Shown piece after piece: positions 1 to 64,000 of a stretch of 64,000 bases of DNA. Made by a program: the position numbers and the translations under genes. The stretch is taken from the NCBI GenBank assembly GCA_963827685.1, contig CAWHBU010000003.1:1088001-1152000 (forward strand). Reading direction: 5' to 3'. Origin of the DNA: an uncultured delta proteobacterium (GTDB lineage Bacteria > Desulfobacterota > BSN033 > UBA1163). The notes under the pieces were generated by a model. It did no database searches, was not told where the DNA came from, and was given only the letters and a program-made list of their open reading frames with translations. Within the stretch, counting starts at the first letter, position 1; each line of letters begins with the position of its first letter.

Positions 1-558
1 CAGATCATTATAGGTTGCGGTCAAGGTATGTTTTGCCAGATCCCCTGGAATACCGAGGCTATCAGGAATACCGAAGGTGGTCGCACCGGAGCCTGCCTTG
101 ACCAGCAGACTATCAGCGTGGCCGTGGTAGCATCCTTCGAATTTGATTATTTTAACCTTCCCTGTGTAACCTCTTGCCACGCGAATCGCACTCATCACGG
201 CTTCGGTGCCAGAACTCACCATTCTCACCAATTCCATGGAGGGAAAGGCCGTCTTCACTTTAATGGCAAGTTCCACTTCCAGAGGAGTGGGGGCACCGTA
301 ACTCGTTCCCTTGGAGATAGCTTTTTTGAGCGCTGCCAGAACCTTCGGGTGGGCGTGCCCCAGGATCATGGGTCCCCACGACCCTACGTAATCAATATAT
401 TCATTGCCGTCCACATCGAAAATTTTCGATCCTATGGCCCGCTCAATGAAGCTGGGTGGAACGCCGATGGCCTTAAAGGCCCTGACCGGGCTGTTCACCC
501 CACCTGGAATGATCTCCCATGCTCGATGATAGAGTCCGATCGATTTTTTTCTGCTCAT
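1..558 (-). CDS. hemL: Glutamate-1-semialdehyde 2,1-aminomutase, 5' part (runs off window)
   Basis: Manual minus-strand translation [32 protein letters not shown]...[24 protein letters not shown]; missing from the ORF track, where the + ORF 28-735 is its shadow. Confidence 0.93.
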
Positions 559-572
559 CTCCAATCTCCTCA

Positions 573-1334
573 TCATTCCTCGGCGGCCACTTCATTGCTG
601 AGAGTACCGATTCCTTCAATCACCACATCGATCTTATCGCCGATGGCCATCGGACCAATTCCAGAAGGCGTGCCCGTGGCGATCACATCCCCTGGCAGGA
701 GCGTCATCACACGTGAGATGAAACTCACCAGTTGACGAGGACCAAAGATGAGGTTCTTGGTATTGGAATGCTGACGTCTCTCTCCGTTCAGATAACTCGA
801 CACGTCCAAATGATGAGGGTCGATGTCCGTCACAATCCAAGGACCGATGGGAGCAAAGGTATCGAAACCTTTTGCCGTCGTCCACTGACCGTTCTGGGGC
901 TGCAGATCCCTGGCGGTCACATCGTTCAAACAGGTATATCCAAGGATATAATCAGCTGACCTTTCCTCCGAAACATTCTTTGCTGCTTTTCCAATCACCA
1001 CCGCCAACTCCGCTTCGTAATCCACCCTCTTAGACATCTTCGGGTAGATGATCGCTTCTCCCGGACCGATAACAGACGTGGAAGGTTTGAGAAAGAGAAG
1101 AGGTTCTTTAGGAATGACGAGCTTCATCTCTTCGGCATGATCCCGGTAGTTCAAACCCAAGGCAACAATCTTTGAAGGGAGACAGGGTGGCAGAAGTTTC
1201 ACCTCCCCCATTTTTTTCATCTTGGAGGTCAGATGAAAATGGCTAAACGGATCTCCATCCATTTCACGAACAGAATCTCCCTCGATCACTCCCCAATTGA
1301 TTTTGGACTCGGCTTCATATCTGATGATCTTCAT
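573..1334 (-). CDS. Fumarylacetoacetate hydrolase family protein
   Basis: [51 protein letters not shown] motifs. Confidence 0.92.
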
Positions 1335-1547
1335 CCTGATCTCCTATTGGAAAAAGAAAATATTAAATGGCAAATTCCAAATGAATGTCACCCTTGAACC
1401 TTGGCCTGATGGAGATCAGGCTTGTTTCAGGGTCTGGTTTTTAGAGATGCTGAAATAAATTCAGCATGACTTTTTAAGAATTTGAACTTTGCCTGCCTGC
1501 CGAGGCCTCGGCACAGGCAGGGATTTTGGCATTTGACATTTTGGGGG

Positions 1548-2351
1548 TTACTTCAATCCCAACACATCCTGCATATCGTAAAGCCCATTGGGCTGATTCA
1601 CCACCCAGAGGGCTGCCCTGATTGCCCCACGGGCAAAATTATCTCGGCTGTGCGCGCGGTGGATAATCTCTAATCGTTCACCAATCCCTCCGAAGAGCAC
1701 AGTGTGTTCTCCTACAATATCCCCTGCCCGAATCACCTGCATCCCGATCTCTTCTTTTGTCCTCTCGCCCACCATCCCTTTTCTGCCATAGACTCCTACC
1801 TGGCTGAAATTTCTTCCCACGGCTTGGGCAACCAACTCTCCCAATTTCACGGCCGTGCCGCTGGGAGAATCCTTCTTCAGCCGATGATGAGCCTCAAAAA
1901 TTTCTATGTCATACTCCGAACCCAATACCTGAGCAACCTCTTGAACAATCCTGAACATGACATTCACCCCTACACTCATATTGGGCGAAAAAACACACCG
2001 GACGCTTTTCGCAAGATCCTTGATCCTCTCAATCTGCTCCAGACTTAAACCGGTTGTGCCAATGACCACGGCTAAACCCGTTTCTTTAGCACACTCCAAA
2101 CTCTCTATGGAAGTTTTGGGATTGGTAAAGTTAATGATCACATCCCCTCCCACCTTCTTCAAATCCCCTTCCAGGGGGATATTCATTTTCCCCAATCCGA
2201 TGACTTCTCCAATATCTTTCCCAATGGACGGATGATCTGATCTCTCGATGGCCTGGTGGAGGGCAATCGAAGGGGTTTCGTTAATGATATGAATAATGCG
2301 GCTCCCCATTTTCCCGGCTGCGCCAACAACAATGGCCTTGATCTCTTTCAT
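1548..2351 (-). CDS. dapB: 4-hydroxy-tetrahydrodipicolinate reductase
   Basis: GAAGKMG, VIGTTG, EAHHRLKKDSPSGTA; start taken at MKEIK, overlapping the dapF stop. Confidence 0.96.
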   Translation of the reverse strand: MKEIKAIVVGAAGKMGSRIIHIINETPSIALHQAIERSDHPSIGKDIGEVIGLGKMNIPLEGDLKKVGGDVIINFTNPKTSIESLECAKETGLAVVIGTTGLSLEQIERIKDLAKSVRCVFSPNMSVGVNVMFRIVQEVAQVLGSEYDIEIFEAHHRLKKDSPSGTAVKLGELVAQAVGRNFSQVGVYGRKGMVGERTKEEIGMQVIRAGDIVGEHTVLFGGIGERLEIIHRAHSRDNFARGAIRAALWVVNQPNGLYDMQDVLGLK

Positions 2352-3172
2352 TGATAGGCCTCCTCCCACATCTCCGCCTCATAGATGATGTGGACATCTC
2401 CCTCAAAAAAAACTCTTTTTACCTCCCCGGCTTCGATCTCGAAATAAACCGCCAATACCTCGCCGCCCCTGGTCTTAATCGATACTGGAGATTTTACCAG
2501 CCCCTTGAAGGCAGCAATCAATGCCGAGGCAACCGCCCCTGTGCCGCAGGCAAGGGTCTCGTCCTCCACTCCCCGTTCATAGGTACGGACGGATAATTGA
2601 GAACCCTTCTCAAACTGGACAAAATCTGCATTGGTTCCACTCGGTGAAAAAAAAGAATGATACCGAATCCCCCTTCCAATTCGAATGATATCCAACTCTT
2701 CAAGATTTTCTACAAAAAGAACGGCATGGGGAACGCCTGTGTTAAGGCATGAAAAAATCTTTTCCTCTCCATCGATGAGTATGGTTTCATCGAGTTTTAG
2801 ACCAAAGGGTTTAGTCATCTCAAGTTTCACTTTTTTCCCATCCACCTGGGCAGAAAGGATCCCGGCTAATGTTTCAAATTTCAAAGAGGGACCTGCGATC
2901 CCCTTTAAATAGGCAAAACGGGCAGCACAACGACCGCCGTTACCGCACATTTCTGGTTCACTTCCATCCGCATTATAGAAACGCCACTTGAAATCGGCTT
3001 TCTTGGATCGCTCGATCAGGATGAGACCATCGGCCCCCACAGAGATTCTTCTTTGACAGACTTTTCGGACGAGGTCTTTCAGACCATCCTCTTTCAGAAA
3101 GGGTTCCCGATAATCGATGAGGATAAAGTCATTACCACTTCCGCTCATCTTCATAAAAGGAATTCTTTTCAA
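2348..3172 (-). CDS. dapF: Diaminopimelate epimerase
   Basis: KMSGSGNDF, NADGSEPEMCGNG, ERGVEDETLACGTG. Confidence 0.97.
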   Translation of the reverse strand: MKRIPFMKMSGSGNDFILIDYREPFLKEDGLKDLVRKVCQRRISVGADGLILIERSKKADFKWRFYNADGSEPEMCGNGGRCAARFAYLKGIAGPSLKFETLAGILSAQVDGKKVKLEMTKPFGLKLDETILIDGEEKIFSCLNTGVPHAVLFVENLEELDIIRIGRGIRYHSFFSPSGTNADFVQFEKGSQLSVRTYERGVEDETLACGTGAVASALIAAFKGLVKSPVSIKTRGGEVLAVYFEIEAGEVKRVFFEGDVHIIYEAEMWEEAYQ

Positions 3173-3378
3173 CCGTTAACCTCCGTCTGTAGAGACTTGG
3201 TTCAAATCAAGATACTCGATCAATATAATCATTGAGCAATAAATCCCAAATCTCAAATCCCAAATTCCAAATAATGTTTCAATAACCAAATCCCCATCAC
3301 CAAAACTTTTGGAAATTGATGATTGGAGCTTATTTGGGATTTGTTGTTTGGAATTTGGTGCTTATTCACGACAAATCC

Positions 3379-4641
3379 TTATGGACGAGTCAGAAACTCC
3401 GGAATCTTCTCTCCCCGAACAAGATCCTCATACCCTTCTCTCTGGCGGATGACAAACATCTGATCATCCCGAACCAGAACCTCAGCGATCCTGGGCCTTG
3501 AGTTGTAATTCGTGGACATGGAAAACCCATAGGCACCCGCACTCATCAGGGCAATCAGTTCACCGGCACGGAGATTTGGGATCTTTCGCCCCTTTGCTAA
3601 AAAGTCACTCGACTCGCAAATGGGACCCACGACATCAGCCACGATCTCCTCCCGGGCTTCCTCCTTTACAGGAAGGATCTGGTGGTAGGAGCCGTAATAA
3701 CTGGGTCGGACCAGATCGTTCATGCCTGCATCCACGATCACGAACCGTTTTTCTTCATTCTCTTTTCTGTAGAGAACTTTTGAGACCAAGATCCCTGCAT
3801 TCCCGACAATGACCCGACCTGGCTCCAGGATAAGGGTACAGCCGAATCCACGGATTTCTTCAAGGATGGTGGAGGCGTATTCTACGGGATGGGGAGGCTC
3901 TTCATCCTCATAAGTGATCCCGAGGCCCCCTCCCAAATCCAGATATTGAATCTCTATGCCTTCCTTCCTCAAGTTTTCGACCAGTTGTTTGAGTTTTTTC
4001 AAAGCCTCGATAACGGGCTCAACCTCGACCAATTGGGATCCGATATGACAATCAATTCCCAAAATCTTGAGATTTGGCAATTGGGAGGCAAGACGGTAAG
4101 CCATTGGTGCGCGAAGGATGTCAATCCCAAATTTAGTCTGTTTCAACCCGGTCGAGATATAGGGGTGTGTCTTGGCATCGATGTCAGGGTTGACCCGGAT
4201 GGCGATCGCCGCTTTTTTGCCAATTCGGCCTGCCACCTCGTTGATCACCTGAAGTTCCTGAGAAGATTCCACATTGAACATGAGGATACCCGTTTTCAAG
4301 GCATATTCTATTTCATCCTCTCTTTTCCCAACCCCTGAATAGACAATCTTTTGTGGAACCGCTCCACCTTTGAGGGCCCGGTAGAGTTCCCCTCCGGAGA
4401 CCACATCCACTCCTCCGCCCAAGTTGACGAAGAGACGGAGAAGGGCCAGATTGGAATTGGCCTTCGCAGAATAACAAATGAGATGAGCCATCCCTTTGAA
4501 GGCCTCATCGAAAACGGTGAAATGTCTGACTAAAGTTTGATAACTGTAAAGATAGAAAGGGGTACCCACTTTTTCAGCAATTTGCTGAATAGGAATCCCC
4601 TCACAGTGAAGCTGATGATTCCTATATTCAAAGAAATGCAT
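3379..4641 (-). CDS. lysA: Diaminopimelate decarboxylase
   Basis: YSAKAN, HIGSQ, DLGGG, EPGR, GPICESSD, SMSTNYNSRP. Confidence 0.97.
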   Translation of the reverse strand: MHFFEYRNHQLHCEGIPIQQIAEKVGTPFYLYSYQTLVRHFTVFDEAFKGMAHLICYSAKANSNLALLRLFVNLGGGVDVVSGGELYRALKGGAVPQKIVYSGVGKREDEIEYALKTGILMFNVESSQELQVINEVAGRIGKKAAIAIRVNPDIDAKTHPYISTGLKQTKFGIDILRAPMAYRLASQLPNLKILGIDCHIGSQLVEVEPVIEALKKLKQLVENLRKEGIEIQYLDLGGGLGITYEDEEPPHPVEYASTILEEIRGFGCTLILEPGRVIVGNAGILVSKVLYRKENEEKRFVIVDAGMNDLVRPSYYGSYHQILPVKEEAREEIVADVVGPICESSDFLAKGRKIPNLRAGELIALMSAGAYGFSMSTNYNSRPRIAEVLVRDDQMFVIRQREGYEDLVRGEKIPEFLTRP

Positions 4642-4759
4642 CCCTTCCTCCAATTGCGGAATGCAGAATGCGGAATGCGGATTGGAACATAGAAGAGTTA
4701 AATCTAAGAAATTGGTTCTTAATTTTTTTCGTTCCGAACTCCGAATTCCGAAATCCGCA

Positions 4760-5797
4760 TTAATATTGGTACCTCACCCTCACCTCTTCGGAGGGTGCAC
4801 TTTCATTTCTTCGCGAAGAATTATCCACTGCTTTAACAGCATATTCATAATCTTGCCCTAACTCGACATGGGTATCAAGATAGGTCTCTTTGGTCAGGGG
4901 ACTCTCGTTCAACCTCTCAAATTGTTGCTCCCCGGGTTTCCTTCGATAGACGTTATACCCAAGAAGGTCGGGCTCGGGATTCCTCCTCCAACTTAATTCG
5001 ATCCCTTCCTTAAGAGGAATTGCCACGAATCCAACAGGAGCACGCGGTGGAGTGATCTTGATCGGAGTTACGGGTAACCCCGGGGATCCCTTTCCCTCTA
5101 CATCGGTCTTGACCACCCTTTTTACTGCCCTCACCGAATAAAGATATTTGATTTCGTTCTGCACACTCAAATCGGTATACTCGGTTACTTTTAGTGGTTC
5201 TCTATTCAATGGATTGAGGGGGAACTCCTCTTCTCCTTCTTTTTTCCTATAAACATCATAGCCTGTAGCCCCCTCCGCAGACTCCCAAAAGAGATCCACT
5301 TTCTTATCCCCGCGCTCCGCCCTTACCATTGTTGGTGAAGCAGGAGGATGATCCCAGTAGACGGTGACCGGATTCGAAGGAGAGCTCGGGTCACCTCTTT
5401 GATTGATTGAAACAACCTCATAGACATAAACCTTTCTTGCCTCTTGATCTTCGAATAAAATGGCCATTCTTTTCTTCTTGGCCTCTTCTTGACTACCCAG
5501 CTTCATCTCATGGATAACCTTCGTCTTCTCTCCGCACCCTCTGCATTCATCTCCAATGAGAACGCCTTCCGACCTTAAAATCTGAAATCTTACTAAGTCG
5601 GTAAGAGGCGAGTTGTCTGTATTTTCTTTAGGAACTGTCCATTCTAAAAGAAGACGACCTTCTCTTGGGATACCCTGAAGATCAACAATTCTTTTAGGAA
5701 CGATCGAGTCCCAAGGCACAGGGGGGCCCTTCTTCGCACAACCACCCACCACCATTATAAAGAGCGTCATCAGTACAGTCTTTTTTATGATACTCAT
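4760..5797 (-). CDS. Lipoprotein with fibronectin type III repeats
   Basis: Lipobox VGGC followed by AKKGPP; FN3-like W...YxVYR...YxYxVxAV repeats. Confidence 0.75.
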   Translation of the reverse strand: MSIIKKTVLMTLFIMVVGGCAKKGPPVPWDSIVPKRIVDLQGIPREGRLLLEWTVPKENTDNSPLTDLVRFQILRSEGVLIGDECRGCGEKTKVIHEMKLGSQEEAKKKRMAILFEDQEARKVYVYEVVSINQRGDPSSPSNPVTVYWDHPPASPTMVRAERGDKKVDLFWESAEGATGYDVYRKKEGEEEFPLNPLNREPLKVTEYTDLSVQNEIKYLYSVRAVKRVVKTDVEGKGSPGLPVTPIKITPPRAPVGFVAIPLKEGIELSWRRNPEPDLLGYNVYRRKPGEQQFERLNESPLTKETYLDTHVELGQDYEYAVKAVDNSSRRNESAPSEEVRVRYQY

Positions 5798-5918
5798 CTT
5801 TGTTTATCCTTAATTGGCGAATGATGAGGCTAAGGCTTAGGTTAAGGTTAAGGATCTTTAAAACCGATTCTAAGCTTTCATTGTTTTTGTGTTCTCAACC
5901 TAAACCTCAACCTTAACC

Positions 5919-6641
5919 CTATTTTTCTGATTTTCGCGGTCCGAAGATTGCTGTCCCGACTCGAACATAAGTGGCTCCTTCCTCAATAGCGATCTCAAAG
6001 TCATTGGACATTCCCATAGAGAGTTCCTTCATTGAAATCCCTTCCTTGGCCATCCTTTCCTTCAATTCTCGAAGGGCAATATAATAAGGCCGACCCATTT
6101 CTGGCGAATCGAAATAGGGTGGCATGGTCATCAGTCCTTCTAAGGAGAGATGTTTAAGGCCTCGAATCCTCCTACCGAGATTCAACACCCTCTGCTCATC
6201 TGTCCCAAATTTAGTGGCTTCCTTGGACAGATTTACTTCAATCATTACTCTGATCACCTGATCCGCCTGCTCAGCCCTCCGATTCAATTCCTCAGCCAGG
6301 GGAACGCTGTCTAAACAGTGTATCATATCGAAGAGACGAATGGCATATTTTGCCTTATTCGACTGAAGGTGGCCGATGAAGTGCCAGGATACGGGCCTGC
6401 CTTCGCCGAAACGCTCCGTGCAGGCAGGTCGCCCAATCTCTTCAATCTTTTTTTGTGCCTCCTGGACATAATTTTCGCCCAGGATAGAGGCCCCCGCCTC
6501 AATGGCCTCCTTGATTCGAGCAACCTCCACCGTCTTGGAGACTGCAACCAATTTGATCGTGTTCGGATCTCTCCCTGCTTTTCGAGCAGCCTTCTCTATT
6601 CTCTCCTTCACTCTTAATAAATTCTCTTTAATAGCTGACAT
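5919..6641 (-). CDS. yggS: PLP homeostasis protein YggS/PLPBP
   Basis: LVAVSK, GENYVQE, WHFIGHLQSNK, LSMGMSND, VRVGTAIFG. Confidence 0.96.
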   Translation of the reverse strand: MSAIKENLLRVKERIEKAARKAGRDPNTIKLVAVSKTVEVARIKEAIEAGASILGENYVQEAQKKIEEIGRPACTERFGEGRPVSWHFIGHLQSNKAKYAIRLFDMIHCLDSVPLAEELNRRAEQADQVIRVMIEVNLSKEATKFGTDEQRVLNLGRRIRGLKHLSLEGLMTMPPYFDSPEMGRPYYIALRELKERMAKEGISMKELSMGMSNDFEIAIEEGATYVRVGTAIFGPRKSEK

Positions 6642-6689
6642 TGTAAAAAATCACGAATACAAAACGACGGTATGATGTAGCGTCGGCAT

Positions 6690-7358
6690 TCATTGCCGAC
6701 GGGTTCTCTCGCCCTCAATTAATGAGGGCGCTACATTTTTCTGATCTGAGATATTTTCAGCCATCAGCCATTTGCCGTCTGCGATTCTGATGGCGCCCAG
6801 ACGACTGAGCATCTGAATCAATTCACACAGGGGAAGACCTACGACATTGGTATAGGACCCCCGGATCGACTCGATCATAAAAGAACCAATCCCCTGAATG
6901 GCGTATCCTCCTGCTTTATCAAAGGACTCCCCCGTCTGCACATACCATTCTATCTCTTCAGGAGTCAGGCTCTTCACTTTTACCGCCGTTTGAACTGTTT
7001 CTTGATCGCTCTTCCTTTTTTCAAAATGGCATACAGAAAACCCGGTCAATACCCAATGCTCTTGACCACTAAGGCGACGCAGCATTCCAATCGCCTCTTC
7101 TTGGTCTTTCGGTTTTCCCAAAATGGACCCATTAATATAAACAATGGTGTCCGCAGCAATCACCCAGCAATCAGGGTATCCATTCGCTACATCTCTGACT
7201 TTGGCCTCAGCTAATCGAATGACATGCTCTTGAGGGGATTCTGTTTGAACAAAATTCTCTGTCACCCTGCTTGGGACCACCTCGAAATCAAAACCCACTT
7301 GTTTTAGCAATTCATATCGACGGGGAGACTTAGAGGCCAGAATGAACCGGTTATTCAT
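6690..7358 (-). CDS. maf: Maf family nucleoside triphosphate pyrophosphatase
   Basis: ILASKSPRRYELL, AADTIV, LGKP, DKAGGYAIQG, NVVGLP. Confidence 0.95.
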   Translation of the reverse strand: MNNRFILASKSPRRYELLKQVGFDFEVVPSRVTENFVQTESPQEHVIRLAEAKVRDVANGYPDCWVIAADTIVYINGSILGKPKDQEEAIGMLRRLSGQEHWVLTGFSVCHFEKRKSDQETVQTAVKVKSLTPEEIEWYVQTGESFDKAGGYAIQGIGSFMIESIRGSYTNVVGLPLCELIQMLSRLGAIRIADGKWLMAENISDQKNVAPSLIEGERTRRQ

Positions 7359-7838
7359 TTTTTAAAAACTAAATGAATCCAATAGGTTTGTCAAGTTTGA
7401 AATGGAGGGTCCCTTTTTCACTGTAATCCTTCATGACGGGTTCGTCACCCACAAACAATGAAAATCCCCCTCAATCCCCCTTTTGCCTGTCTTTGACAGG
7501 AAAAAGATTACAAAGGGGGAGGTTACTCCTCCCTTTCATAAAGGGAGGCGCCGCCGTCCAGAGCCTCATTACTCACGTAAGTGAGGCATTGGGACTCTGG
7601 CGCCGGACGGCTGGGAGGAATTTAAGAAAGCTATTTTCTGAGCAATTGCCTTTTGTCCGTCATTCCTGCGGAAGCAGGAATCCAGATACTAAATTTGTGG
7701 ATGCCCGCTTTCGCGAGCATGACAAAGCTGAGATTGGTTCGTCCTTTCTCCCTTTACATTCATCATCTGATAGGCATACTAAAGCGAACGCCTAAAGGAA
7801 AGGAATCTTTCTAATCCCAAAAGGGGACAGAAAAATAC

Positions 7839-8762
7839 TTAGTAGTTTACTTTGTCTATCCCTTTCAGACCAAGAATCTTTCTTGCTTCGTCGGGAGTTA
7901 CCGGTTCAACGCCAAACTCTTTGGCAATTCGAACCATCTTCGCCACTTGTTCGGCATTACTCTTTGCCATCACCCCCTTCTCTAAATAGAGGTTGTCTTC
8001 CAGTCCGACGCGGCAGTTTCCGCCGACGAGCAATGATTGAGTGCATATTGGAAACTGGGCGCGACCTGCAACACAAACCGAGAATACGAAATCGCCAATC
8101 TGTCTGCGGGCGTAGTCAATAAGGAACAACAGATTTTCCGGGCTGGGGGTGATTCCTCCCAGAACTCCCATGACGAATTGGATGTAAACAGGCTTTTTAA
8201 TGTAGCCGGCCTGAATCATGAAAGCAACGTTGTTCACCATTCCGGCATCGTACATTTCAAGCTCCGGCTTTGTCCCGCACTCGTTAAATATGGCGCAGTA
8301 CTCTCTCATCGATTTGAACGTATTTGGGAAAATGGAATCTTCACTCTTTGTCAGGCGCTCTTTTTCCCATTCGAACTTCCATCCTTTATATCGCGAAATT
8401 AACGGGAATAAAGCAAAATTGATGGAGCCGGCATTCAATGAAGCGAGCTCCGGCTGATAAAGCTTCACGGGCACTACGCGCTGCTCTACGGTCATTCCCG
8501 CTGAGCCGCCGGTGCTAATGCAAATGACTACATTACAGCGGCTTTTGATGCTTGTGATGATCTCTTTGAAAAGGTTAAGGTCAAAAGAGGGCTCTCCTGT
8601 TTTGGGATTCCGGGCATGGACGTGACAAACCGCCGCTCCGGCTTCGTACGCCCGGATTGCTTCATCGGCAATCTCTTTAGGCGTGATGGGGAGATAAGAT
8701 GACATGGTTGGCGTGTGAATGCTTCCCGTAATGGCCGCAGTAATAATGACCTTATCCTTCAT
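7839..8762 (-). CDS. Beta-keto acid cleavage enzyme (3-keto-5-aminohexanoate cleavage family)
   Basis: IITAAITG, CHVHAR, ISTGG, PELE, RVGLEDN. Confidence 0.92.
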   Translation of the reverse strand: MKDKVIITAAITGSIHTPTMSSYLPITPKEIADEAIRAYEAGAAVCHVHARNPKTGEPSFDLNLFKEIITSIKSRCNVVICISTGGSAGMTVEQRVVPVKLYQPELASLNAGSINFALFPLISRYKGWKFEWEKERLTKSEDSIFPNTFKSMREYCAIFNECGTKPELEMYDAGMVNNVAFMIQAGYIKKPVYIQFVMGVLGGITPSPENLLFLIDYARRQIGDFVFSVCVAGRAQFPICTQSLLVGGNCRVGLEDNLYLEKGVMAKSNAEQVAKMVRIAKEFGVEPVTPDEARKILGLKGIDKVNY

Positions 8763-8848
8763 ACGGTTTAGCTCCTTTCATTCTATTCATTGATTTTCAG
8801 GCCTCGAGCCCGGTTGCACTGGAGATCTAACGTAGGTAGATAATACCT

Positions 8849-9775
8849 TTATTTTTTCGGATTCAAGAAGTCAGGCCGGAGAAACTCCGGATTCGGATAC
8901 GTATAGAATCCCTTCCCAGTCTTTATACCCAATTCACCTTTCCTTATCTTTTTCATCAGTGCCTCAGGCGGCTTATCTTTGGAATCTTTCGATTCGTTGT
9001 AATAGACCATTTCGATGTTATAGACGGTATCCAAACCAACTGAATCCATCATCCCAAAAGGCCCAACGTTCCGTCCTGTAAAGACACACCAGGCCCGATC
9101 GATATCCCGGAAATCAACAAAATCATTGGCCCACATAAACAGACATTGTTTTTTAATTGCCCTCCAGACGCTGTTGAAGCAGAAGCCAAGGATTTCCTTT
9201 TTTACCCTCAGTGGAATACACCCCAGTGAACGAATCCATTCTTCAGCTTTTTGCATCACCTCGGGAAGGGTCCTTGTGCCAGGCATGAGATCCGTAATGT
9301 TTGTTCCTCCCAAGGGATAATAAAAGTGGGTGTTGATGCACCTCTCCGGTCTGCCGCTGCTTTGTTCCATCCTTGATATGGGGAGAGAAGAGCTATTCGA
9401 GGCTAAGATTGCCTTAGCCGGTGCATTCTTCCCCAATTGTTTGAAGACTTTGCGTTTTACTTCCAAGTCTTCCGTGATCGCTTCCACAACCAAATCAACA
9501 TCTCTAAGCGCATCGCCGAGATGAGTTGTAAAGTTTATGGCGGCCTTACACTTCTCCCACTGATCCCAAGGAACAAAGGGCTTGATCCCTTTTGCCCTGA
9601 AATCTGCATAAAGTTTCTGATAGGTGTCATCAAAGGCACCATCTCTGATGTCATAGACGCTAACGTTATAGCCTGCGTATGCTGATAGCATTGAAATCTG
9701 CGTACCCAAGAGGCCGGTGCCAATCACGGCCACTCTTTTGATCTTTTCAGTCATAAACCTCTCCTTATTTATCAT
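8849..9775 (-). CDS. 3-hydroxyacyl-CoA dehydrogenase family protein
   Basis: GTGLLG Rossmann motif, EAITEDLEVK, SNSSS, GPFGMMDSVGLD, GIKTGKGFY. Confidence 0.9.
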   Translation of the reverse strand: MINKERFMTEKIKRVAVIGTGLLGTQISMLSAYAGYNVSVYDIRDGAFDDTYQKLYADFRAKGIKPFVPWDQWEKCKAAINFTTHLGDALRDVDLVVEAITEDLEVKRKVFKQLGKNAPAKAILASNSSSLPISRMEQSSGRPERCINTHFYYPLGGTNITDLMPGTRTLPEVMQKAEEWIRSLGCIPLRVKKEILGFCFNSVWRAIKKQCLFMWANDFVDFRDIDRAWCVFTGRNVGPFGMMDSVGLDTVYNIEMVYYNESKDSKDKPPEALMKKIRKGELGIKTGKGFYTYPNPEFLRPDFLNPKK

Positions 9776-10015
9776 TTATCTGAGAAAAAGAGCAGAAGCC
9801 TGGAAGCCCGCCATCCCCTCCAGAACCGTTCTATGACAACTTCTGATCACTCTCTGTCAACTCGTCTCGGATTCCCAGTCTCTCTAAAGGGGACGGCTAC
9901 TTTGTCCGTCGGGATTATAACAGGCTTATCTGCAAAGGGGAAGGACAAGATCCTTGACACCGCCTGAGGTTGACTCCAAGGTTCAAATCTGATACTTAAA
10001 TAGAAAGGGCATTGA

Positions 10016-10504
10016 ATGAAACAAAAAATCAAGGCACGAAAAGAGCTTCTTGGAATTATTAACGACCTCAAGGCAGAAGGAAAACGGGTTGTCTTCACCA
10101 ATGGTTGTTTTGACCTGCTCCACATCGGTCATATCCGCTATCTTGAAGAAGCCAAAGCCCTCGGAGATGTCCTGGTCGTAGGGGTCAACAGCGACGCTTC
10201 AGTCCGAAAACTGAAAGGCCCAAAAAGACCTGTTCTCCCCGAAGCAGAGAGGGCAGAAATTCTTTCCGGCCTCGGGTGTGTCGATTATATTACCCTCTTT
10301 GATGAAATGGATCCATTGAAACTCATCACCTCCCTCCAGCCCAATGTACTGGTCAAGGGAGGGGATTGGACAAAAGAACAAATTGTGGGAAAGGAAGTGG
10401 TAGAAAGGTCAGGAGGGGAAGTGGTCATCATTCCTTTCGTCAAAGGGGCTTCTACCTCAACCCTTATCGAAACCATCTTGAAAAAATATGAAAAAAGGAC
10501 CTGA
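10016..10504 (+). CDS. rfaE2: D-glycero-beta-D-manno-heptose 1-phosphate adenylyltransferase
   Basis: [32 protein letters not shown]. Confidence 0.94.
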
Positions 10505-12851
10505 AAAAGACCTCTTATCACTTCCGGAATCCCTTCCCCTGCTTCCTGTTAGAGACATCGTGGTCTTTCCCTACATGGTTCTTCCTCTTTTTATCAATCG
10601 GGAAAAATCGATCAAATCTTTAGAGGAAGCCCTTTCTAAAGACCGCCTGATCTTCCTGGTCGCTCAGAAAAAACTCTCCGAAGAAGACCCTTCTCCCAAA
10701 GATCTTTACCGAGTGGGGACGGTGGCCGCCGTCATGAAGATGCTCAAACTGCCTGATGGAAAGGTCAAGATCCTTGTCCAGGGACTCTCCAAGGCTTCCA
10801 TCAAAGAAACCCTCCAGACGACGCCCTATCTCCTTGTCAGAGTAGAGAATATTAAAGATCCTTTCATCACAGAGATCACTCTTGAGACAGAAGCCCTGAT
10901 GAGAAATGTCAGAGAACAATTGGAGCGGATCGTCTCCTACGGCAAACTCCTCTCCCCGGATCTGATGTTCGTCCTCGAAAGTGTCGATGACCCAGGGAGG
11001 TTGGCCGACTTAGTGGCCTCCAACCTGGAACTCACGGTTGAAAAAGCCCAGGAGATTTTAGAAATCCTTGACCCCGTGGAAAGGCTGAAGACATTGAACG
11101 AGCTTCTTGGAAAAGAGGTCCAGGTCCTCACCATGCAAGCCAAGATTCAGTCTCAGGCCAAAGAAGAAATGACCAAAACGCAGAGGGAATATTTTCTTCG
11201 AGAACAGATGAGGGCGATTCGAAGCGAACTGGGTGAGGTGGATGAACGCACAGACGAGATCAAGACCCTCCGGCAGAAGATCAAAAAGTCGAAGATGCCC
11301 AAAGAGGTTGAGAAGGAGGCCCGACGAGAACTGGAGCGATTGGAGCAGATGCATCCCGATGCTGCCGAGGCCTCCATGGTGCGCACTTATCTTGACTGGC
11401 TAATTGAAATGCCCTGGTCAATCGCGACCACGGATAACCTCGATCTTCAAAAGGCAAAAAAAGTCTTGGACGAGGACCATTACGATTTAGAAAAGGTGAA
11501 AGAGCGAATTTTAGAATACCTGAGTGTCCACAAATTGAAAAAAAAGATGAAAGGGCCTATCCTCTGCTTCATCGGACCTCCTGGGGTCGGAAAAACCTCT
11601 TTGGGGAGATCGATCGCCAGAGCCCTGGGAAGAAAATTCGTCAGAATCTCTCTGGGAGGGATTAGAGATGAAGCTGAGATCCGCGGCCACCGTCGGACCT
11701 ACGTCGGTGCTTTGCCAGGCCGGATCATTCAGTCGATTAAGCAGGCCGGAAGTAATAATCCGGTTTTCATGATGGATGAGGTGGATAAAATCGGCATCGA
11801 CTTCCGGGGAGACCCAGCCTCTGCTCTCTTGGAGGTTCTCGATCCAGAACAGAACAACGCCTTTAGTGACCACTATCTCAATGTCCCCTTCGACCTTTCT
11901 CGGGTGATGTTCATCACCACAGGGAATTTGACCGATCCCATCCCCTCTGCTCTCAAAGATCGGATGGAAGTGATTAACCTCCCTGGATACACCGACCTGG
12001 AGAAACTGAAGATCGCACATACCTTTCTCCTCCCTCGGCAGATGGAAGAAAACGGGATCAATCCGAAGATGCTTGAAATTTCTGATAAAGCCATTCTCCA
12101 GATGATCTCGCAATATACTCAGGAGGCAGGCCTTCGCAACCTCGAGAGGGAACTGGCTTCTATTTGCAGAAAAGTGGCCCGGAAAGTTGCGGAAGGAAAG
12201 AAGGAGAAGACCAAAATCAATACAAAGAACCTCCACCAATTCTTGGGACCTCCCCCTTACTTGCCAGATGAAGAACAGAAACGTAATGAGGTCGGTGTGG
12301 CCACAGGCCTGGCTTGGACAGAGAGCGGCGGAGAAATTCTCCATGTGGAGGCCTCTACCACTCCGGGCAAAGGCTCGCTCATCCTCACCGGTCATCTCGG
12401 AGACGTAATGAAAGAGTCAGCACAGGCCGCGCTCACCTATGCTCGATCTAAAGGAAAGTCTTATCGGATCAATCCCAATGCTCTTAACAATAAAGAGATC
12501 CATATTCATGTCCCTGCAGGCGCCATCCCAAAAGACGGACCTTCTGCTGGCATTACTATGGCGGTTGCCATCTTCTCTGCCCTCACGGGTATCGCCGTCA
12601 AGAAGGATGTCGCCATGACGGGCGAGATCACGCTGAGAGGGAGAGTTCTGCCGGTCGGAGGCTTGAAGGAAAAAGCCCTCGCCGCCCTCCGAAACAAAGT
12701 CAAAGATGTCATCATTCCCTATCTGAACAAAAAGGACTTCATCGATCTTCCTTTATACGTCCGAAAGAAAATCAACTTTATCCCCGTCAGACACATGGAC
12801 GAAGTGTTGAAGATCGCCCTAACCAACAAAAGAGTTAAGAGTTCGAGTTAA
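10488..12851 (+). CDS. lon: ATP-dependent Lon protease
   Basis: N-terminal [10 protein letters not shown], Walker A GPPGVGKT, catalytic PKDGPSAG and GGLKEK. Confidence 0.98.
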
Positions 12852-12861
12852 GCGTTCGGAG

Positions 12862-13878
12862 TTGAAAGTGACTGGAAAAGTCCTTCAGGAAATCGGTGAG
12901 TTCGGGCTCATCGATCGAATCCGAAAAGGAATAACCTCCTCTGATCCTGCATTGGTCCAAGGGATCGGTGATGATGTCGCTGTCGTTGAGGTGGAAAAGA
13001 TGGGGACAAAGGCCTTGCTCGTCACGACCGATATCCTTATCGAAGACATCCATTTTGATCTGTCCTGGACCGATCCTTCCGAGCTTGGAAGGAAAGCCCT
13101 CGCTGTCAACCTCAGTGATATTGCTTCCATGGGAGGGGTTCCAAAATATTTCCTCATCTCCCTCGGCCTGCCGAAGAATCTTTCTCTTTCCTTTGTCTCC
13201 TCGTTTTATCGTGGCCTAAAAAAGGAAGCAAAACGATTTCGGGTGGAACTGATTGGAGGAGATACCTCCCTTTCTAAGAAAATCGTCATCAACATCTGCC
13301 TCTTAGGCGAAGGAAGAAAAAAAGATCTCCTTTTCAGGAGAGGGGCAAGGGTGGGTGATGACCTCTTTGTCTCCGGGACGCTGGGCGATGCCGCTCTGGG
13401 ACTAAAAATTCTCCAAAAGAAAGGAAAAATAAAGGGAGCTGAAGGATTGATCAGAAAACATCTCTCTCCCTGCCCAAGAGTCGAACTGGGTCAAGCGATT
13501 GCCAAACGTCATTGGGCTACCGCCATGATCGATGTCAGTGACGGTTTGTTGATCGATACCTCTCATCTCTCACAAGAGAGCGGGGTTGGCGTCCGGGTCT
13601 GGGAGGGTAGAATTCCTCTTTCCAAGCTCTATCAGAAATGGATCCGTTATTGGTCAAAGGATCCTTTTCAACTCGCCCTTTCGGGAGGAGAGGACTATGA
13701 ACTCCTTTTCACCGCCCCGCCTGAAATGAGGGAGAGGATTTCTTCTCTCGCCCGTTCACTCAGGATCCCGATCACCCGTATCGGAGAAATTCTTCCTATC
13801 AAAGAGGGACTTCGCATTATCAAAGAAGACGGAAAAGATTATTCCCCGTCTCGTTTTGGGTTTGAACATTTCAAATAA
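12862..13878 (+). CDS. thiL: Thiamine-monophosphate kinase
   Basis: GEFGLI, GIGDDVA, NLSDIASMG, GGDT, DVSDGL, GGEDYELLF. Confidence 0.96.
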   Translation: MKVTGKVLQEIGEFGLIDRIRKGITSSDPALVQGIGDDVAVVEVEKMGTKALLVTTDILIEDIHFDLSWTDPSELGRKALAVNLSDIASMGGVPKYFLISLGLPKNLSLSFVSSFYRGLKKEAKRFRVELIGGDTSLSKKIVINICLLGEGRKKDLLFRRGARVGDDLFVSGTLGDAALGLKILQKKGKIKGAEGLIRKHLSPCPRVELGQAIAKRHWATAMIDVSDGLLIDTSHLSQESGVGVRVWEGRIPLSKLYQKWIRYWSKDPFQLALSGGEDYELLFTAPPEMRERISSLARSLRIPITRIGEILPIKEGLRIIKEDGKDYSPSRFGFEHFK

Positions 13879-14043
13879 ATTTCAGGAGACGATGAAATTT
13901 AGGGATTTAGGAATCCCGATATAATCAGGTCATTGGGGTTGCTTGTGTTGCTTGAGTTCCTTGGGTTGACTCAATAACCCAATAAACTCAGCTGACTCAA
14001 CAAACCTCTAAATTCTAACCAATGTTTTAAGCAGGGGAAGCCG

Positions 14044-15045
14044 ATGAAAACCTATATCAACGATATCAAAGAGAATGATCAAGTCGAATCCCTCTTTCTG
14101 GTTAAAGAGAAATCTTCTGGGATCACCAAAACTGGAAACACCTACCTGAAATTGAAATTGGTGGACCGCTCTGGAGAAATGGAAGGTAGGATTTGGACAC
14201 TTGCGGAAAACTTCGCTGAACGCTTTGAGAGGGATGATTTTGTCCATCTGACGGGAAAGGCAGTCTCCTTTCAGGAGCACCTTCAATTGAACATCACCCA
14301 TATTGAAAGAGTAAGGGAAGAAGAAATTCTTTTTTCAGACTTCTTCCCCGTGGCAGAAAAAGATATTGACGAGATGTTCCAATCCCTTTTAGAAGCCAGC
14401 CGGCAGATTGAGAACCCGCACCTCAGCCGACTTCTCCAGCTCTTCTGGGAAGATGAATCCTTTGTCAAGCTTTTCAAAATGGCCCCTGCGTCCAAGTGGC
14501 TCCATCACAATTATTTGGGGGGCCTCTTAGAACACACCCTGTCCCTGGTACAACTGGCATTAATAAACGCCAGCCATTACAATGGGTTGAACTTGGACCT
14601 TTTGCTCACAGCCTCCATCCTACACGACCTGGGTAAAGTGGATGAACTCTCTTACCACCGATCCTTCGACTATTCAGATGAAGGTAGACTCCTCGGCCAT
14701 ATTATCCTCGGGATAGAAAGGGTGGAGGATAAAATCCGCCAACTCCCTGATTTTCCAACGGACCTTTCCATGCTGCTAAAGCACTTCCTCCTCAGCCACC
14801 ATGGTCAATATATGTGGGGCTCACCAAAAAGGCCGATGACCTTGGAAGCGGTGATGCTCCATTTCCTGGATGATATGGATGCAAAAATTAATGGGATTCA
14901 ACAATTTATTAAAAAACAGGTTCCAGAGGGATCCAGGTGGAGCGCCTACCACCGTACATTTGAGCAATATTTTTATGTGCCCGGTTTTGGGGATCAGATG
15001 GAACCACCCGATAAGATTGAGAAAAACAAATTAGAAGAGGAATGA
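14044..15045 (+). CDS. YhaM/Cbf1-like OB-fold plus HD-domain 3'-5' exoribonuclease
   Basis: N-terminal OB fold; HHNYLGGLLEHT, LHDLGK, SHHG, DDMDAK. Confidence 0.88.
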   Translation: MKTYINDIKENDQVESLFLVKEKSSGITKTGNTYLKLKLVDRSGEMEGRIWTLAENFAERFERDDFVHLTGKAVSFQEHLQLNITHIERVREEEILFSDFFPVAEKDIDEMFQSLLEASRQIENPHLSRLLQLFWEDESFVKLFKMAPASKWLHHNYLGGLLEHTLSLVQLALINASHYNGLNLDLLLTASILHDLGKVDELSYHRSFDYSDEGRLLGHIILGIERVEDKIRQLPDFPTDLSMLLKHFLLSHHGQYMWGSPKRPMTLEAVMLHFLDDMDAKINGIQQFIKKQVPEGSRWSAYHRTFEQYFYVPGFGDQMEPPDKIEKNKLEEE

Positions 15046-15062
15046 TTGAATCTCTCATTTTC

Positions 15063-15091
15063 TTGACAAACCGTCCCTCCGTTATTATCTT
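15063..15091 (+). promoter_or_regulatory. Putative sigma70 promoter of the hrcA operon
   Basis: TTGACA-17 nt-TATCTT. Confidence 0.5.
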
Positions 15092-15164
15092 AAGAGCACG
15101 AAAAGAATTATATTTTAGGCATTTCGTTCTGGCTTATTTAGCTTAAGAAAAGGAGAAAGATCAG

Positions 15165-16199
15165 ATGGGTTTTTCCCTTTCCGAAAGAATGAGGCGGATC
15201 TTAGAGGCTATTATTGAGGATTACATTCTCACGGCAGAACCTGTGGGTTCAAGGACGATTTCTAAAAAATCGGACCTCAACCTTAGCCCTGCGACCATAC
15301 GGAATATTATGTCGGACTTGGAGGAGTTGGGTTTACTTTCTCAACCTTACACCTCAGCGGGGAGGATGCCCACGGAGAGGGGACTTCGCTTTTACGTCGA
15401 TTCCATTATCAATATCCACGAACTCAGTAATCAGGAACAACAGGAGATACGATCCAAATATTTGAGTCCTCTTATGGAGGGGCCAGATCTTTTCAGGGAG
15501 ACCTCTCGAATCCTTTCCTTATCCTCTCATTATTTAGGAATTGTCTGGACACCCCGGATGAGCTCGGTCGTGCTGCGACATATTGAGTTTGTGAAATTGA
15601 GAAGACATTTGGTTCTGGCTATTTTAGTGAGCACAACGGGTTTGGTTCACAATCGGATTATCGAAGTAGAGGAAGATTTTTCGCAATCCGAATTAGACGA
15701 TCTCTCAGATTATTTGAATAGTTTTTTGGCGGGCCTCACCCTTTATCAGGTGAGAGACAAACTCCTGGAGCAGATGAGGGTAGCCAAAAATGCTTACGAT
15801 CGTCTGCTTGAACAGGCGCTCAAATTGGGAGAAAAAGCCTTTTCCTCCCTCGATGACACCGATGTTTTTATCGAGGGAAAGACAAATATCCTGAATGAGC
15901 CTGAGTTCAGTAATGTTTCGAGAATGACCGATCTCTTTCGGACGTTTGAGGAAAAAGCCACCATGGTGAAGCTCTTGGATAAATTTTTGGATCCGAAAGG
16001 GGTCCAAATTGCAATCGGCTCTGAGAGTCAGGTTCAGGAAATGGAAACCTGCAGTGTGGTCACCTCTACTTATGGTTGTAGTGGAGAGGTATTGGGTGTT
16101 TTAGGGGTTATCGGGCCTCGGAGAATGAACTATTCGAAAGTGATCCCTCTGGTAGGATATACGGCTAAACTTCTCACGGAGATCCTGGAGACACAATAG
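15165..16199 (+). CDS. hrcA: Heat-inducible transcription repressor
   Basis: EPVGSRT, SPATIRNIMSDLEELG, PYTSAGRMPT, GVIGPRRMNY. Confidence 0.97.
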   Translation: MGFSLSERMRRILEAIIEDYILTAEPVGSRTISKKSDLNLSPATIRNIMSDLEELGLLSQPYTSAGRMPTERGLRFYVDSIINIHELSNQEQQEIRSKYLSPLMEGPDLFRETSRILSLSSHYLGIVWTPRMSSVVLRHIEFVKLRRHLVLAILVSTTGLVHNRIIEVEEDFSQSELDDLSDYLNSFLAGLTLYQVRDKLLEQMRVAKNAYDRLLEQALKLGEKAFSSLDDTDVFIEGKTNILNEPEFSNVSRMTDLFRTFEEKATMVKLLDKFLDPKGVQIAIGSESQVQEMETCSVVTSTYGCSGEVLGVLGVIGPRRMNYSKVIPLVGYTAKLLTEILETQ

Positions 16200-16292
16200 A
16201 TTTCCCTCTCCATTGAGCCCTATCTTCTTGTGAAAGAATTATTTCTAAGGGAAAAAGGATCCTGAATCGAGGCAAAGGCAGGAGTAGAAAAG

Positions 16293-16922
16293 ATGGAGAA
16301 AAGAGAGATTAAGAAAAGGGATCAAAACCAAAAGGGATCGGCAAAGAAAGACCAGGAAGATATCATCGAGACCATTGGTGAAGAGCTCCATTTACACTTA
16401 GAGGAAGAAAGTCAAGAGAAAGAAAAGGAGATTGAAGAACTTAAAACGATGTTGGAGGAGAAGGAAAAAGAGTTCAAGGAACATCATGACCGCTTGCTCA
16501 GGCTGGCAGCCGATTTTGAGAACTATAAAAAGAGGACGGCCAGAGAAAAAGAGGATTGGGGCAAATTTGCCAATGAAGATTTGATCAGGGCGATTCTCCC
16601 TTTCATCGATAATCTGGAGAGGGCACTCGATCACGCCCAAAAGGTAGCGGACACGGGGGTCTTGATCGAAGGAGTTCGATTGACCATTCAACAACTTCTT
16701 CAGACCCTTAACAAATTTGGACTTTCTTCTTTCCAATCTGTTGGAAAGCCCTTCGATCCGGCCGTGCACGAGGCGATGTTGGTCGTGGAAACAGACAAAC
16801 ATGAACCCAATCAAGTTGTGGAAGAGTTCCAGAAGGGCTACCTATTGAACGATCGACTCTTGCGGCCGGCAACCGTTTCCGTGTCGAAAGCCTCGGAAAA
16901 AGAGGTCCAGACATCGAAATGA
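16293..16922 (+). CDS. grpE: Nucleotide exchange factor GrpE
   Basis: LRLAADFENYKKR, FDPAVHEAM, KGYLLNDRLLRPA. Confidence 0.97.
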   Translation: MEKREIKKRDQNQKGSAKKDQEDIIETIGEELHLHLEEESQEKEKEIEELKTMLEEKEKEFKEHHDRLLRLAADFENYKKRTAREKEDWGKFANEDLIRAILPFIDNLERALDHAQKVADTGVLIEGVRLTIQQLLQTLNKFGLSSFQSVGKPFDPAVHEAMLVVETDKHEPNQVVEEFQKGYLLNDRLLRPATVSVSKASEKEVQTSK

Positions 16923-16927
16923 TTTTG

Positions 16928-17033
16928 AATTTACCCCGTTAGAAATTCCAACGGGGCAGGTAGGCGTAATTATTCTAAAATCTAACTAACCCCACTGCAG
17001 AGCAGCAGGGCATTATTTCTAACGGGGTAAATT
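16928..17033. repeat. MITE-like element with 19-bp perfect terminal inverted repeats
   Basis: AATTTACCCCGTTAGAAAT (16928-16946) and ATTTCTAACGGGGTAAATT (17015-17033), between grpE and dnaK. Confidence 0.75.
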
Positions 17034-17052
17034 TTAAGGAGGGGAAATTAAA

Positions 17053-18969
17053 ATGGCAAAGACAATAGGAATTGATTTGGGAACAACCAACTCAGTGGTG
17101 GCCATCATGGAGGGAGGGGATCCCGTCGTTATCGCCAATCAGGAAGGGAGCCGGACGACTCCTTCTGTTGTCGCCTTTACCGATAAAGGCGAAAGGGTAG
17201 TAGGGCAAATTGCTAAACGTCAAGCAATTACCAACTCTGAGAATACCATCTTTTCAATCAAACGATTGATGGGAAGAAAATACTCGGACCCTGAGGTTCA
17301 GAAAGATTTGAAGATCCTTCCCTATAAAATTGTGGAAAATAAGAATGGGGATGCGTGGGTCAGGGTAAGGGATAAGGAGTATAGCCCCCCTGAAATCTCT
17401 GCTTTCGTCCTCCAGAAGATGAAGGAGACAGCCGAAGCCTATCTCGGCGAGAAGGTGACGGATGCTGTGATTACTGTTCCAGCTTATTTTAATGATAGTC
17501 AGCGTCAGGCCACGAAGGACGCAGGACGGATCGCAGGCTTGAATGTCATTCGGATCATCAATGAACCAACGGCTGCTTCCCTCGCCTATGGTCTCGAAAA
17601 GAAGAAGGATGAAAAGATTGCTGTCTTCGACTTAGGGGGTGGAACTTTTGACATTTCCATTCTCGAGTTGGGCGAAGGCGTCTTCGAGGTCAAATCGACC
17701 AATGGGAATACCCATCTGGGTGGAGATGATTTTGACCAACGTGTCATCGACTATTTAGCGGACGAGTTTAGAAAAGATCAGGGGATTGATCTGAGAAAAG
17801 ATCGGATGGCCCTTCAAAGGTTAAAAGAGGCTGCTGAAAAAGCAAAGATTGAACTCTCCAACATGATGGAGACAGACATCAATCTGCCCTTCATCACTGC
17901 CGACGCCTCAGGACCGAAGCATCTGAACATGAAATTGACCCGGGCCAAATTGGAAAAATTGACGGAGGATCTCATTGAAATGGTTGAAGGGCCATGCCGA
18001 CAGGCCGTTGCCGATTCTGGAATTGCAGGCAGGGACATCGATGAGGTCATTCTCGTTGGCGGGATGACCCGGATGCCTAAAGTTCAGGAGAAGGTGAAGC
18101 AAATCTTTGGGAAAGAGCCCAATAAGAGCGTTAACCCTGATGAGGCCGTAGGCATTGGCGCTGCAATTCAGGCTGGGGTCCTGAAGGGTGAGGTGAAGGA
18201 TGTGCTCCTCTTGGATGTCACCCCGCTCTCCCTTGGGATCGAGACACTCGGTGGAGTCTTTACCAAATTGATTGAAAGGAACACTACCATTCCATCGAAG
18301 AAGAGTCAGATCTTTTCAACCGCATCGGATAGCCAACCTGCGGTGACGATTCATGTCCTCCAGGGAGAACGAGAGATGGCCGCGGATAATAAAACTCTCG
18401 GCCAATTTGAACTGGTAGGGATTCCGCCCGCTCCCCGAGGTATTCCCCAGATCGAGGTCGCTTTTGATATTGATGCTAACGGAATCGTTCATGTCTCGGC
18501 AAAGGACCTTGGAACGGGTAAAGAACAATCCATAAAAATTACTGCTTCCAGTGGTCTCAACGAAGACGATATCAAAAAGATGGTCAAAGATGCCGAGGCC
18601 CATGCGTCAGAAGATAAGAAGAGACGGGAGCTTGCTGAAGCGAGAAACCAGCTCGATACGCTTATCTATTCGACCGAAAAATCCTTGAAGGAATACGGCG
18701 ATAAGGTCGATTCCGGAGAGAAACAGAATATCGAAGAGGCGGTGGCCAAAGCGAAAAAGGCGATGGAATTGAACGATCTGAGCGCCATCAAATCTGCCCA
18801 GGAAGAGCTCACCCGTTCTTCCCACAAATTGGCAGAGGCCATGTATGCCAAGGCTTCTCAAAAAGGAGCGGCCGGACCCGGTGCTGAGGCCGGCCCTCAG
18901 GAAGGTCCCCGACAAAAGACACAAGAAGATGTGGTCGATGCCGATTTCGAGGATGTGGGGAAGAAGTAA
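17053..18969 (+). CDS. dnaK: Chaperone DnaK
   Basis: [26 protein letters not shown] tail. Confidence 0.99.
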
Positions 18970-18990
18970 CATATTTTGATTTCTTTCTTA

Positions 18991-19023
18991 AAAAGGGCGA
19001 GGCGAAAACCCTCGCCCTTTTTT
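18991..19023 (+). terminator. Intrinsic terminator after dnaK
   Basis: AAAAGGGCGAGG-loop-CCTCGCCCTTTT followed by a T run. Confidence 0.85.
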
Positions 19024-19407
19024 ATTTCACATCCCCTATCCTATTCATCATCCCTTTTTGGCTTGTCATCTCTCATGGATTCCCGTTTACAAGCCTGCGC
19101 GCAAGCACGAGAATGAGAGAATTGATGAAGTATACAGGTAGATTTGATTTTGTCGCATGATGGTGATAGATTCAAAAGCGTTCAAACTGAAATTTTTTTT
19201 CTCACATTAAAAAAGCCTTCCTAAGATCTCCCCTCCCCGGACGGGAGGGGATGAAGGGGAGGGGGAATTAAATTATTTTTGTCCACCCCCACCGTCCGGC
19301 GCCATAGTCTCAGTACTGACCTTGGCGTCATTGTGACGGCTCTGGACGGCGGCGCCCCTACCCTTCCCCATCAAGGGGGAGGGTATAAACAACAGGGGGA
19401 AGATGAG

Positions 19408-20325
19408 ATGTGGAATTTTTTTGAAAAATTAAAAACGGGTCTTTCTAAAACCCATCAGGGGTTTGTCGAAAAGATCGATCAGCTCTTTCTGGGGAAAAAG
19501 ACGATCGATCAGGAACTCTTGGACGGATTGGAAGGTCTTCTTTTCGAAGCGGATTTGGGCGTAAAGACGTCTCATCAATTAATAGAGGGGGTAAACCAGG
19601 GGCTCAAAAGAGGAGCGCTGCAGGAACCTGAAAAGGTAAAAGAGTATATTAAACAAGAGATCCTGCGGATCCTAAAATCAGGAGAGAAGCCTCTTTCCAT
19701 CGACTTCTCCCGGACGAAACCATTCGTCTTTATGGTGGTCGGAGTCAATGGCGGTGGAAAGACGACCACCATCGGAAAGATTGCCTACCAATATTCATCG
19801 CAAGGGAAAAAGGTTCTGGTCGGGGCTGCGGATACCTTCAGGGCTGCTGCGGTCGAGCAGCTTGAGATCTGGGCAAATCGAGCCGGAGCCGATCTGATCA
19901 AACAATCCAAAGGATCGGATCCTTCCGCTGTGGCATTCGATTCCGTCCATGCCGCCAGGGCCAGAGATATCGATCTTGTCTTCATCGATACAGCAGGGAG
20001 ACTCCATACCAAAGTCAATCTCATGGAAGAGTTGAAGAAGGTGAAACGGATTGTCGGGAGAGAATGTCCGGGGGCGCCTCATGAGATCCTCCTCGTCCTT
20101 GACGCCACGACAGGCCAGAACGCCATCTCTCAGGCGAAACTCTTCAACGAAGCCATCGGTGTGACAGGCATCGCTCTGACCAAATTGGATGGAACAGCCA
20201 AAGGAGGAATCATTGTCGGAATCACAGAAGAGCTGAAAATTCCAATCCGATACATCGGCGTGGGAGAAGGGATCGATGACCTCAAGAAATTTAACGCTAC
20301 CGAATTTGTCCAGGCATTATTTTGA
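19408..20325 (+). CDS. ftsY: SRP receptor FtsY
   Basis: [32 protein letters not shown]; start moved to MWNFFEK because the upstream extension lies in a repeat. Confidence 0.97.
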
Positions 20326-20513
20326 GAAATTCGTCTTTCGAGTTCTCGACAAAATCGATAGGCAAAGATAAAGGCACCCGAGCTCGCCAATTTCAAAATA
20401 CATCTCTTTTTACCGGAAAATACCGTTTCCACCCTATTCATTCCGTCGAAAAACTTTCATAAGTTTGCATTGAAGGACCTATTTCTGCGGCCGAAGGCTC
20501 ATTTTCGTCTTGA

Positions 20514-21272
20514 TTGCATAGAGCCATGGTGACGGGTGATCATATGGAGACCCGATCAGAATTCGCCGGAAAAACGAAACATATCAAATCTTATTTCATT
20601 TCGGCTTTACTCTTAATTATTTGTCTGCTGGTGGGTTGTGTCCATGCCCTGGCACCCTCTCGCCCAAACAGTTGGGTTCATACTCCGATTGATATGAAAT
20701 CGGTTGCTGATCCCCCAGACCAACCCCTGCTCCAGGTGATCATCGTTTACGGGCCGGCATGGGATCACCACTCAGCTTTACGATTGATCTGTCCCAGTCG
20801 GCCGGTTCTGTTTTGGGACCCCGGCGGTGGTTATGGCGTTGATCTTCCAGAGGATGTGAGAAGCAGGGATCTGATACGCATCAACCCGCCCGACCTTGAA
20901 ACGTACTTACAGCATATCTGGCATTTTAGCAGCTTAGAGGTGGAGGTCTTCGAATGGGATCTGAAACCGGAAGAAGCCCGTGAATTGTACGATGTCCTCC
21001 TCAACGGAACTGATAAAAATCACCCTTCGAGTCGGTTCACGACGACGACCATCGGGTTGTTTTGCAGTGTGGCGATTAGCGATTTTTTACACCGTTTTGC
21101 CAGTAAGACCCTGACCGTTCCCAAATCTTTCTTCCTCCCAGAACATCTGGCCCGCGTGCTGTATACCCAGTCACCCAAGCGCGTGCTGGCATTTCGTCGT
21201 GGTAAACAGACCGCCTATTTCCCTCCTGGGATGACTTCGGGCGATTCTCATTCATCTCGTATTCTTAAGTAA
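20514..21272 (+). CDS. Hypothetical exported or lipoprotein
   Basis: Hydrophobic segment ending LLVGC; long ORF; start uncertain. Confidence 0.6.
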   Translation: MHRAMVTGDHMETRSEFAGKTKHIKSYFISALLLIICLLVGCVHALAPSRPNSWVHTPIDMKSVADPPDQPLLQVIIVYGPAWDHHSALRLICPSRPVLFWDPGGGYGVDLPEDVRSRDLIRINPPDLETYLQHIWHFSSLEVEVFEWDLKPEEARELYDVLLNGTDKNHPSSRFTTTTIGLFCSVAISDFLHRFASKTLTVPKSFFLPEHLARVLYTQSPKRVLAFRRGKQTAYFPPGMTSGDSHSSRILK

Positions 21273-21550
21273 CTATGCCATTGTTGTTCCAAACAAAAAG
21301 CAACTTCTTCTCCATTTTCCCTTAGGTTCAAAATTTTTCTAAGACGTGGTAAGATATTTTTAATTGAGGAAAGTAGGTGACCAGCCAGTTTAAGAACTCA
21401 TGGAACTGGAACAAAAAGTTAAGGTCTTTGATCTCCTATAGGCTGTGAAACATGATGCGTGGAGTAGGTTAATAAAGGAATTGAAACTTGTTATAGTGTG
21501 AGACCCGATCCTCTTATACTGTCGAACTGTTAGATCTGAAAAAGACGGGC

Positions 21551-22249
21551 ATGAAAATGTTGCATTGGTGGCCGATCTTTCCACAGAAACGACAAATGAA
21601 GATTCCATTTCTTATCCGCTTGCTCCTCTTTTTCTTCCTCATAACGGGGCTTGTTCAATCTATCAACGCTGAACAACCCGACTACCTTTCACCCTTAGAA
21701 AAAGCGATTGTCCGTGAGATAAACATAGCAAGGATGAATCCCAAAGGCTACGCTTCTTTTCTTGGAAAATGGAAGCCGTACTATGATGGGAAGCTACTCA
21801 AAATTCCCGGCGAGACGATCCACATGACCAAAGAGGGAGTGACCGCAGTCAATGAAGCAATCGGCTCTATGCGTTCTATGAATCCAGCCCCTCGACTCAC
21901 CCCATCGAAAGGCATGTCCCGGGGAGCAAAGGATCATGTGAAGGATCAAGATTCATCAGGTTCCAGCCAACACAAGGGCAGTGATGGAAGTCAGCCTTGG
22001 GATAGAGTAAATCGCTATGGGACTTGGGAGAAAAGCATAGGTGAGAATATATTCTATGGCAGTGACAAAGCTCAAAATATTGTTATGGGTTTAATCATAG
22101 ACGATGGCGTTCCAGGTCGCGGACACAGAAAAAATATCTTCGGCCCAGACTTTCATGTTATTGGAGTTGCCTGTGGTCACCCTGGTACTTTCAGGACTGT
22201 TTGTGTCATTACTTTTGCGGGAGGATATAAGGAGAAAAGCGGGAAATAA
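21551..22249 (+). CDS. CAP (SCP) domain exported protein
   Basis: INIAR, AKDHVKD, GENI, DDGVPGRGHRKNI; start probably downstream of 21551. Confidence 0.85.
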   Translation: MKMLHWWPIFPQKRQMKIPFLIRLLLFFFLITGLVQSINAEQPDYLSPLEKAIVREINIARMNPKGYASFLGKWKPYYDGKLLKIPGETIHMTKEGVTAVNEAIGSMRSMNPAPRLTPSKGMSRGAKDHVKDQDSSGSSQHKGSDGSQPWDRVNRYGTWEKSIGENIFYGSDKAQNIVMGLIIDDGVPGRGHRKNIFGPDFHVIGVACGHPGTFRTVCVITFAGGYKEKSGK

Positions 22250-22281
22250 ACCCGGATGTTGCTAAAAAGGCGAGGCATGTG

Positions 22282-22447
22282 AACCCCGGACAAGCTGGTC
22301 GAAAAGGCTTCGAGGCGAACCTTCTAGCAAACCGGCACCCGCGAGCCGTCTCGTTATCAGAGATCACTTGATGTCAATTCTTTCTATTTCCTCTAAATCT
22401 CGCAAAAACCGCCATTCGAAGCCTTGAAGAGCGGTTTGTCCGGGGTT
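22282..22447. repeat. MITE-like inverted-repeat element
   Basis: AACCCCGGACAA / TTGTCCGGGGTT termini; internal AAGGCTTCGA / TCGAAGCCTT. Confidence 0.6.
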
Positions 22448-22472
22448 ATTTCTGCAACCGGCAGGTAGAGAA

Positions 22473-23090
22473 TCAAGGAAAAACCATTTTCTCAAGGGCT
22501 TTGATTCTCGCCTCTAAGGCACCAAATTTCTTCTCTAAATCTGCGTAAGAGAATTTTATCATCGAACCCAATTCCTCTTTGACTTCGCCAAAACCTTCTT
22601 TCATCTTCTCTTTGATGGAAGCAACTTCTTCTGTCACCTGTTTGATCCCGTCCCTCAGGCTCTCCATTCCGTCCTTTAATCCGCCCATATCTGTGCTGCC
22701 CCCCTCCTTGGCATGAACCAAATAGGCTTCTCTCTCCTCCTTGATTTTTTGAAGAAGGTGTTCTACTTTCTGGATCGATTGATCAAAGGTAGACTGGTTC
22801 TGGACTTTAAGCTCCTGAATTCCGTCTCTCAATTCTTTCCTTATTGGATCGATTTCCACTTTCCCTTCTTTTGCCAACTTCTCAAAATCGGCTTTGACCT
22901 CCTGCCTCCACTCAAGAATCTGATTTCTATTTTCCTCTTTCGATTGGCGGAAGTTTGACTTCGTTTCTTGCCTCAGCTTTTCCAGATCTTCTCGGGTGGT
23001 CAGGCCCATTAATATTTTATCCAAATATTCCCTTGTTTCTTTGTCCATATCCTTCTTTGCCCCCTTATGGATATGATACTTGAATATCAT
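22473..23090 (-). CDS. Hypothetical coiled-coil protein
   Basis: E/K-rich heptad pattern. Confidence 0.7.
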   Translation of the reverse strand: MIFKYHIHKGAKKDMDKETREYLDKILMGLTTREDLEKLRQETKSNFRQSKEENRNQILEWRQEVKADFEKLAKEGKVEIDPIRKELRDGIQELKVQNQSTFDQSIQKVEHLLQKIKEEREAYLVHAKEGGSTDMGGLKDGMESLRDGIKQVTEEVASIKEKMKEGFGEVKEELGSMIKFSYADLEKKFGALEARIKALEKMVFP

Positions 23091-23340
23091 AGACTCCTTA
23101 GAATATCAATTCATTTCTGCACAGCATTTTTTTCTTGACAAAAAACCTGTTTACAAGTATTTTAGTACTGATAACTGGAGAAATTAAAGCAGGCAATACA
23201 ACGAGGTATTGCGCAATGACAATGGCGTCAAAGAAATTTGGCATCTTTTTATTCTGAACCTGCAGAAGAAACCTCGTTAGGGTGGGGGAAATCTTCTGAT
23301 AAATAGAAAGGGAAATAATTCGGGAGTGCTTCATCCCTAA

Positions 23341-23664
23341 ATGCTGGACATGTGTCATTTTGACATGAATAGAAAACAAAAAAGGATCCAAATATTCCTG
23401 GCTATATCATTTATTTTCTTCCTTTCAGTTTTTTCAGGTTATCTCTATTACAATAATTATGCAGAAACTGATCTCCCCTCTGCCAAACCAACGTTTGACA
23501 ATCTTGATCAAGATTATCTACTAACTGACCAGCAGAATAGATCGTCAGCAGTCGAGCAAACCGCCTCTTCTTTTATCCTCGAAACCTATCTATTTCGTCA
23601 GCCTCCTGACCTCTCCTTTGGCATTCCCTCTCTCGATCAGAAGCTCTTAGCCCTCCGTTGTTGA
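23341..23664 (+). CDS. Small hypothetical membrane-anchored protein
   Basis: Basic N-terminus, hydrophobic helix, C-terminal LRC. Confidence 0.55.
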   Translation: MLDMCHFDMNRKQKRIQIFLAISFIFFLSVFSGYLYYNNYAETDLPSAKPTFDNLDQDYLLTDQQNRSSAVEQTASSFILETYLFRQPPDLSFGIPSLDQKLLALRC

Positions 23665-24006
23665 AAATGTCTCCTCGCCATCGCTCACTGGATCATGCTT
23701 TCATTGATTTACCGATATTTTGTATCAAGAAAAATGGTAGACTGAAATTCTAAGAAGAAAAGGAGGTGATCGTGAACTAACTGAGTTTTTCCTGGTAAGC
23801 TAAGATTAATATCTTTAAAAAAAAGACTGAAAGGGGTGAATATCTCATGCCGATTACCAGAAGGCAATTTTCAAAGTTTTTTGTACGTACAAAGAATCCT
23901 CATGCCCCAGATCTTTGGCTAACCTCCAAAAGGCAGTGACTGAAGAGCCAAATGTAATGTCTATACCATGAACACTAAATACAAAGATTTTCTAAGGAGG
24001 TAAATT

Positions 24007-25011
24007 ATGAAGGAAGAGGACATGTTAAGCAACAAACTCTTAGATGTCATAGAATCCCATGGAGTGAGCAGAAGGGATTTTCTAAAATACTCTGCTTCCA
24101 TAGCGGCCTTATTCGGAATCTCACAATTTGAATTTGCCACGAAGATTGCTCAGGCAATGGAAAGTGCCTCTAAAAAACCTCCGGTCCTCTGGCTGGAGGG
24201 GCAGGATTGTGCTGGATGTACTATCTCATTTACTCAAATCCTTAACCCACCTGCTACGACCATTATTTTAGACAAAATTTCTCTTAGATATCATGAAACC
24301 GCTATGGCCGCCGCAGGACATCTTGCTGAAAAGGTCTATCATGATACGGTAAAGGAAGGCGGGTATGTGTTGGTTGTGGAAGGTTCTGTACCCTCAGCCG
24401 GTGACCGTTTCTGTATGGTGGGTGGGAGACCCTTCAGAGTGATTTTAGAGGAAGCAGCCCAAAAGGCCGGTGCAATCATTGCAGTGGGAGCTTGCGCTAC
24501 CTATGGTGGCATTCCTGCAGCAACTCCATCCAAGGGTATTGGACTCAACAAAGCTCTCCCTGGAAAAACAGTAATCAATCTTCCCACCTGTCCAGTTCAT
24601 CCAGATCATTTAGCTGGAACAATCCTCTACTTCCTGACTACAGGAAAAGTTCCCCCACTGGACAATATTGGTCGTCCGTTGATCTATTATGCTGAGTCCA
24701 TTCATGATAACTGTAGACGACGGGCTCATTTCGACGAAAACCGATTTCTCGAGGATTGGAATGACCCTAATCAGAGAGAATGGTGTCTGTCGCATAAGGG
24801 CTGTAAGGGGCCTCTGACTAACTCTGACTGTCCAATCCGAAGATGGAATGATGGAATTAATTTCTGCATCGATTGCGGAGCTCCATGCATGGGATGTGCA
24901 CAACCAGAATTCTACCAGGATATGTCTCCTCTTTACACGGCTGAGAGCGAAATTTCAAAAAGGATTTTGGCTATGAAAGAGGCCGGTTTGTTCAAGAGAG
25001 AAAATAGCTAA
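24007..25011 (+). CDS. [NiFe]-hydrogenase small subunit, Tat-exported
   Basis: SRRDFLK signal; DCAGC, GACA, TCP, HDNC, WC, GCKGP, CP..NFC..PCMGC ligands. Confidence 0.95.
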   Translation: MKEEDMLSNKLLDVIESHGVSRRDFLKYSASIAALFGISQFEFATKIAQAMESASKKPPVLWLEGQDCAGCTISFTQILNPPATTIILDKISLRYHETAMAAAGHLAEKVYHDTVKEGGYVLVVEGSVPSAGDRFCMVGGRPFRVILEEAAQKAGAIIAVGACATYGGIPAATPSKGIGLNKALPGKTVINLPTCPVHPDHLAGTILYFLTTGKVPPLDNIGRPLIYYAESIHDNCRRRAHFDENRFLEDWNDPNQREWCLSHKGCKGPLTNSDCPIRRWNDGINFCIDCGAPCMGCAQPEFYQDMSPLYTAESEISKRILAMKEAGLFKRENS

Positions 25012-25022
25012 AGAAAGGGGTA

Positions 25023-26591
25023 TTGCATATGGCTAAGAGAATAACGATAGACCCTGTAACACGCATTGAAGGACATCTAAAAATTGAAGTAGAGGTTGAA
25101 GGGGGCAAGGTGAAGAATGCATGGAGTAGCGGAACCATGGCCCGTGGCTTTGAGGCCTTACTCCAAGGGAAGGACCCTCGAGATGCCTCTTTCGTCACCT
25201 CCCGGTTCTGCGGGGTTTGCTATAGTGTTCACCAACTGGCCTCCGCTCGTGCTCTGGATGCCGCTTTTGGAGCAAAGGTCCCTTGGGCGGGGCATCTCAT
25301 TAGAAACCTGGTCATGGGTGCACAGTATATCTATGACCACCCGCTCCATTTTTACCAATTGAGTGCACTTGACTATATTGATGTCATGGCGGTTGCCAAT
25401 TATAAGGGGAAGGATAAAGACTTACTGGCTGTAAAGGATAAGGTTGTCAATTTGGTAAAGGCTAAAGATACTTATCCTCTTACCCCAAGATATGTCCCAG
25501 ATCAGTTTTCCGTTAAAGACCCAGAGGTAGTCATCACTGCTGTCAAGCATTATATTGATGCCATGAAAATGCATGCACAGGCCAGAAACATGGGGGCGAT
25601 CTGGGGCGGCCGAACTCCCCATTACCAGAATATTGTGGTCGGAGGCGTCACTTCATATCCTGATATAAACCAGGTTGCCCGCTTCCGCACGATGCTCGAT
25701 GAGCAGGCAAAGTTTATTAATGAGGTCTATATACCGGATGTCCTGGCCTTTGGGACGGGTCCACTTTGGGAACTCGCCAAGATGGGTTTAGGAGGTGGTC
25801 ATTACAATTATTTATCCTACGGAGCTCTCGAAAAGGATCCAGAAGGCAAATCCCTTGTTTTTCCAGCAGGTGTCATCATGGGTTTGAACCCAGCGAATAT
25901 CAAGGTTGAGGCCTTTAATCCTCAAAAAATCACTGAGTCGGTGAAATTTGCCTGGTATAAGGAAAACAAACCCGTACACCCATATCAGGGTGAACAGGTG
26001 TTTGATCTTGACAAAAAGGAAGCCTATTCCTTTGTTAAAGCCCCTCGCTATAACGGTAAACCTATGGAGGTAGGACCTCTGGCACGGATGCTTGTAGCCA
26101 AAAATCCCTCTGTCCTCGGATTAGTGGGTAAGGGGGCGAAACCCGGCGCTGTGGCTCGCCATGCAGCCCGGGCAATAGAAACAAAGTTGGTAGTGGATGC
26201 TTGTTATGAATGGTGTGATAAGCTTCTCACCGAAATGACCAAGCCTGGTTTCAAGATTCAAGATAAGGAACATTGGGATCCGCCAGAAAACGGCATTGGC
26301 GCCGGGTTTTACGAAGCACCCCGTGGGGCTTTAGGTCATTGGATTGAAGTCAAAGAGAAAAAGATTAAGAATTATCAAGCCGTCGTTCCATCTACTTGGA
26401 ATGCATCGCCTCGTGATGAAAATGGAGTCCGTGGGCAATATGAGGAATCCCTCATCGGTACTCCCGTCCCCGATCCTGAAAATCCCATCAATGTTGTTCG
26501 GATCATTCGCTCCTTCGATCCTTGCCTCGCTTGTGCGATCCACCTCATTGACCCGAAGACCAACGAAATCCGGAAATTCCTTATAGAATGA
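25023..26591 (+). CDS. [NiFe]-hydrogenase large subunit (group 1)
   Basis: DPVTRIEGH, RFCGVC, DPCLACAIH plus a cleavable C-terminal tail. Confidence 0.97.
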   Translation: MHMAKRITIDPVTRIEGHLKIEVEVEGGKVKNAWSSGTMARGFEALLQGKDPRDASFVTSRFCGVCYSVHQLASARALDAAFGAKVPWAGHLIRNLVMGAQYIYDHPLHFYQLSALDYIDVMAVANYKGKDKDLLAVKDKVVNLVKAKDTYPLTPRYVPDQFSVKDPEVVITAVKHYIDAMKMHAQARNMGAIWGGRTPHYQNIVVGGVTSYPDINQVARFRTMLDEQAKFINEVYIPDVLAFGTGPLWELAKMGLGGGHYNYLSYGALEKDPEGKSLVFPAGVIMGLNPANIKVEAFNPQKITESVKFAWYKENKPVHPYQGEQVFDLDKKEAYSFVKAPRYNGKPMEVGPLARMLVAKNPSVLGLVGKGAKPGAVARHAARAIETKLVVDACYEWCDKLLTEMTKPGFKIQDKEHWDPPENGIGAGFYEAPRGALGHWIEVKEKKIKNYQAVVPSTWNASPRDENGVRGQYEESLIGTPVPDPENPINVVRIIRSFDPCLACAIHLIDPKTNEIRKFLIE

Positions 26592-26649
26592 TTAAAGTGA
26601 ATAATGTTTCCGAAAAAATCAAAGGGGGGGAGAGAAAAACTCTCCCCCC

Positions 26650-27132
26650 AAAATTGTCATTTTAGGGGTAGGCAACCTTTTGCTCTCTGATGAGGGGGTA
26701 GGCGTTCATGTAGCCAATGAGCTAATGAAGAAGAACCTACCACCAGAGGTTTCAGTGGTTGAAGGAGGGACCGATGGGTTCCTTCTCTTGAATATTATCA
26801 CAGAGGCCGACCGCTTAATCGTAATTGACGCCGTAAAAGGGAATGCTGTTCCCGGCTCCATCTATCGTTTCGACATTGGCGAAGTTCGAAACTGTCCGGC
26901 TGGTTTTAAAACATCGGTTCACCAGATTGGGATCTTAGAGGTTTTAGACCTGTCAGAACTGATAGGAAAAACTCCCCATACAACTGTGATCGGCATTGAA
27001 CCCAAGTCCCTGGAAATGGGAATGGAACTTTCCCCAGAAATCAAGGCGAAAATCCCGAGAATTATTGAGTTAGTAATGAATGAGTTAAAAACAAACAAAG
27101 CCTTGTCCCTAAAAGGCAGAGCAAAACGTTGA
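26650..27132 (+). CDS. Hydrogenase maturation protease; start codon unresolved
   Basis: KIVILGVGNLLLSDEGVG, IDAV, SVHQ, IGIEP; the conserved N-terminus extends upstream of the ORF-track start. Confidence 0.9.
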   Translation, partial: KIVILGVGNLLLSDEGVGVHVANELMKKNLPPEVSVVEGGTDGFLLLNIITEADRLIVIDAVKGNAVPGSIYRFDIGEVRNCPAGFKTSVHQIGILEVLDLSELIGKTPHTTVIGIEPKSLEMGMELSPEIKAKIPRIIELVMNELKTNKALSLKGRAKR

Positions 27133-27387
27133 TATGAAGATCCCTGTCTTTCTTTGCTAAATCTTCAACTCCTTCTAAAAAATCATTCAAATTAGTTGGC
27201 TCATTTTTATGCTTCAAAAACATTCTCCTTTTAGATTAGATGCATAAAAGTCACCCCCTATGATCTAAGGGCAGTTCAAACCAAAAATCGACGCGGACAA
27301 TATATGGGATAGGAGATAGCGTCCGGGGGTATTACATCAATTCCTATTCATATTGAAGCCCTTTTAAAAGAGGGTTAATATAGGTAT

Positions 27388-29664
27388 ATGAAACGGGCTG
27401 AAATTGGGATCACCGGAATCGTCCAGGGAATCGGATTTAGACCCTTCATCTACAACCTGGCTCAAAAACACCTGATCCGAGGATGGGTTCTCAATAATGA
27501 AAAGGGAGTTTTGATCGATGCCGAAAGCGAAGATGGCAATCTTGATCGGTTCATTCAGGGCATCCCCAAGCTCGCACCGCCATTAGCCCGGATTGAATCG
27601 TTTCATGTGAAATACCTTGAACCTCTGGGCTACAGCACTTTTGAAATCAGGAAGAGTGAAGAGACTCAAGAGAAATTTACCCTCATCTCTCCTGATGTGG
27701 CCACCTGTGACCAATGCCTTTTCGAGCTTTTCTCACCTCAAAACTTTCGATACCGATACCCATTTATTAACTGTACTCTCTGCGGTCCAAGATTTACAAT
27801 TATCCGGGACATCCCTTACGATCGCCATAAAACGACAATGGCTCCTTTCAAAATGTGCCCTGTCTGTCAGAAAGAGTATGAAGACCCATCTGACCGGCGG
27901 TTTCATGCTCAACCCAATGCCTGCTCTGCCTGTGGCCCCCTTCTTCATCTGGAGGATAGGGAAGGGAAAGAAGTTCCTGGAGATCCGATTGTGAAGACCT
28001 TGGACCTCCTATCAAAAGGAAGGATTGTGGCAATTAAAGGGCTGGGAGGGTTTCATCTGGCATGTGATGCAAAAAATCAAGACGCTGTCTCCTCGTTGAG
28101 GTCCAGAAAGTTTAGAGAGGATAAGCCCTTTGCCGTGATGTGCCAAAATCTTCAGGAAGTGAAGGAACACTGTGAAGTCAACGAAGAAGAAGAGAAGTTA
28201 TTGCTGAGTGTGGAGAGGCCCATTGTCATTCTGAGAAGGAGGGGAAATTCTCCGGTTGCCCATGCTGTCGCTCCTTATCAGGATACCCTTGGTGTCATGC
28301 TCCCCTACTCACCGCTTCACCATCTTCTGTTCAACGGTCCCCTCAAGACATTGGTGATGACGAGCGGCAATGTGAGTGACGAACCCATCTCTTATAAGAA
28401 TGAGGAGGCCTTTCGCCGTCTCTCCAAAATCGCCGACTATTTCCTCTTTCACAACCGTGAGATCCATATGAGGTGCGATGATTCGGTAACAAGGATCTTC
28501 GAAGAAAAACCTTACATCCTCCGGAGGTCAAGAGGTTATGTCCCCTTCCCTGTTAAACTTTCTTTCCCCATCGAAATGATCCTGGCCTGTGGTGGGGAAC
28601 TGAAAAATACTTTTTGCCTGACCCGTGGCCAATACGCTTTCATAAGTCATCACATCGGAGACCTTGAGAATTTAGAAACCCTGACCTCTTTTGAAGAAGG
28701 CATCGAGCATTTCAAGAGGCTCTTCTATATTGAGCCAAAGGCAGTCGCCTATGATCTTCATCCGGATTATCTCTCTACCCAGTATGCCCTTTCGATTCCA
28801 GATATTCCAAGAATGGGTGTCCAGCATCACCACGCCCACATTGTGAGTGCAATGGCTGAAAATGGAATGGAAGGGGATGTGATCGGAGTCGCTCTCGATG
28901 GAACAGGTTTTGGATTGGATGGCACCATCTGGGGAGGTGAATTTATCAAGGCAAATCTAAGAGATTTTGATCGATTGGCCCATCTGAAAAAAGTTCCTAT
29001 GCCTGGAGGTTCGATGGCCATTAAAGAGCCCTGGCGAATGGCGATGGTTTACCTTTCTGAGGCTTTCGGGGATGAAACCACGAAACTGAAGATTGACCTG
29101 ATAAGAAGAATTGATCCTCAAAAATGGGACGTTTTAAAGAGGACCATCGAAAAAAAGATTAATACCCCATTGACTTCGAGCATGGGTCGCTTCTTCGACG
29201 CCATCTCTTCCCTTCTGTCCATACGAGATGAGGTCCACTATGAAGGACAGGCAGCCATCGAACTGGAGATGATCGCGGATCACGGGGTAAAAGAAGAATA
29301 TCCTTTCACCATTCAAAAAGATGAAAAGCCTATGGTGGTTGATTCACAAGAGATGATAAGGGGGATAGTCCGTGATCTGATAGATGGGGCGCCCGCCTCG
29401 AAAATCTCAGGAAAGTTTCATAGAACCATAGCTGGCTTTATCATCGAGACGTGTGAGTCGATCCGATCCAAGGAAGAGTTGAATCGAGTCGTCCTGAGTG
29501 GTGGAGTCTTTCAAAATATTTTCCTTCTTTCACTTGTCACAGAAGGTTTGAAAAGATCGGGTTTTGATGTCTATACTCACCATCTGGTACCTCCCAATGA
29601 CGGCGGGGTCTCCTTAGGGCAGGCGGTCATTGCCCAGATGAGGTTATTTCAAAGTCTGTCATAA
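27388..29664 (+). CDS. hypF: Carbamoyltransferase HypF
   Basis: GIVQGIGFRP, two CxxC zinc fingers, HHHAH, PPNDGGVSLGQ. Confidence 0.98.
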   Translation: MKRAEIGITGIVQGIGFRPFIYNLAQKHLIRGWVLNNEKGVLIDAESEDGNLDRFIQGIPKLAPPLARIESFHVKYLEPLGYSTFEIRKSEETQEKFTLISPDVATCDQCLFELFSPQNFRYRYPFINCTLCGPRFTIIRDIPYDRHKTTMAPFKMCPVCQKEYEDPSDRRFHAQPNACSACGPLLHLEDREGKEVPGDPIVKTLDLLSKGRIVAIKGLGGFHLACDAKNQDAVSSLRSRKFREDKPFAVMCQNLQEVKEHCEVNEEEEKLLLSVERPIVILRRRGNSPVAHAVAPYQDTLGVMLPYSPLHHLLFNGPLKTLVMTSGNVSDEPISYKNEEAFRRLSKIADYFLFHNREIHMRCDDSVTRIFEEKPYILRRSRGYVPFPVKLSFPIEMILACGGELKNTFCLTRGQYAFISHHIGDLENLETLTSFEEGIEHFKRLFYIEPKAVAYDLHPDYLSTQYALSIPDIPRMGVQHHHAHIVSAMAENGMEGDVIGVALDGTGFGLDGTIWGGEFIKANLRDFDRLAHLKKVPMPGGSMAIKEPWRMAMVYLSEAFGDETTKLKIDLIRRIDPQKWDVLKRTIEKKINTPLTSSMGRFFDAISSLLSIRDEVHYEGQAAIELEMIADHGVKEEYPFTIQKDEKPMVVDSQEMIRGIVRDLIDGAPASKISGKFHRTIAGFIIETCESIRSKEELNRVVLSGGVFQNIFLLSLVTEGLKRSGFDVYTHHLVPPNDGGVSLGQAVIAQMRLFQSLS

Positions 29665-29823
29665 TTGAGGAATTGCAGGGTTATTTAAGTTCTTTGGGTT
29701 ATTTTGGTTCTTTGGGTTATTTGAGTTGTTTGGGTTACTTGAGTTCTTTGTGTTAACTCAATAACTCAATAAACTTAATTTACTCAATGAACCTTATAAA
29801 TTCATAAATTTGGAGTTATTACA

Positions 29824-30042
29824 ATGTGCTTAAGTGTTCCCGGAAAAATTGTAAAAATTAAAAACAACATGGCCAGAGTGGATGTCGGCGGCATGCTTAG
29901 GGATATCTCGCTGGACCTATGTCCAGAAGTTTCTCTCGGTGAATATGTCCTTATTCACGCAGGCTTTGCCATTCAAAAGGTTGACGAAGAAGAAGCTAAG
30001 GAGACGTTGGATCTTCTGAGAAAAATGGCAGGGGCGATATGA
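29824..30042 (+). CDS. hypC: Hydrogenase assembly chaperone HypC
   Basis: MCLSVP, YVLIHAGFAI. Confidence 0.97.
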   Translation: MCLSVPGKIVKIKNNMARVDVGGMLRDISLDLCPEVSLGEYVLIHAGFAIQKVDEEEAKETLDLLRKMAGAI

Positions 30043-30084
30043 CTGTCCGCGAATCAAGGCAAAGACGCAGAATATTTTTGAATT

Positions 30085-30176
30085 GTCATTGCGAGCGATC
30101 CCGCCTTGGCGGGAGAGCGTGGCAATCTCATCTATTGATACAAGATTGCTTCGTCGCTATCGCTCCTCGCAATGAC
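30085..30176. repeat. REP-like palindrome GTCATTGCGAG...CTCGCAATGAC (related copies 32507-32651 and 47251-47347)
   Basis: Inverted termini with internal GCAATC/GATTGC arms. Confidence 0.8.
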
Positions 30177-30213
30177 AAATGCTTCTTGGACTTTTTATAA
30201 TTTATGGATTCAT

Positions 30214-31290
30214 ATGAAATTCATAGATGAATTCCGGGATAAAGAGATTGCGGAAGGACTAATTCAGAGGATTCATAAAACCTCTACCCGTCCCATCCAG
30301 TTGATGGAGGTTTGCGGAACGCATACGGTCTCCATCTTCCGGTATGGAATAAGAGGCCTCCTCCCGGAGCACGTCAGGCTTCTCTCCGGTCCGGGCTGCC
30401 CTGTCTGCGTCACTCCCAATAATGATATCGATCTGGCCATTGCCCTCTCAAGGCAAAAGGATGTCATCATCGTCACCTTCGGTGACATGATGAGAGTTCC
30501 TGGCTCGACATCAAGCCTGCAGAAAGAGAAGGCTGAGGGAAGGGATATCCGAATCATCTACTCTTCTCTTGAAGCATTAAAAATAGCGAAGGAAAATTTC
30601 GGGAAGAGAGTGGTCTTCTTGGCCATAGGTTTCGAAACCACTTCTCCTACCATAGCCGTGGCGATTCTCCGGGCCAAAGAAGAAAAGTTACAAAATCTCT
30701 CTTTCTTGAATAGTCAGAAACGGGTTCCCCCTGCCCTAATTGCCCTCTTACAATCGAAGCAGGTCAAGATCGATGGGTTTATCCTTCCAGGCCATGTGAG
30801 TACAATCATTGGGACAATTCCCTACCAATTCATTGCAAAAGAGTTTGGCCGACCTGCTGTGATCACAGGCTTTGAGCCTTTGGACATTCTTCAGGGTATT
30901 TGGATGCTCATCAAACAGATCGAAGAGAACCGCGCGGCCATTGAGATTCAGTATCGAAGAGTCGTCCACGAAGAGGGTAATCCAATTGCCTTGAGTAAGA
31001 TCGATCAAGTCTTCGAAAAAGGCGAAAGCCGGTGGAGGGGCATTGGATTGATACCGGATAGCGGATATCGTTTTAAAGAATCTTATAAAGAAATGGATGT
31101 TAGGAATTTCGATGTGGAAGTAGAGCCATCCAAGGAGCATCCTGAATGTCTTTGTGGAGAAGTGCTTCAGGGAATCAAGAGCCCTTTGGAATGTCGCCTG
31201 TTCAAAAAGCTCTGCCATCCAGAAAACCCAATTGGCGCTTGCATGGTCTCCATCGAAGGAACCTGTCACACCTACTTTAAGTTTTCATGA
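30214..31290 (+). CDS. hypD: Hydrogenase formation protein HypD
   Basis: MEVCGTHT, GPGCPVC, GFETT, PGHVS, CMVSIEGTC. Confidence 0.98.
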   Translation: MKFIDEFRDKEIAEGLIQRIHKTSTRPIQLMEVCGTHTVSIFRYGIRGLLPEHVRLLSGPGCPVCVTPNNDIDLAIALSRQKDVIIVTFGDMMRVPGSTSSLQKEKAEGRDIRIIYSSLEALKIAKENFGKRVVFLAIGFETTSPTIAVAILRAKEEKLQNLSFLNSQKRVPPALIALLQSKQVKIDGFILPGHVSTIIGTIPYQFIAKEFGRPAVITGFEPLDILQGIWMLIKQIEENRAAIEIQYRRVVHEEGNPIALSKIDQVFEKGESRWRGIGLIPDSGYRFKESYKEMDVRNFDVEVEPSKEHPECLCGEVLQGIKSPLECRLFKKLCHPENPIGACMVSIEGTCHTYFKFS

Positions 31291-31312
31291 AGCCCGACAT
31301 AACGTATAGACT

Positions 31313-31384
31313 TGTAGCGCCCCCATTTACTGGGGGCGAGGGGCGAATGGATAGAATTCGTCGGCAGTAAATGCCGACGCTACA
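31313..31384. repeat. REP-like TGTAGCG...CGCTACA double hairpin (related copies 6676-6735 and 53713-53775)
   Basis: Shared CGTCGGCA..TGCCGACG and GCCC..GGGC hairpins with GTAG ends. Confidence 0.75.
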
Positions 31385-31410
31385 AAAATTGAACAGAAGG
31401 TGAATAATTT

Positions 31411-32421
31411 ATGAGCGACGAAAAGATCCTTTTGGCCCACGGGAGTGGAGGAAAGCTTTCCCACGATCTGATTAAACAGATTCTTCTGCCTCAGTTCAGA
31501 AACCCTTTCCTCGAACCATTGGATGATAGTGCGAAGATCACCAATCAGCACGGATCAATTGCTTTTACGACGGATTCCTATGTGGTCAATCCCATTTTCT
31601 TTCCAGGCGGAGATATTGGGAAATTGGCCGTATGCGGGACAGTGAACGATCTCTCAATGGTGGGGGCTACTCCATCGTATCTTAGCCTTTCGCTGATTGT
31701 TGAAGAAGGGTTCTCCATCGAGCTTCTCAAACAGATCGTCTCTTCGATCCATGAAACAGCTGAAAAGGCAAGAGTGAGCATTGTTACAGGTGATACCAAA
31801 GTAGTGGAACATGGCGCAGCAGATCAATTGTTTATTAATACTGCAGGGATCGGATGGGTCAGGCCGGGGATCAACCTTTCAGGGATCAATGCCAGATCAG
31901 GAGATAAAATTCTTTTAAGCGGTTACCTGGGAGATCACGAGATGGCTGTCCTCTCCCAAAGGGAGGGATTTAGATTCCAGGGTGAATTAAAAAGTGATTG
32001 CGCTCCATTAAACGATCTGGTCGGGAAAATGCTCGATGCCTGCCCTTCCATTCGCTGTATGCGGGACCCCACACGCGGCGGTCTGGCCACAACCCTCAAC
32101 GAGATTGCATCGATGTCCAATGTGGGGATGGTGATTGAAGAAGAAAAGGTTCCTGTACGAGAATCGGTCAAGGGAATCTCTGAGCTCTTGGGTTTGGACC
32201 CGCTCTATCTTGCTAATGAAGGGAAATTGATCGCCATCTGCCCACCCAACGAAGAAAAGCGGTTGTTGGAGATAATGAAAAGCCACCCCCTCGGCAGAAA
32301 CGCGGAAATCATTGGAAGAGTGACTGAGGAAAATCGAAAGAGAGTGACTCTCCACACATTGATCGGTGGCCACCGAATTCTGGATATGTTATCCGGTGGT
32401 CAGTACCCGAGGATCTGCTAA
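31411..32421 (+). CDS. hypE: Carbamoyl dehydratase HypE
   Basis: HGSGG, TTDSYVV, RDPTRGG, C-terminal PRIC. Confidence 0.98.
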   Translation: MSDEKILLAHGSGGKLSHDLIKQILLPQFRNPFLEPLDDSAKITNQHGSIAFTTDSYVVNPIFFPGGDIGKLAVCGTVNDLSMVGATPSYLSLSLIVEEGFSIELLKQIVSSIHETAEKARVSIVTGDTKVVEHGAADQLFINTAGIGWVRPGINLSGINARSGDKILLSGYLGDHEMAVLSQREGFRFQGELKSDCAPLNDLVGKMLDACPSIRCMRDPTRGGLATTLNEIASMSNVGMVIEEEKVPVRESVKGISELLGLDPLYLANEGKLIAICPPNEEKRLLEIMKSHPLGRNAEIIGRVTEENRKRVTLHTLIGGHRILDMLSGGQYPRIC

Positions 32422-32775
32422 CACTCAATTCGTTGCAGCGTTGAGTTTCGACATCGATCGATAGAACCAGTTATGAGAGGTGATCCAAATCCCGATTTAG
32501 GATACGGTCTTTGCGAGCGAAGCGAAGCAATCTCGCTTTTCGCGATGAGATTGCCACGCCTGCGTGCCGGAACGTTTGGCTGCACATATCTGCTTCATAA
32601 AGACAAGCACTTCGGCGTGCAGGCACGCACCTTTCAGGTGCTCGCAATGACGGATTGAGAAAGGGCTTCCCTTTTCTAAATCGGAATTTGGGGGTGATGC
32701 TTCACCTGACAGGCAATGTCAAATATAACATTAACTCCTTCCTGAAGTAAAGTATGCACGATTTGGGGTGCTGTC

Positions 32776-33597
32776 CTAATTTGCCCTCTCAATTAAATCC
32801 CTGATAGACCAAAGTTCCTTTGTCACGCCTGCCGCCATTGCTGGGCTTATCCTCAATGTGCTATGAATCCTCACAAAATTGTAATGGGTGAAATGAAGGG
32901 CCACAGCCGCTTTCAGGTTTTCAAGCTTCTTGCTAAAGGCATTGGTTAAACGGGTAAACCGTCGCATTTGCATCCTGACAGTTAGGTTCTGCCTTTCCAC
33001 AAACGAAGTACAAATCTTATTCAAATTCGGATTTCCCGTAATATACTCTTTTAGGACGGAAACGACCCTTGGAGGACTGTATCTACCCGGCCCAATGGGT
33101 TCAGCCTCATAGGACTTTACGATCTGCCCATAATCAATGTCTGCACCAAAGACCGCTTCAACAGCTTCCACATAAGCTTTTAGCTTATCAGAACTTAATT
33201 GAATCCGATTGCTAAGACGGGATGATAAATCAGAAATAAAAGCCTGAGCGGTAGGCAGATCACGTTTTCCAACCCTATAAGTAGGGATTAATTTTGTTTC
33301 TGAATCAAGGGCAATGAAGGTGTAAAAATCGCCCACCTTATCAGGATCGTCATTTAAACCGACGTGGCGCTGTTTCTTTCCCACAAATGACCAGACTTCA
33401 TCAACTTCAATGTCCTTACAGGTTAAATTACGCATGGAGGTATCCATGATCTTTTCACAGGTATTGCCAACAGTAACCATAAGGCGCATGATAGTATCTT
33501 GATGAACTCCTGTCATTCGCTCAATAGAACGAATCGAAGACCCTTCAACTAACCCTCCAATGACCATCTCTTGTTTTTCGGTTTTTAAAATATTCAT
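32776..33597 (-). CDS. IS1-like DDE transposase
   Basis: N-terminal HTH (GSSIRSIERMTGVH); DEVWSFVGKK, SSD, TSFVERQNLTVR, RFTRLTNAFSKK, HYNF. Confidence 0.9.
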   Translation of the reverse strand: MNILKTEKQEMVIGGLVEGSSIRSIERMTGVHQDTIMRLMVTVGNTCEKIMDTSMRNLTCKDIEVDEVWSFVGKKQRHVGLNDDPDKVGDFYTFIALDSETKLIPTYRVGKRDLPTAQAFISDLSSRLSNRIQLSSDKLKAYVEAVEAVFGADIDYGQIVKSYEAEPIGPGRYSPPRVVSVLKEYITGNPNLNKICTSFVERQNLTVRMQMRRFTRLTNAFSKKLENLKAAVALHFTHYNFVRIHSTLRISPAMAAGVTKELWSIRDLIERAN

Positions 33598-33631
33598 TGC
33601 AATCCTCCCAAGAATTTGATATAAACCAACA

Positions 33632-33702
33632 TGGAGCGCAGGGGACTTGAACCCCTAACATCCGGGTGTAAATCCCAGTGTTGGCTGCCCATTCCGCGCC
33701 CC
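33632..33702 (-). ncRNA. tRNA-like RNA, 71 nt, with non-canonical D region
   Basis: Acceptor GGGGCGC/GCGCTCC+A; T-arm AGGGG-TTCAAGT-CCCCT; anticodon-like arm CTGGG-ATTTACA-CCCGG. Confidence 0.7.
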
Positions 33703-33779
33703 ACGAAGTTTTTGGGGAACAGGTTGCATAAAAGCCTATTCCCCTTTTATTTTGTCTTGTTATTTCAATCATGTAAGAT

Positions 33780-33808
33780 ATTATAATAAATTTATTATAA
33801 TATGTCAA
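33780..33808 (-). promoter_or_regulatory. Consensus sigma70 promoter facing the tRNA-like RNA and transposase, overlapped by a 24-bp palindrome
   Basis: Minus strand TTGACA-17 nt-TATAAT; palindrome TATTATAATAAATTTATTATAATA at 33779-33802. Confidence 0.8.
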
Positions 33809-33849
33809 GAAAAAAATGCTTGCAAATATAATTTTTTTATTATATCTTT

Positions 33850-34227
33850 ATGAAGGAATGGACATTCAAGGTATTTATTGACGAAAACGGAGATTGCGAT
33901 TTTCTTATATGGAGAAAAGAGCTCTCCCCGAAAGCGCGTAAAAGAATGGATCAAATAATCGATCACATGGAAATTACAAAAGACTGGACTCAGACGGCTT
34001 ATTTTAGGCCATTAACGGGTTACCCCGGAATATGTGAAATCCGATTTATTGTATCAAACATACAGTATAGACCCTTAGGATGTCGTGGACCAGACCCAGG
34101 AATGTTTACTTTACTGGTTGGGGCAAAAGAACAGGGTGATGAATTTATACCAAAAGGTGCTCTGGATTTAGCTACCAGAAGACGTGCAATGGTTCTTACG
34201 GATAGGAGATATATCGATGACTATTAG
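33850..34227 (+). CDS. RelE/ParE (HigB-like) toxin
   Basis: Size; FRPLTGYPGICEIRF..QYRPLG pattern; located upstream of an HTH gene. Confidence 0.75.
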   Translation: MKEWTFKVFIDENGDCDFLIWRKELSPKARKRMDQIIDHMEITKDWTQTAYFRPLTGYPGICEIRFIVSNIQYRPLGCRGPDPGMFTLLVGAKEQGDEFIPKGALDLATRRRAMVLTDRRYIDDY

Positions 34228-34849
34228 CGATAAACGTAAAAAAAGACTTTTTGAAGAATTGAAGAATAAAGAAGAGAGAGATGCTTATCTGTCATCCAGT
34301 GTTGATGTGGGCGTGGCTTTTCAGATCCGAGCACTACGAGAACAAAGAAACTGGAATCAAACAAAATTAGCCGACGAAGCGAAGATGCAACAAGAGAGAA
34401 TATCAACGCTTGAAAACCCAAGCCACTCTCCTACCTTAGCAACACTTAAAAAATTAGCCAGCGCATTTGATGTTGGGTTGATTGTTAGATTTGCTCCTAT
34501 AAGCGAATTAGTTAAATATGAATTAAATCTACACTCAAAGTCACTGGAAGTTCCAAGTTTTGAAGAAGAGGAATATTTTAAAGAAAAGCCAATATATGAA
34601 TCATCCAAAATTTTCCTGACTGCTAATATACAGGGGACAAGCCACACTCCTACTGTAGAAGCAACACTCTTGAAAGATCATTATTCCAAAGATGCCAGCG
34701 ACCAACCGGGTTCCAAAGATGTTTATTCTCAGTACATGGGGCGACCAAAGGTTGCCCAGATCTCTGATTACTTCCGCAAAAAAAAGCCTGAATCTGAGAA
34801 TGAGGAAAAGAGTTCTATCCAAGATAAGATATCAAATGTTGGAGGATAG
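34217..34849 (+). CDS. Xre/HigA-like HTH antitoxin with long C-terminal extension
   Basis: QIRALREQRNWNQTKLA..QERISTLE..PTLATLKKLASAFD; AGGAG RBS before MTISDK. Confidence 0.82.
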   Translation: MTISDKRKKRLFEELKNKEERDAYLSSSVDVGVAFQIRALREQRNWNQTKLADEAKMQQERISTLENPSHSPTLATLKKLASAFDVGLIVRFAPISELVKYELNLHSKSLEVPSFEEEEYFKEKPIYESSKIFLTANIQGTSHTPTVEATLLKDHYSKDASDQPGSKDVYSQYMGRPKVAQISDYFRKKKPESENEEKSSIQDKISNVGG

Positions 34850-34851
34850 CC

Positions 34852-35508
34852 ATGAAGTTATTATCCGTTAATCTTGCAAGAACTATTTTATTGGGTCCTA
34901 TGTCAGATATAAACCCACGGGGGGCAAGTCTTAATTCTATTTTATTCCCATTTTTGGTGAATACATACAAGTTTAAGAAAGTACCTTCTTTAACAGAAAT
35001 TCCCGATTTGTCGAAGGGGGTAAAGTTTGAACTCGGAGATTTTGATATTGGGGGTGATTATCCAATTGTTGTGAATCTCACCTTTTATAACGATGGTGTA
35101 ATTGCAGATAGCGGTTCATCTACTAATCATACCGATGCCTTTTTGGAAGACATGTATGCTAAGTTTTCCGAACTTTTCAAAATGCCTCCGCCTGAATCCA
35201 TAATAAGAAAAAGAGTCTACTTGAGCCAACTCTATGTATCTACGGATAGATCTTTAGAAATAATTAATCCAAAAATAAAACTGATCTCACAATATTTGTC
35301 TGAAACTGTTGAGGAAGGAAACGAACTTTTCGAGCTTGGCGGAATATCTTTTTGGCCCGATCAAATAAGTAAGGTTCCTCCTGCTCCATTTAGGTTTGAA
35401 AGGAAAATTGGTGCGCCTTTTTCCGAAAATAGATACTATTCGGTGGCTCCGCTTTCAACAGATAAACATCTTGAATTGCTTGATAAATTGGAGAGCATCC
35501 TATCTTAA
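34852..35508 (+). CDS. Hypothetical protein, third gene of the TA operon
   Basis: 218 aa; starts 2 nt after the HTH stop; GGAGG RBS. Confidence 0.75.
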   Translation: MKLLSVNLARTILLGPMSDINPRGASLNSILFPFLVNTYKFKKVPSLTEIPDLSKGVKFELGDFDIGGDYPIVVNLTFYNDGVIADSGSSTNHTDAFLEDMYAKFSELFKMPPPESIIRKRVYLSQLYVSTDRSLEIINPKIKLISQYLSETVEEGNELFELGGISFWPDQISKVPPAPFRFERKIGAPFSENRYYSVAPLSTDKHLELLDKLESILS

Positions 35509-35540
35509 AACAAAATAAAAGCAAAACCGCAGAAACCTCC

Positions 35541-35822
35541 ATTAAAGCACTAACAAAGGCTATTCTCGATCTCCACGGCTGTAAGGCAACGTGGATTAAA
35601 TCTACCCCAGTTAAAGAAGTATTTGAGGGCGAAACCGTTTGGGAAGGGGTTGTTCAGGTATTCGAGATTGACCACCCCAAATCTAAGCTTTGTTATGCGT
35701 GGTCTTATGGGTTGGATAAATCAAAGAAGAGGCGATTCTTTACGGTGCTGCATCAAGGGGTTGTTGATTCACCAGAAAAAGCGGTAAGGGCAGCGATTAT
35801 GAAAGAAGTAAAGTCGTCTTGA
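35541..35822 (+). pseudogene. About 93-codon protein-like frame lacking an ATG/GTG/TTG start
   Basis: IKALTKAILDLHGCKATWIKSTPVKEVFEGETVWEGVVQVFEIDHPKSKLCYAWS...DSPEKAVRAAI; frame open from 35487. Confidence 0.55.
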
Positions 35823-36487
35823 CAGTCCGTATAAGGCTTGATAGAATAAGACACTCTAATTAGCTTAGAATGATTCTTAATAGGTGAAGAAATCCGATGG
35901 CGGTCGGATTTCTTCTATTTTCATGATTTGGGATACTTCTAAATCATATCATAGGAGTATGCCCAAATGCAAGCCCTTTTTTATAATGAACAAAAAATAA
36001 GAGCAGGTAATTGTATGACTTTTGCACGAGTCCCATGTGAAACAAAAGGTAAAATTGATAAAGCTGGTAAGATTCTTGTGGAAGGAAATGGAAATTATGA
36101 TGAAGAATCTTTCGCTAAGGCAATAGATTTGGTTAATAGTTGGAGAGCTTGTCATGCTTATCCAATAAATACCTTTCAAGCTACACTTAGGGTAAAGCTG
36201 AAAAGTGGATTATATGGACGTAACCCAATAGCTGCACAAAGATTAAAACGAATGCCAACCATCATTGATAAGCTTCGACAATACCCTGCTATGCAACTAA
36301 CAACCATGCAGGATATCGGTGGGCTTAGGGCTATTCTTGATACGGTCAAGAATGTTTATAAATTGGCACAAGATTATCGAGATAATAAGGGACTCTTGCA
36401 TGAATTAGTTCAGGAGAAGGATTATATTGAGAACGCACGAGATGAAGATGGATATAGAAGTTTACACATGATTTATAAATACAAGAA

Positions 36488-37815
36488 CAGTGCTGTCCGG
36501 TTAAGAATTGAATAAAGACAATTGGTTACAGAAATCGGGTTTTTTAATATCATCAAAAAAACCTGAAAGCACCTGATAAATGGGGTTTTTCTCGAATAAA
36601 GTGATGCTCAAGATTTGCAGGATTTCGTTGAGACTTCGGTCGAGTTTCAATTCTTTCTTGATAATAGCGGGGAGAACATAAATACTTATTGCAATCCAGA
36701 TTTGGGTTTTCACTGCATTCTCGGAGGTTCCATAAAAGGATTTGATTCGAAGGTGCTGTTTGATCCACTTGAAGAAGAGTTCCACCTGCCAGCGGCATTT
36801 GTACAGTTGGGTAATGGTCAGAGGGTTGAGCATAAAATTGTTTGTCAGGAATACGAATCGTTTGGACGTTACGATATCGAAATAGCTGATCCGGCGAAGG
36901 GGATCGGGATATTCCTGGGAGGTCTTTGGGCCATTGAGAAGAATCGTTTGATCGCTTCGGAGTCCCGTGGTTTTGTCGACGAGGCGGTAGCTTCGACGAG
37001 TGCAATCGAGATTTCTCTTGGCGCGAATGATAAAGAAGGCTGAATGGAGGGCGAACACATACAGGCGGGCAAAATCGATATAGCCGCGATCCATAATGTA
37101 AAAAGAGCCAGGCTCTAAGATCAATTGGTCGAGGAGATTGACGTCGTGAACATTGCCTTCGGTAACGCGGATAAAGCAGGGGATACTGCCATGGAGGTCC
37201 ATCAGCGTATGGAGTTTGATGGCGCCTTTGCGTTTGCGAAAATGGGCCCAAGGAAAAAGCGAGAGACAGAGATCGATCGTCGTCGAATCGAAGGCATAGG
37301 CGGCTTGATCCAAGAGCACGCCGAAATCTTCTTTGGCATACAGGTACCTTGCTCTTCGGATCAGCACTTGAGCAAAATCGGCGTAGATCCGCCAGTCTCT
37401 GTTTTCGTTGGCTTCGGCCAGGGTGCTTCGAGCGACTTTGCTCCGAATCCCTACATGGTAGAGTTTGGACTGCAAGGCGCGCAAGCACGTTTCGGTCTCG
37501 CGAAGACTTTCTCGGTAAGTAAGCTGGGCGAAGGCCATGCAGAGAAATTGATCGAAACAGGAAAATCTTCGGACTCGGTAATTGCCTTGGTATCTTCGCA
37601 CACACTTGTTGAATTCGTGTTTGGGCAGAAAGTTTATGAGTTGTGAAAAGATCATTCGTCCACAGTGCATTGACCATTCCTTTCCACTCTGAGATGGAAG
37701 TATTATGGCCAATAAAAGCAGACGATCTGAAATCGAAAACGGTCATTGTTATGTTTATCCTATTAACATTGTTTAACATTGTCAGTTTTTAAAAATCCTT
37801 AACCGGACAGTACTG
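36488..37815 (-). mobile_element. IS4-family insertion sequence, 1328 bp
   Basis: TIRs CAGTGCTGTCCGGTTAAG / CTTAACCGGACAGTACTG; 9-bp TSD ATACAAGAA (36479-36487 and 37816-37824). Confidence 0.94.
36501..37670 (-). CDS. IS4-family transposase
   Basis: DSTTIDL, MDRGY, YKCRWQVELFFKWIKQ (YREK motif). Confidence 0.95.
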   Translation of the reverse strand: MHCGRMIFSQLINFLPKHEFNKCVRRYQGNYRVRRFSCFDQFLCMAFAQLTYRESLRETETCLRALQSKLYHVGIRSKVARSTLAEANENRDWRIYADFAQVLIRRARYLYAKEDFGVLLDQAAYAFDSTTIDLCLSLFPWAHFRKRKGAIKLHTLMDLHGSIPCFIRVTEGNVHDVNLLDQLILEPGSFYIMDRGYIDFARLYVFALHSAFFIIRAKRNLDCTRRSYRLVDKTTGLRSDQTILLNGPKTSQEYPDPLRRISYFDIVTSKRFVFLTNNFMLNPLTITQLYKCRWQVELFFKWIKQHLRIKSFYGTSENAVKTQIWIAISIYVLPAIIKKELKLDRSLNEILQILSITLFEKNPIYQVLSGFFDDIKKPDFCNQLSLFNS

Positions 37816-38545
37816 ATACAAGAATAAGAAAGTACCCCAATATAATGGTCTACGATTAGAGCTTCAGATTCGTACAAAAAAACAACATGCATGGGCTACC
37901 GCAGTGGAAACAATGGGGACCTTCTTAGGGCAAGCATTGAAGTCTCGGCAAGGGGATCGAGAATGGATCAATTTCTTTGCGGTTACTTCAGCGGCTTTTG
38001 CACATCTGGAAAGAAGTCCCTTAATAGCTCGTTATAGCCACTTATCTCGTAAAGAAACTTTTTCAGCAGTTGCAGAAGCAGAGGCAAACTTAGGTGCATT
38101 TGAGAAGATGGGTGCGTTTTCTGCTGCCGCTGATCAAATAGTAAAGCATAAACATGAAAAAAAGTGGTTTTATCATCTGATTGAGTTAAACTCCTTAGAG
38201 AAAACAGTTAACGTCACACCATACGACCGTGATAGTTTTGAACAAGCCTTGAAGGATTACGCAGAGCTTGAAGCAGAAGCGGCTAAAGGCAAGAAGATCG
38301 AGCCAGTTTTGGTTTCGGCTGGCCCGATAGATAAACTTCAGCAGGCATATCCTAACTTCTTTCTTGATATCACTGAATTTATAAGTATTGTTAATGGAAT
38401 TGTTGCAGAAGGCAGAAACAAATAAAAGACTACAATTTCTTCAATCTCCCCGTATCACCAAGCTGACTTATTGCTTCCGAAATCAAATTAGGACAGCACC
38501 CGATTTGGTAATCAAACGAGATCTGCCCAGCACAGGAGAATATAG

Positions 38546-40156
38546 ATGATCGACAGAAGAAAGCGGTATGTCAGACCGCAATTGGCATTGGAAAATATCG
38601 TCACCTTGAAGGGCAAGCGGCTGGCGTTCGACAGCGTCGCCGAGATGCTGACGGTTCGTGCCCGGGAAATCCAGGATGCTGTCCACGTCCTTTTCTGCGA
38701 CGAGGTCGTTACCTACGCCCAGACCAACGAACGTGCCAACAAGGTTGCCCATTACCTCAAGGAGAAAGGCGTCGTTAAGGGAGACATCGTATCGGTTATG
38801 GTTCTGAACTCTCCCGAAATCTACTATACCATGTTTGGAGCACAAAAGCTGGGAGCCATCGCCGGCGCCATCAACTACATGTTGAAGGGCCCCGAAATTG
38901 CCTATGTCCTGGAAGACTCCAAACCGAAGGTGGCATTCGTGGGCAGCGAATACATGGAGGAGTTTGCCAGAGGTTGGAAGCTATCGTCCCACAAGCCAAT
39001 CGTCGTGGAGGTTGTAACGGGAATAGATCACGGGGCTAACATCGCCACGGGGAAACTGAAGGAGATCATCGACAAATATCCGACCGCCGAATGTCTGGTG
39101 CCGCAGGCGCCGGAGGATCCTTTCCTTCTCCTGTATTCCTCGGGCACGACAGGGATGCCCAAAGGCATCCTCCTTTCCAACAAGAACCAATTAACCATAT
39201 GCAAGGACAGGGCTTCCATGGGCGTGAATAAACCCGGAGACGTAATGATGATCATCCTCCCCATGTTCCACACGAATCCCCTGTGCGTGCAGACGTACCC
39301 GCTCAGCTACCAGGGTCTTACGCTTTGCATCCGAAAAACCTTCTCTCCGGCCGACTTCTGGCCATCCATCATTCGGTACGGGGTCACCATCGTCCAGGGC
39401 GTTCCCGCCATGTATGCCTACATCTATAACGCCGTGGACCCCAAGGCCATCGAGTATGACAAGCTGAAGCTGAGGTTTGCCTTTTCCGGCGCCGCCCCCA
39501 TGCCACCGGAGTTGATCGACGCTTTCAAAGAAAAATTCAATGTCCAGGTGATTGACGGGTATGGCCTTACCGAGGCCTGCGGGGTCACGACATCGAGCTT
39601 GGGCATGCCGGAGAACCGGGCATCGATCGGCATTGCTTACCCAAGTTTGCAGGTCGAGATCATGGACGATGACAATCATATCATGCCTTATGGCGAGCGG
39701 GGAGAGATCTGCATCAAGGGTGATGCCGTGATGATTGGCTACCTGAACAAACCGGAGGCCACCGTTGAGGCCATTAAGGATGGCTGGCTCCACACCGGTG
39801 ATATCGGTTACATGAATGAAAACGGATGTGTCTTCATTTCCGGTCGCAAAAAAGAGATGATTAACCGTGGCGGAGAAAACATTTATCCCCGGGAAATCGA
39901 GATTCCCCTGGAAAATCATCCGAAGATTGCGGAAGTTGCTGTCATCGGGGCGCCGGACCCGGCGCTGGGTGAACGTGTGCGGGCATGTATCATCCTGAAA
40001 GACGCCTGCACCATGAGCGAAGATGAAGTCAAGGAATATCTGCAAGACAAGCTCGCCAAATACAAGCTCCCCGAGTTCGTGGAATTCATGAAGATTTTCC
40101 CTCGCAACCCGACCGGCAAAATTCTGAAGCACGAATTAAGGAAGATGTTCGGATAG
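38546..40156 (+). CDS. Long-chain acyl-CoA synthetase (ANL superfamily)
   Basis: YSSGTTGMPKG, GYGLTE, TGDIG, GRKKEMINRGGEN, GKILK. Confidence 0.93.
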   Translation: MIDRRKRYVRPQLALENIVTLKGKRLAFDSVAEMLTVRAREIQDAVHVLFCDEVVTYAQTNERANKVAHYLKEKGVVKGDIVSVMVLNSPEIYYTMFGAQKLGAIAGAINYMLKGPEIAYVLEDSKPKVAFVGSEYMEEFARGWKLSSHKPIVVEVVTGIDHGANIATGKLKEIIDKYPTAECLVPQAPEDPFLLLYSSGTTGMPKGILLSNKNQLTICKDRASMGVNKPGDVMMIILPMFHTNPLCVQTYPLSYQGLTLCIRKTFSPADFWPSIIRYGVTIVQGVPAMYAYIYNAVDPKAIEYDKLKLRFAFSGAAPMPPELIDAFKEKFNVQVIDGYGLTEACGVTTSSLGMPENRASIGIAYPSLQVEIMDDDNHIMPYGERGEICIKGDAVMIGYLNKPEATVEAIKDGWLHTGDIGYMNENGCVFISGRKKEMINRGGENIYPREIEIPLENHPKIAEVAVIGAPDPALGERVRACIILKDACTMSEDEVKEYLQDKLAKYKLPEFVEFMKIFPRNPTGKILKHELRKMFG

Positions 40157-40219
40157 ACATAACAAGATCGTATTATAGGGGGGACGTAAAGCAGGATATC
40201 AGCTAGGTTTGGTTGCCTA

Positions 40220-41110
40220 TTATAGTAATAGGTGAAACGGATCAGACCTTTCCCCCCTTCCCGAAAGATAATTTAAAGGCAGAGGCCTGCGGACGACCTT
40301 CCGCTTGTCCGGGATGGGGAGGGAAAAATCGAAAACAATTTTAAAGAAGGTTCGAATGATTTCAAAAGTGGCTCCCCAGAGGATTTCTTCTTCTCCATCC
40401 TCCTTGTGAATGAAACATGGAAACTCCCAGGGGTTGGGAATTCCCTGAGCGATAAGGTTCCCAGGCACCTCCATGGAACAAACCGCATAGCTCGTCGGGT
40501 GGAAAAATTTTTCTAAGGGAATGGAAATGACTTTTTCCACCTCCCAACTGAGCTTAGGTATCCAGCCATGTTTCACCCTACCGACCATAGGGAAAATAAC
40601 CCATGACCGGTGATGAAGACGATAGGTTGGCAAAGGACCCAGGAATTCTACATTGAACGGACTCAGGCGCAATTCCTCCCAGCTCTCCCGTAGCGCATTA
40701 CCTAATAAAAAAAGAATTTTCCCATAGATTGCTTTTCCCCGACGTTTGGCCTGCGCGAAACCTAGCCCGCGGAACCCGGGCAAGAGTCCGAACCGAAGGA
40801 GTTTTCCCGACAGAGAATCTAATAACGGATGAATTCCACCGCCTGGAGCACAGAGATCGCCGGGCTGCTGGACATTCTTGGATCGTTTATTGAGGAGAAG
40901 GACGTAATGGCCAGAAGTATTCCCTTCCGGGTCTCGGCCTTCACGGAAATAGAGCGGCAGGAGAATCCCTCCCCCCGCCCAGGTCCTCTGATTTTTCCTA
41001 TGCTTGTCGATGAATTCGAACTGGCCTAGGTAGTCCACAGGCTCCCGTGACAGGGCCTCGATCACATGAGACCGAAATCGCTCTCGATCATTGAGAAGAG
41101 AAAGGTCCAT
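40220..41110 (-). CDS. NUDIX hydrolase, CoA pyrophosphatase-like
   Basis: KRSKNVQQPGDLCAPGG, ALRESWEEL, ILWGAT; start at MDLSLL. Confidence 0.8.
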   Translation of the reverse strand: MDLSLLNDRERFRSHVIEALSREPVDYLGQFEFIDKHRKNQRTWAGGGILLPLYFREGRDPEGNTSGHYVLLLNKRSKNVQQPGDLCAPGGGIHPLLDSLSGKLLRFGLLPGFRGLGFAQAKRRGKAIYGKILFLLGNALRESWEELRLSPFNVEFLGPLPTYRLHHRSWVIFPMVGRVKHGWIPKLSWEVEKVISIPLEKFFHPTSYAVCSMEVPGNLIAQGIPNPWEFPCFIHKEDGEEEILWGATFEIIRTFFKIVFDFSLPIPDKRKVVRRPLPLNYLSGRGERSDPFHLLL

Positions 41111-41463
41111 GAAAAAAAAGGATATTGGAAAGAGGGGGGGAAAGTCAACCGATGGATTAAAGTCTTCGTAATGCCTCACTCTCCCGTGCAAAATTGACGA
41201 CATCCGGCAAGGATGCCGTAGAAAATATTATGGCGGCAACCTCAGCTTGTAGGCCAGCTAAAAGAATTCCAGGACAGTATGGAGAACCGATTATGCTCCT
41301 GAATGTTACCCCATCAAACGTCCGCCTTATAAGATTTTCGGAGGCATTCTTGCCGGATTGTGGGATCTCACCCACGCTTCAGTGAGGCATTACAAGTCTT
41401 CTATTGCCATTGGAACAATTCACGAGTTATATTAATCGTGCGAAAAGGAAGGAGTAATCTTTC

Positions 41464-41820
41464 GTGACAGAAAATAACGTTAGAGTTTTTCTGTTCTTAA
41501 TTGTTATGATTGTCGCTTTCGCCGGGGTTTTGTATATTCGTGCTTTCTTAACCAGGAGAGCTATTTTCAAAGTAATAGAGATTTTTTATCAACACAATGC
41601 TCTGGGAATGAATGGCGCCAAGACACTGCATGAGCTTGGACTTGAGCGCCCAGATTTCTTCCAAAGGATAACGAGACCACGCGACTATAAGCAATATGCC
41701 CTTCAAATTCTCATAAAAAGAGAGATTATCCTTGTGAATGAGGATGGAAGGTTGTACATGGTTGAAGAAAGGCTCGATCAAGACTTGAGAAACAAAAGGA
41801 GCGATCTGTTTTCACATTGA
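41464..41820 (+). CDS. Small membrane-anchored hypothetical protein
   Basis: AAGGAG RBS; N-terminal transmembrane helix. Confidence 0.7.
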   Translation: MTENNVRVFLFLIVMIVAFAGVLYIRAFLTRRAIFKVIEIFYQHNALGMNGAKTLHELGLERPDFFQRITRPRDYKQYALQILIKREIILVNEDGRLYMVEERLDQDLRNKRSDLFSH

Positions 41821-41897
41821 AATCAGATGTCAAAATCCCTGTCTACCCTGCACACCGCAGGCAGGTGCAGGGTCGGATTTGGTTACTGGAAATTGAT

Positions 41898-42272
41898 TTA
41901 TTCCTTGATTGCCTGAATTCTTCTGAGAGTGCACTCCCGTCCCTTTTCCACTTTAATTTGGAACGAACTACATTTCGGACAGGAGTAAGGGATGACATGC
42001 CGGAAAGGATCTTGCCGATCAAGGCGAATTCCCCCCTTGTATCCACAGGATTCGCATTGGACGCGAGCCTTGACCGTTTTTACCTTAACCTCCGCTCCCT
42101 CAGCCACTGATCCTTTGAATAATTCATGAATCCAAAAAGTGACCTGTTCGACATTGACGAGGGTCAATTCGCCAATCTCTAATTGAATAGAGAGAACCTT
42201 TTTCCCATTATTTTTTTTTGCCGTTTCGAGAACGTTTCGTACGATTTCGGAGGATATGGAGAATTCGTGCAT
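41898..42272 (-). CDS. hypA: Hydrogenase nickel metallochaperone HypA
   Basis: MHE N-terminus; CESC and CPKC zinc site. Confidence 0.96.
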   Translation of the reverse strand: MHEFSISSEIVRNVLETAKKNNGKKVLSIQLEIGELTLVNVEQVTFWIHELFKGSVAEGAEVKVKTVKARVQCESCGYKGGIRLDRQDPFRHVIPYSCPKCSSFQIKVEKGRECTLRRIQAIKE

Positions 42273-42274
42273 GG

Positions 42275-42949
42275 TTAAGTTTTCAATCCCAGAGCATCAA
42301 TGACTCTCGGTATCCCAATTCCTTTGACCGCATTGGTCTTTATAAAGGGAGCTTGGGGATTGATCTTTTTGGCGTCTCCTTCCATTTGGGAAGGATTCAC
42401 CTTCATCACTTCAGCCAAATCAATTTTATTGAGAACGATCACATCCGCTTCTCTGAAGATATAGGGATGTTTTAAGATGGTATAGGGTCCTTCGGTCACG
42501 GACGTAATAACCAGCCTCTTATGGGCACCTAACGGGAATTCCCCCGGACAGATGAGGTTCCCCACATTCTCGATGAAGAGGATTTTGACACCATCCAGTT
42601 TCATCCTTTTCACTGCCTGTTGAATCAGGTGGGCATCCAGATGACATTCCTTTCCAGTGTTGACCTGGATCACACGAGCTCCCTCCGCCTCGATTCTTTC
42701 TGCATCAATCGTCGTAGTGAGGTCTCCTGCGATGACAGCCGCTTTCTTACCCATCCCAAGTCCTTTTAAGATCGCCTTGATCAAAGAAGTCTTCCCTGAT
42801 CCGATCGAACCCATAATATCAATAGCCAATATATTCGAACCATCAAACTTCTTCCTGTTTTCTTTAGCCAAACTCTTGTTTTTGGCCAGAAGGTCTTTCT
42901 CCAATTCAATATCGAATATCTCAGGTCCCCTCGATTTTATGATCTTCAT
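42275..42949 (-). CDS. hypB: Hydrogenase nickel incorporation GTPase HypB
   Basis: GSIGSGKT, ECHLDA, ENVGNLICP, NKID. Confidence 0.96.
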   Translation of the reverse strand: MKIIKSRGPEIFDIELEKDLLAKNKSLAKENRKKFDGSNILAIDIMGSIGSGKTSLIKAILKGLGMGKKAAVIAGDLTTTIDAERIEAEGARVIQVNTGKECHLDAHLIQQAVKRMKLDGVKILFIENVGNLICPGEFPLGAHKRLVITSVTEGPYTILKHPYIFREADVIVLNKIDLAEVMKVNPSQMEGDAKKINPQAPFIKTNAVKGIGIPRVIDALGLKT

Positions 42950-43367
42950 CTCCAAATCTCCTTTGATTTTACTTATCAATAAATATGAAAAATTATAACG
43001 GAATTCAATTTGAAAAGAAAGTTTAGGTTGTAATCGCAATACACGTTTTCATATCTGTGACCCGAATCGCGGCGGCAAGGTATCCTTAACAGAGGTAGAG
43101 GCTTTGAACCAACATAAAATTGTAATAATTAGTAGCAATTTAGATAAATTTGGAAACAAAAGGCAAAGAAATTATAAGTATAAATTAATTCTATTTTCCA
43201 CTTGACAAAAAAATCTTTTGTGGTATCTTTCACAAAACTTCAATCCTATCTAATCCTTATAGTCTTCAAGACATGGGGGTCCTCAAAAAAATAAGTTTAA
43301 ATAATTTCGAAAGCGTAGAATTAAACCTCCATTAAAAAAATTCTAAGAAAGGGGGGAAAGAATCCTC

Positions 43368-46300
43368 ATGAAAATTACCAGAAGGACTTTTCTAAAGATT
43401 TCGGGCGCCACAGCCGCAGGAACGGTGATGGGCGGGTTGGGATTTGATCTCTCTCCGGCTGAGGTCTATGCCCAAGAACTCCGAACTAAGGGAGCTAAGG
43501 AAACCACTACGGTCTGCTGCTACTGTTCGGTCGGCTGCGGAATTATCGTCAGCACTGATGCCAAAGGAAAAGTGATCAATTCTGAAGGAGATCCAGATCA
43601 TCCCATCAATGAAGGGGCTCTCTGCGCTAAAGGAGCCTCCCTCTATCAGATTGCCGTTAATGATAACAGGTTGAAAAGGGTCCGCTATCGAGCACCCTAT
43701 AGCAATACCTGGAAAGAGGTTAGTTGGGAATGGGCCTCGGATAAGATCGCGGCAAACGTCAAAAAGAGCCGGGATGCGAGCTTCATGGAGAAGAATGCTA
43801 AAGGCCAGGTGGTCAACCGAACCAATGGTATCGCTTCGGTTGGAAGTGCAGCGATGGATAATGAGGAATGTTGGCTCTATCAGAAATTCTTGAGATCCTT
43901 AGGTATCGTCTATCTCGAACATCAGGCCCGTATCTGACACAGCGCCACTGTAGCGGCTCTGGGAGAGTCGTTCGGACGCGGTGCCATGACCAATCACTAT
44001 ATCGATTTTCGAAATGCCGATGTGATTCTAAACATGGGTGGCAATGTTGCCGAAAACCACCCTGTCTCCTTTAAATGGGTCCAGGCCGCTAAGGACAGGG
44101 GCGCCATCTTCATCCATGTGGATCCAAGGTTTACCAGAACTTCAACCAAGGCTGATATCTTTGTGCGGCTCCGTTCTGGAACAGATATCGCCTTCCTTGG
44201 CGGGATGATTAAATACATCCTGGATAATAATCTCTATGATGAATTTTATGTTAAAAATTATACGAATGCTCCTTATATTGTGAGTCCCAGGTATGGTTTT
44301 GATGACGGTCTTTTTTCAGGCTATGATCCAAACAAAAGGGCCTACGATGCTTCGACCTGGGCTCTTGAAAAGGATGAACAGGGGATTCCAAAAGGAGATA
44401 TGACTCTGCAAAACCCCCGGTGTGTCTTCCAACTTATGAAGAAACATTATTCCCGTTATACGCTGGAGAAGGTTTCTCAGATCACCGGAACCCCCACAGA
44501 CGACTTGGAAAAGGTTTATAAAACTTATGGTTCAACCGGGGCCCCAGATAAAGCTGGGACAGAACTGTATGCCATGGGCTGGACCCAGCATACAGTAGGC
44601 GTCCAGAATATCCGTGCCATGTGTATGATCCAGTTACTTCTCGGGAACATGGGGATTGCCGGTGGCGGGGTGAATGCCCTTCGAGGAGAGTCGAATGTCC
44701 AGGGTTCAACCGACCAAGCTTTGTTGTTCCACATCATTCCTGGATATCTACCAGCGCCTCGGGCTCAATGGGAAACTCTTGCGGATTATAACAAGACTAC
44801 CCCGGCTTCCAAAGATCCACGGAGCCTGAACTGGTGGAAGAACCGCCCCAAGTATGTGGCCAGCCTATTAAAATCGATGTACGGGGACAACGCCACTAAG
44901 GAAAGGGATTTCGGATATGCATGGATGCCTAAATTGGACCCTACGCAGGATGCTTCTTGGCTAAATCTCTTTGACGAGATGTATAAGGGAAGCTTCACTG
45001 GATTTTTTGCCTGGGGCATGAATCCTGCCTGTTCGGGTGCGAATGCTGGTAAAGTTCGTCAAGCCATGACCAAGCTGGATTGGTTGGTCAATGTCAATGT
45101 CTTTGACAGCGAAACGGGTTCGTTCTGGATGGGACCAGGCATGGATCCCAAGAAGATCAAGACGGAGGTGTTCTTACTTCCCTGCGCTGCTTCTATGGAA
45201 AAGGAAGGCAGCATCAGCAACAGTGGCCGCTGGATGCAGTGGCGTTATAAAGCAGCAAATCCACCTGGAGAGGCCAAACCCGATGGAGATATCATGTACG
45301 AGTTGTTTAAAAAGGTTTCGGCGCTCTACGGAAAAGGAAAAGGGGTATTTCCAGAACCGATCTTGAATTTGAAGTGGGACTATGAGACCAACGGTCATTT
45401 CGATATTCACAAGGTGGCAAAAGAGATTAATGGTTATTTCCTCGAAGATATACCTGAACATCCGGTAGACAAGAAAGCATACAAAAAGGGAACTTTGGTC
45501 CCAAGCTTTGTTTACCTGCTCGACGATGGCCGGACCTCCAGCGGCAACTGGCTCTATTCGGCCAGCTATACCGAGGCTGGAAACATGGCTGCTCGGAGAA
45601 AGAAGACTGACCCAACTGGGTTAGGTTTATATCCAGAGTGGTCATGGTGTTGGCCAGTCAATCGACGAATTATTTACAACCGCGCTTCTGTTGACCTGAA
45701 TGGGAATCCACGCGATCCGAAACGGGCTTTGCTTAAATGGGATTCAACGGGGAAGAAATGGATGGGTGATATTCCAGACGGACCGCAACCCCCCATGGGC
45801 ACCAATGGGATCTATCCCTTTATCATGAAACCCGATGGGTTAGCCTCCCTCTTTGGACCCGGGTTAAAAGATGGACCATTCCCCGAACATTATGAGCCTC
45901 TGGAATGTCCGATCGAGAAAAACTTGATGTCTGGTCAGAGGATTAACCCTGTTATTAAGATCTTCGAGGGAGGCCCGGATACTTTTACGACCTGCGATCC
46001 GAGGTATCCATTTGTCTGCAGCACCTACCGGGTGACCGAACACTGGCAGACCGGAGTTCTGACCCGATGGTTACCCTGGCTTATTGAGGCCGAACCTCAA
46101 ATTTTTTGTGAGATGAGTTTGGAATTGGCCAAACTGAGAGGGATCACGAATGGTGATAAAGTGATCGTGGAGACTCCCCGGGGCAAAGTATGGGCTGTGG
46201 CCATCGTCACTTCTCGTCTTAAGCCCTTCAATATTGCCGGCAATACCGTTCATCAGATTGGGCTGCCGTGGCATTTCGGCTGGATCCATCCCAAGGATGG

Positions 46301-46421
46301 CGGGGATAGTGCAAACTTGTTGACCCCAACAATCGGAGATCCAAATACCATGATTCCGGAATCCAAGGCCTTTATGGCCAATGTCCGCAAACTAACCAAA
46401 ACACCGGCCCAAAAAGGCTGA
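43368..46421 (+). CDS. fdnG: Formate dehydrogenase alpha subunit, selenocysteine-containing (UGA at 43935-43937), Tat-exported
   Basis: TRRTFLK, CCYCSVGC, EHQARI-U-HSATVAAL joins two in-frame ORFs; downstream SECIS-like hairpin GCGGCTCT-GGG-AGAGTCGT. Confidence 0.96.
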
Positions 46422-46435
46422 GGGAGGTGAGATAA

Positions 46436-47170
46436 ATGACAGAAGGAAAATCTTTCTTCATCGATACAACCAAATGTACCGCTTGCAGAGGCTGCCAGAT
46501 GTCTTGTAAGCAATGGAATCAACGGGCAACAGAAAAAACGATTAACCGGGGAAGTCATCAGAATCCGCCGGATCTATCCTATAACACATGGAAATTGGTT
46601 CGATTCAGCGAGATCCCCGGGGATAAGGTGGCCTGGTATTTCTTCCCAGATCAATGTCGTCATTGTATGTCTCCTCCTTGTAAAGAGGTCGCAGATGGAA
46701 AAGCCAAAGGCGCCATTACACAGGATGAGAAGACAGGGGCAGTAGTCTTTAATCCAAAAGTAAAGATGAAACCAGCTGATTTTAAGGAAATTCGTGAGGC
46801 TTGCCCTTATGATATTCCAAGATTCCTCCCCGGTACAGGAGTGATGGCGAAATGCACGATGTGTTTCGACCGCACCAAAGAGGGGATGCTGCCCGCTTGT
46901 GTCAAGACCTGCCCGACCGGAGCAATGAACTTTGGAGATAGGAAGGACATTCTCGAGAAGGCAAATAAGAGATTGGAAGTGGTGAAAAAACTTTATAAAG
47001 ATGCCATGCTCGCCAATCCTGATGACGTTCGGATAATCTATCTTCTTGTAGATGACCCCAAGAAGTATCACAAATTTGCAGTCGCAGAAAATACGATCGG
47101 GATCACAAGAAAGATGGCGCTCAGACGCCTCTTTCAACCTCTGAGCGATCTTCGACACATAATCGGATAA
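46436..47170 (+). CDS. Formate dehydrogenase beta (FeS) subunit
   Basis: CTACRGC, CRHCMSPPC, CTMC, ACVKTCP; no transmembrane anchor. Confidence 0.92.
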   Translation: MTEGKSFFIDTTKCTACRGCQMSCKQWNQRATEKTINRGSHQNPPDLSYNTWKLVRFSEIPGDKVAWYFFPDQCRHCMSPPCKEVADGKAKGAITQDEKTGAVVFNPKVKMKPADFKEIREACPYDIPRFLPGTGVMAKCTMCFDRTKEGMLPACVKTCPTGAMNFGDRKDILEKANKRLEVVKKLYKDAMLANPDDVRIIYLLVDDPKKYHKFAVAENTIGITRKMALRRLFQPLSDLRHIIG

Positions 47171-47198
47171 AACGTTATCAAAGGGGGGTTATAGATCA

Positions 47199-47242
47199 GG
47201 GCTTGTTTGGGATGAGAGTCCCGAAACAAGCCCATTTTTTTC
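47199..47242 (+). terminator. Intrinsic terminator after fdhAB
   Basis: GGGCTTGTTT...AAACAAGCCC followed by a T run. Confidence 0.75.
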
Positions 47243-47376
47243 ACATAAACAGATTGCCTTGCTTCGCTCGCAATGACATTTTAACTATTGGGCTCACCTT
47301 CGGTCATTGCGAGGAGCCCTGTTGCCGCAGGGCGACGAAGCAATCTCAAAAATGTCTTTTAGCAAAGGAGATCTGA

Positions 47377-48228
47377 TTGGAAAACCTGAGAGAAAGGATC
47401 GAACGACTCAAAAAGAAAAGACCTGGCTATGGAGAAATCTTGGATTTCTACCAAAAGGTCAAAGAGGCACAAGATGAAGTGAAAGCCTCTTTAGAAATTG
47501 ATCCCATACATCTTAAGAAGGAATGGAAAGAACTCTTGGCTAAAGAGGGCTTCTCATTGATTCAAAGAGAAGATTTTCCGTTGGACATCGAGGTATCCGC
47601 GAAACTTTTCCAAAACCTCTGTCAGATCGGAAAAGAGGCAAATCCTCATATGGCTGAACAGGTGAAGAAGATCAAAGAAGCTATCGACGACAAAAGAATA
47701 GACTTAAAGAAATTATTGAAGAAGGGGGCAAAAGAGGAGTGGATTGAACAGATGGCTGATGAATTGGGATTGGATAAGAAGGTCTTTTTATTCTTAATTC
47801 AGAGTACCACCAAGCCTTCGATTGAAGCAGGAATGGAAAAACTTCGCAGTGAGATCGATCCTGAAACCTGGCTTAAAGGATATTGTCCTATTTGTGGCTC
47901 CCTTCCTTCCTTAAGTCTATTGAAAGAGGAAGTAGGCAAGCGGTATCTTCTCTGTTCCTATTGTGGTTATCAGTGGAGAATTGATCGAATATTTTGTCCT
48001 TTCTGCAATAACAAAGATCAGGAAACTCTCCACTATCTTTTTGCAGAGGGAGAAGAAGCATATCGCATCGACCTCTGTGAAGAATGTCATCAGTATATCA
48101 AAACGATTGATTACAGAAATCTTGAAGAATCAGATCCAGTTTTAGAGGATCTCGCCACACTTCATCTCGATATTTTGGCCACACAAAAGGGCTATAAGAG
48201 ACCCGTCCCGAACCCCTGGACCACCTAA
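47377..48228 (+). CDS. fdhE: Formate dehydrogenase accessory protein FdhE
   Basis: CPICGS, CSYC, CPFC, CEEC..YIK, DLATLHLD. Confidence 0.93.
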   Translation: MENLRERIERLKKKRPGYGEILDFYQKVKEAQDEVKASLEIDPIHLKKEWKELLAKEGFSLIQREDFPLDIEVSAKLFQNLCQIGKEANPHMAEQVKKIKEAIDDKRIDLKKLLKKGAKEEWIEQMADELGLDKKVFLFLIQSTTKPSIEAGMEKLRSEIDPETWLKGYCPICGSLPSLSLLKEEVGKRYLLCSYCGYQWRIDRIFCPFCNNKDQETLHYLFAEGEEAYRIDLCEECHQYIKTIDYRNLEESDPVLEDLATLHLDILATQKGYKRPVPNPWTT

Positions 48229-48333
48229 CAGCAATCATCGCTGTGCGCAGAGCGCTGAGCGCTCAGCGTTCTATTGCCCCTTGTTTTCGAAGAATGAATG
48301 GGGTATAAATATTTTTATTTAGAGGTGAATAGT

Positions 48334-49467
48334 ATGAAGGGAAAATGGTTTCTGATAGGCGTTTTGGTTCTGGGATGTTTCTTGTTCTTCAATGCATTTC
48401 CGTCCCGTGCCCAAAAATCGCCCAAGACTCTAACGCTCCTCTACAGCAATAATATTAATGGCGAGATCGACCCTTGCCCGACCTGAGGAGAAAAGAGTCG
48501 AGCTGGCGGTCTGGCCAGAAGAGGAGCCTGGGTCAAGGATTTACGGGAGAGCGAAAAGGGGATACTCGTTTTGGATTCGGGCGATCTCCTTTTCAAAAGG
48601 TTTTCTAATCCCGTTCCTGAAAATGAGTTAAAGGGGATGAGCGAGAAAGCGAATCTCATCATCGAGAGTTTCAATCTAATGGGCTGCGATGCCATAGGAA
48701 TTGGGGATGATGATTTGACCCTGGGGAAGGAGTTTCTATTAGAAATTTCAAAGAAGGCCAACTTCCCATTTCTTTCTTCCAATCTCCTGGATGAGGCATC
48801 AGGAAAAACTCTTCTCCAATCTTCTGTAATAAGGGAAGTCAAAGGTCTCCGAATTGGAATTTTTAGCCTTCTCTCGCCCGATTTCTTTACAAGTCCTTCC
48901 GATCCCCGGAGAAGGGGATTGAACATTCGGCCACCGATCGAAACAGCACAGGCCATGGTTAAAGAACTTAAACCCAAAACCGATTTGATCATCCTCCTGA
49001 GCCATCTGGGTTATGGGAAAGATGTCGAGTTGGCTCGGACTTTACAAGGAATCAATATTGTCGTGGGTAGCCATACTGGGATCAATGTCACCTATCCTCC
49101 ACCCTCAAACACAATTATCGTTCAGACCGGTTCTCGAGGAATGTTTGGAGGAAGACTTGACCTCCTCTTTAGTAACCGTGAACCTATCTTTTACAATTCG
49201 GCAAAGAAGATATCTTTGGAGAACTCCCTCAACCATATCAACCAACGATTAACCTCTAAGGAAACTCCAGAGGCTGAGAAGGCTCGATTGCAAAGAGCCA
49301 AAGAGGAGACCGAACGAGCCCTTAACCAACTGCGGGGTAAAAACCAATTTACGAATCACATCATTTCACTACAAGACCAAATGAAAGAGGATCCTGATAT
49401 TAAAAAGTTGGTTGAAGCTTATAAGGCAAGAACGCAAACCACAGAAAATCCTGTCTCTCTGAAATGA
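48334..49467 (+). CDS. Exported UshA-like metallophosphoesterase, probable selenoprotein (UGA at 48484-48486)
   Basis: Signal peptide; GEIDPCPT-U-GEKSRAGGLARR in frame with DSGD, LSHLG, GSHTG; SECIS-like CTGGC-GGTCTG-GCCAG. Confidence 0.85.
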
Positions 49468-51239
49468 CGAAGATGGCAAGTATCGATCTAATCCTTTTGC
49501 ATCCCCCTACCCTTTACGACTTCAGAAAGCGGCCCGGGATCCATGGTCCGATCAGCGATGTCGTCCCCTCCACGCCCATCTTCGAAATGTATCCCATCGG
49601 GTTTACCAGCCTCTCAGAATATCTGGAGCGCCACGGTCTCAAGGTGAGGATCATCAATGTGGCGATGAAGATGCTTAAGGATGAACAATTTGACGTGGAG
49701 CGGCTCATCCGGAAAAATAAGCCCGTGGCCTTCGGGATCGATCTCCATTGGATGGCCCATGTCCAGGGGGCATTGGCTCTCGCAGAGATCATCAAACGGT
49801 TTCATCCCGACATCCCTGTCATCTTAGGCGGGCTTTCTGCCACTTACTATCACGAAGAGATTCTCCGTCAATATCCTTTTATCGATTTTGTGATGAGAGG
49901 AGATTCCACAGAGAAGCCGCTGCTTCAACTCCTCCAAGCGATCAAAAAAGAGGGGGATTTCAAGAATGTTCCTAACCTCACCTATAGAGATGGGAGGAAT
50001 GGAATTCAGGCCAATCCCCTCACCCATGTGCCGGAGAACCTTGACGAGATTACGATCGACTACCGTCACATCATGAAGAAGGTGGTGAGGTATGTTGACC
50101 CCACGGGCTACCAGCCTTTTATTGATTGGTATGCCTATCCGGTGACGGCCGTCTTCACGTGCCGGGGGTGCATTTACACTTGTAAAACTTGCGGAGGCTC
50201 CGCACAGACCTTCCGAACGATGGCCAGCCGGAGGAAGCCAGCCTATCGGAATCCCAAATTGTTGGCACAGGATATCTTCAATGTCTCAGATCACCTCCAT
50301 GCCCCGGTGATGATCATCGGCGATATCTTTCAACCCGGAGAAGAATATGGTTTCGCCTTTCTGCGGGAGATCAAGAAGAGGCCGATCACCAACCATATCG
50401 CCTTTGAGTTTTTTGTCCCTCCCTCCAGGGATCAACTGAAAAGGATTGCTGATTCTATTTCGAACTTCAATATCGAAATCTCTCCTGAGTCTCACGATGA
50501 AGAAGTCCGAAGGGCTTTTGGAAGGCCTTACAACAATGAGTCGCTGGAAAGGATGCTCGGGGATGCCATCGATCTCGGCTCAAAACGGATCGATCTCTTC
50601 TTCATGACCGGTCTTCCAAAACAAACTTATCAATCCGTTCTGGAAACGGTGGATTATTGTCGTTCTCTGTTGGAACGATTTCGTTCCCACAACAAACTCT
50701 TCCCCTTCATCTCTCCCCTGGCCCCCTTCCTCGACCCCGGGAGCACGGTCTTTGAAGCACCGGAAAAATATGGATATCGTCTGCTTTGTCGGACAGTGGA
50801 AGAACATCGCCAGGCTTCATTGGCCCCGAGTTGGAAATATATCCTCAACTACGAAACGGAATGGATGAATCGGGACGAGATCGTTTACAGCACCTATGAA
50901 GCCGGGAAGAGGCTCAATCGTCTGAAGGCCGAATTCGGTCTGATCGATCTGAAGACAGCAGAATCGGTGGAGATGCGACTCGAAGGGGCGGTCCGGATGA
51001 TGAAGGAGATCGATCGGATCATGACCATTCCAAACAGCATAGAAAGGGAGGCTGCCTTGAAGTCCCTTTCAGGTGGCCGCCTCGCCCTTCAACAGTATAG
51101 CATGTCTACGATCTGTGAGAAGAAAGAACTGGAATGGCCGACTCGATTCATTCGAATGAATTTCTTCAAGATTCTTAAAACACTCCTGGCGAGGAGGAAG
51201 CCCAATGTCTCCATCCCTTCGTCAACAGGTTCTCCGTAA
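49464..51239 (+). CDS. B12-binding domain radical SAM protein (TIGR04190-like)
   Basis: LLHPP..YDFR..EMYPIGF, GIDLHW, GGLSAT, CIYTCKTC. Confidence 0.88.
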   Translation: MTKMASIDLILLHPPTLYDFRKRPGIHGPISDVVPSTPIFEMYPIGFTSLSEYLERHGLKVRIINVAMKMLKDEQFDVERLIRKNKPVAFGIDLHWMAHVQGALALAEIIKRFHPDIPVILGGLSATYYHEEILRQYPFIDFVMRGDSTEKPLLQLLQAIKKEGDFKNVPNLTYRDGRNGIQANPLTHVPENLDEITIDYRHIMKKVVRYVDPTGYQPFIDWYAYPVTAVFTCRGCIYTCKTCGGSAQTFRTMASRRKPAYRNPKLLAQDIFNVSDHLHAPVMIIGDIFQPGEEYGFAFLREIKKRPITNHIAFEFFVPPSRDQLKRIADSISNFNIEISPESHDEEVRRAFGRPYNNESLERMLGDAIDLGSKRIDLFFMTGLPKQTYQSVLETVDYCRSLLERFRSHNKLFPFISPLAPFLDPGSTVFEAPEKYGYRLLCRTVEEHRQASLAPSWKYILNYETEWMNRDEIVYSTYEAGKRLNRLKAEFGLIDLKTAESVEMRLEGAVRMMKEIDRIMTIPNSIEREAALKSLSGGRLALQQYSMSTICEKKELEWPTRFIRMNFFKILKTLLARRKPNVSIPSSTGSP

Positions 51240-52629
51240 GATTCCCAGCGTGGACGAAATCCTTTCAAGACCTGAGATCGTAGATCTCTTGAAGGTCCAT
51301 CCCCGTCATGTCGTGGTTGAAGCCATCCGAGAAGGATTGGGGCGACTGCGCGAAGAAATTCTCCACAAAGAAGAAATCCCTCAATTAGGAGATGCCCTCT
51401 TCTCTTTCGAAAACCTTTATCCCCTCTTCCAAAAAGAGATTGACCTTCAAGTTCGGCCTCGGCTCCGCCGAGTTATTAATGCAACCGGAGTGGTGATCCA
51501 CACGAATCTGGGAAGAGCTCCGCTGCATCCTTCTGCGATTGAACACCTCGCCGAAGTCTCCAAGACCTATTCCAACCTGGAATATGATCTGGATCGAGGC
51601 GAACGGGGAAGTCGACACGGCCACGTGGAAGAAATTCTCTGCCGCCTCTCGGGTGCAGAATCAGCCTTGGTGGTGAACAACAATGCCGGGGCTGTCTTGC
51701 TTGTCTTAAATACTCTTGGAGAGGGTAAGGAGGTGATCGTCTCGAGAGGAGAACTGGTCGAAATCGGAGGAGCTTTTCGAATCCCCGATGTGATGAAACG
51801 AAGCGGGGCTTTACTCAGGGAGGTCGGGACGACCAATCGTACCCACTTCAACGATTACCAAAAGGCCATCGGCCCTCACACGGCTCTGCTTCTGAAGGTG
51901 CATACCAGTAATTTCAGAGTGATGGGGTTCACCTCCGAAGTCTCTCTGCAAGATCTGGTGCAACTGGGGAGGGAACATCAACTCCCTGTCGTGGATGATT
52001 TGGGAAGCGGCTGTCTAATAGACCTCACCCAATACGGATTGGAGAAGGAGCCTACTGTCCAGGAGACGATTAAAACAGGTGTGGATGCAGTCACCATAAG
52101 CGGTGATAAGCTTCTTGGAGGCCCACAGGCAGGAATCATTTTAGGGAAGAAAAAATTTTTGGACCTCTTCAAGATCAATCCCTTGACCCGAGCCCTTCGC
52201 ATCGACAAGCTCACCCTGGCTGCTCTTGAATCTACCCTCCTCCTCTATTTGGATGAGAAGAGGGCCATGGAAGAGATCCCGACCCTTCGGATGTTAAGTC
52301 TGGATACAAGGAGGTTAAAAAGGAGAGGAAAACGTCTGGTGAAAAGACTGTCGGGGGTGACGAATAAAAAGATGACGTTCACTCTGAAAGAAGATGTTTC
52401 TCAGGTGGGTGGTGGGGCCCTCCCTCTTCAGGAACTTCCAACCATAGTCGTTGCCGCCAAACCTCTCGAGGTGTCGGTGAACAGTCTCGAAGAAAATTTA
52501 AGGAGGGGTGATCCTCCCATCATTTCTCGAATCAGTAAAGAAGAATTGATCCTGGATATGAGGACCGTCTTCGATGAAGAAATCCCTCTTCTCGCTGCTG
52601 GAATTGAAAAAGCACTGAAGTGCCTTTAG
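51205..52629 (+). CDS. selA: L-seryl-tRNA(Sec) selenium transferase
   Basis: VINATGVVIHTNLGRA, SRGELVEIGG, SGDKLLGGPQ. Confidence 0.97.
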   Translation: MSPSLRQQVLRKIPSVDEILSRPEIVDLLKVHPRHVVVEAIREGLGRLREEILHKEEIPQLGDALFSFENLYPLFQKEIDLQVRPRLRRVINATGVVIHTNLGRAPLHPSAIEHLAEVSKTYSNLEYDLDRGERGSRHGHVEEILCRLSGAESALVVNNNAGAVLLVLNTLGEGKEVIVSRGELVEIGGAFRIPDVMKRSGALLREVGTTNRTHFNDYQKAIGPHTALLLKVHTSNFRVMGFTSEVSLQDLVQLGREHQLPVVDDLGSGCLIDLTQYGLEKEPTVQETIKTGVDAVTISGDKLLGGPQAGIILGKKKFLDLFKINPLTRALRIDKLTLAALESTLLLYLDEKRAMEEIPTLRMLSLDTRRLKRRGKRLVKRLSGVTNKKMTFTLKEDVSQVGGGALPLQELPTIVVAAKPLEVSVNSLEENLRRGDPPIISRISKEELILDMRTVFDEEIPLLAAGIEKALKCL

Positions 52630-52634
52630 CCGAA

Positions 52635-53699
52635 ATGGCCCAGAATTGCATAAGAAACGGCTCACCAAATCCCCCCAACCCCCCTTTACTAAAGGGAGGA
52701 GAGGGGGGATTACACTTCTCCCTGCAGGTAGCAGCAAAGGATCAGGGGAAACGTCTCGATCAGTTCCTTGCAGAAACTAACCTGAACCTCTCCCGTTCTC
52801 AGGCAAAGCTTCTAATTCAGAAGCATCATATCCTTCTTAACCAAAAACCAGCTAAAGCCAGTGCCCATGTAAAAGCAGGCGATAGGATCTCAGGATCTCT
52901 TCCCGAGCCCGAACCCCTTTCTCTCAAACCCGAGCCCCTTCCTCTCACCATCCTTTATGAGGACTCATCCATCATCGTCGTGGACAAGCCTCCGGGCATG
53001 GTCGTCCATCCTGCTTATGGAAATCCTTCCGGCACATTGGTCAATGCCCTTCTTTATCACTGTAAAGATCTCGCTGGAATTAATGGCGTCTTGAGGCCGG
53101 GCATTGTGCATCGATTGGATAAGGATACTTCCGGTGTAATGGTCGTCGCTAAAGATGACGAGGCATTTCATCATTTGACCAAGCAGTTTAAGAACCGGAC
53201 TGTGAAAAAGATCTATGCGGCCATTGTCTATGGAAGATTCGGCCAGGACGAAGGCTTAATCGATTCGGCCATCGGAAGACATCCGGGTCAGAGGAAACGG
53301 ATGTCCACTCGGACTAAAAAAGGGAGGGCTGCGATCACCCGCTGGAAGAAGGTTGAGGAATTTGATAGCTGCGCTCTCCTTGAGATCATTCCTCAGACTG
53401 GTCGAACCCATCAGATCCGGGTGCATCTCTCCTCCATTGGTCATCCCCTTTTGGGAGACCCTTTATACGGAAGAAAAGGAAGACCTGGGGCAATCCACGA
53501 TCCAGTATTGAAAGAGTCTGTGAAGAGAATGAATCGTCAAGCCCTTCATGCCCAACGATTGGAATTCACCCACCCTCGAACAGGAGAAAGGGTTCAGTTT
53601 GTTTCACCGATCCCTCAAGATATGATGGAGGTGCTGGAGTGGTTGAGGTCACAGACCAAAAACTCCACCCTCTCCCTTGATGGGAGAGGGTGTGGGTGA
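52635..53699 (+). CDS. rluD: RluA/RluD family pseudouridine synthase
   Basis: S4 domain RLDQFL, KPPGMVVHP, HRLDKDTSG, GRTHQIRVH; start uncertain. Confidence 0.92.
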   Translation: MAQNCIRNGSPNPPNPPLLKGGEGGLHFSLQVAAKDQGKRLDQFLAETNLNLSRSQAKLLIQKHHILLNQKPAKASAHVKAGDRISGSLPEPEPLSLKPEPLPLTILYEDSSIIVVDKPPGMVVHPAYGNPSGTLVNALLYHCKDLAGINGVLRPGIVHRLDKDTSGVMVVAKDDEAFHHLTKQFKNRTVKKIYAAIVYGRFGQDEGLIDSAIGRHPGQRKRMSTRTKKGRAAITRWKKVEEFDSCALLEIIPQTGRTHQIRVHLSSIGHPLLGDPLYGRKGRPGAIHDPVLKESVKRMNRQALHAQRLEFTHPRTGERVQFVSPIPQDMMEVLEWLRSQTKNSTLSLDGRGCG

Positions 53700-53794
53700 G
53701 GGTGAATAAATTTGTAGCGCTCCCATTCATTGGGGGCGACAGAACATAGCGTCGGCAATAAATGCCGACGCTATGTTCTTCTATAAACTGTAAA

Positions 53795-54592
53795 ATGAAA
53801 ATTTCTGACTTATCTTCTCTTAAGACAAAAAACAACCTCCCTTATTTCGAAAGTCCAGAAATTGCGAAATTGGAATGGGTTCAACATGCCTTTCTAACTC
53901 GCCAGGGAGGAGTGAGTTTTCCCCCTTATAATTCGCTCAATGTGAGCGATAAGAACGGCGATCAGAAAGAATTTGTATCTAAGAATGAGAATATAATTGT
54001 GAGAGCCTTTGGATTTGAGACGAGCCGTTTGATTCTGCTCGATCAAATGCATCAGGATCAGATCCTTCTCCTGGGAAAACCGATCACCACCCTCCCCTCA
54101 ATTTTAGAATACGATGCTTTCATTACGAACTCCCCGAACGCATTTCTTGGCATCCTCACTGCGGATTGCCTCCCCATCTTCGTTGTTGATTCAAAGAAGA
54201 AAGTGGTTGCTGCTGTTCATGCTGGGAGGCAGGGCACCACCCTCCATATCACGGCAAAGGTTTTAAGAAAAATGGAAGAGGAGTTTGACTGCTCATCAAA
54301 AGACCTCGTCATCACTCTGGGTCCATCTATTGGACCCTGTTGTTATGAAATTGATGCGGAGGTCTTTCATCCGGAGTGGGAACCCTATTCAACCTTAAGA
54401 GGTGTGGGAAAGTGGATGGTGGATCTGGCTAAGATCAATATCGCTCAGATGGAGAGAGAAGGAATTAAGAAAGAACAAATTTCGTCGATCAATCTCTGCA
54501 CCCGTTGCCATAGCGACCTTTTCTTTTCCTACCGGAAAGAAGGCCGAACCGGAAGACAACTCTCGTTTATTGGAATCGTAGAACCGAAATGA
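53795..54592 (+). CDS. pgeF: PgeF/YfiH family purine nucleoside phosphorylase-like protein
   Basis: TRQGGVS, QMH, TADCLP, HAGR, GPSIGPCCYE, FFSYR. Confidence 0.92.
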   Translation: MKISDLSSLKTKNNLPYFESPEIAKLEWVQHAFLTRQGGVSFPPYNSLNVSDKNGDQKEFVSKNENIIVRAFGFETSRLILLDQMHQDQILLLGKPITTLPSILEYDAFITNSPNAFLGILTADCLPIFVVDSKKKVVAAVHAGRQGTTLHITAKVLRKMEEEFDCSSKDLVITLGPSIGPCCYEIDAEVFHPEWEPYSTLRGVGKWMVDLAKINIAQMEREGIKKEQISSINLCTRCHSDLFFSYRKEGRTGRQLSFIGIVEPK

Positions 54593-54745
54593 CAAATTAC
54601 AAATTCCAAATCTCAAATAAATTCCAAGCACCAATTTCAAATGACCAAAACGATTTTGTTTGAGATTTCGAATTTGGCTTATTGGAATTTATTTGTTATT
54701 TGGTGCTTGTGATTTGGTGCTTATTTCTAAAAAAGACGTGAAAAA

Positions 54746-54997
54746 ATGAAAGAAGTCTTTCTCAAAGTCTATCTCCAGCCCAAATCCTCAAAAAATGAGA
54801 TGGTGGGCCCCTATCGAGACGGGATCAAGGTGAAGGTGACTGCCCCGCCCATTGAGGGAAAGGCGAATGAGGCCCTCATTAAATTTTTAGCTAAGGAATT
54901 CAAGATTTCCGCATCCTCCATAGAAATTCTTAGAGGCCACAATTCTCGGGAAAAAATTATGAGGATTGGAGGTAATGTTAAGGTCAGGCATTCGTAA
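54746..54997 (+). CDS. DUF167/YggU family protein
   Basis: QPKSS, TAPPIEGKAN, GHNSREK. Confidence 0.9.
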   Translation: MKEVFLKVYLQPKSSKNEMVGPYRDGIKVKVTAPPIEGKANEALIKFLAKEFKISASSIEILRGHNSREKIMRIGGNVKVRHS

Positions 54998-55094
54998 AAA
55001 GTTATTTCTTTTAACAACACCTGACCTCATTTTTAACCGAAACCTATTCCGACATCCCCATATTCCGTATGGGTAGTCTAAAGCGACAACTTTT

Positions 55095-55646
55095 TTAATT
55101 CATCTGTTTCTCCATCGAATGGGATCGTATATAATAAGTCCCCGTCCTTGAATATCCATCATATCGCAATCCCATCGTTGCATCCTTACCAATCCATAAA
55201 TACTCCTCTTTGTTACTAAATGGCTTTGCTCCCACCCCAAATTTCTCAAAGACGGACTCTTTTAAAGCATCCCAATCGGAAGCCTGTTCTGTCATAACCA
55301 TTCCAACATAAAACTTGCCTCTCCAAAAACCATATTGGATGGGTATCGGCTTCCCATCTCTTAGTTTGTACCCATCGCCCGTTCTTAAATAAAAATCTAT
55401 GCCCCCATGGCTCGAGTCTTTTCTGTAAAGTCTCATCTCTTTGAGAGTTGACAACTCTGTCTCCCATTTGATCCCATCAAATCCCGCTGGCTCTAAACCA
55501 GGCTTGAAACTAACGAGCTTGCAGTTCTCGTTGGGTAAATAGGTCGGAATGTAGCTTGTATCGCTGGATAAATAGTAGCGACTTTCGGCACAACCCATGA
55601 CCATTACCAGAGAGAAAGAAATCAAAATGCCAATTAATGCTTTCAT
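55095..55646 (-). CDS. Hypothetical lipoprotein
   Basis: Lipobox VMGC; AGGAGG RBS. Confidence 0.7.
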   Translation of the reverse strand: MKALIGILISFSLVMVMGCAESRYYLSSDTSYIPTYLPNENCKLVSFKPGLEPAGFDGIKWETELSTLKEMRLYRKDSSHGGIDFYLRTGDGYKLRDGKPIPIQYGFWRGKFYVGMVMTEQASDWDALKESVFEKFGVGAKPFSNKEEYLWIGKDATMGLRYDGYSRTGTYYIRSHSMEKQMN

Positions 55647-55950
55647 GCTTTGCCTCCTTTTTGTTTTTCTATGGTGTGAATTGTGAAATCAACTTAAGAT
55701 ATGAGAACAGAATCTTCAATATTGTTTCCTCAAGAAATGTGCCAAAGTCCATGTAATTTTTAGGCGGAACCTCAATATGATTGATATTTAAGTGTGATAA
55801 TTAATGTAAGATGCAGCGTTCTCTCATCTTTCAGAAGAAGTCTTCATGTCCATTTTTGTCTGGTGGTATGACAAAATTGTAATCATTAATGATGAATGAA
55901 TAGATGCAACTATCTTGACTTTAAAAAGAAAATCCCTTAGGTTATAGTTT

Positions 55951-56044
55951 GGAAGTGGAAAGGTTCTGGTGGGCCTCCTGGACTTCAAATCCAGTGACGG
56001 GCAGAGATGTCCGTGGTGGGTTCGATTCCCATGCACTTCCGCCA
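55951..56044 (+). tRNA. selC: tRNA-Sec (anticodon UCA)
   Basis: GGAAG start; anticodon arm CTGGA-CTTCAAA-TCCAG; long variable arm; TTCGATT T-loop; GCCA end. Confidence 0.96.
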
Positions 56045-56200
56045 GTTCAGAAAGCAAAGCGCAAAAAGCACGGCCCGTGGTGTGACAACATGAAAGTTCG
56101 TGGAGTCTGCCTTCTGCCGCTTTAAATAAAAGCGTGAAGTAAATTTGTGTCTGGTATAATGATCCGAAATCAAGTATCATGATCTAAAAAGGAGAAAAAG

Positions 56201-56395
56201 ATGCTTGGAGGAATAGGAATGCCGGAGTTGATCGTCATCTTGGTCATCGTTCTAATCATTTTTGGTGCCGGAAAATTGCCTCAGATCGGCGAAGGGCTCG
56301 GCAAGGGGATTAGAAACTTCAAAAAGGCGACCAAGGATAAAGAGGAAATCGACGTCACTCCGAAAAAGCCCGAAGAGATTTCTGAAAAAAAGTGA
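56201..56395 (+). CDS. tatA: Twin-arginine translocase subunit TatA
   Basis: [24 protein letters not shown]. Confidence 0.95.
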
Positions 56396-56523
56396 ACCCT
56401 GCACTATCTCTAAATCCGCAGGACTTTGAATATCTTCATCAAGCTGCACTTCATCCAAGTCCCAAGAAAGCTGTTATAGAAGGTGCGGGGTGAACAGTCG
56501 AGTGCTTTTTACCCCCGATCAGA

Positions 56524-57009
56524 ATGGGACACATTGCCTACATTGGGATTGGCTCTAACCTTGGCGACAAGCTATCCCAATGTGAAAAAGCTATTTCAGA
56601 GATTTTAAAAATTGACCGCCACAAACTCTTAGCAAGATCTTCCCTCTTTAAGACGCAGCCCATGGGCTACACCCCGCAGGATTGGTTTGTGAACGGAGTG
56701 TTAAAAATCGAGACCGATCTGGAGGCCCCTGAACTTTTCCGGACATTGAAGGCGATCGAATCCAAGTTGGGTCGTATGGAAACGTTTCGATGGGGACCCC
56801 GAACGATTGATCTGGATATCCTCTTCTTCGATGATATGGAAATTCACACAGAAGAACTCCACATCCCCCACCCCCAAATTCAAAATCGCCAATTTGTCCT
56901 CATCCCCTTGGCTGAAATCGATCGAAATCTCATCCATCCCGTTTTAAAAAAAACCATCCAAGAGCTTTTAAGCAATTTAAAGGAAGATCAGGGGGTAGAA
57001 AGGCTTTGA
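56524..57009 (+). CDS. folK: 2-amino-4-hydroxy-6-hydroxymethyldihydropteridine diphosphokinase
   Basis: IGIGSNLG, RWGPRTIDLDIL, IPHP, RQFVLIPL. Confidence 0.96.
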   Translation: MGHIAYIGIGSNLGDKLSQCEKAISEILKIDRHKLLARSSLFKTQPMGYTPQDWFVNGVLKIETDLEAPELFRTLKAIESKLGRMETFRWGPRTIDLDILFFDDMEIHTEELHIPHPQIQNRQFVLIPLAEIDRNLIHPVLKKTIQELLSNLKEDQGVERL

Positions 57010-57232
57010 ATCCAAAATCACAAATTCCAAATCCCAAATAAGCTCCAAATTCCAAATCACCAAGACGATTTTGCTTGAGATTCGGAATTCGGATTATTGG
57101 AAATTGTTTGTTATCCCTGAACCTGTCAGGAACAGGTTTGATGCTTGCCCTGCACCATATTAGGTACAGGGCTTGGGATTTGGTGCTTTTCTTTGACACA
57201 GGGAATATAACAAAATAATTATCGATACTGAG

Positions 57233-57481
57233 TTGATCATGTCTCGTTTGATTTTATTTATCCTGCTTTTTCTCCTCCTTTACACGATTCTTCGCTACCT
57301 TATGAAAAAAATGCTTATACAGAGAAAAACATTATCTGAGCCGGAAGAACTTGTTCAAGATCCCCATTGCCAAACCTATATCCCAAAGCGAATTGCCGTT
57401 AGGAAAAAAGTGAAGGGAAGAGATTATTATTTTTGCAATAAGGAATGTCTAAGAAAATTTCTTGAAGAAAAGAAGTCTTAA
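57233..57481 (+). CDS. YHS/TRASH-domain small membrane protein
   Basis: Transmembrane helix; QDPHC...YYFCNKEC. Confidence 0.75.
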   Translation: MIMSRLILFILLFLLLYTILRYLMKKMLIQRKTLSEPEELVQDPHCQTYIPKRIAVRKKVKGRDYYFCNKECLRKFLEEKKS

Positions 57482-57733
57482 AAAAACCAAAGCTCGAGCA
57501 CGGAGATTCAGGCAAAAATACAGCCTCTTATCCCCCTAAATGCAGAATAGACTTTATTTATTTCTCAGATCCCTTAGGATAACTTTTACCTGTTAGCACC
57601 CAAGAGCACAAAAGTGTTGACAACCTCAAACATGTTCGATATTGTAAATGATCAGGGGGTTCGGTTTGATATAATTGGGAAGGGGGTGAATCCAGGGAGG
57701 TCGGTTTGATAAAATTTGAAAGGGGGTGGATCT

Positions 57734-58030
57734 ATGAATAAAAGGGTTGGGAAATTTCTCGTGGTTTTTGTTCTTTTCTCCTTTGCTCTCTCAGGATGCT
57801 ATTATTTCAGCGCCACGAAGGAAATGAAGGCTGCTGAGCAATCGCTTGCTGAATTGAAGGCAGCAGGAGGAGCGACACTGGTTCCTTATGAATATACCAG
57901 TGCCGAAAAGTTTTTAGAGGTCTCCAAAATAGAATTTAGTGAACCTGGTTATAAACCCGCAGCAGAATTTGCAAGGCGCTCAAAAGCCGCTTCGCAAGCA
58001 GGTTTAGCTGAAATCCAAAAGAAAAAATAG
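57734..58030 (+). CDS. DUF4398-like small lipoprotein
   Basis: Lipobox LSGC; A..AGG...PYEY..A..FL; precedes an OmpA gene. Confidence 0.7.
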   Translation: MNKRVGKFLVVFVLFSFALSGCYYFSATKEMKAAEQSLAELKAAGGATLVPYEYTSAEKFLEVSKIEFSEPGYKPAAEFARRSKAASQAGLAEIQKKK

Positions 58031-58054
58031 CCCGTAAAAGAGGGGAGGTGAAGT

Positions 58055-58771
58055 ATGGATATGGAAAGGAAATGGATGACTTTGATACTTCTCATTCTAG
58101 GAGCAATGATTGCTTCAGGATGTGCAGTGAGCAATGAATCGATGATGGCCTATAACGAAGCGAAAGAACTTTTCCAAAAAGCTACTGTAGCCGGTGCAAA
58201 GAAGTGTGCACCGGTTCAATATGCTACTGCTGAGGCATATCTGGCTTTGGCTGACCACGAAATAGGAGAAAGAGATGATACGAGTGATTTAAAACTAGCC
58301 ATTGAAGTGGTCAAAGGCAAATCCTTAGAAGCCCTTAAACTTACGCCTTGTGAAAAAACGGCTCCACCGCCACCACCACCCAAACCTGCACCGCCAACGC
58401 CAGCACCACCGGCTCCACCGCCACCGAAGCCAGCTCCGGTATTTGAAAACGTCTATTTTAATGAGAGAAAGACGAATGTCGATCCTTTAGCTGCTAAAGC
58501 TTTGGATCGAGACGGGATGATTCTGAAGGAGAATCCGAATATCAAAGTTGAAATCGGAGGTCATACGGATTCCTTAGGTTCGGAGAAGGTGAACCAGAAG
58601 ATTTCGGAAAAGAGGGCGGAAAGCGCCAAGAAATATATTATGGATAAATTCAACATTTCAGGCGACCGAATGATCGTCAAGGGCTATGGAAGCAAAAAAC
58701 CCATTGCTGACGACAAGACGAAAGAGGGTCGCGCCAAAAACAGGAGAGTAGAATTTAAAGTCATTCCATAA
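58055..58771 (+). CDS. OmpA-family lipoprotein with Pro-rich linker
   Basis: ASGC lipobox, poly-Pro linker, [17 protein letters not shown]. Confidence 0.92.
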
Positions 58772-58860
58772 ATGCATCTGTTTATGGGTGGAAGATTGAC
58801 GTGAAGGTGGTAGGGAAAAATTTCCTACCACCTATTTTTTATCGAACCTGGAGGATCAGA

Positions 58861-59511
58861 ATGAAATTCTTTATCGACACAGCCAACCCCGGCGAGATCC
58901 GGAAGGCTCACGAGATGGGAGTGATCGATGGCGTCACCACCAATCCCACCCTGATCTCCAAGGAAAACAGAGATTTTATACCTCTGATCAAAGAGATTTG
59001 TGAGATCATCCAAGGACTTCCCATCAGCTTGGAGGTCATAAGTCTAAAGGCTGAAGGAATGGTCGAAGAAGCCCGAAACCTTGCCGAGATGGGAGAAAAC
59101 ATCGTGGTCAAAATCCCTATGACGACAGAAGGCCTAAAAGCGATCAAAGTATTGGTGGCGGAGGAGATTAAGACGAACACGACTCTCGTCTTTTCCCCAA
59201 CCCAGGCCCTACTCGCTGCCAAGGCTGGAACGACTTATGTCAGCCCCTTCATCGGAAGATTAGACGATATCTCACAGACGGGAATGGACCTCGTGGGACA
59301 AATTGTGACGATTTTTAAAAATTATGGATTTGGATCGAAAGTGATCGTCTCCAGCATCCGCCATCCTATTCATGTCATGGAAGCAGCCCTCATTGGAGCG
59401 GATGTGGCGACAATTCCCTATAAAGTGATTGAGCAGTTGGCTCAGCACCCTCTGACGGATATTGGCATCGAAAAGTTTTTGGCAGACTGGAGGAAGGTTC
59501 CTAAAAAATGA
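58861..59511 (+). CDS. fsa: Transaldolase / fructose-6-phosphate aldolase
   Basis: [27 protein letters not shown]. Confidence 0.93.
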
Positions 59512-59714
59512 AGCCTCCCACCCCAAAAGGTAGGGCTTCCGGGTAAGGTAATGATATTAAGATTGTCCCGCCTATGGGCGGAACTCGCCCGCAAAAAAGG
59601 GGCCCTTGGAAATTGGGCCCTCTTGTATGACCACGGATCACGCCTGCCTGCCGGTAAGCAGGGGCACGCCTGCGTGCCGTAACGCAGGCACTTCGGCGTG
59701 CAGGCACGGTCACG

Positions 59715-60167
59715 TTATTTGGATTCCACCGCGATCTGTTTGGGTTGAATATCTTGTTTTCTGGGGAGGACAACCCGGAGCACTCCGTCTTTGTAAGAAG
59801 CCTTCACTCCCTCTTCATCGATCGTTTTCGGAATGCTGAATGTCCGGCGAAAGGTCCCATAAGGTCTTTCAATCTGGATGTAATTCTCTTCAGAGGACTC
59901 CTTAACAAACTTTCTTTCTCCTTGAATGATCAAGGTGCTCTCTTCTACTCTAATATCGATCTCATTTTGCGTCACTTCGGGAAGGTCCACTTTCAATACC
60001 ACTTCGTTCCCTCTCTCCAAAATATCCACAGGAGGAGACCAAACGCCATGGACAACATCCTCTTTCCAAATACGGGAAAGAGTTTCGTCGATGAGCCGGG
60101 TCATCCGGTCTTGCATTGCCATCAGGTCTCGGAAGGGTTCCCATTTTACCAGGGTCATACCCGTCAC
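59715..60167 (-). CDS. Small heat shock protein (Hsp20)
   Basis: WEPFRDL, WSPPVDI, ERPYGTFRR, ASYKDGVL. Confidence 0.93.
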   Translation of the reverse strand: MTGMTLVKWEPFRDLMAMQDRMTRLIDETLSRIWKEDVVHGVWSPPVDILERGNEVVLKVDLPEVTQNEIDIRVEESTLIIQGERKFVKESSEENYIQIERPYGTFRRTFSIPKTIDEEGVKASYKDGVLRVVLPRKQDIQPKQIAVESK

Positions 60168-60219
60168 CTCCTAAAAGACAGGCCCTTTGTTTTTAATATA
60201 CTCGAATTAGGCAGAGATT

Positions 60220-60933
60220 TCAAGTCCGACAGGTGTAGCAGACATCAAAAAAATCTCTCGAGAGTTTGGCCTGCTCTTTGAACTTCTCCAGCTGAAACCA
60301 GGGGGCGAAATAGTTCCCGCAGATTTTGCATTGTTTCATCTTCAATGTCCGCTTCCAACGGACGATCGTACGTTCATCCCCCTCCTCCTTCATCCGGATG
60401 ACATCCACAGGACAGACGATCACACAGGCACCGCAAGCGATACAGCTCATCGCTTCTCCTTGAAAGGGAGGAATCATCTCCCTTCGATCTCCTCGAAAAG
60501 CAAATTGGATGGCATTGGCTCCTACGACTTCGTCACAGACCCTTCCACAAAGGCCGCAGAGAATACAGTCTTTATCTTCTTTCTTGAATCGAACTTCATG
60601 GACTCCCATCGCTTTTGCCATATCCTGAATGAGTTGATCTCCCGGGCACATGGCCAGAATAAGCTCGATGATCATTCGACGGGCTCGCAGGACTTTTTCC
60701 GTTCTTGTCAACACCTCAATGCCTTCCATCACGGGGTAGGTGCAGGAAGTGGTCATCTTTGACCTTCCCCTCTTCACCACTTCCACAAGACAGAGACGGC
60801 AGGCGCCATAAGACTTGACTGACTCATGATAACAAAGGTGTGGAATGTCAATACCCGCATCCAAGGCCACTTCTAAAACATTCCCGCCTTCTCTTCCTTC
60901 AACAGATTGACCATCAATCATAAAGGGAACCAT
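60220..60933 (-). CDS. NuoG/HydA N-terminal-like FeS protein without catalytic domain
   Basis: IPHLC, GACRLC, TTSC [2Fe-2S]; CILCGLC and CIACGAC [4Fe-4S]; C-terminal CxxC pairs. Confidence 0.88.
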   Translation of the reverse strand: MVPFMIDGQSVEGREGGNVLEVALDAGIDIPHLCYHESVKSYGACRLCLVEVVKRGRSKMTTSCTYPVMEGIEVLTRTEKVLRARRMIIELILAMCPGDQLIQDMAKAMGVHEVRFKKEDKDCILCGLCGRVCDEVVGANAIQFAFRGDRREMIPPFQGEAMSCIACGACVIVCPVDVIRMKEEGDERTIVRWKRTLKMKQCKICGNYFAPWFQLEKFKEQAKLSRDFFDVCYTCRT

Positions 60934-61192
60934 CGTAAATTCCTCCTAATCTAGCCTAATCTTATCTATCAAGGTTTCAAAACTTCGATCTAAGATCCCA
61001 AATTCCAAATTACAAATTCCAAACAAATTCTAAATTCCAATTTCAAATGACCCAAAATATCTACTTTGGGAATTTTGAATTTTGGTTATTGGGATTTGTT
61101 TGTTCATTGGTGCTTGGAATTTGGTGCTTATCTCCGTTCGTTGTAGATCACAGCGACTAACTCTTGAAAATAGCCATTAAATTCACAAGATC

Positions 61193-63121
61193 TTACTGAA
61201 CTTCGATCGCTTTGAATTTACAGGCCTCGAAACACATTCCGCAATGGATGCATTTCTTAGGATCAATTTTAAAAGGTTTCCCTTTCTCTTTTTTAGTCCT
61301 CTGCTTTCCAGTGATGGCTTCCGCCGGACAGACTTTTGCACATCTCCCACAGGAAGTACAAACGTTAGAAAGGATGCGATAATGGAGAAGGGCCTGGCAA
61401 ACTTTGGCCGGACATCGTTTGTTGACGATGTGTTCTTCATATTCCTTGCGAAAATAACGAAGGGTAGAAAGAACTGGATTGGGTGCCGTCCCTCCCAATT
61501 GGCATAGAGAAGCCTCCGCTGTTACCCAACCCAACTCTTCCAAGAGATCAAGATGTTCGAGTTTCCCTCGGCCTTCGCTGATCTCGTTCAATATTTCATA
61601 CATCCGTTTTGTCCCCTCCCGGCAGGAGGTACACTTACCGCAGGACTCGTCCTTGAGGAAGCTCATAAAATATTTCGCTATATCCACCATGCAGGTGGAT
61701 TCATCCATGACGATCATTCCTCCGGAGCCCATCATCGAGCCCGCTTCTGTCAATCGATCGAAATCGACAGGGAGATCGATCAACGACTCGGGAATGCATC
61801 CACCTGAAGGACCACCCGTCTGGACGGCTTTGAACTTTTTCCCATCGGGAATTCCACCCCCTACATCGTAGACGATCTCTCTAAGACTAATTCCCATGGG
61901 GACTTCGACGAGGCCAGTGTTATTCACCTTGCCCACTACGGAGAAGACTTTTGTCCCTTTGCTGCCCTCTGTCCCGATTTTTGAATACCAATCCGCTCCT
62001 CTTGCAATGATAACGGGGACGTTGTTCCAGGTTTCAACATTGTTGAGGTTGCTGGGTTTATCCCACAAACCACTCTCTGTCGTATGGATATGTTTGGCCC
62101 TGGGTTCGCCGACTTTTCCTTCGATGGAGGCCATCAGGGCAGTCGACTCGCCACAGACAAAAGCCCCACCTCCTCGGAAAAGGTCTACGTGGAAGGAAAA
62201 ACCAGAGCCCAAAATATTCTCTCCCAGAAGTCCGGCCTCCTCTGCCTGTTGGATGGCAATGCGCAGCTTCTGGATGGCCAGTGGATATTCATCTCGCACA
62301 TAGATAAACCCTTCATGGGCTCCAATGGCATAGGCCCCGATGATCATCCCCTCGATGACACTATGCGGGTCGCCTTCTAAGACACTTCGATCCATATAGG
62401 CCCCTGGGTCCCCTTCATCTGCATTGCAGAGAACGAATTTTCGATCGTCCTTGGATCTTCGGCAGGACTCCCACTTGGCGCCAGTATAAAATCCAGCTCC
62501 TCCCCTTCCCCGGAGCCCTGATTGCTTGACCACTTCAATAATCTCCTCCGGTTTCATCCCCGAAAGAGCCTTGTGGAGACCAAAGTACCCTCCCCTGGCA
62601 ATATAATTGTCAATAAGATCTGGATTGATGAAACCACAGTTCCTCAGGGCAATCTTTAATTGTTTGCTGTAAAAGGGAACCTGGTGGTAATGAGGCGTCC
62701 CATCTATTCCACCGGGGAGATGACGAACTGAATAATCCTTCATCGTCCCCTCCACGATCCAATCCTCACTTTCCATTTTGCAGAGGAGCAGATCTTCCAC
62801 CACCTTGTTATCCAACCATTTCTGAACTAATTCCATGGATCGCTCAGGAGTCACCCCTTGATAAAAGACCCTGGGTTTTCCAGGTTCAAGAATATCGACG
62901 ACAGGCTCTTTTTGGCAAAAACCGATGCAGCCTGTCTGTCCCAAAAGGATTGGAAGTTTCGCCTTCTCCACACCATTTTGGAGGACCTCATAGACCCTTC
63001 CCGCTCCCGTGGAAAGACCGCAGGTGGCCATCCCTACAGAGACCTTGGTCGTCTTCGGAAAGAGAGATTTCAATCCTTTCTCTTTTATCTTCTCCAGATC
63101 ATCTTTTGTTCGAATCTTCAT
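61193..63121 (-). CDS. NuoF/HydB-like NADH-binding flavoprotein
   Basis: GLRGRGGAGF, NADEGDPGAYMDR, GGPSGG, CGKCTSCREG, C-terminal 2x[4Fe-4S]. Confidence 0.93.
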   Translation of the reverse strand: MKIRTKDDLEKIKEKGLKSLFPKTTKVSVGMATCGLSTGAGRVYEVLQNGVEKAKLPILLGQTGCIGFCQKEPVVDILEPGKPRVFYQGVTPERSMELVQKWLDNKVVEDLLLCKMESEDWIVEGTMKDYSVRHLPGGIDGTPHYHQVPFYSKQLKIALRNCGFINPDLIDNYIARGGYFGLHKALSGMKPEEIIEVVKQSGLRGRGGAGFYTGAKWESCRRSKDDRKFVLCNADEGDPGAYMDRSVLEGDPHSVIEGMIIGAYAIGAHEGFIYVRDEYPLAIQKLRIAIQQAEEAGLLGENILGSGFSFHVDLFRGGGAFVCGESTALMASIEGKVGEPRAKHIHTTESGLWDKPSNLNNVETWNNVPVIIARGADWYSKIGTEGSKGTKVFSVVGKVNNTGLVEVPMGISLREIVYDVGGGIPDGKKFKAVQTGGPSGGCIPESLIDLPVDFDRLTEAGSMMGSGGMIVMDESTCMVDIAKYFMSFLKDESCGKCTSCREGTKRMYEILNEISEGRGKLEHLDLLEELGWVTAEASLCQLGGTAPNPVLSTLRYFRKEYEEHIVNKRCPAKVCQALLHYRILSNVCTSCGRCAKVCPAEAITGKQRTKKEKGKPFKIDPKKCIHCGMCFEACKFKAIEVQ

Positions 63122-63197
63122 CTTACCCTCGGTCGCCCCCTCACCCCATCCCTCTCCCCCGAGGGGAGAGGGGACAGATTTATTTCTTCTAAAGACT

Positions 63198-63650
63198 CTA
63201 TTTAAACTCCTTTAATAAGGCAGGAATCTTATCTTGGGTCAACCGACCATAGACATCTCCATCGATGACGGCTACCGGACCAAGGCTGCAACAGCCCACA
63301 CACCGAACCGATTCCAGTGTAAACCGTTTATCTTGGGTCGTCTCTCCTACAGGGATACCCAAATCCCTCTTCAATTTGTCAACAATCTTATTCCCACCAC
63401 GAACATGGCAGGCCGTTCCTAAACAGACATCGATCTTGTGCTTTCCTCTTGGCTTAATACTCAAGGCATTGTAAAACGTAGCTAGTCGAAAGATGTGGGT
63501 CACAGGAATCTGCATCTTCTGGGAGACCTGTTCGAGAATTTCCTTAGGAAGGTACTTCTTTTTACTCTGGATGTCCTGAAGAATGGCCAAGATGGCCGAT
63601 TCCTTTCCTTTATATTGCTTGATGATGGTATCGACCTCTGAGTTCTCCAT
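63198..63650 (-). CDS. NuoE/HydC-like [2Fe-2S] subunit
   Basis: CLGTACHVRG, RCVGCCSLGP. Confidence 0.93.
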   Translation of the reverse strand: MENSEVDTIIKQYKGKESAILAILQDIQSKKKYLPKEILEQVSQKMQIPVTHIFRLATFYNALSIKPRGKHKIDVCLGTACHVRGGNKIVDKLKRDLGIPVGETTQDKRFTLESVRCVGCCSLGPVAVIDGDVYGRLTQDKIPALLKEFK

Positions 63651-63651
63651 C

Positions 63652-64000
63652 TCACACTCCCCTTCCTGCCTTCGCTCTTAATTGCTCATATTCGCTATGA
63701 ACTCGTTTCTCAATCTCCCCGATCATTTCATCGGTCAGGTGGCGAAATCGTCCTTGAAGCTTGGTATATTCCTTAATGGGCTTCAATTTCGGGAAATCAA
63801 TACTCAGGCGATATTGACCCTTTTCCACCTCATAAAGAGGGAAGATCCCTGTCTCCACAGCTAACCGACCCAGTTTGATTGAAAGTTCGGGTGCAGACCT
63901 CCATCCGGTTGGACAGACAGAAAGGATGTGAACATAGGCAGGTCCTTCGATATCAGCCGCTTTCTTCACTTTCTGCACGAGGTCGATCGGATAACTGGGG
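63652..64000 (-). CDS. Pyruvate/2-oxoacid:ferredoxin oxidoreductase beta subunit, 3' part
   Basis: GPAYVHILSVCPTGW, LAVETGIFPLYEV, QGRFRHL. Confidence 0.88.
   Translation of the reverse strand, partial: PSYPIDLVQKVKKAADIEGPAYVHILSVCPTGWRSAPELSIKLGRLAVETGIFPLYEVEKGQYRLSIDFPKLKPIKEYTKLQGRFRHLTDEMIGEIEKRVHSEYEQLRAKAGRGV

Follow-up and report, generated by a model that had tools for sequence, protein, structure and literature searches.

A conserved tRNA-Ala-like element in the transposase leader of an IS1-like transposon

The window analysed in this study, a stretch of 64,000 nucleotides from an uncultured delta proteobacterium, contains an IS1-like transposon of 5.7 kb (32767-38500), which encloses a tRNA-like element. 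Perfect inverted repeats of 17 bp form the termini of the transposon, and 8 bp of the target are duplicated on either side of it. The repeat at the transposase end (GGTGCTGTCCTAATTTG, 32767..32783, plus strand) was identified by a family end-motif search, which gave two matches in the window against 0.12 expected, and the repeat at the cargo end (GGTGCTGTCCTAATTTG, 38484..38500, minus strand) by the motif search and a reading of the flank. The left repeat encloses, on the opposite strand, the TAG at which the transposase ORF stops, and the elements of relatives end with AAATTAGGACACTACC right behind the transposase stop codon. The target-site duplication CGATTTGG, eight identical bases at both ends of the transposon, was read directly from the sequence and occupies 32759..32766 (left copy) and 38501..38508 (right copy). 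The insertion site was empty in all six congeneric genomes that hold the locus, and the empty site joins window positions ~32431 and ~38506.

The transposase gene (32776..33597, minus strand) is one ORF encoding an IS1-like DDE transposase of 273 aa, which scored above the cut-off for Pfam PF03400 DDE_Tnp_IS1 (33.5 bits, cut-off 24.1) and below that for NCBIfam NF033558 IS1 (64.4 bits, cut-off 100). In its passenger genes, its short inverted repeats at the termini, its 8-bp target duplication and, on the Pfam score, its DDE_Tnp_IS1 transposase, the transposon in the window resembles members of the IS1 family. In classical IS1, a programmed frameshift from one ORF into a second controls the transposase, whereas the clade represented in the window has a single ORF that lacks the N-terminal zinc finger and is preceded by a tRNA-like leader. 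A full-text literature search for "ISMhu11", which we take to be the name of an IS1-family subgroup, found nothing.

On the minus strand, the transposase is preceded by a promoter, a hairpin, the tRNA-like element and a 34-nt spacer, in that order. Promoter scoring identified a sigma-70 consensus promoter with 12 of 12 matching positions (TTGACA-17-TATAAT, 33780..33808), and a perfect 26-nt palindrome (33778-33803) takes in the final base of the -35 hexamer together with the whole spacer and the -10 hexamer. This promoter block is almost identical in three related loci (L004, L006 and L040). The hairpin GGGGAAUAGG...CCUGUUCCCC (33714..33744, minus strand), found by folding of the 5' leader, lies between the promoter and the tRNA-like element, and an equivalent hairpin is located 8-20 nt upstream of G1 in relatives with the same leader type. 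The spacer (33598-33631) places the tRNA-like element 34 nt upstream of the transposase ATG and contains a Shine-Dalgarno sequence, GGGAGGA (33603..33609, minus strand); its motif TATATCAAA..GGAGGATTGCA-ATG is kept in relatives. Between the element and the ATG, scoring gave neither a promoter-like nor a terminator-like site.

The cargo lies on the plus strand, apart from a nested insertion sequence. A Gp49/HigB-like ORF (33850-34227; Pfam PF05973, E = 4.4e-4, below the cut-off) and an HTH_3 ORF (34184-34849; Pfam PF01381, 44 bits) are likely to form a toxin-antitoxin pair (33850..34849), and are followed by an ORF of 218 aa (34852..35508) with no family match in the profile searches. A RelA/SpoT-like candidate defence gene (35967..36515; PADLOC PDC-S33, profile positions 8-153, E = 1.1e-51, with a Pfam RelA_SpoT match) is the N-terminal part of a gene interrupted by a nested IS4-family insertion sequence (36488..37815, minus strand; 22-nt inverted repeats; NCBIfam IS4, 257.7 bits; transposase 36501-37712), and the C-terminal part of the PDC-S33-like gene follows at 37904..38425 (profile positions 179-342, E = 7.3e-41). 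The cargo varies by locus, from the Gp49/HTH pair with PDC-S33 in the window to a DUF3800 gene in locus L032 and an NYN RNase gene in L036, and the only constant neighbour of the tRNA-like element is the transposase. A link to a specific toxin was ruled out by these differences in cargo, which disfavour a role as toxin decoy that had been proposed in a preliminary description of the locus.

The tRNA-Ala-like element (33632..33702, minus strand, 71 nt) was characterized with a covariance model (R1, 91.6 bits), Rfam alignment, folding and covariation. Its sequence, including the acceptor stem, the T arm, the loop and the missing CCA, was re-read directly from the window and agrees with the preliminary description. 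The 7-bp acceptor stem (GGGGCGC/GCGCUCC) contains G3:U70 and is followed by A73; the T arm consists of a perfect 5-bp stem (AGGGG/CCCCU) and the loop UUCAAGU; and the central arm, which is long, carries the loop AUUUACA (A32, U33, UUA, C37, A38). The trailer after A73 is UGU, with no encoded CCA. The D arm had been described as lacking a proper stem, which is accurate for the window, where only G8-C20 and G9-C19 are able to pair, but this is a vestigial form of a D arm that in relatives has a covarying 4-bp stem and a UGGGU loop. The element shares with canonical bacterial tRNAs the 7-bp acceptor stem, the 5-bp T stem and the 7-nt T loop, while the window copy lacks the D stem of 3-4 bp, nucleotides 8, 9 and 26, the variable loop of at least 4 nt and the purine at position 37. 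In place of the connector nucleotides of canonical tRNA, the helices abut without linkers, a structure backed by covariation, and the gap between the central arm and the T arm is 0 to 1 nt throughout the family, with no long variable arm.

By itself, the window sequence is borderline as a tRNA. Its end-to-end alignment with Rfam RF00005 scored 25.0 bits, short of the gathering score of 29 (E = 0.0068, 551 nt searched), and it was not listed by Rfam at the gathering threshold. ARAGORN called neither a tRNA at this position nor a tmRNA in the window. Its fold was more stable than that of shuffled sequences (z = -3.24, with one of 200 shuffles equally good), and thermodynamic folding of the window sequence alone favours a non-cloverleaf pairing within the domain. 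The scores, together with the degenerate D stem, could be read as a chance resemblance or as the remains of a decayed ordinary tRNA, an explanation to which we attach a negligible probability. The comparative evidence puts the element far above chance, and its conservation in related loci with strong covariation, described below, refutes this explanation. Moreover, identity to any of the 49 tRNAs of the same genome did not exceed 65%. Neither of the two findings that the preliminary description had named as refuting it, a lack of conservation and a clean match to a decayed ordinary tRNA, was thus obtained. Neither a DNA search nor model R1 found a second copy in the genome, in which the seven other matches of the model were ordinary tRNAs (25-38 bits). 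Among 121 related genomes, five had matches to R1 above 50 bits, and all five matches adjoin a transposase.

Conservation and covariation among the leaders of homologous transposases, the comparison proposed in the preliminary description, gave a positive result. Of 44 related loci with a transposase identity of 64% or more and an upstream sequence of 150 nt or more, 40 carry the element ahead of the transposase, at a distance from the ATG of 20-52 nt and mostly of 33-37 nt, and together these represent 30 distinct sequences; loci L004 and L039 are the same contig counted as two, and the relatives are not independent of each other, several metagenome loci being mutually identical. A MAFFT alignment of the 30 sequences placed gaps at the 5' end wrongly, and a model-guided alignment (A5) was used instead. 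In this alignment, 94.4% of cells were paired and 12 of the 21 pairs had changes on both sides, although these pair counts are biased towards the covariance-model structure to which the alignment was fitted. None of 500 shuffles equalled the observed covariation score, and only 39-63% of cells were paired when the structure was shifted by 1-3 columns. All cells of the acceptor and T stems were paired (100%), while the D and central arms were less well conserved (84-89%) and differed in their bulge registers. Two registers were tried for the outer central arm, each of which fitted part of the family, and neither is claimed for all. Covarying pairs included 5:68, 6:67 and 7:66 in the acceptor stem and 49:65, the fifth pair of the T stem (CG in 16 sequences, AU in 12 and UA in two), and a G8-C20 pair is present in 27 of the sequences. 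Pair 21:47 also covaries (AU in 17 sequences, CG in 10), which bears out the proposal that AACA and UGUU extend the central arm.

The alanine identity assigned to the window copy extends to its relatives. Pair 3:70 is G:U in all 30 distinct sequences and A73 is invariant, and both features are also present in four distant members that were found with the model beside transposases of about 51% identity. CCA is encoded after A73 in seven of the 30, across several sequence types. When the central loop is read as a 7-nt loop, the nominal anticodon is UUA in 26 sequences, CUA in two, and UCA and UGA in one each. Nearly all sequences have C at position 37 and the loop motif UUACA is conserved across the family, while U33 is replaced by C in four of the 30 and by G in more distant members, some of which carry UUG. 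Because of the conservation, the covariation, the invariant G3:U70 and A73 and the retained loop, we interpret the element not as a pseudogene but as a mimic of tRNA-Ala that is under selection and has a tight four-way junction.

A role at the DNA level, in which a relic of a tRNA gene would serve as an insertion or recombination target or as a junction for cargo exchange with no RNA function, is very improbable and is largely refuted by the covariation. Several observations point towards such a role: 12 of 89 loci of distant transposases (<55% identity) have a same-strand tRNA no more than 400 nt upstream, the end of the mobile element in locus L007 lies 13 nt past a tRNA-like gene, and among mobile elements whose transposases are each about 90% identical to that of the window, the cargo and leader types diverge up to the 5' end of the tRNA-like element. 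However, compensatory changes that keep the helices, including G:U wobbles, and an invariant G3:U70 are not expected of a DNA site or a neutral relic. Furthermore, the element lies inside the inverted repeats and not at the target, and ARAGORN found no tRNA gene near the insertion site in the window.

On balance, it is probable that the element is a functional alanine tRNA mimic that is built into the transposon, transcribed at the 5' end of the transposase mRNA as its leader and cut by tRNA enzymes, an account based on the sequences of the locus and its relatives. A listing of sequencing runs gave seven, none of them recorded as RNA. The strong promoter would transcribe the element as the leader, as the preliminary description had also placed it, 34 nt before the ATG and downstream of the consensus promoter. 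The best-conserved features are the 12-bp acceptor/T helix, the T loop, the GG-containing D loop, G3:U70 and A73, which are those read by enzymes acting on the "top half" of tRNA, and it is from this that a mechanism involving tRNA enzymes is inferred. The T loop and the GG-containing D loop could form an elbow. RNase P would cleave at G1 and a 3' nuclease such as RNase Z behind A73, the CCA-adding enzyme would supply CCA where it is not encoded, and the released RNA of ~71-74 nt might be charged by AlaRS. With only two D-stem pairs, C37 and no CCA, the window copy could be impaired in recognition by some of these enzymes. The cuts would separate the transposase ORF and its 34-nt Shine-Dalgarno leader from the strongly transcribed upstream RNA and from read-through of the cargo, and transposase output would depend on tRNA-type processing, comparable to "tRNA punctuation".

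In tRNA punctuation, RNase P and RNase Z cut at tRNA-shaped signals, as in mitochondrial transcripts and the MALAT1-mascRNA transcript. Similarly, t-elements release crRNAs in Haloferax (PMC7521656). The window element resembles t-elements as a tRNA-shaped module within a longer transcript, directly 5' of another functional RNA, and in the stronger conservation of its top half; unlike it, t-elements and punctuation signals need no amino-acid identity set or conserved anticodon loop, and cleavage of the window element is putative. Since processing needs neither G3:U70 nor the loop UUACA, punctuation would not be the whole story.

Alternatively, the element might be a decoding tRNA, a transposon-borne nonsense suppressor inserting alanine (UUA reading UAA and perhaps UAG) that would act in trans on the ribosome and with which the transposase is merely co-transcribed. 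We consider this possible but unlikely. The stop anticodon nominally present in 29 of the 30 distinct sequences, the alanine identity set, the CCA encoded in seven of them and the strong, tRNA-gene-like promoter are consistent with a suppressor, but decoding tRNAs carry a purine at position 37, and C37 in nearly all sequences argues against decoding. The connector nucleotides (8, 9, 26 and the variable loop) are all absent and the D stem has 2-4 bp. It is UUACA that is conserved rather than a triplet, with U33 replaced in some sequences and UUG in distant members, and the stop-only pattern is statistically weak, there being only three variant types (p ~0.13, estimated from nine possible single changes). 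No in-frame stop in need of suppression was seen in the transposases of close relatives. Natural allo-tRNAs with G3:U70 and UUA are described by Mukai et al. (2017; Nucleic Acids Res 45:2776; PMC5389517), and such odd tRNAs with G3:U70, the main AlaRS element, were active in E. coli when their anticodon was changed to CUA, inserting mainly Ala and Ser at amber codons, while irregular tRNA1 and allo-tRNA(UAU) species showed no activity when tested in translation (PMC5389517).

A second alternative is that the element acts without being processed, as a cis-regulatory mimic that binds AlaRS, the HTH domain of the transposase or a tRNA-binding factor and sets the translation or stability of the message. 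The operator of thrS, which mimics a tRNA anticodon arm, offers an analogy. The short and fixed spacing to the Shine-Dalgarno sequence and ATG and the constancy of the transposase as neighbour are compatible with such a mimic, and the conserved UUACA loop suggests sequence-specific recognition. However, the CCA that seven of the 30 sequences encode right behind A73 suggests that the 3' end is free. A search of 40 loci from -200 to +830 for complements of the loop hexamer, with G:U allowed, found no partner whose position, in the leader or the ORF, was consistent among loci; complementary sites were scattered, with those at +138, +212 and +596 occurring in 22-26 loci and none in locus L042. We regard this alternative as improbable.

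A further reading, which we consider possible but unlikely, is a regulatory device in which the transposon encodes an alanine-accepting mini-tRNA that is both the transposase leader and a charged, trans-acting molecule. Such a mini-tRNA might read stop or missense codons with alanine, or might report the state of tRNA processing and charging in the host, and transposition would then be coupled to the physiology of translation. The IS1-like family with its allo-tRNAs and odd tRNAs would, in that case, be a natural vehicle for the transfer of code-bending tRNAs between phyla.

The tRNA-like domain of tmRNA has G3:U70, A73, a T arm and a reduced D region, within a full tmRNA that has a tag ORF and pseudoknots. 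The window element shares G3:U70, A73, the T arm and the reduced D region, and also begins with GGGG like the genome's own tmRNA (C6:205779-206133, 355 nt, starting GGGGGCG). In contrast to tmRNA, it lacks an mRNA-like domain, a tag ORF and pseudoknots, is 71 nt rather than 355 nt in length, and possesses an anticodon-like arm.

Allo-tRNAs have a long variable arm, and their acceptor branch of 12 bp is split 8/4 or 9/3, whereas the window element has no long variable arm and no connector nucleotides, its D arm is reduced and its split is 7/5, as indicated by the covariation of 49:65 and by G8-C20. The closest published relatives of the element are nevertheless these allo-tRNAs and the irregular tRNAs of soil and sediment bacteria (PMC5389517; review PMC7609411). 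Like the window element, they are odd tRNA-like genes adjoining toxin-antitoxin genes and transposable elements, and some also combine G3:U70 with the stop anticodon UUA (PMC5389517). The place in a transposase leader within IS1-like inverted repeats is a feature of the window's family that is not stated in the accessible portions of that paper (PMC5389517). A literature search found no description of a tRNA-like leader of an IS1-type transposase, the nearest sources being the 2017 paper, in those portions, and the 2020 review (PMC7609411). In a clade with transposases of 57-62% identity, tRNA-like sequences of 90-91 nt with a long arm are located 20-31 nt before the ATG. As read from their sequences, they have the 8/4 layout, and so the allo-tRNA kind and the window kind share a genomic niche.

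The 2017 work noted odd tRNAs near transposons and toxin-antitoxin genes, with no defined genetic context or function. The context is now fixed, in that a structurally selected tRNA-Ala mimic heads the transposase as its 5' leader throughout a clade of IS1-like transposons, whose hosts are Desulfobacterota-type and other sediment and soil bacteria, and other odd tRNAs occupy the same position in sister clades. Three questions are thereby opened to experiment: the use of tRNA enzymes by transposons for transposase control, the spread of suppressor-like tRNAs by mobile elements, and the minimal tRNA body that RNase P, the CCA-adding enzyme and AlaRS can read. The compact scaffold of 68-71 nt may also be of interest to tRNA engineers.

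A paralogue of the transposase with 53% identity, located on contig C6, had no Rfam match to this element. Further upstream of the paralogue is an odd tRNA(GCU), different from the window element, and a second IS4-type ORF of 403 aa lies between this tRNA and the paralogous transposase.

Direct reading of the minus strand at 33632-33702 returned the 71-nt sequence reported in the preliminary description, GGGGCGC-GGAAUGGGCAGCC-AACA-CUGGG-AUUUACA-CCCGG-A-UGUU-AGGGG-UUCAAGU-CCCCU-GCGCUCC-A. The tRNA detectors proposed there gave a divided answer: the Rfam tRNA model aligned with the element from end to end (25.0 bits, E = 0.0068 in a 551-nt search), but this score lies below the gathering score of 29, and neither ARAGORN nor Rfam at the gathering threshold called the element when the whole window was scanned. 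The fold of the 71-mer was better than that of its own shuffles (z = -3.24). Considered alone, the single sequence is a borderline tRNA look-alike. The possibility, raised in the same description, that it is a decayed ordinary tRNA such as tRNA-Val or tRNA-Ala was rejected, as the best global identity to the 49 tRNAs of the genome was just 65% (tRNA-Val CAC); the three tRNA-Ala genes were outside the eight best matches. The sole tRNA that either ARAGORN or Rfam at its gathering threshold called in the window was a tRNA-Sec gene at 55951-56044 on the plus strand (RF01852, 81.7 bits), which shares the window with hypC/D/E-like hydrogenase maturation ORFs at 29824-32421.

Conservation was examined in the leaders of homologous transposases, as the preliminary description had proposed. 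Scanning of genome contigs confirmed at least 573 transposase relatives, and a narrower query against metagenome contigs confirmed 106; from each of these two sets 80 loci were retained, and loci from related genomes were added. Among loci whose transposase was at least 64% identical to that of the window and for which 150 nt or more upstream was available, a covariance model of the element (R1), built from 13 ungapped sequences, found it at 39 loci, the 39 source loci of the second run of this model having been preselected by an earlier match to it. Counting L039, an unsearched locus on the same contig as L004, the element was present at 40 of 44 loci, the exceptions being L140, L171, L146 and L045; L138 was left out because its upstream sequence was absent. 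The distance from the 3' end of the element to the ATG was 20-52 nt, mostly 33-37 nt. The element is single-copy in the window's genome, and among 121 related genomes R1 matches above 50 bits were found in five (G000, which is the window's own, G007, G010, G015 and G062), in each case directly upstream of a transposase. Six matches near 41 bits in these 121 genomes were ordinary tRNA-Ala or tRNA-Lys genes.

Covariation, the other test that had been suggested, was measured on a model-guided alignment of 30 distinct sequences. Standard pairs occupied 94.4% of the cells, compared with 82.7% in shuffles, and the observed value was reached by none of 500 shuffles, a test in which related sequences can outscore shuffles even without structure. 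Both-sided changes occurred in 12 of 21 pairs, in an alignment that was fitted to the structure of the model. When the structure was slid by 1-3 columns, only 39-63% of the cells paired, and this control, like the large number of double changes, speaks against the covariation being an artefact. The acceptor and T stems were paired in every sequence, and three of the four D-stem pairs covaried, the D arms of relatives reading, for example, GGGU-UGGGU-ACCC, GAAU-UGGGU-AUUC or GAGU-UGGGU-ACUC; in the window copy, G8-C20 and G9-C19 are the only possible D-stem pairs. The base of the central arm is closed by pairs 21:47 (AU in 17, CG in 10) and 22:46 (four pair types), which bears out the AACA/UGUU extension proposed earlier, and bulge registers in the middle of this arm differ between subtypes. 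The element is a cloverleaf in which four helices abut without connector nucleotides.

The alanine identity set noted in the window copy, G3:U70 with A73, was retained throughout: position 3:70 was a G:U wobble in all 30 distinct sequences and A73 was invariant. Pairs G2-C71 and G4-C69 were also invariant and 1:72 was G-C in 28 and G:U in two, while pairs 5:68, 6:67 and 7:66 varied freely through compensatory substitution. That the wobble never became G-C or A-U in an otherwise covarying helix speaks for selection on the wobble as such, which is the main determinant for AlaRS (PMC5389517). Four further members beside distant transposases, about 51% identical, kept G3:U70 and A73 with a different 4:69 pair (L104, and L059, L068 and L079 from Zixibacteria-type bins). 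CCA directly followed A73 in seven of the 30 sequences, of several types, which fits with a free 3' end that could be charged; in the window copy the trailer is UGU, so that CCA would have to be added post-transcriptionally.

Taken as an anticodon loop of 7 nt, the central loop gives a stop anticodon in 29 of the 30 distinct sequences, a pattern that is suggestive only, because just three variant types exist. The nominal anticodon is UUA in the loops NUUUACA (22 sequences) and CCUUACA (four), CUA in CUCUACA (two), UCA in CUUCACA (one) and UGA in CUUGACA (one). Position 37 is C, U33 is lost in some subtypes, distant members have UUG in the loop, and the strictly conserved core is U-N-A/G-C-A. 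No consistent site complementary to the loop was found in the leader or the ORF.

The transposase ORF (32776-33597, minus strand, ATG 34 nt downstream of the element) encodes a 273-aa IS1-like DDE protein that scored above the cut-off of Pfam PF03400 and for which the top NCBIfam match was IS1, with a score under its cut-off. In relatives, the transposon ends in ...AAATTAGGACACTACC right behind the stop codon of the transposase, and its other end, on the far side of the cargo, is GGTAGTGTCCTAATTTG.... This family end motif occurs exactly twice in the window, inverted, at 32767-32783 and 38484-38500 (0.12 copies expected), and both copies are flanked by the identical 8 bases CGATTTGG, which delimits a transposon at 32767-38500 (5,734 bp). 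As cargo it carries a Gp49/HigB-like ORF paired with an HTH ORF, a further ORF that matched no family, and a candidate defence gene of RelA/SpoT-like type (PADLOC PDC-S33). An IS4-family element (36488-37815) with 22-nt inverted repeats and a 403-aa transposase lies nested here and splits this last gene in two. The hypE side adjoins the AMP-ligase side in all six congeneric genomes that had the neighbouring gene (14 searched), indicating that the transposon was inserted in the window's genome. A repeat-rich stretch beside it (32432-32758) was also missing from the empty sites of these six genomes and may be a separate small insertion; strings like ...IASLRSQRP... occur in its ORF translations, and one resembling them, CFVAIAPRNDK, is found at 30039-30200.

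The minus strand carries, in order, a consensus promoter without a mismatch (33808-33780, 12/12), a hairpin at 33714-33744, the tRNA-like element, 34 nt of spacer that include GGGAGGA, and finally the ATG. Since the promoter lies upstream and no site resembling a promoter or a terminator was scored between element and ATG, the element belongs to the leader of the transposase mRNA. A 26-nt perfect palindrome, ATATTATAATAAATTTATTATAATAT (33778-33803, minus strand), spans the last -35 base, the spacer and the -10 hexamer, and the palindromes CTTGAGCGCTCAAG and TGCAAGCA/TGCTTGCA occupy the same promoter place in other clades; these are possible autoregulation operators.

Two leader types precede the element among relatives. 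The first, to which the window copy belongs, has a promoter and a small hairpin. The second (L005, L119, L121, L122, L130, L134, L135, L139, L142, L042, L044, L184, L008 and L009) has, about 60-170 nt upstream of the element, a conserved module made up of a strong SD, a mini-ORF that begins with ATGAGAAGAG (MRR...; ATG/GTG-AGA-AGA, 3 to about 28 codons) and a large two-tier hairpin, AATCGCC...GGCCATAAC...GGCGAT, ending 3-8 nt before G1; it had no Rfam match. An ORF of ~150 aa often found upstream of this type, coiled-coil at its N-terminus and winged-helix-like at its C-terminus, had no Pfam match.

The element is thus a conserved, structurally selected tRNA-Ala mimic in the transposase leader of a recently mobile transposon. 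Constraint was strongest on the acceptor/T helix, the T loop, the D-loop GG, G3:U70, A73 and the occasional CCA, which are recognition features for RNase P, RNase Z, the CCA-adding enzyme and AlaRS. Because the most constrained features are those that tRNA enzymes read, we infer that the RNA is probably cut out of the transposase leader and can be alanylated. Excision would also fix where the transposase message begins, and with this new 5' end the message would no longer be coupled to cargo read-through or to the consensus promoter. The conserved loop does not follow from this model, and the RNA may therefore also have a role in trans, perhaps as a stop-codon reader, a missense reader or a protein-binding mimic.

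Odd tRNAs of the allo- and irregular kind are known already. Mukai et al. 2017 (PMC5389517) described 'irregular' tRNA polycistrons and allo-tRNAs in the vicinity of toxin-antitoxin systems, a transposon-related ORF overlapped by an allo-tRNA(UAU) pseudogene, and allo-tRNAs with G3:U70 and anticodon UUA, several allo- and irregular tRNAs being inactive in translation tests; a 2020 review (PMC7609411) restates these observations. In the article texts covered by our literature search, no IS1-type transposase is described as having a tRNA-like leader. The element in the window would be a variant of the known odd tRNAs, with a 7/5 layout, no connectors, alanine identity and a set position in one defined family of transposons.

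Other odd tRNAs accompany the wider transposase family. Six metagenome loci with transposases 57-62% identical (L153, L156 and L158-L161) have a tRNA-like of 90-91 nt with a long extra arm, placed 20-31 nt ahead of the transposase ATG, with GUUACA in the loop and G3:U70 with A73 in two of the six; their 8-bp acceptor and 4-bp T stem would, by our reading, correspond to the allo-tRNA layout. Below 55% identity, a same-strand tRNA or tRNA-like gene with an odd anticodon or arm lay within 400 nt upstream at 12 of 89 loci. A paralogous transposase on contig C6 of the window's genome (53% identical) has upstream a 75-nt tRNA(GCU) (G000 C6:323214-323288, minus strand, just outside L003), called 'tRNA-Ser(GCU)' by ARAGORN, with a short variable arm, no CCA, a T-run after it and a TTGACA...TATATT promoter before it; a second IS4-type insertion (403-aa ORF; L003, about 321800-323200) splits it from the transposase. 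Similar GCU tRNA-likes lie upstream of the same transposase clade in L007, L008 and L009 (Rfam tRNA 52-62 bits), and by the identity rules A20, C35 and U36 all of these are presumably arginine-like, not serine-like. Tandem odd tRNA pairs were observed upstream of the transposase in L068 (2266-2420) and L079 (468-621). The first of each pair is a compact 68-nt G3:U70/A73 mimic with the loop GUUUGCA; for the second, the ARAGORN call was tRNA-???(tccc) in L068 but tRNA-Thr(cgt) in L079. Behind each pair come a T-rich stretch, which is conserved, and the promoter of the transposase.
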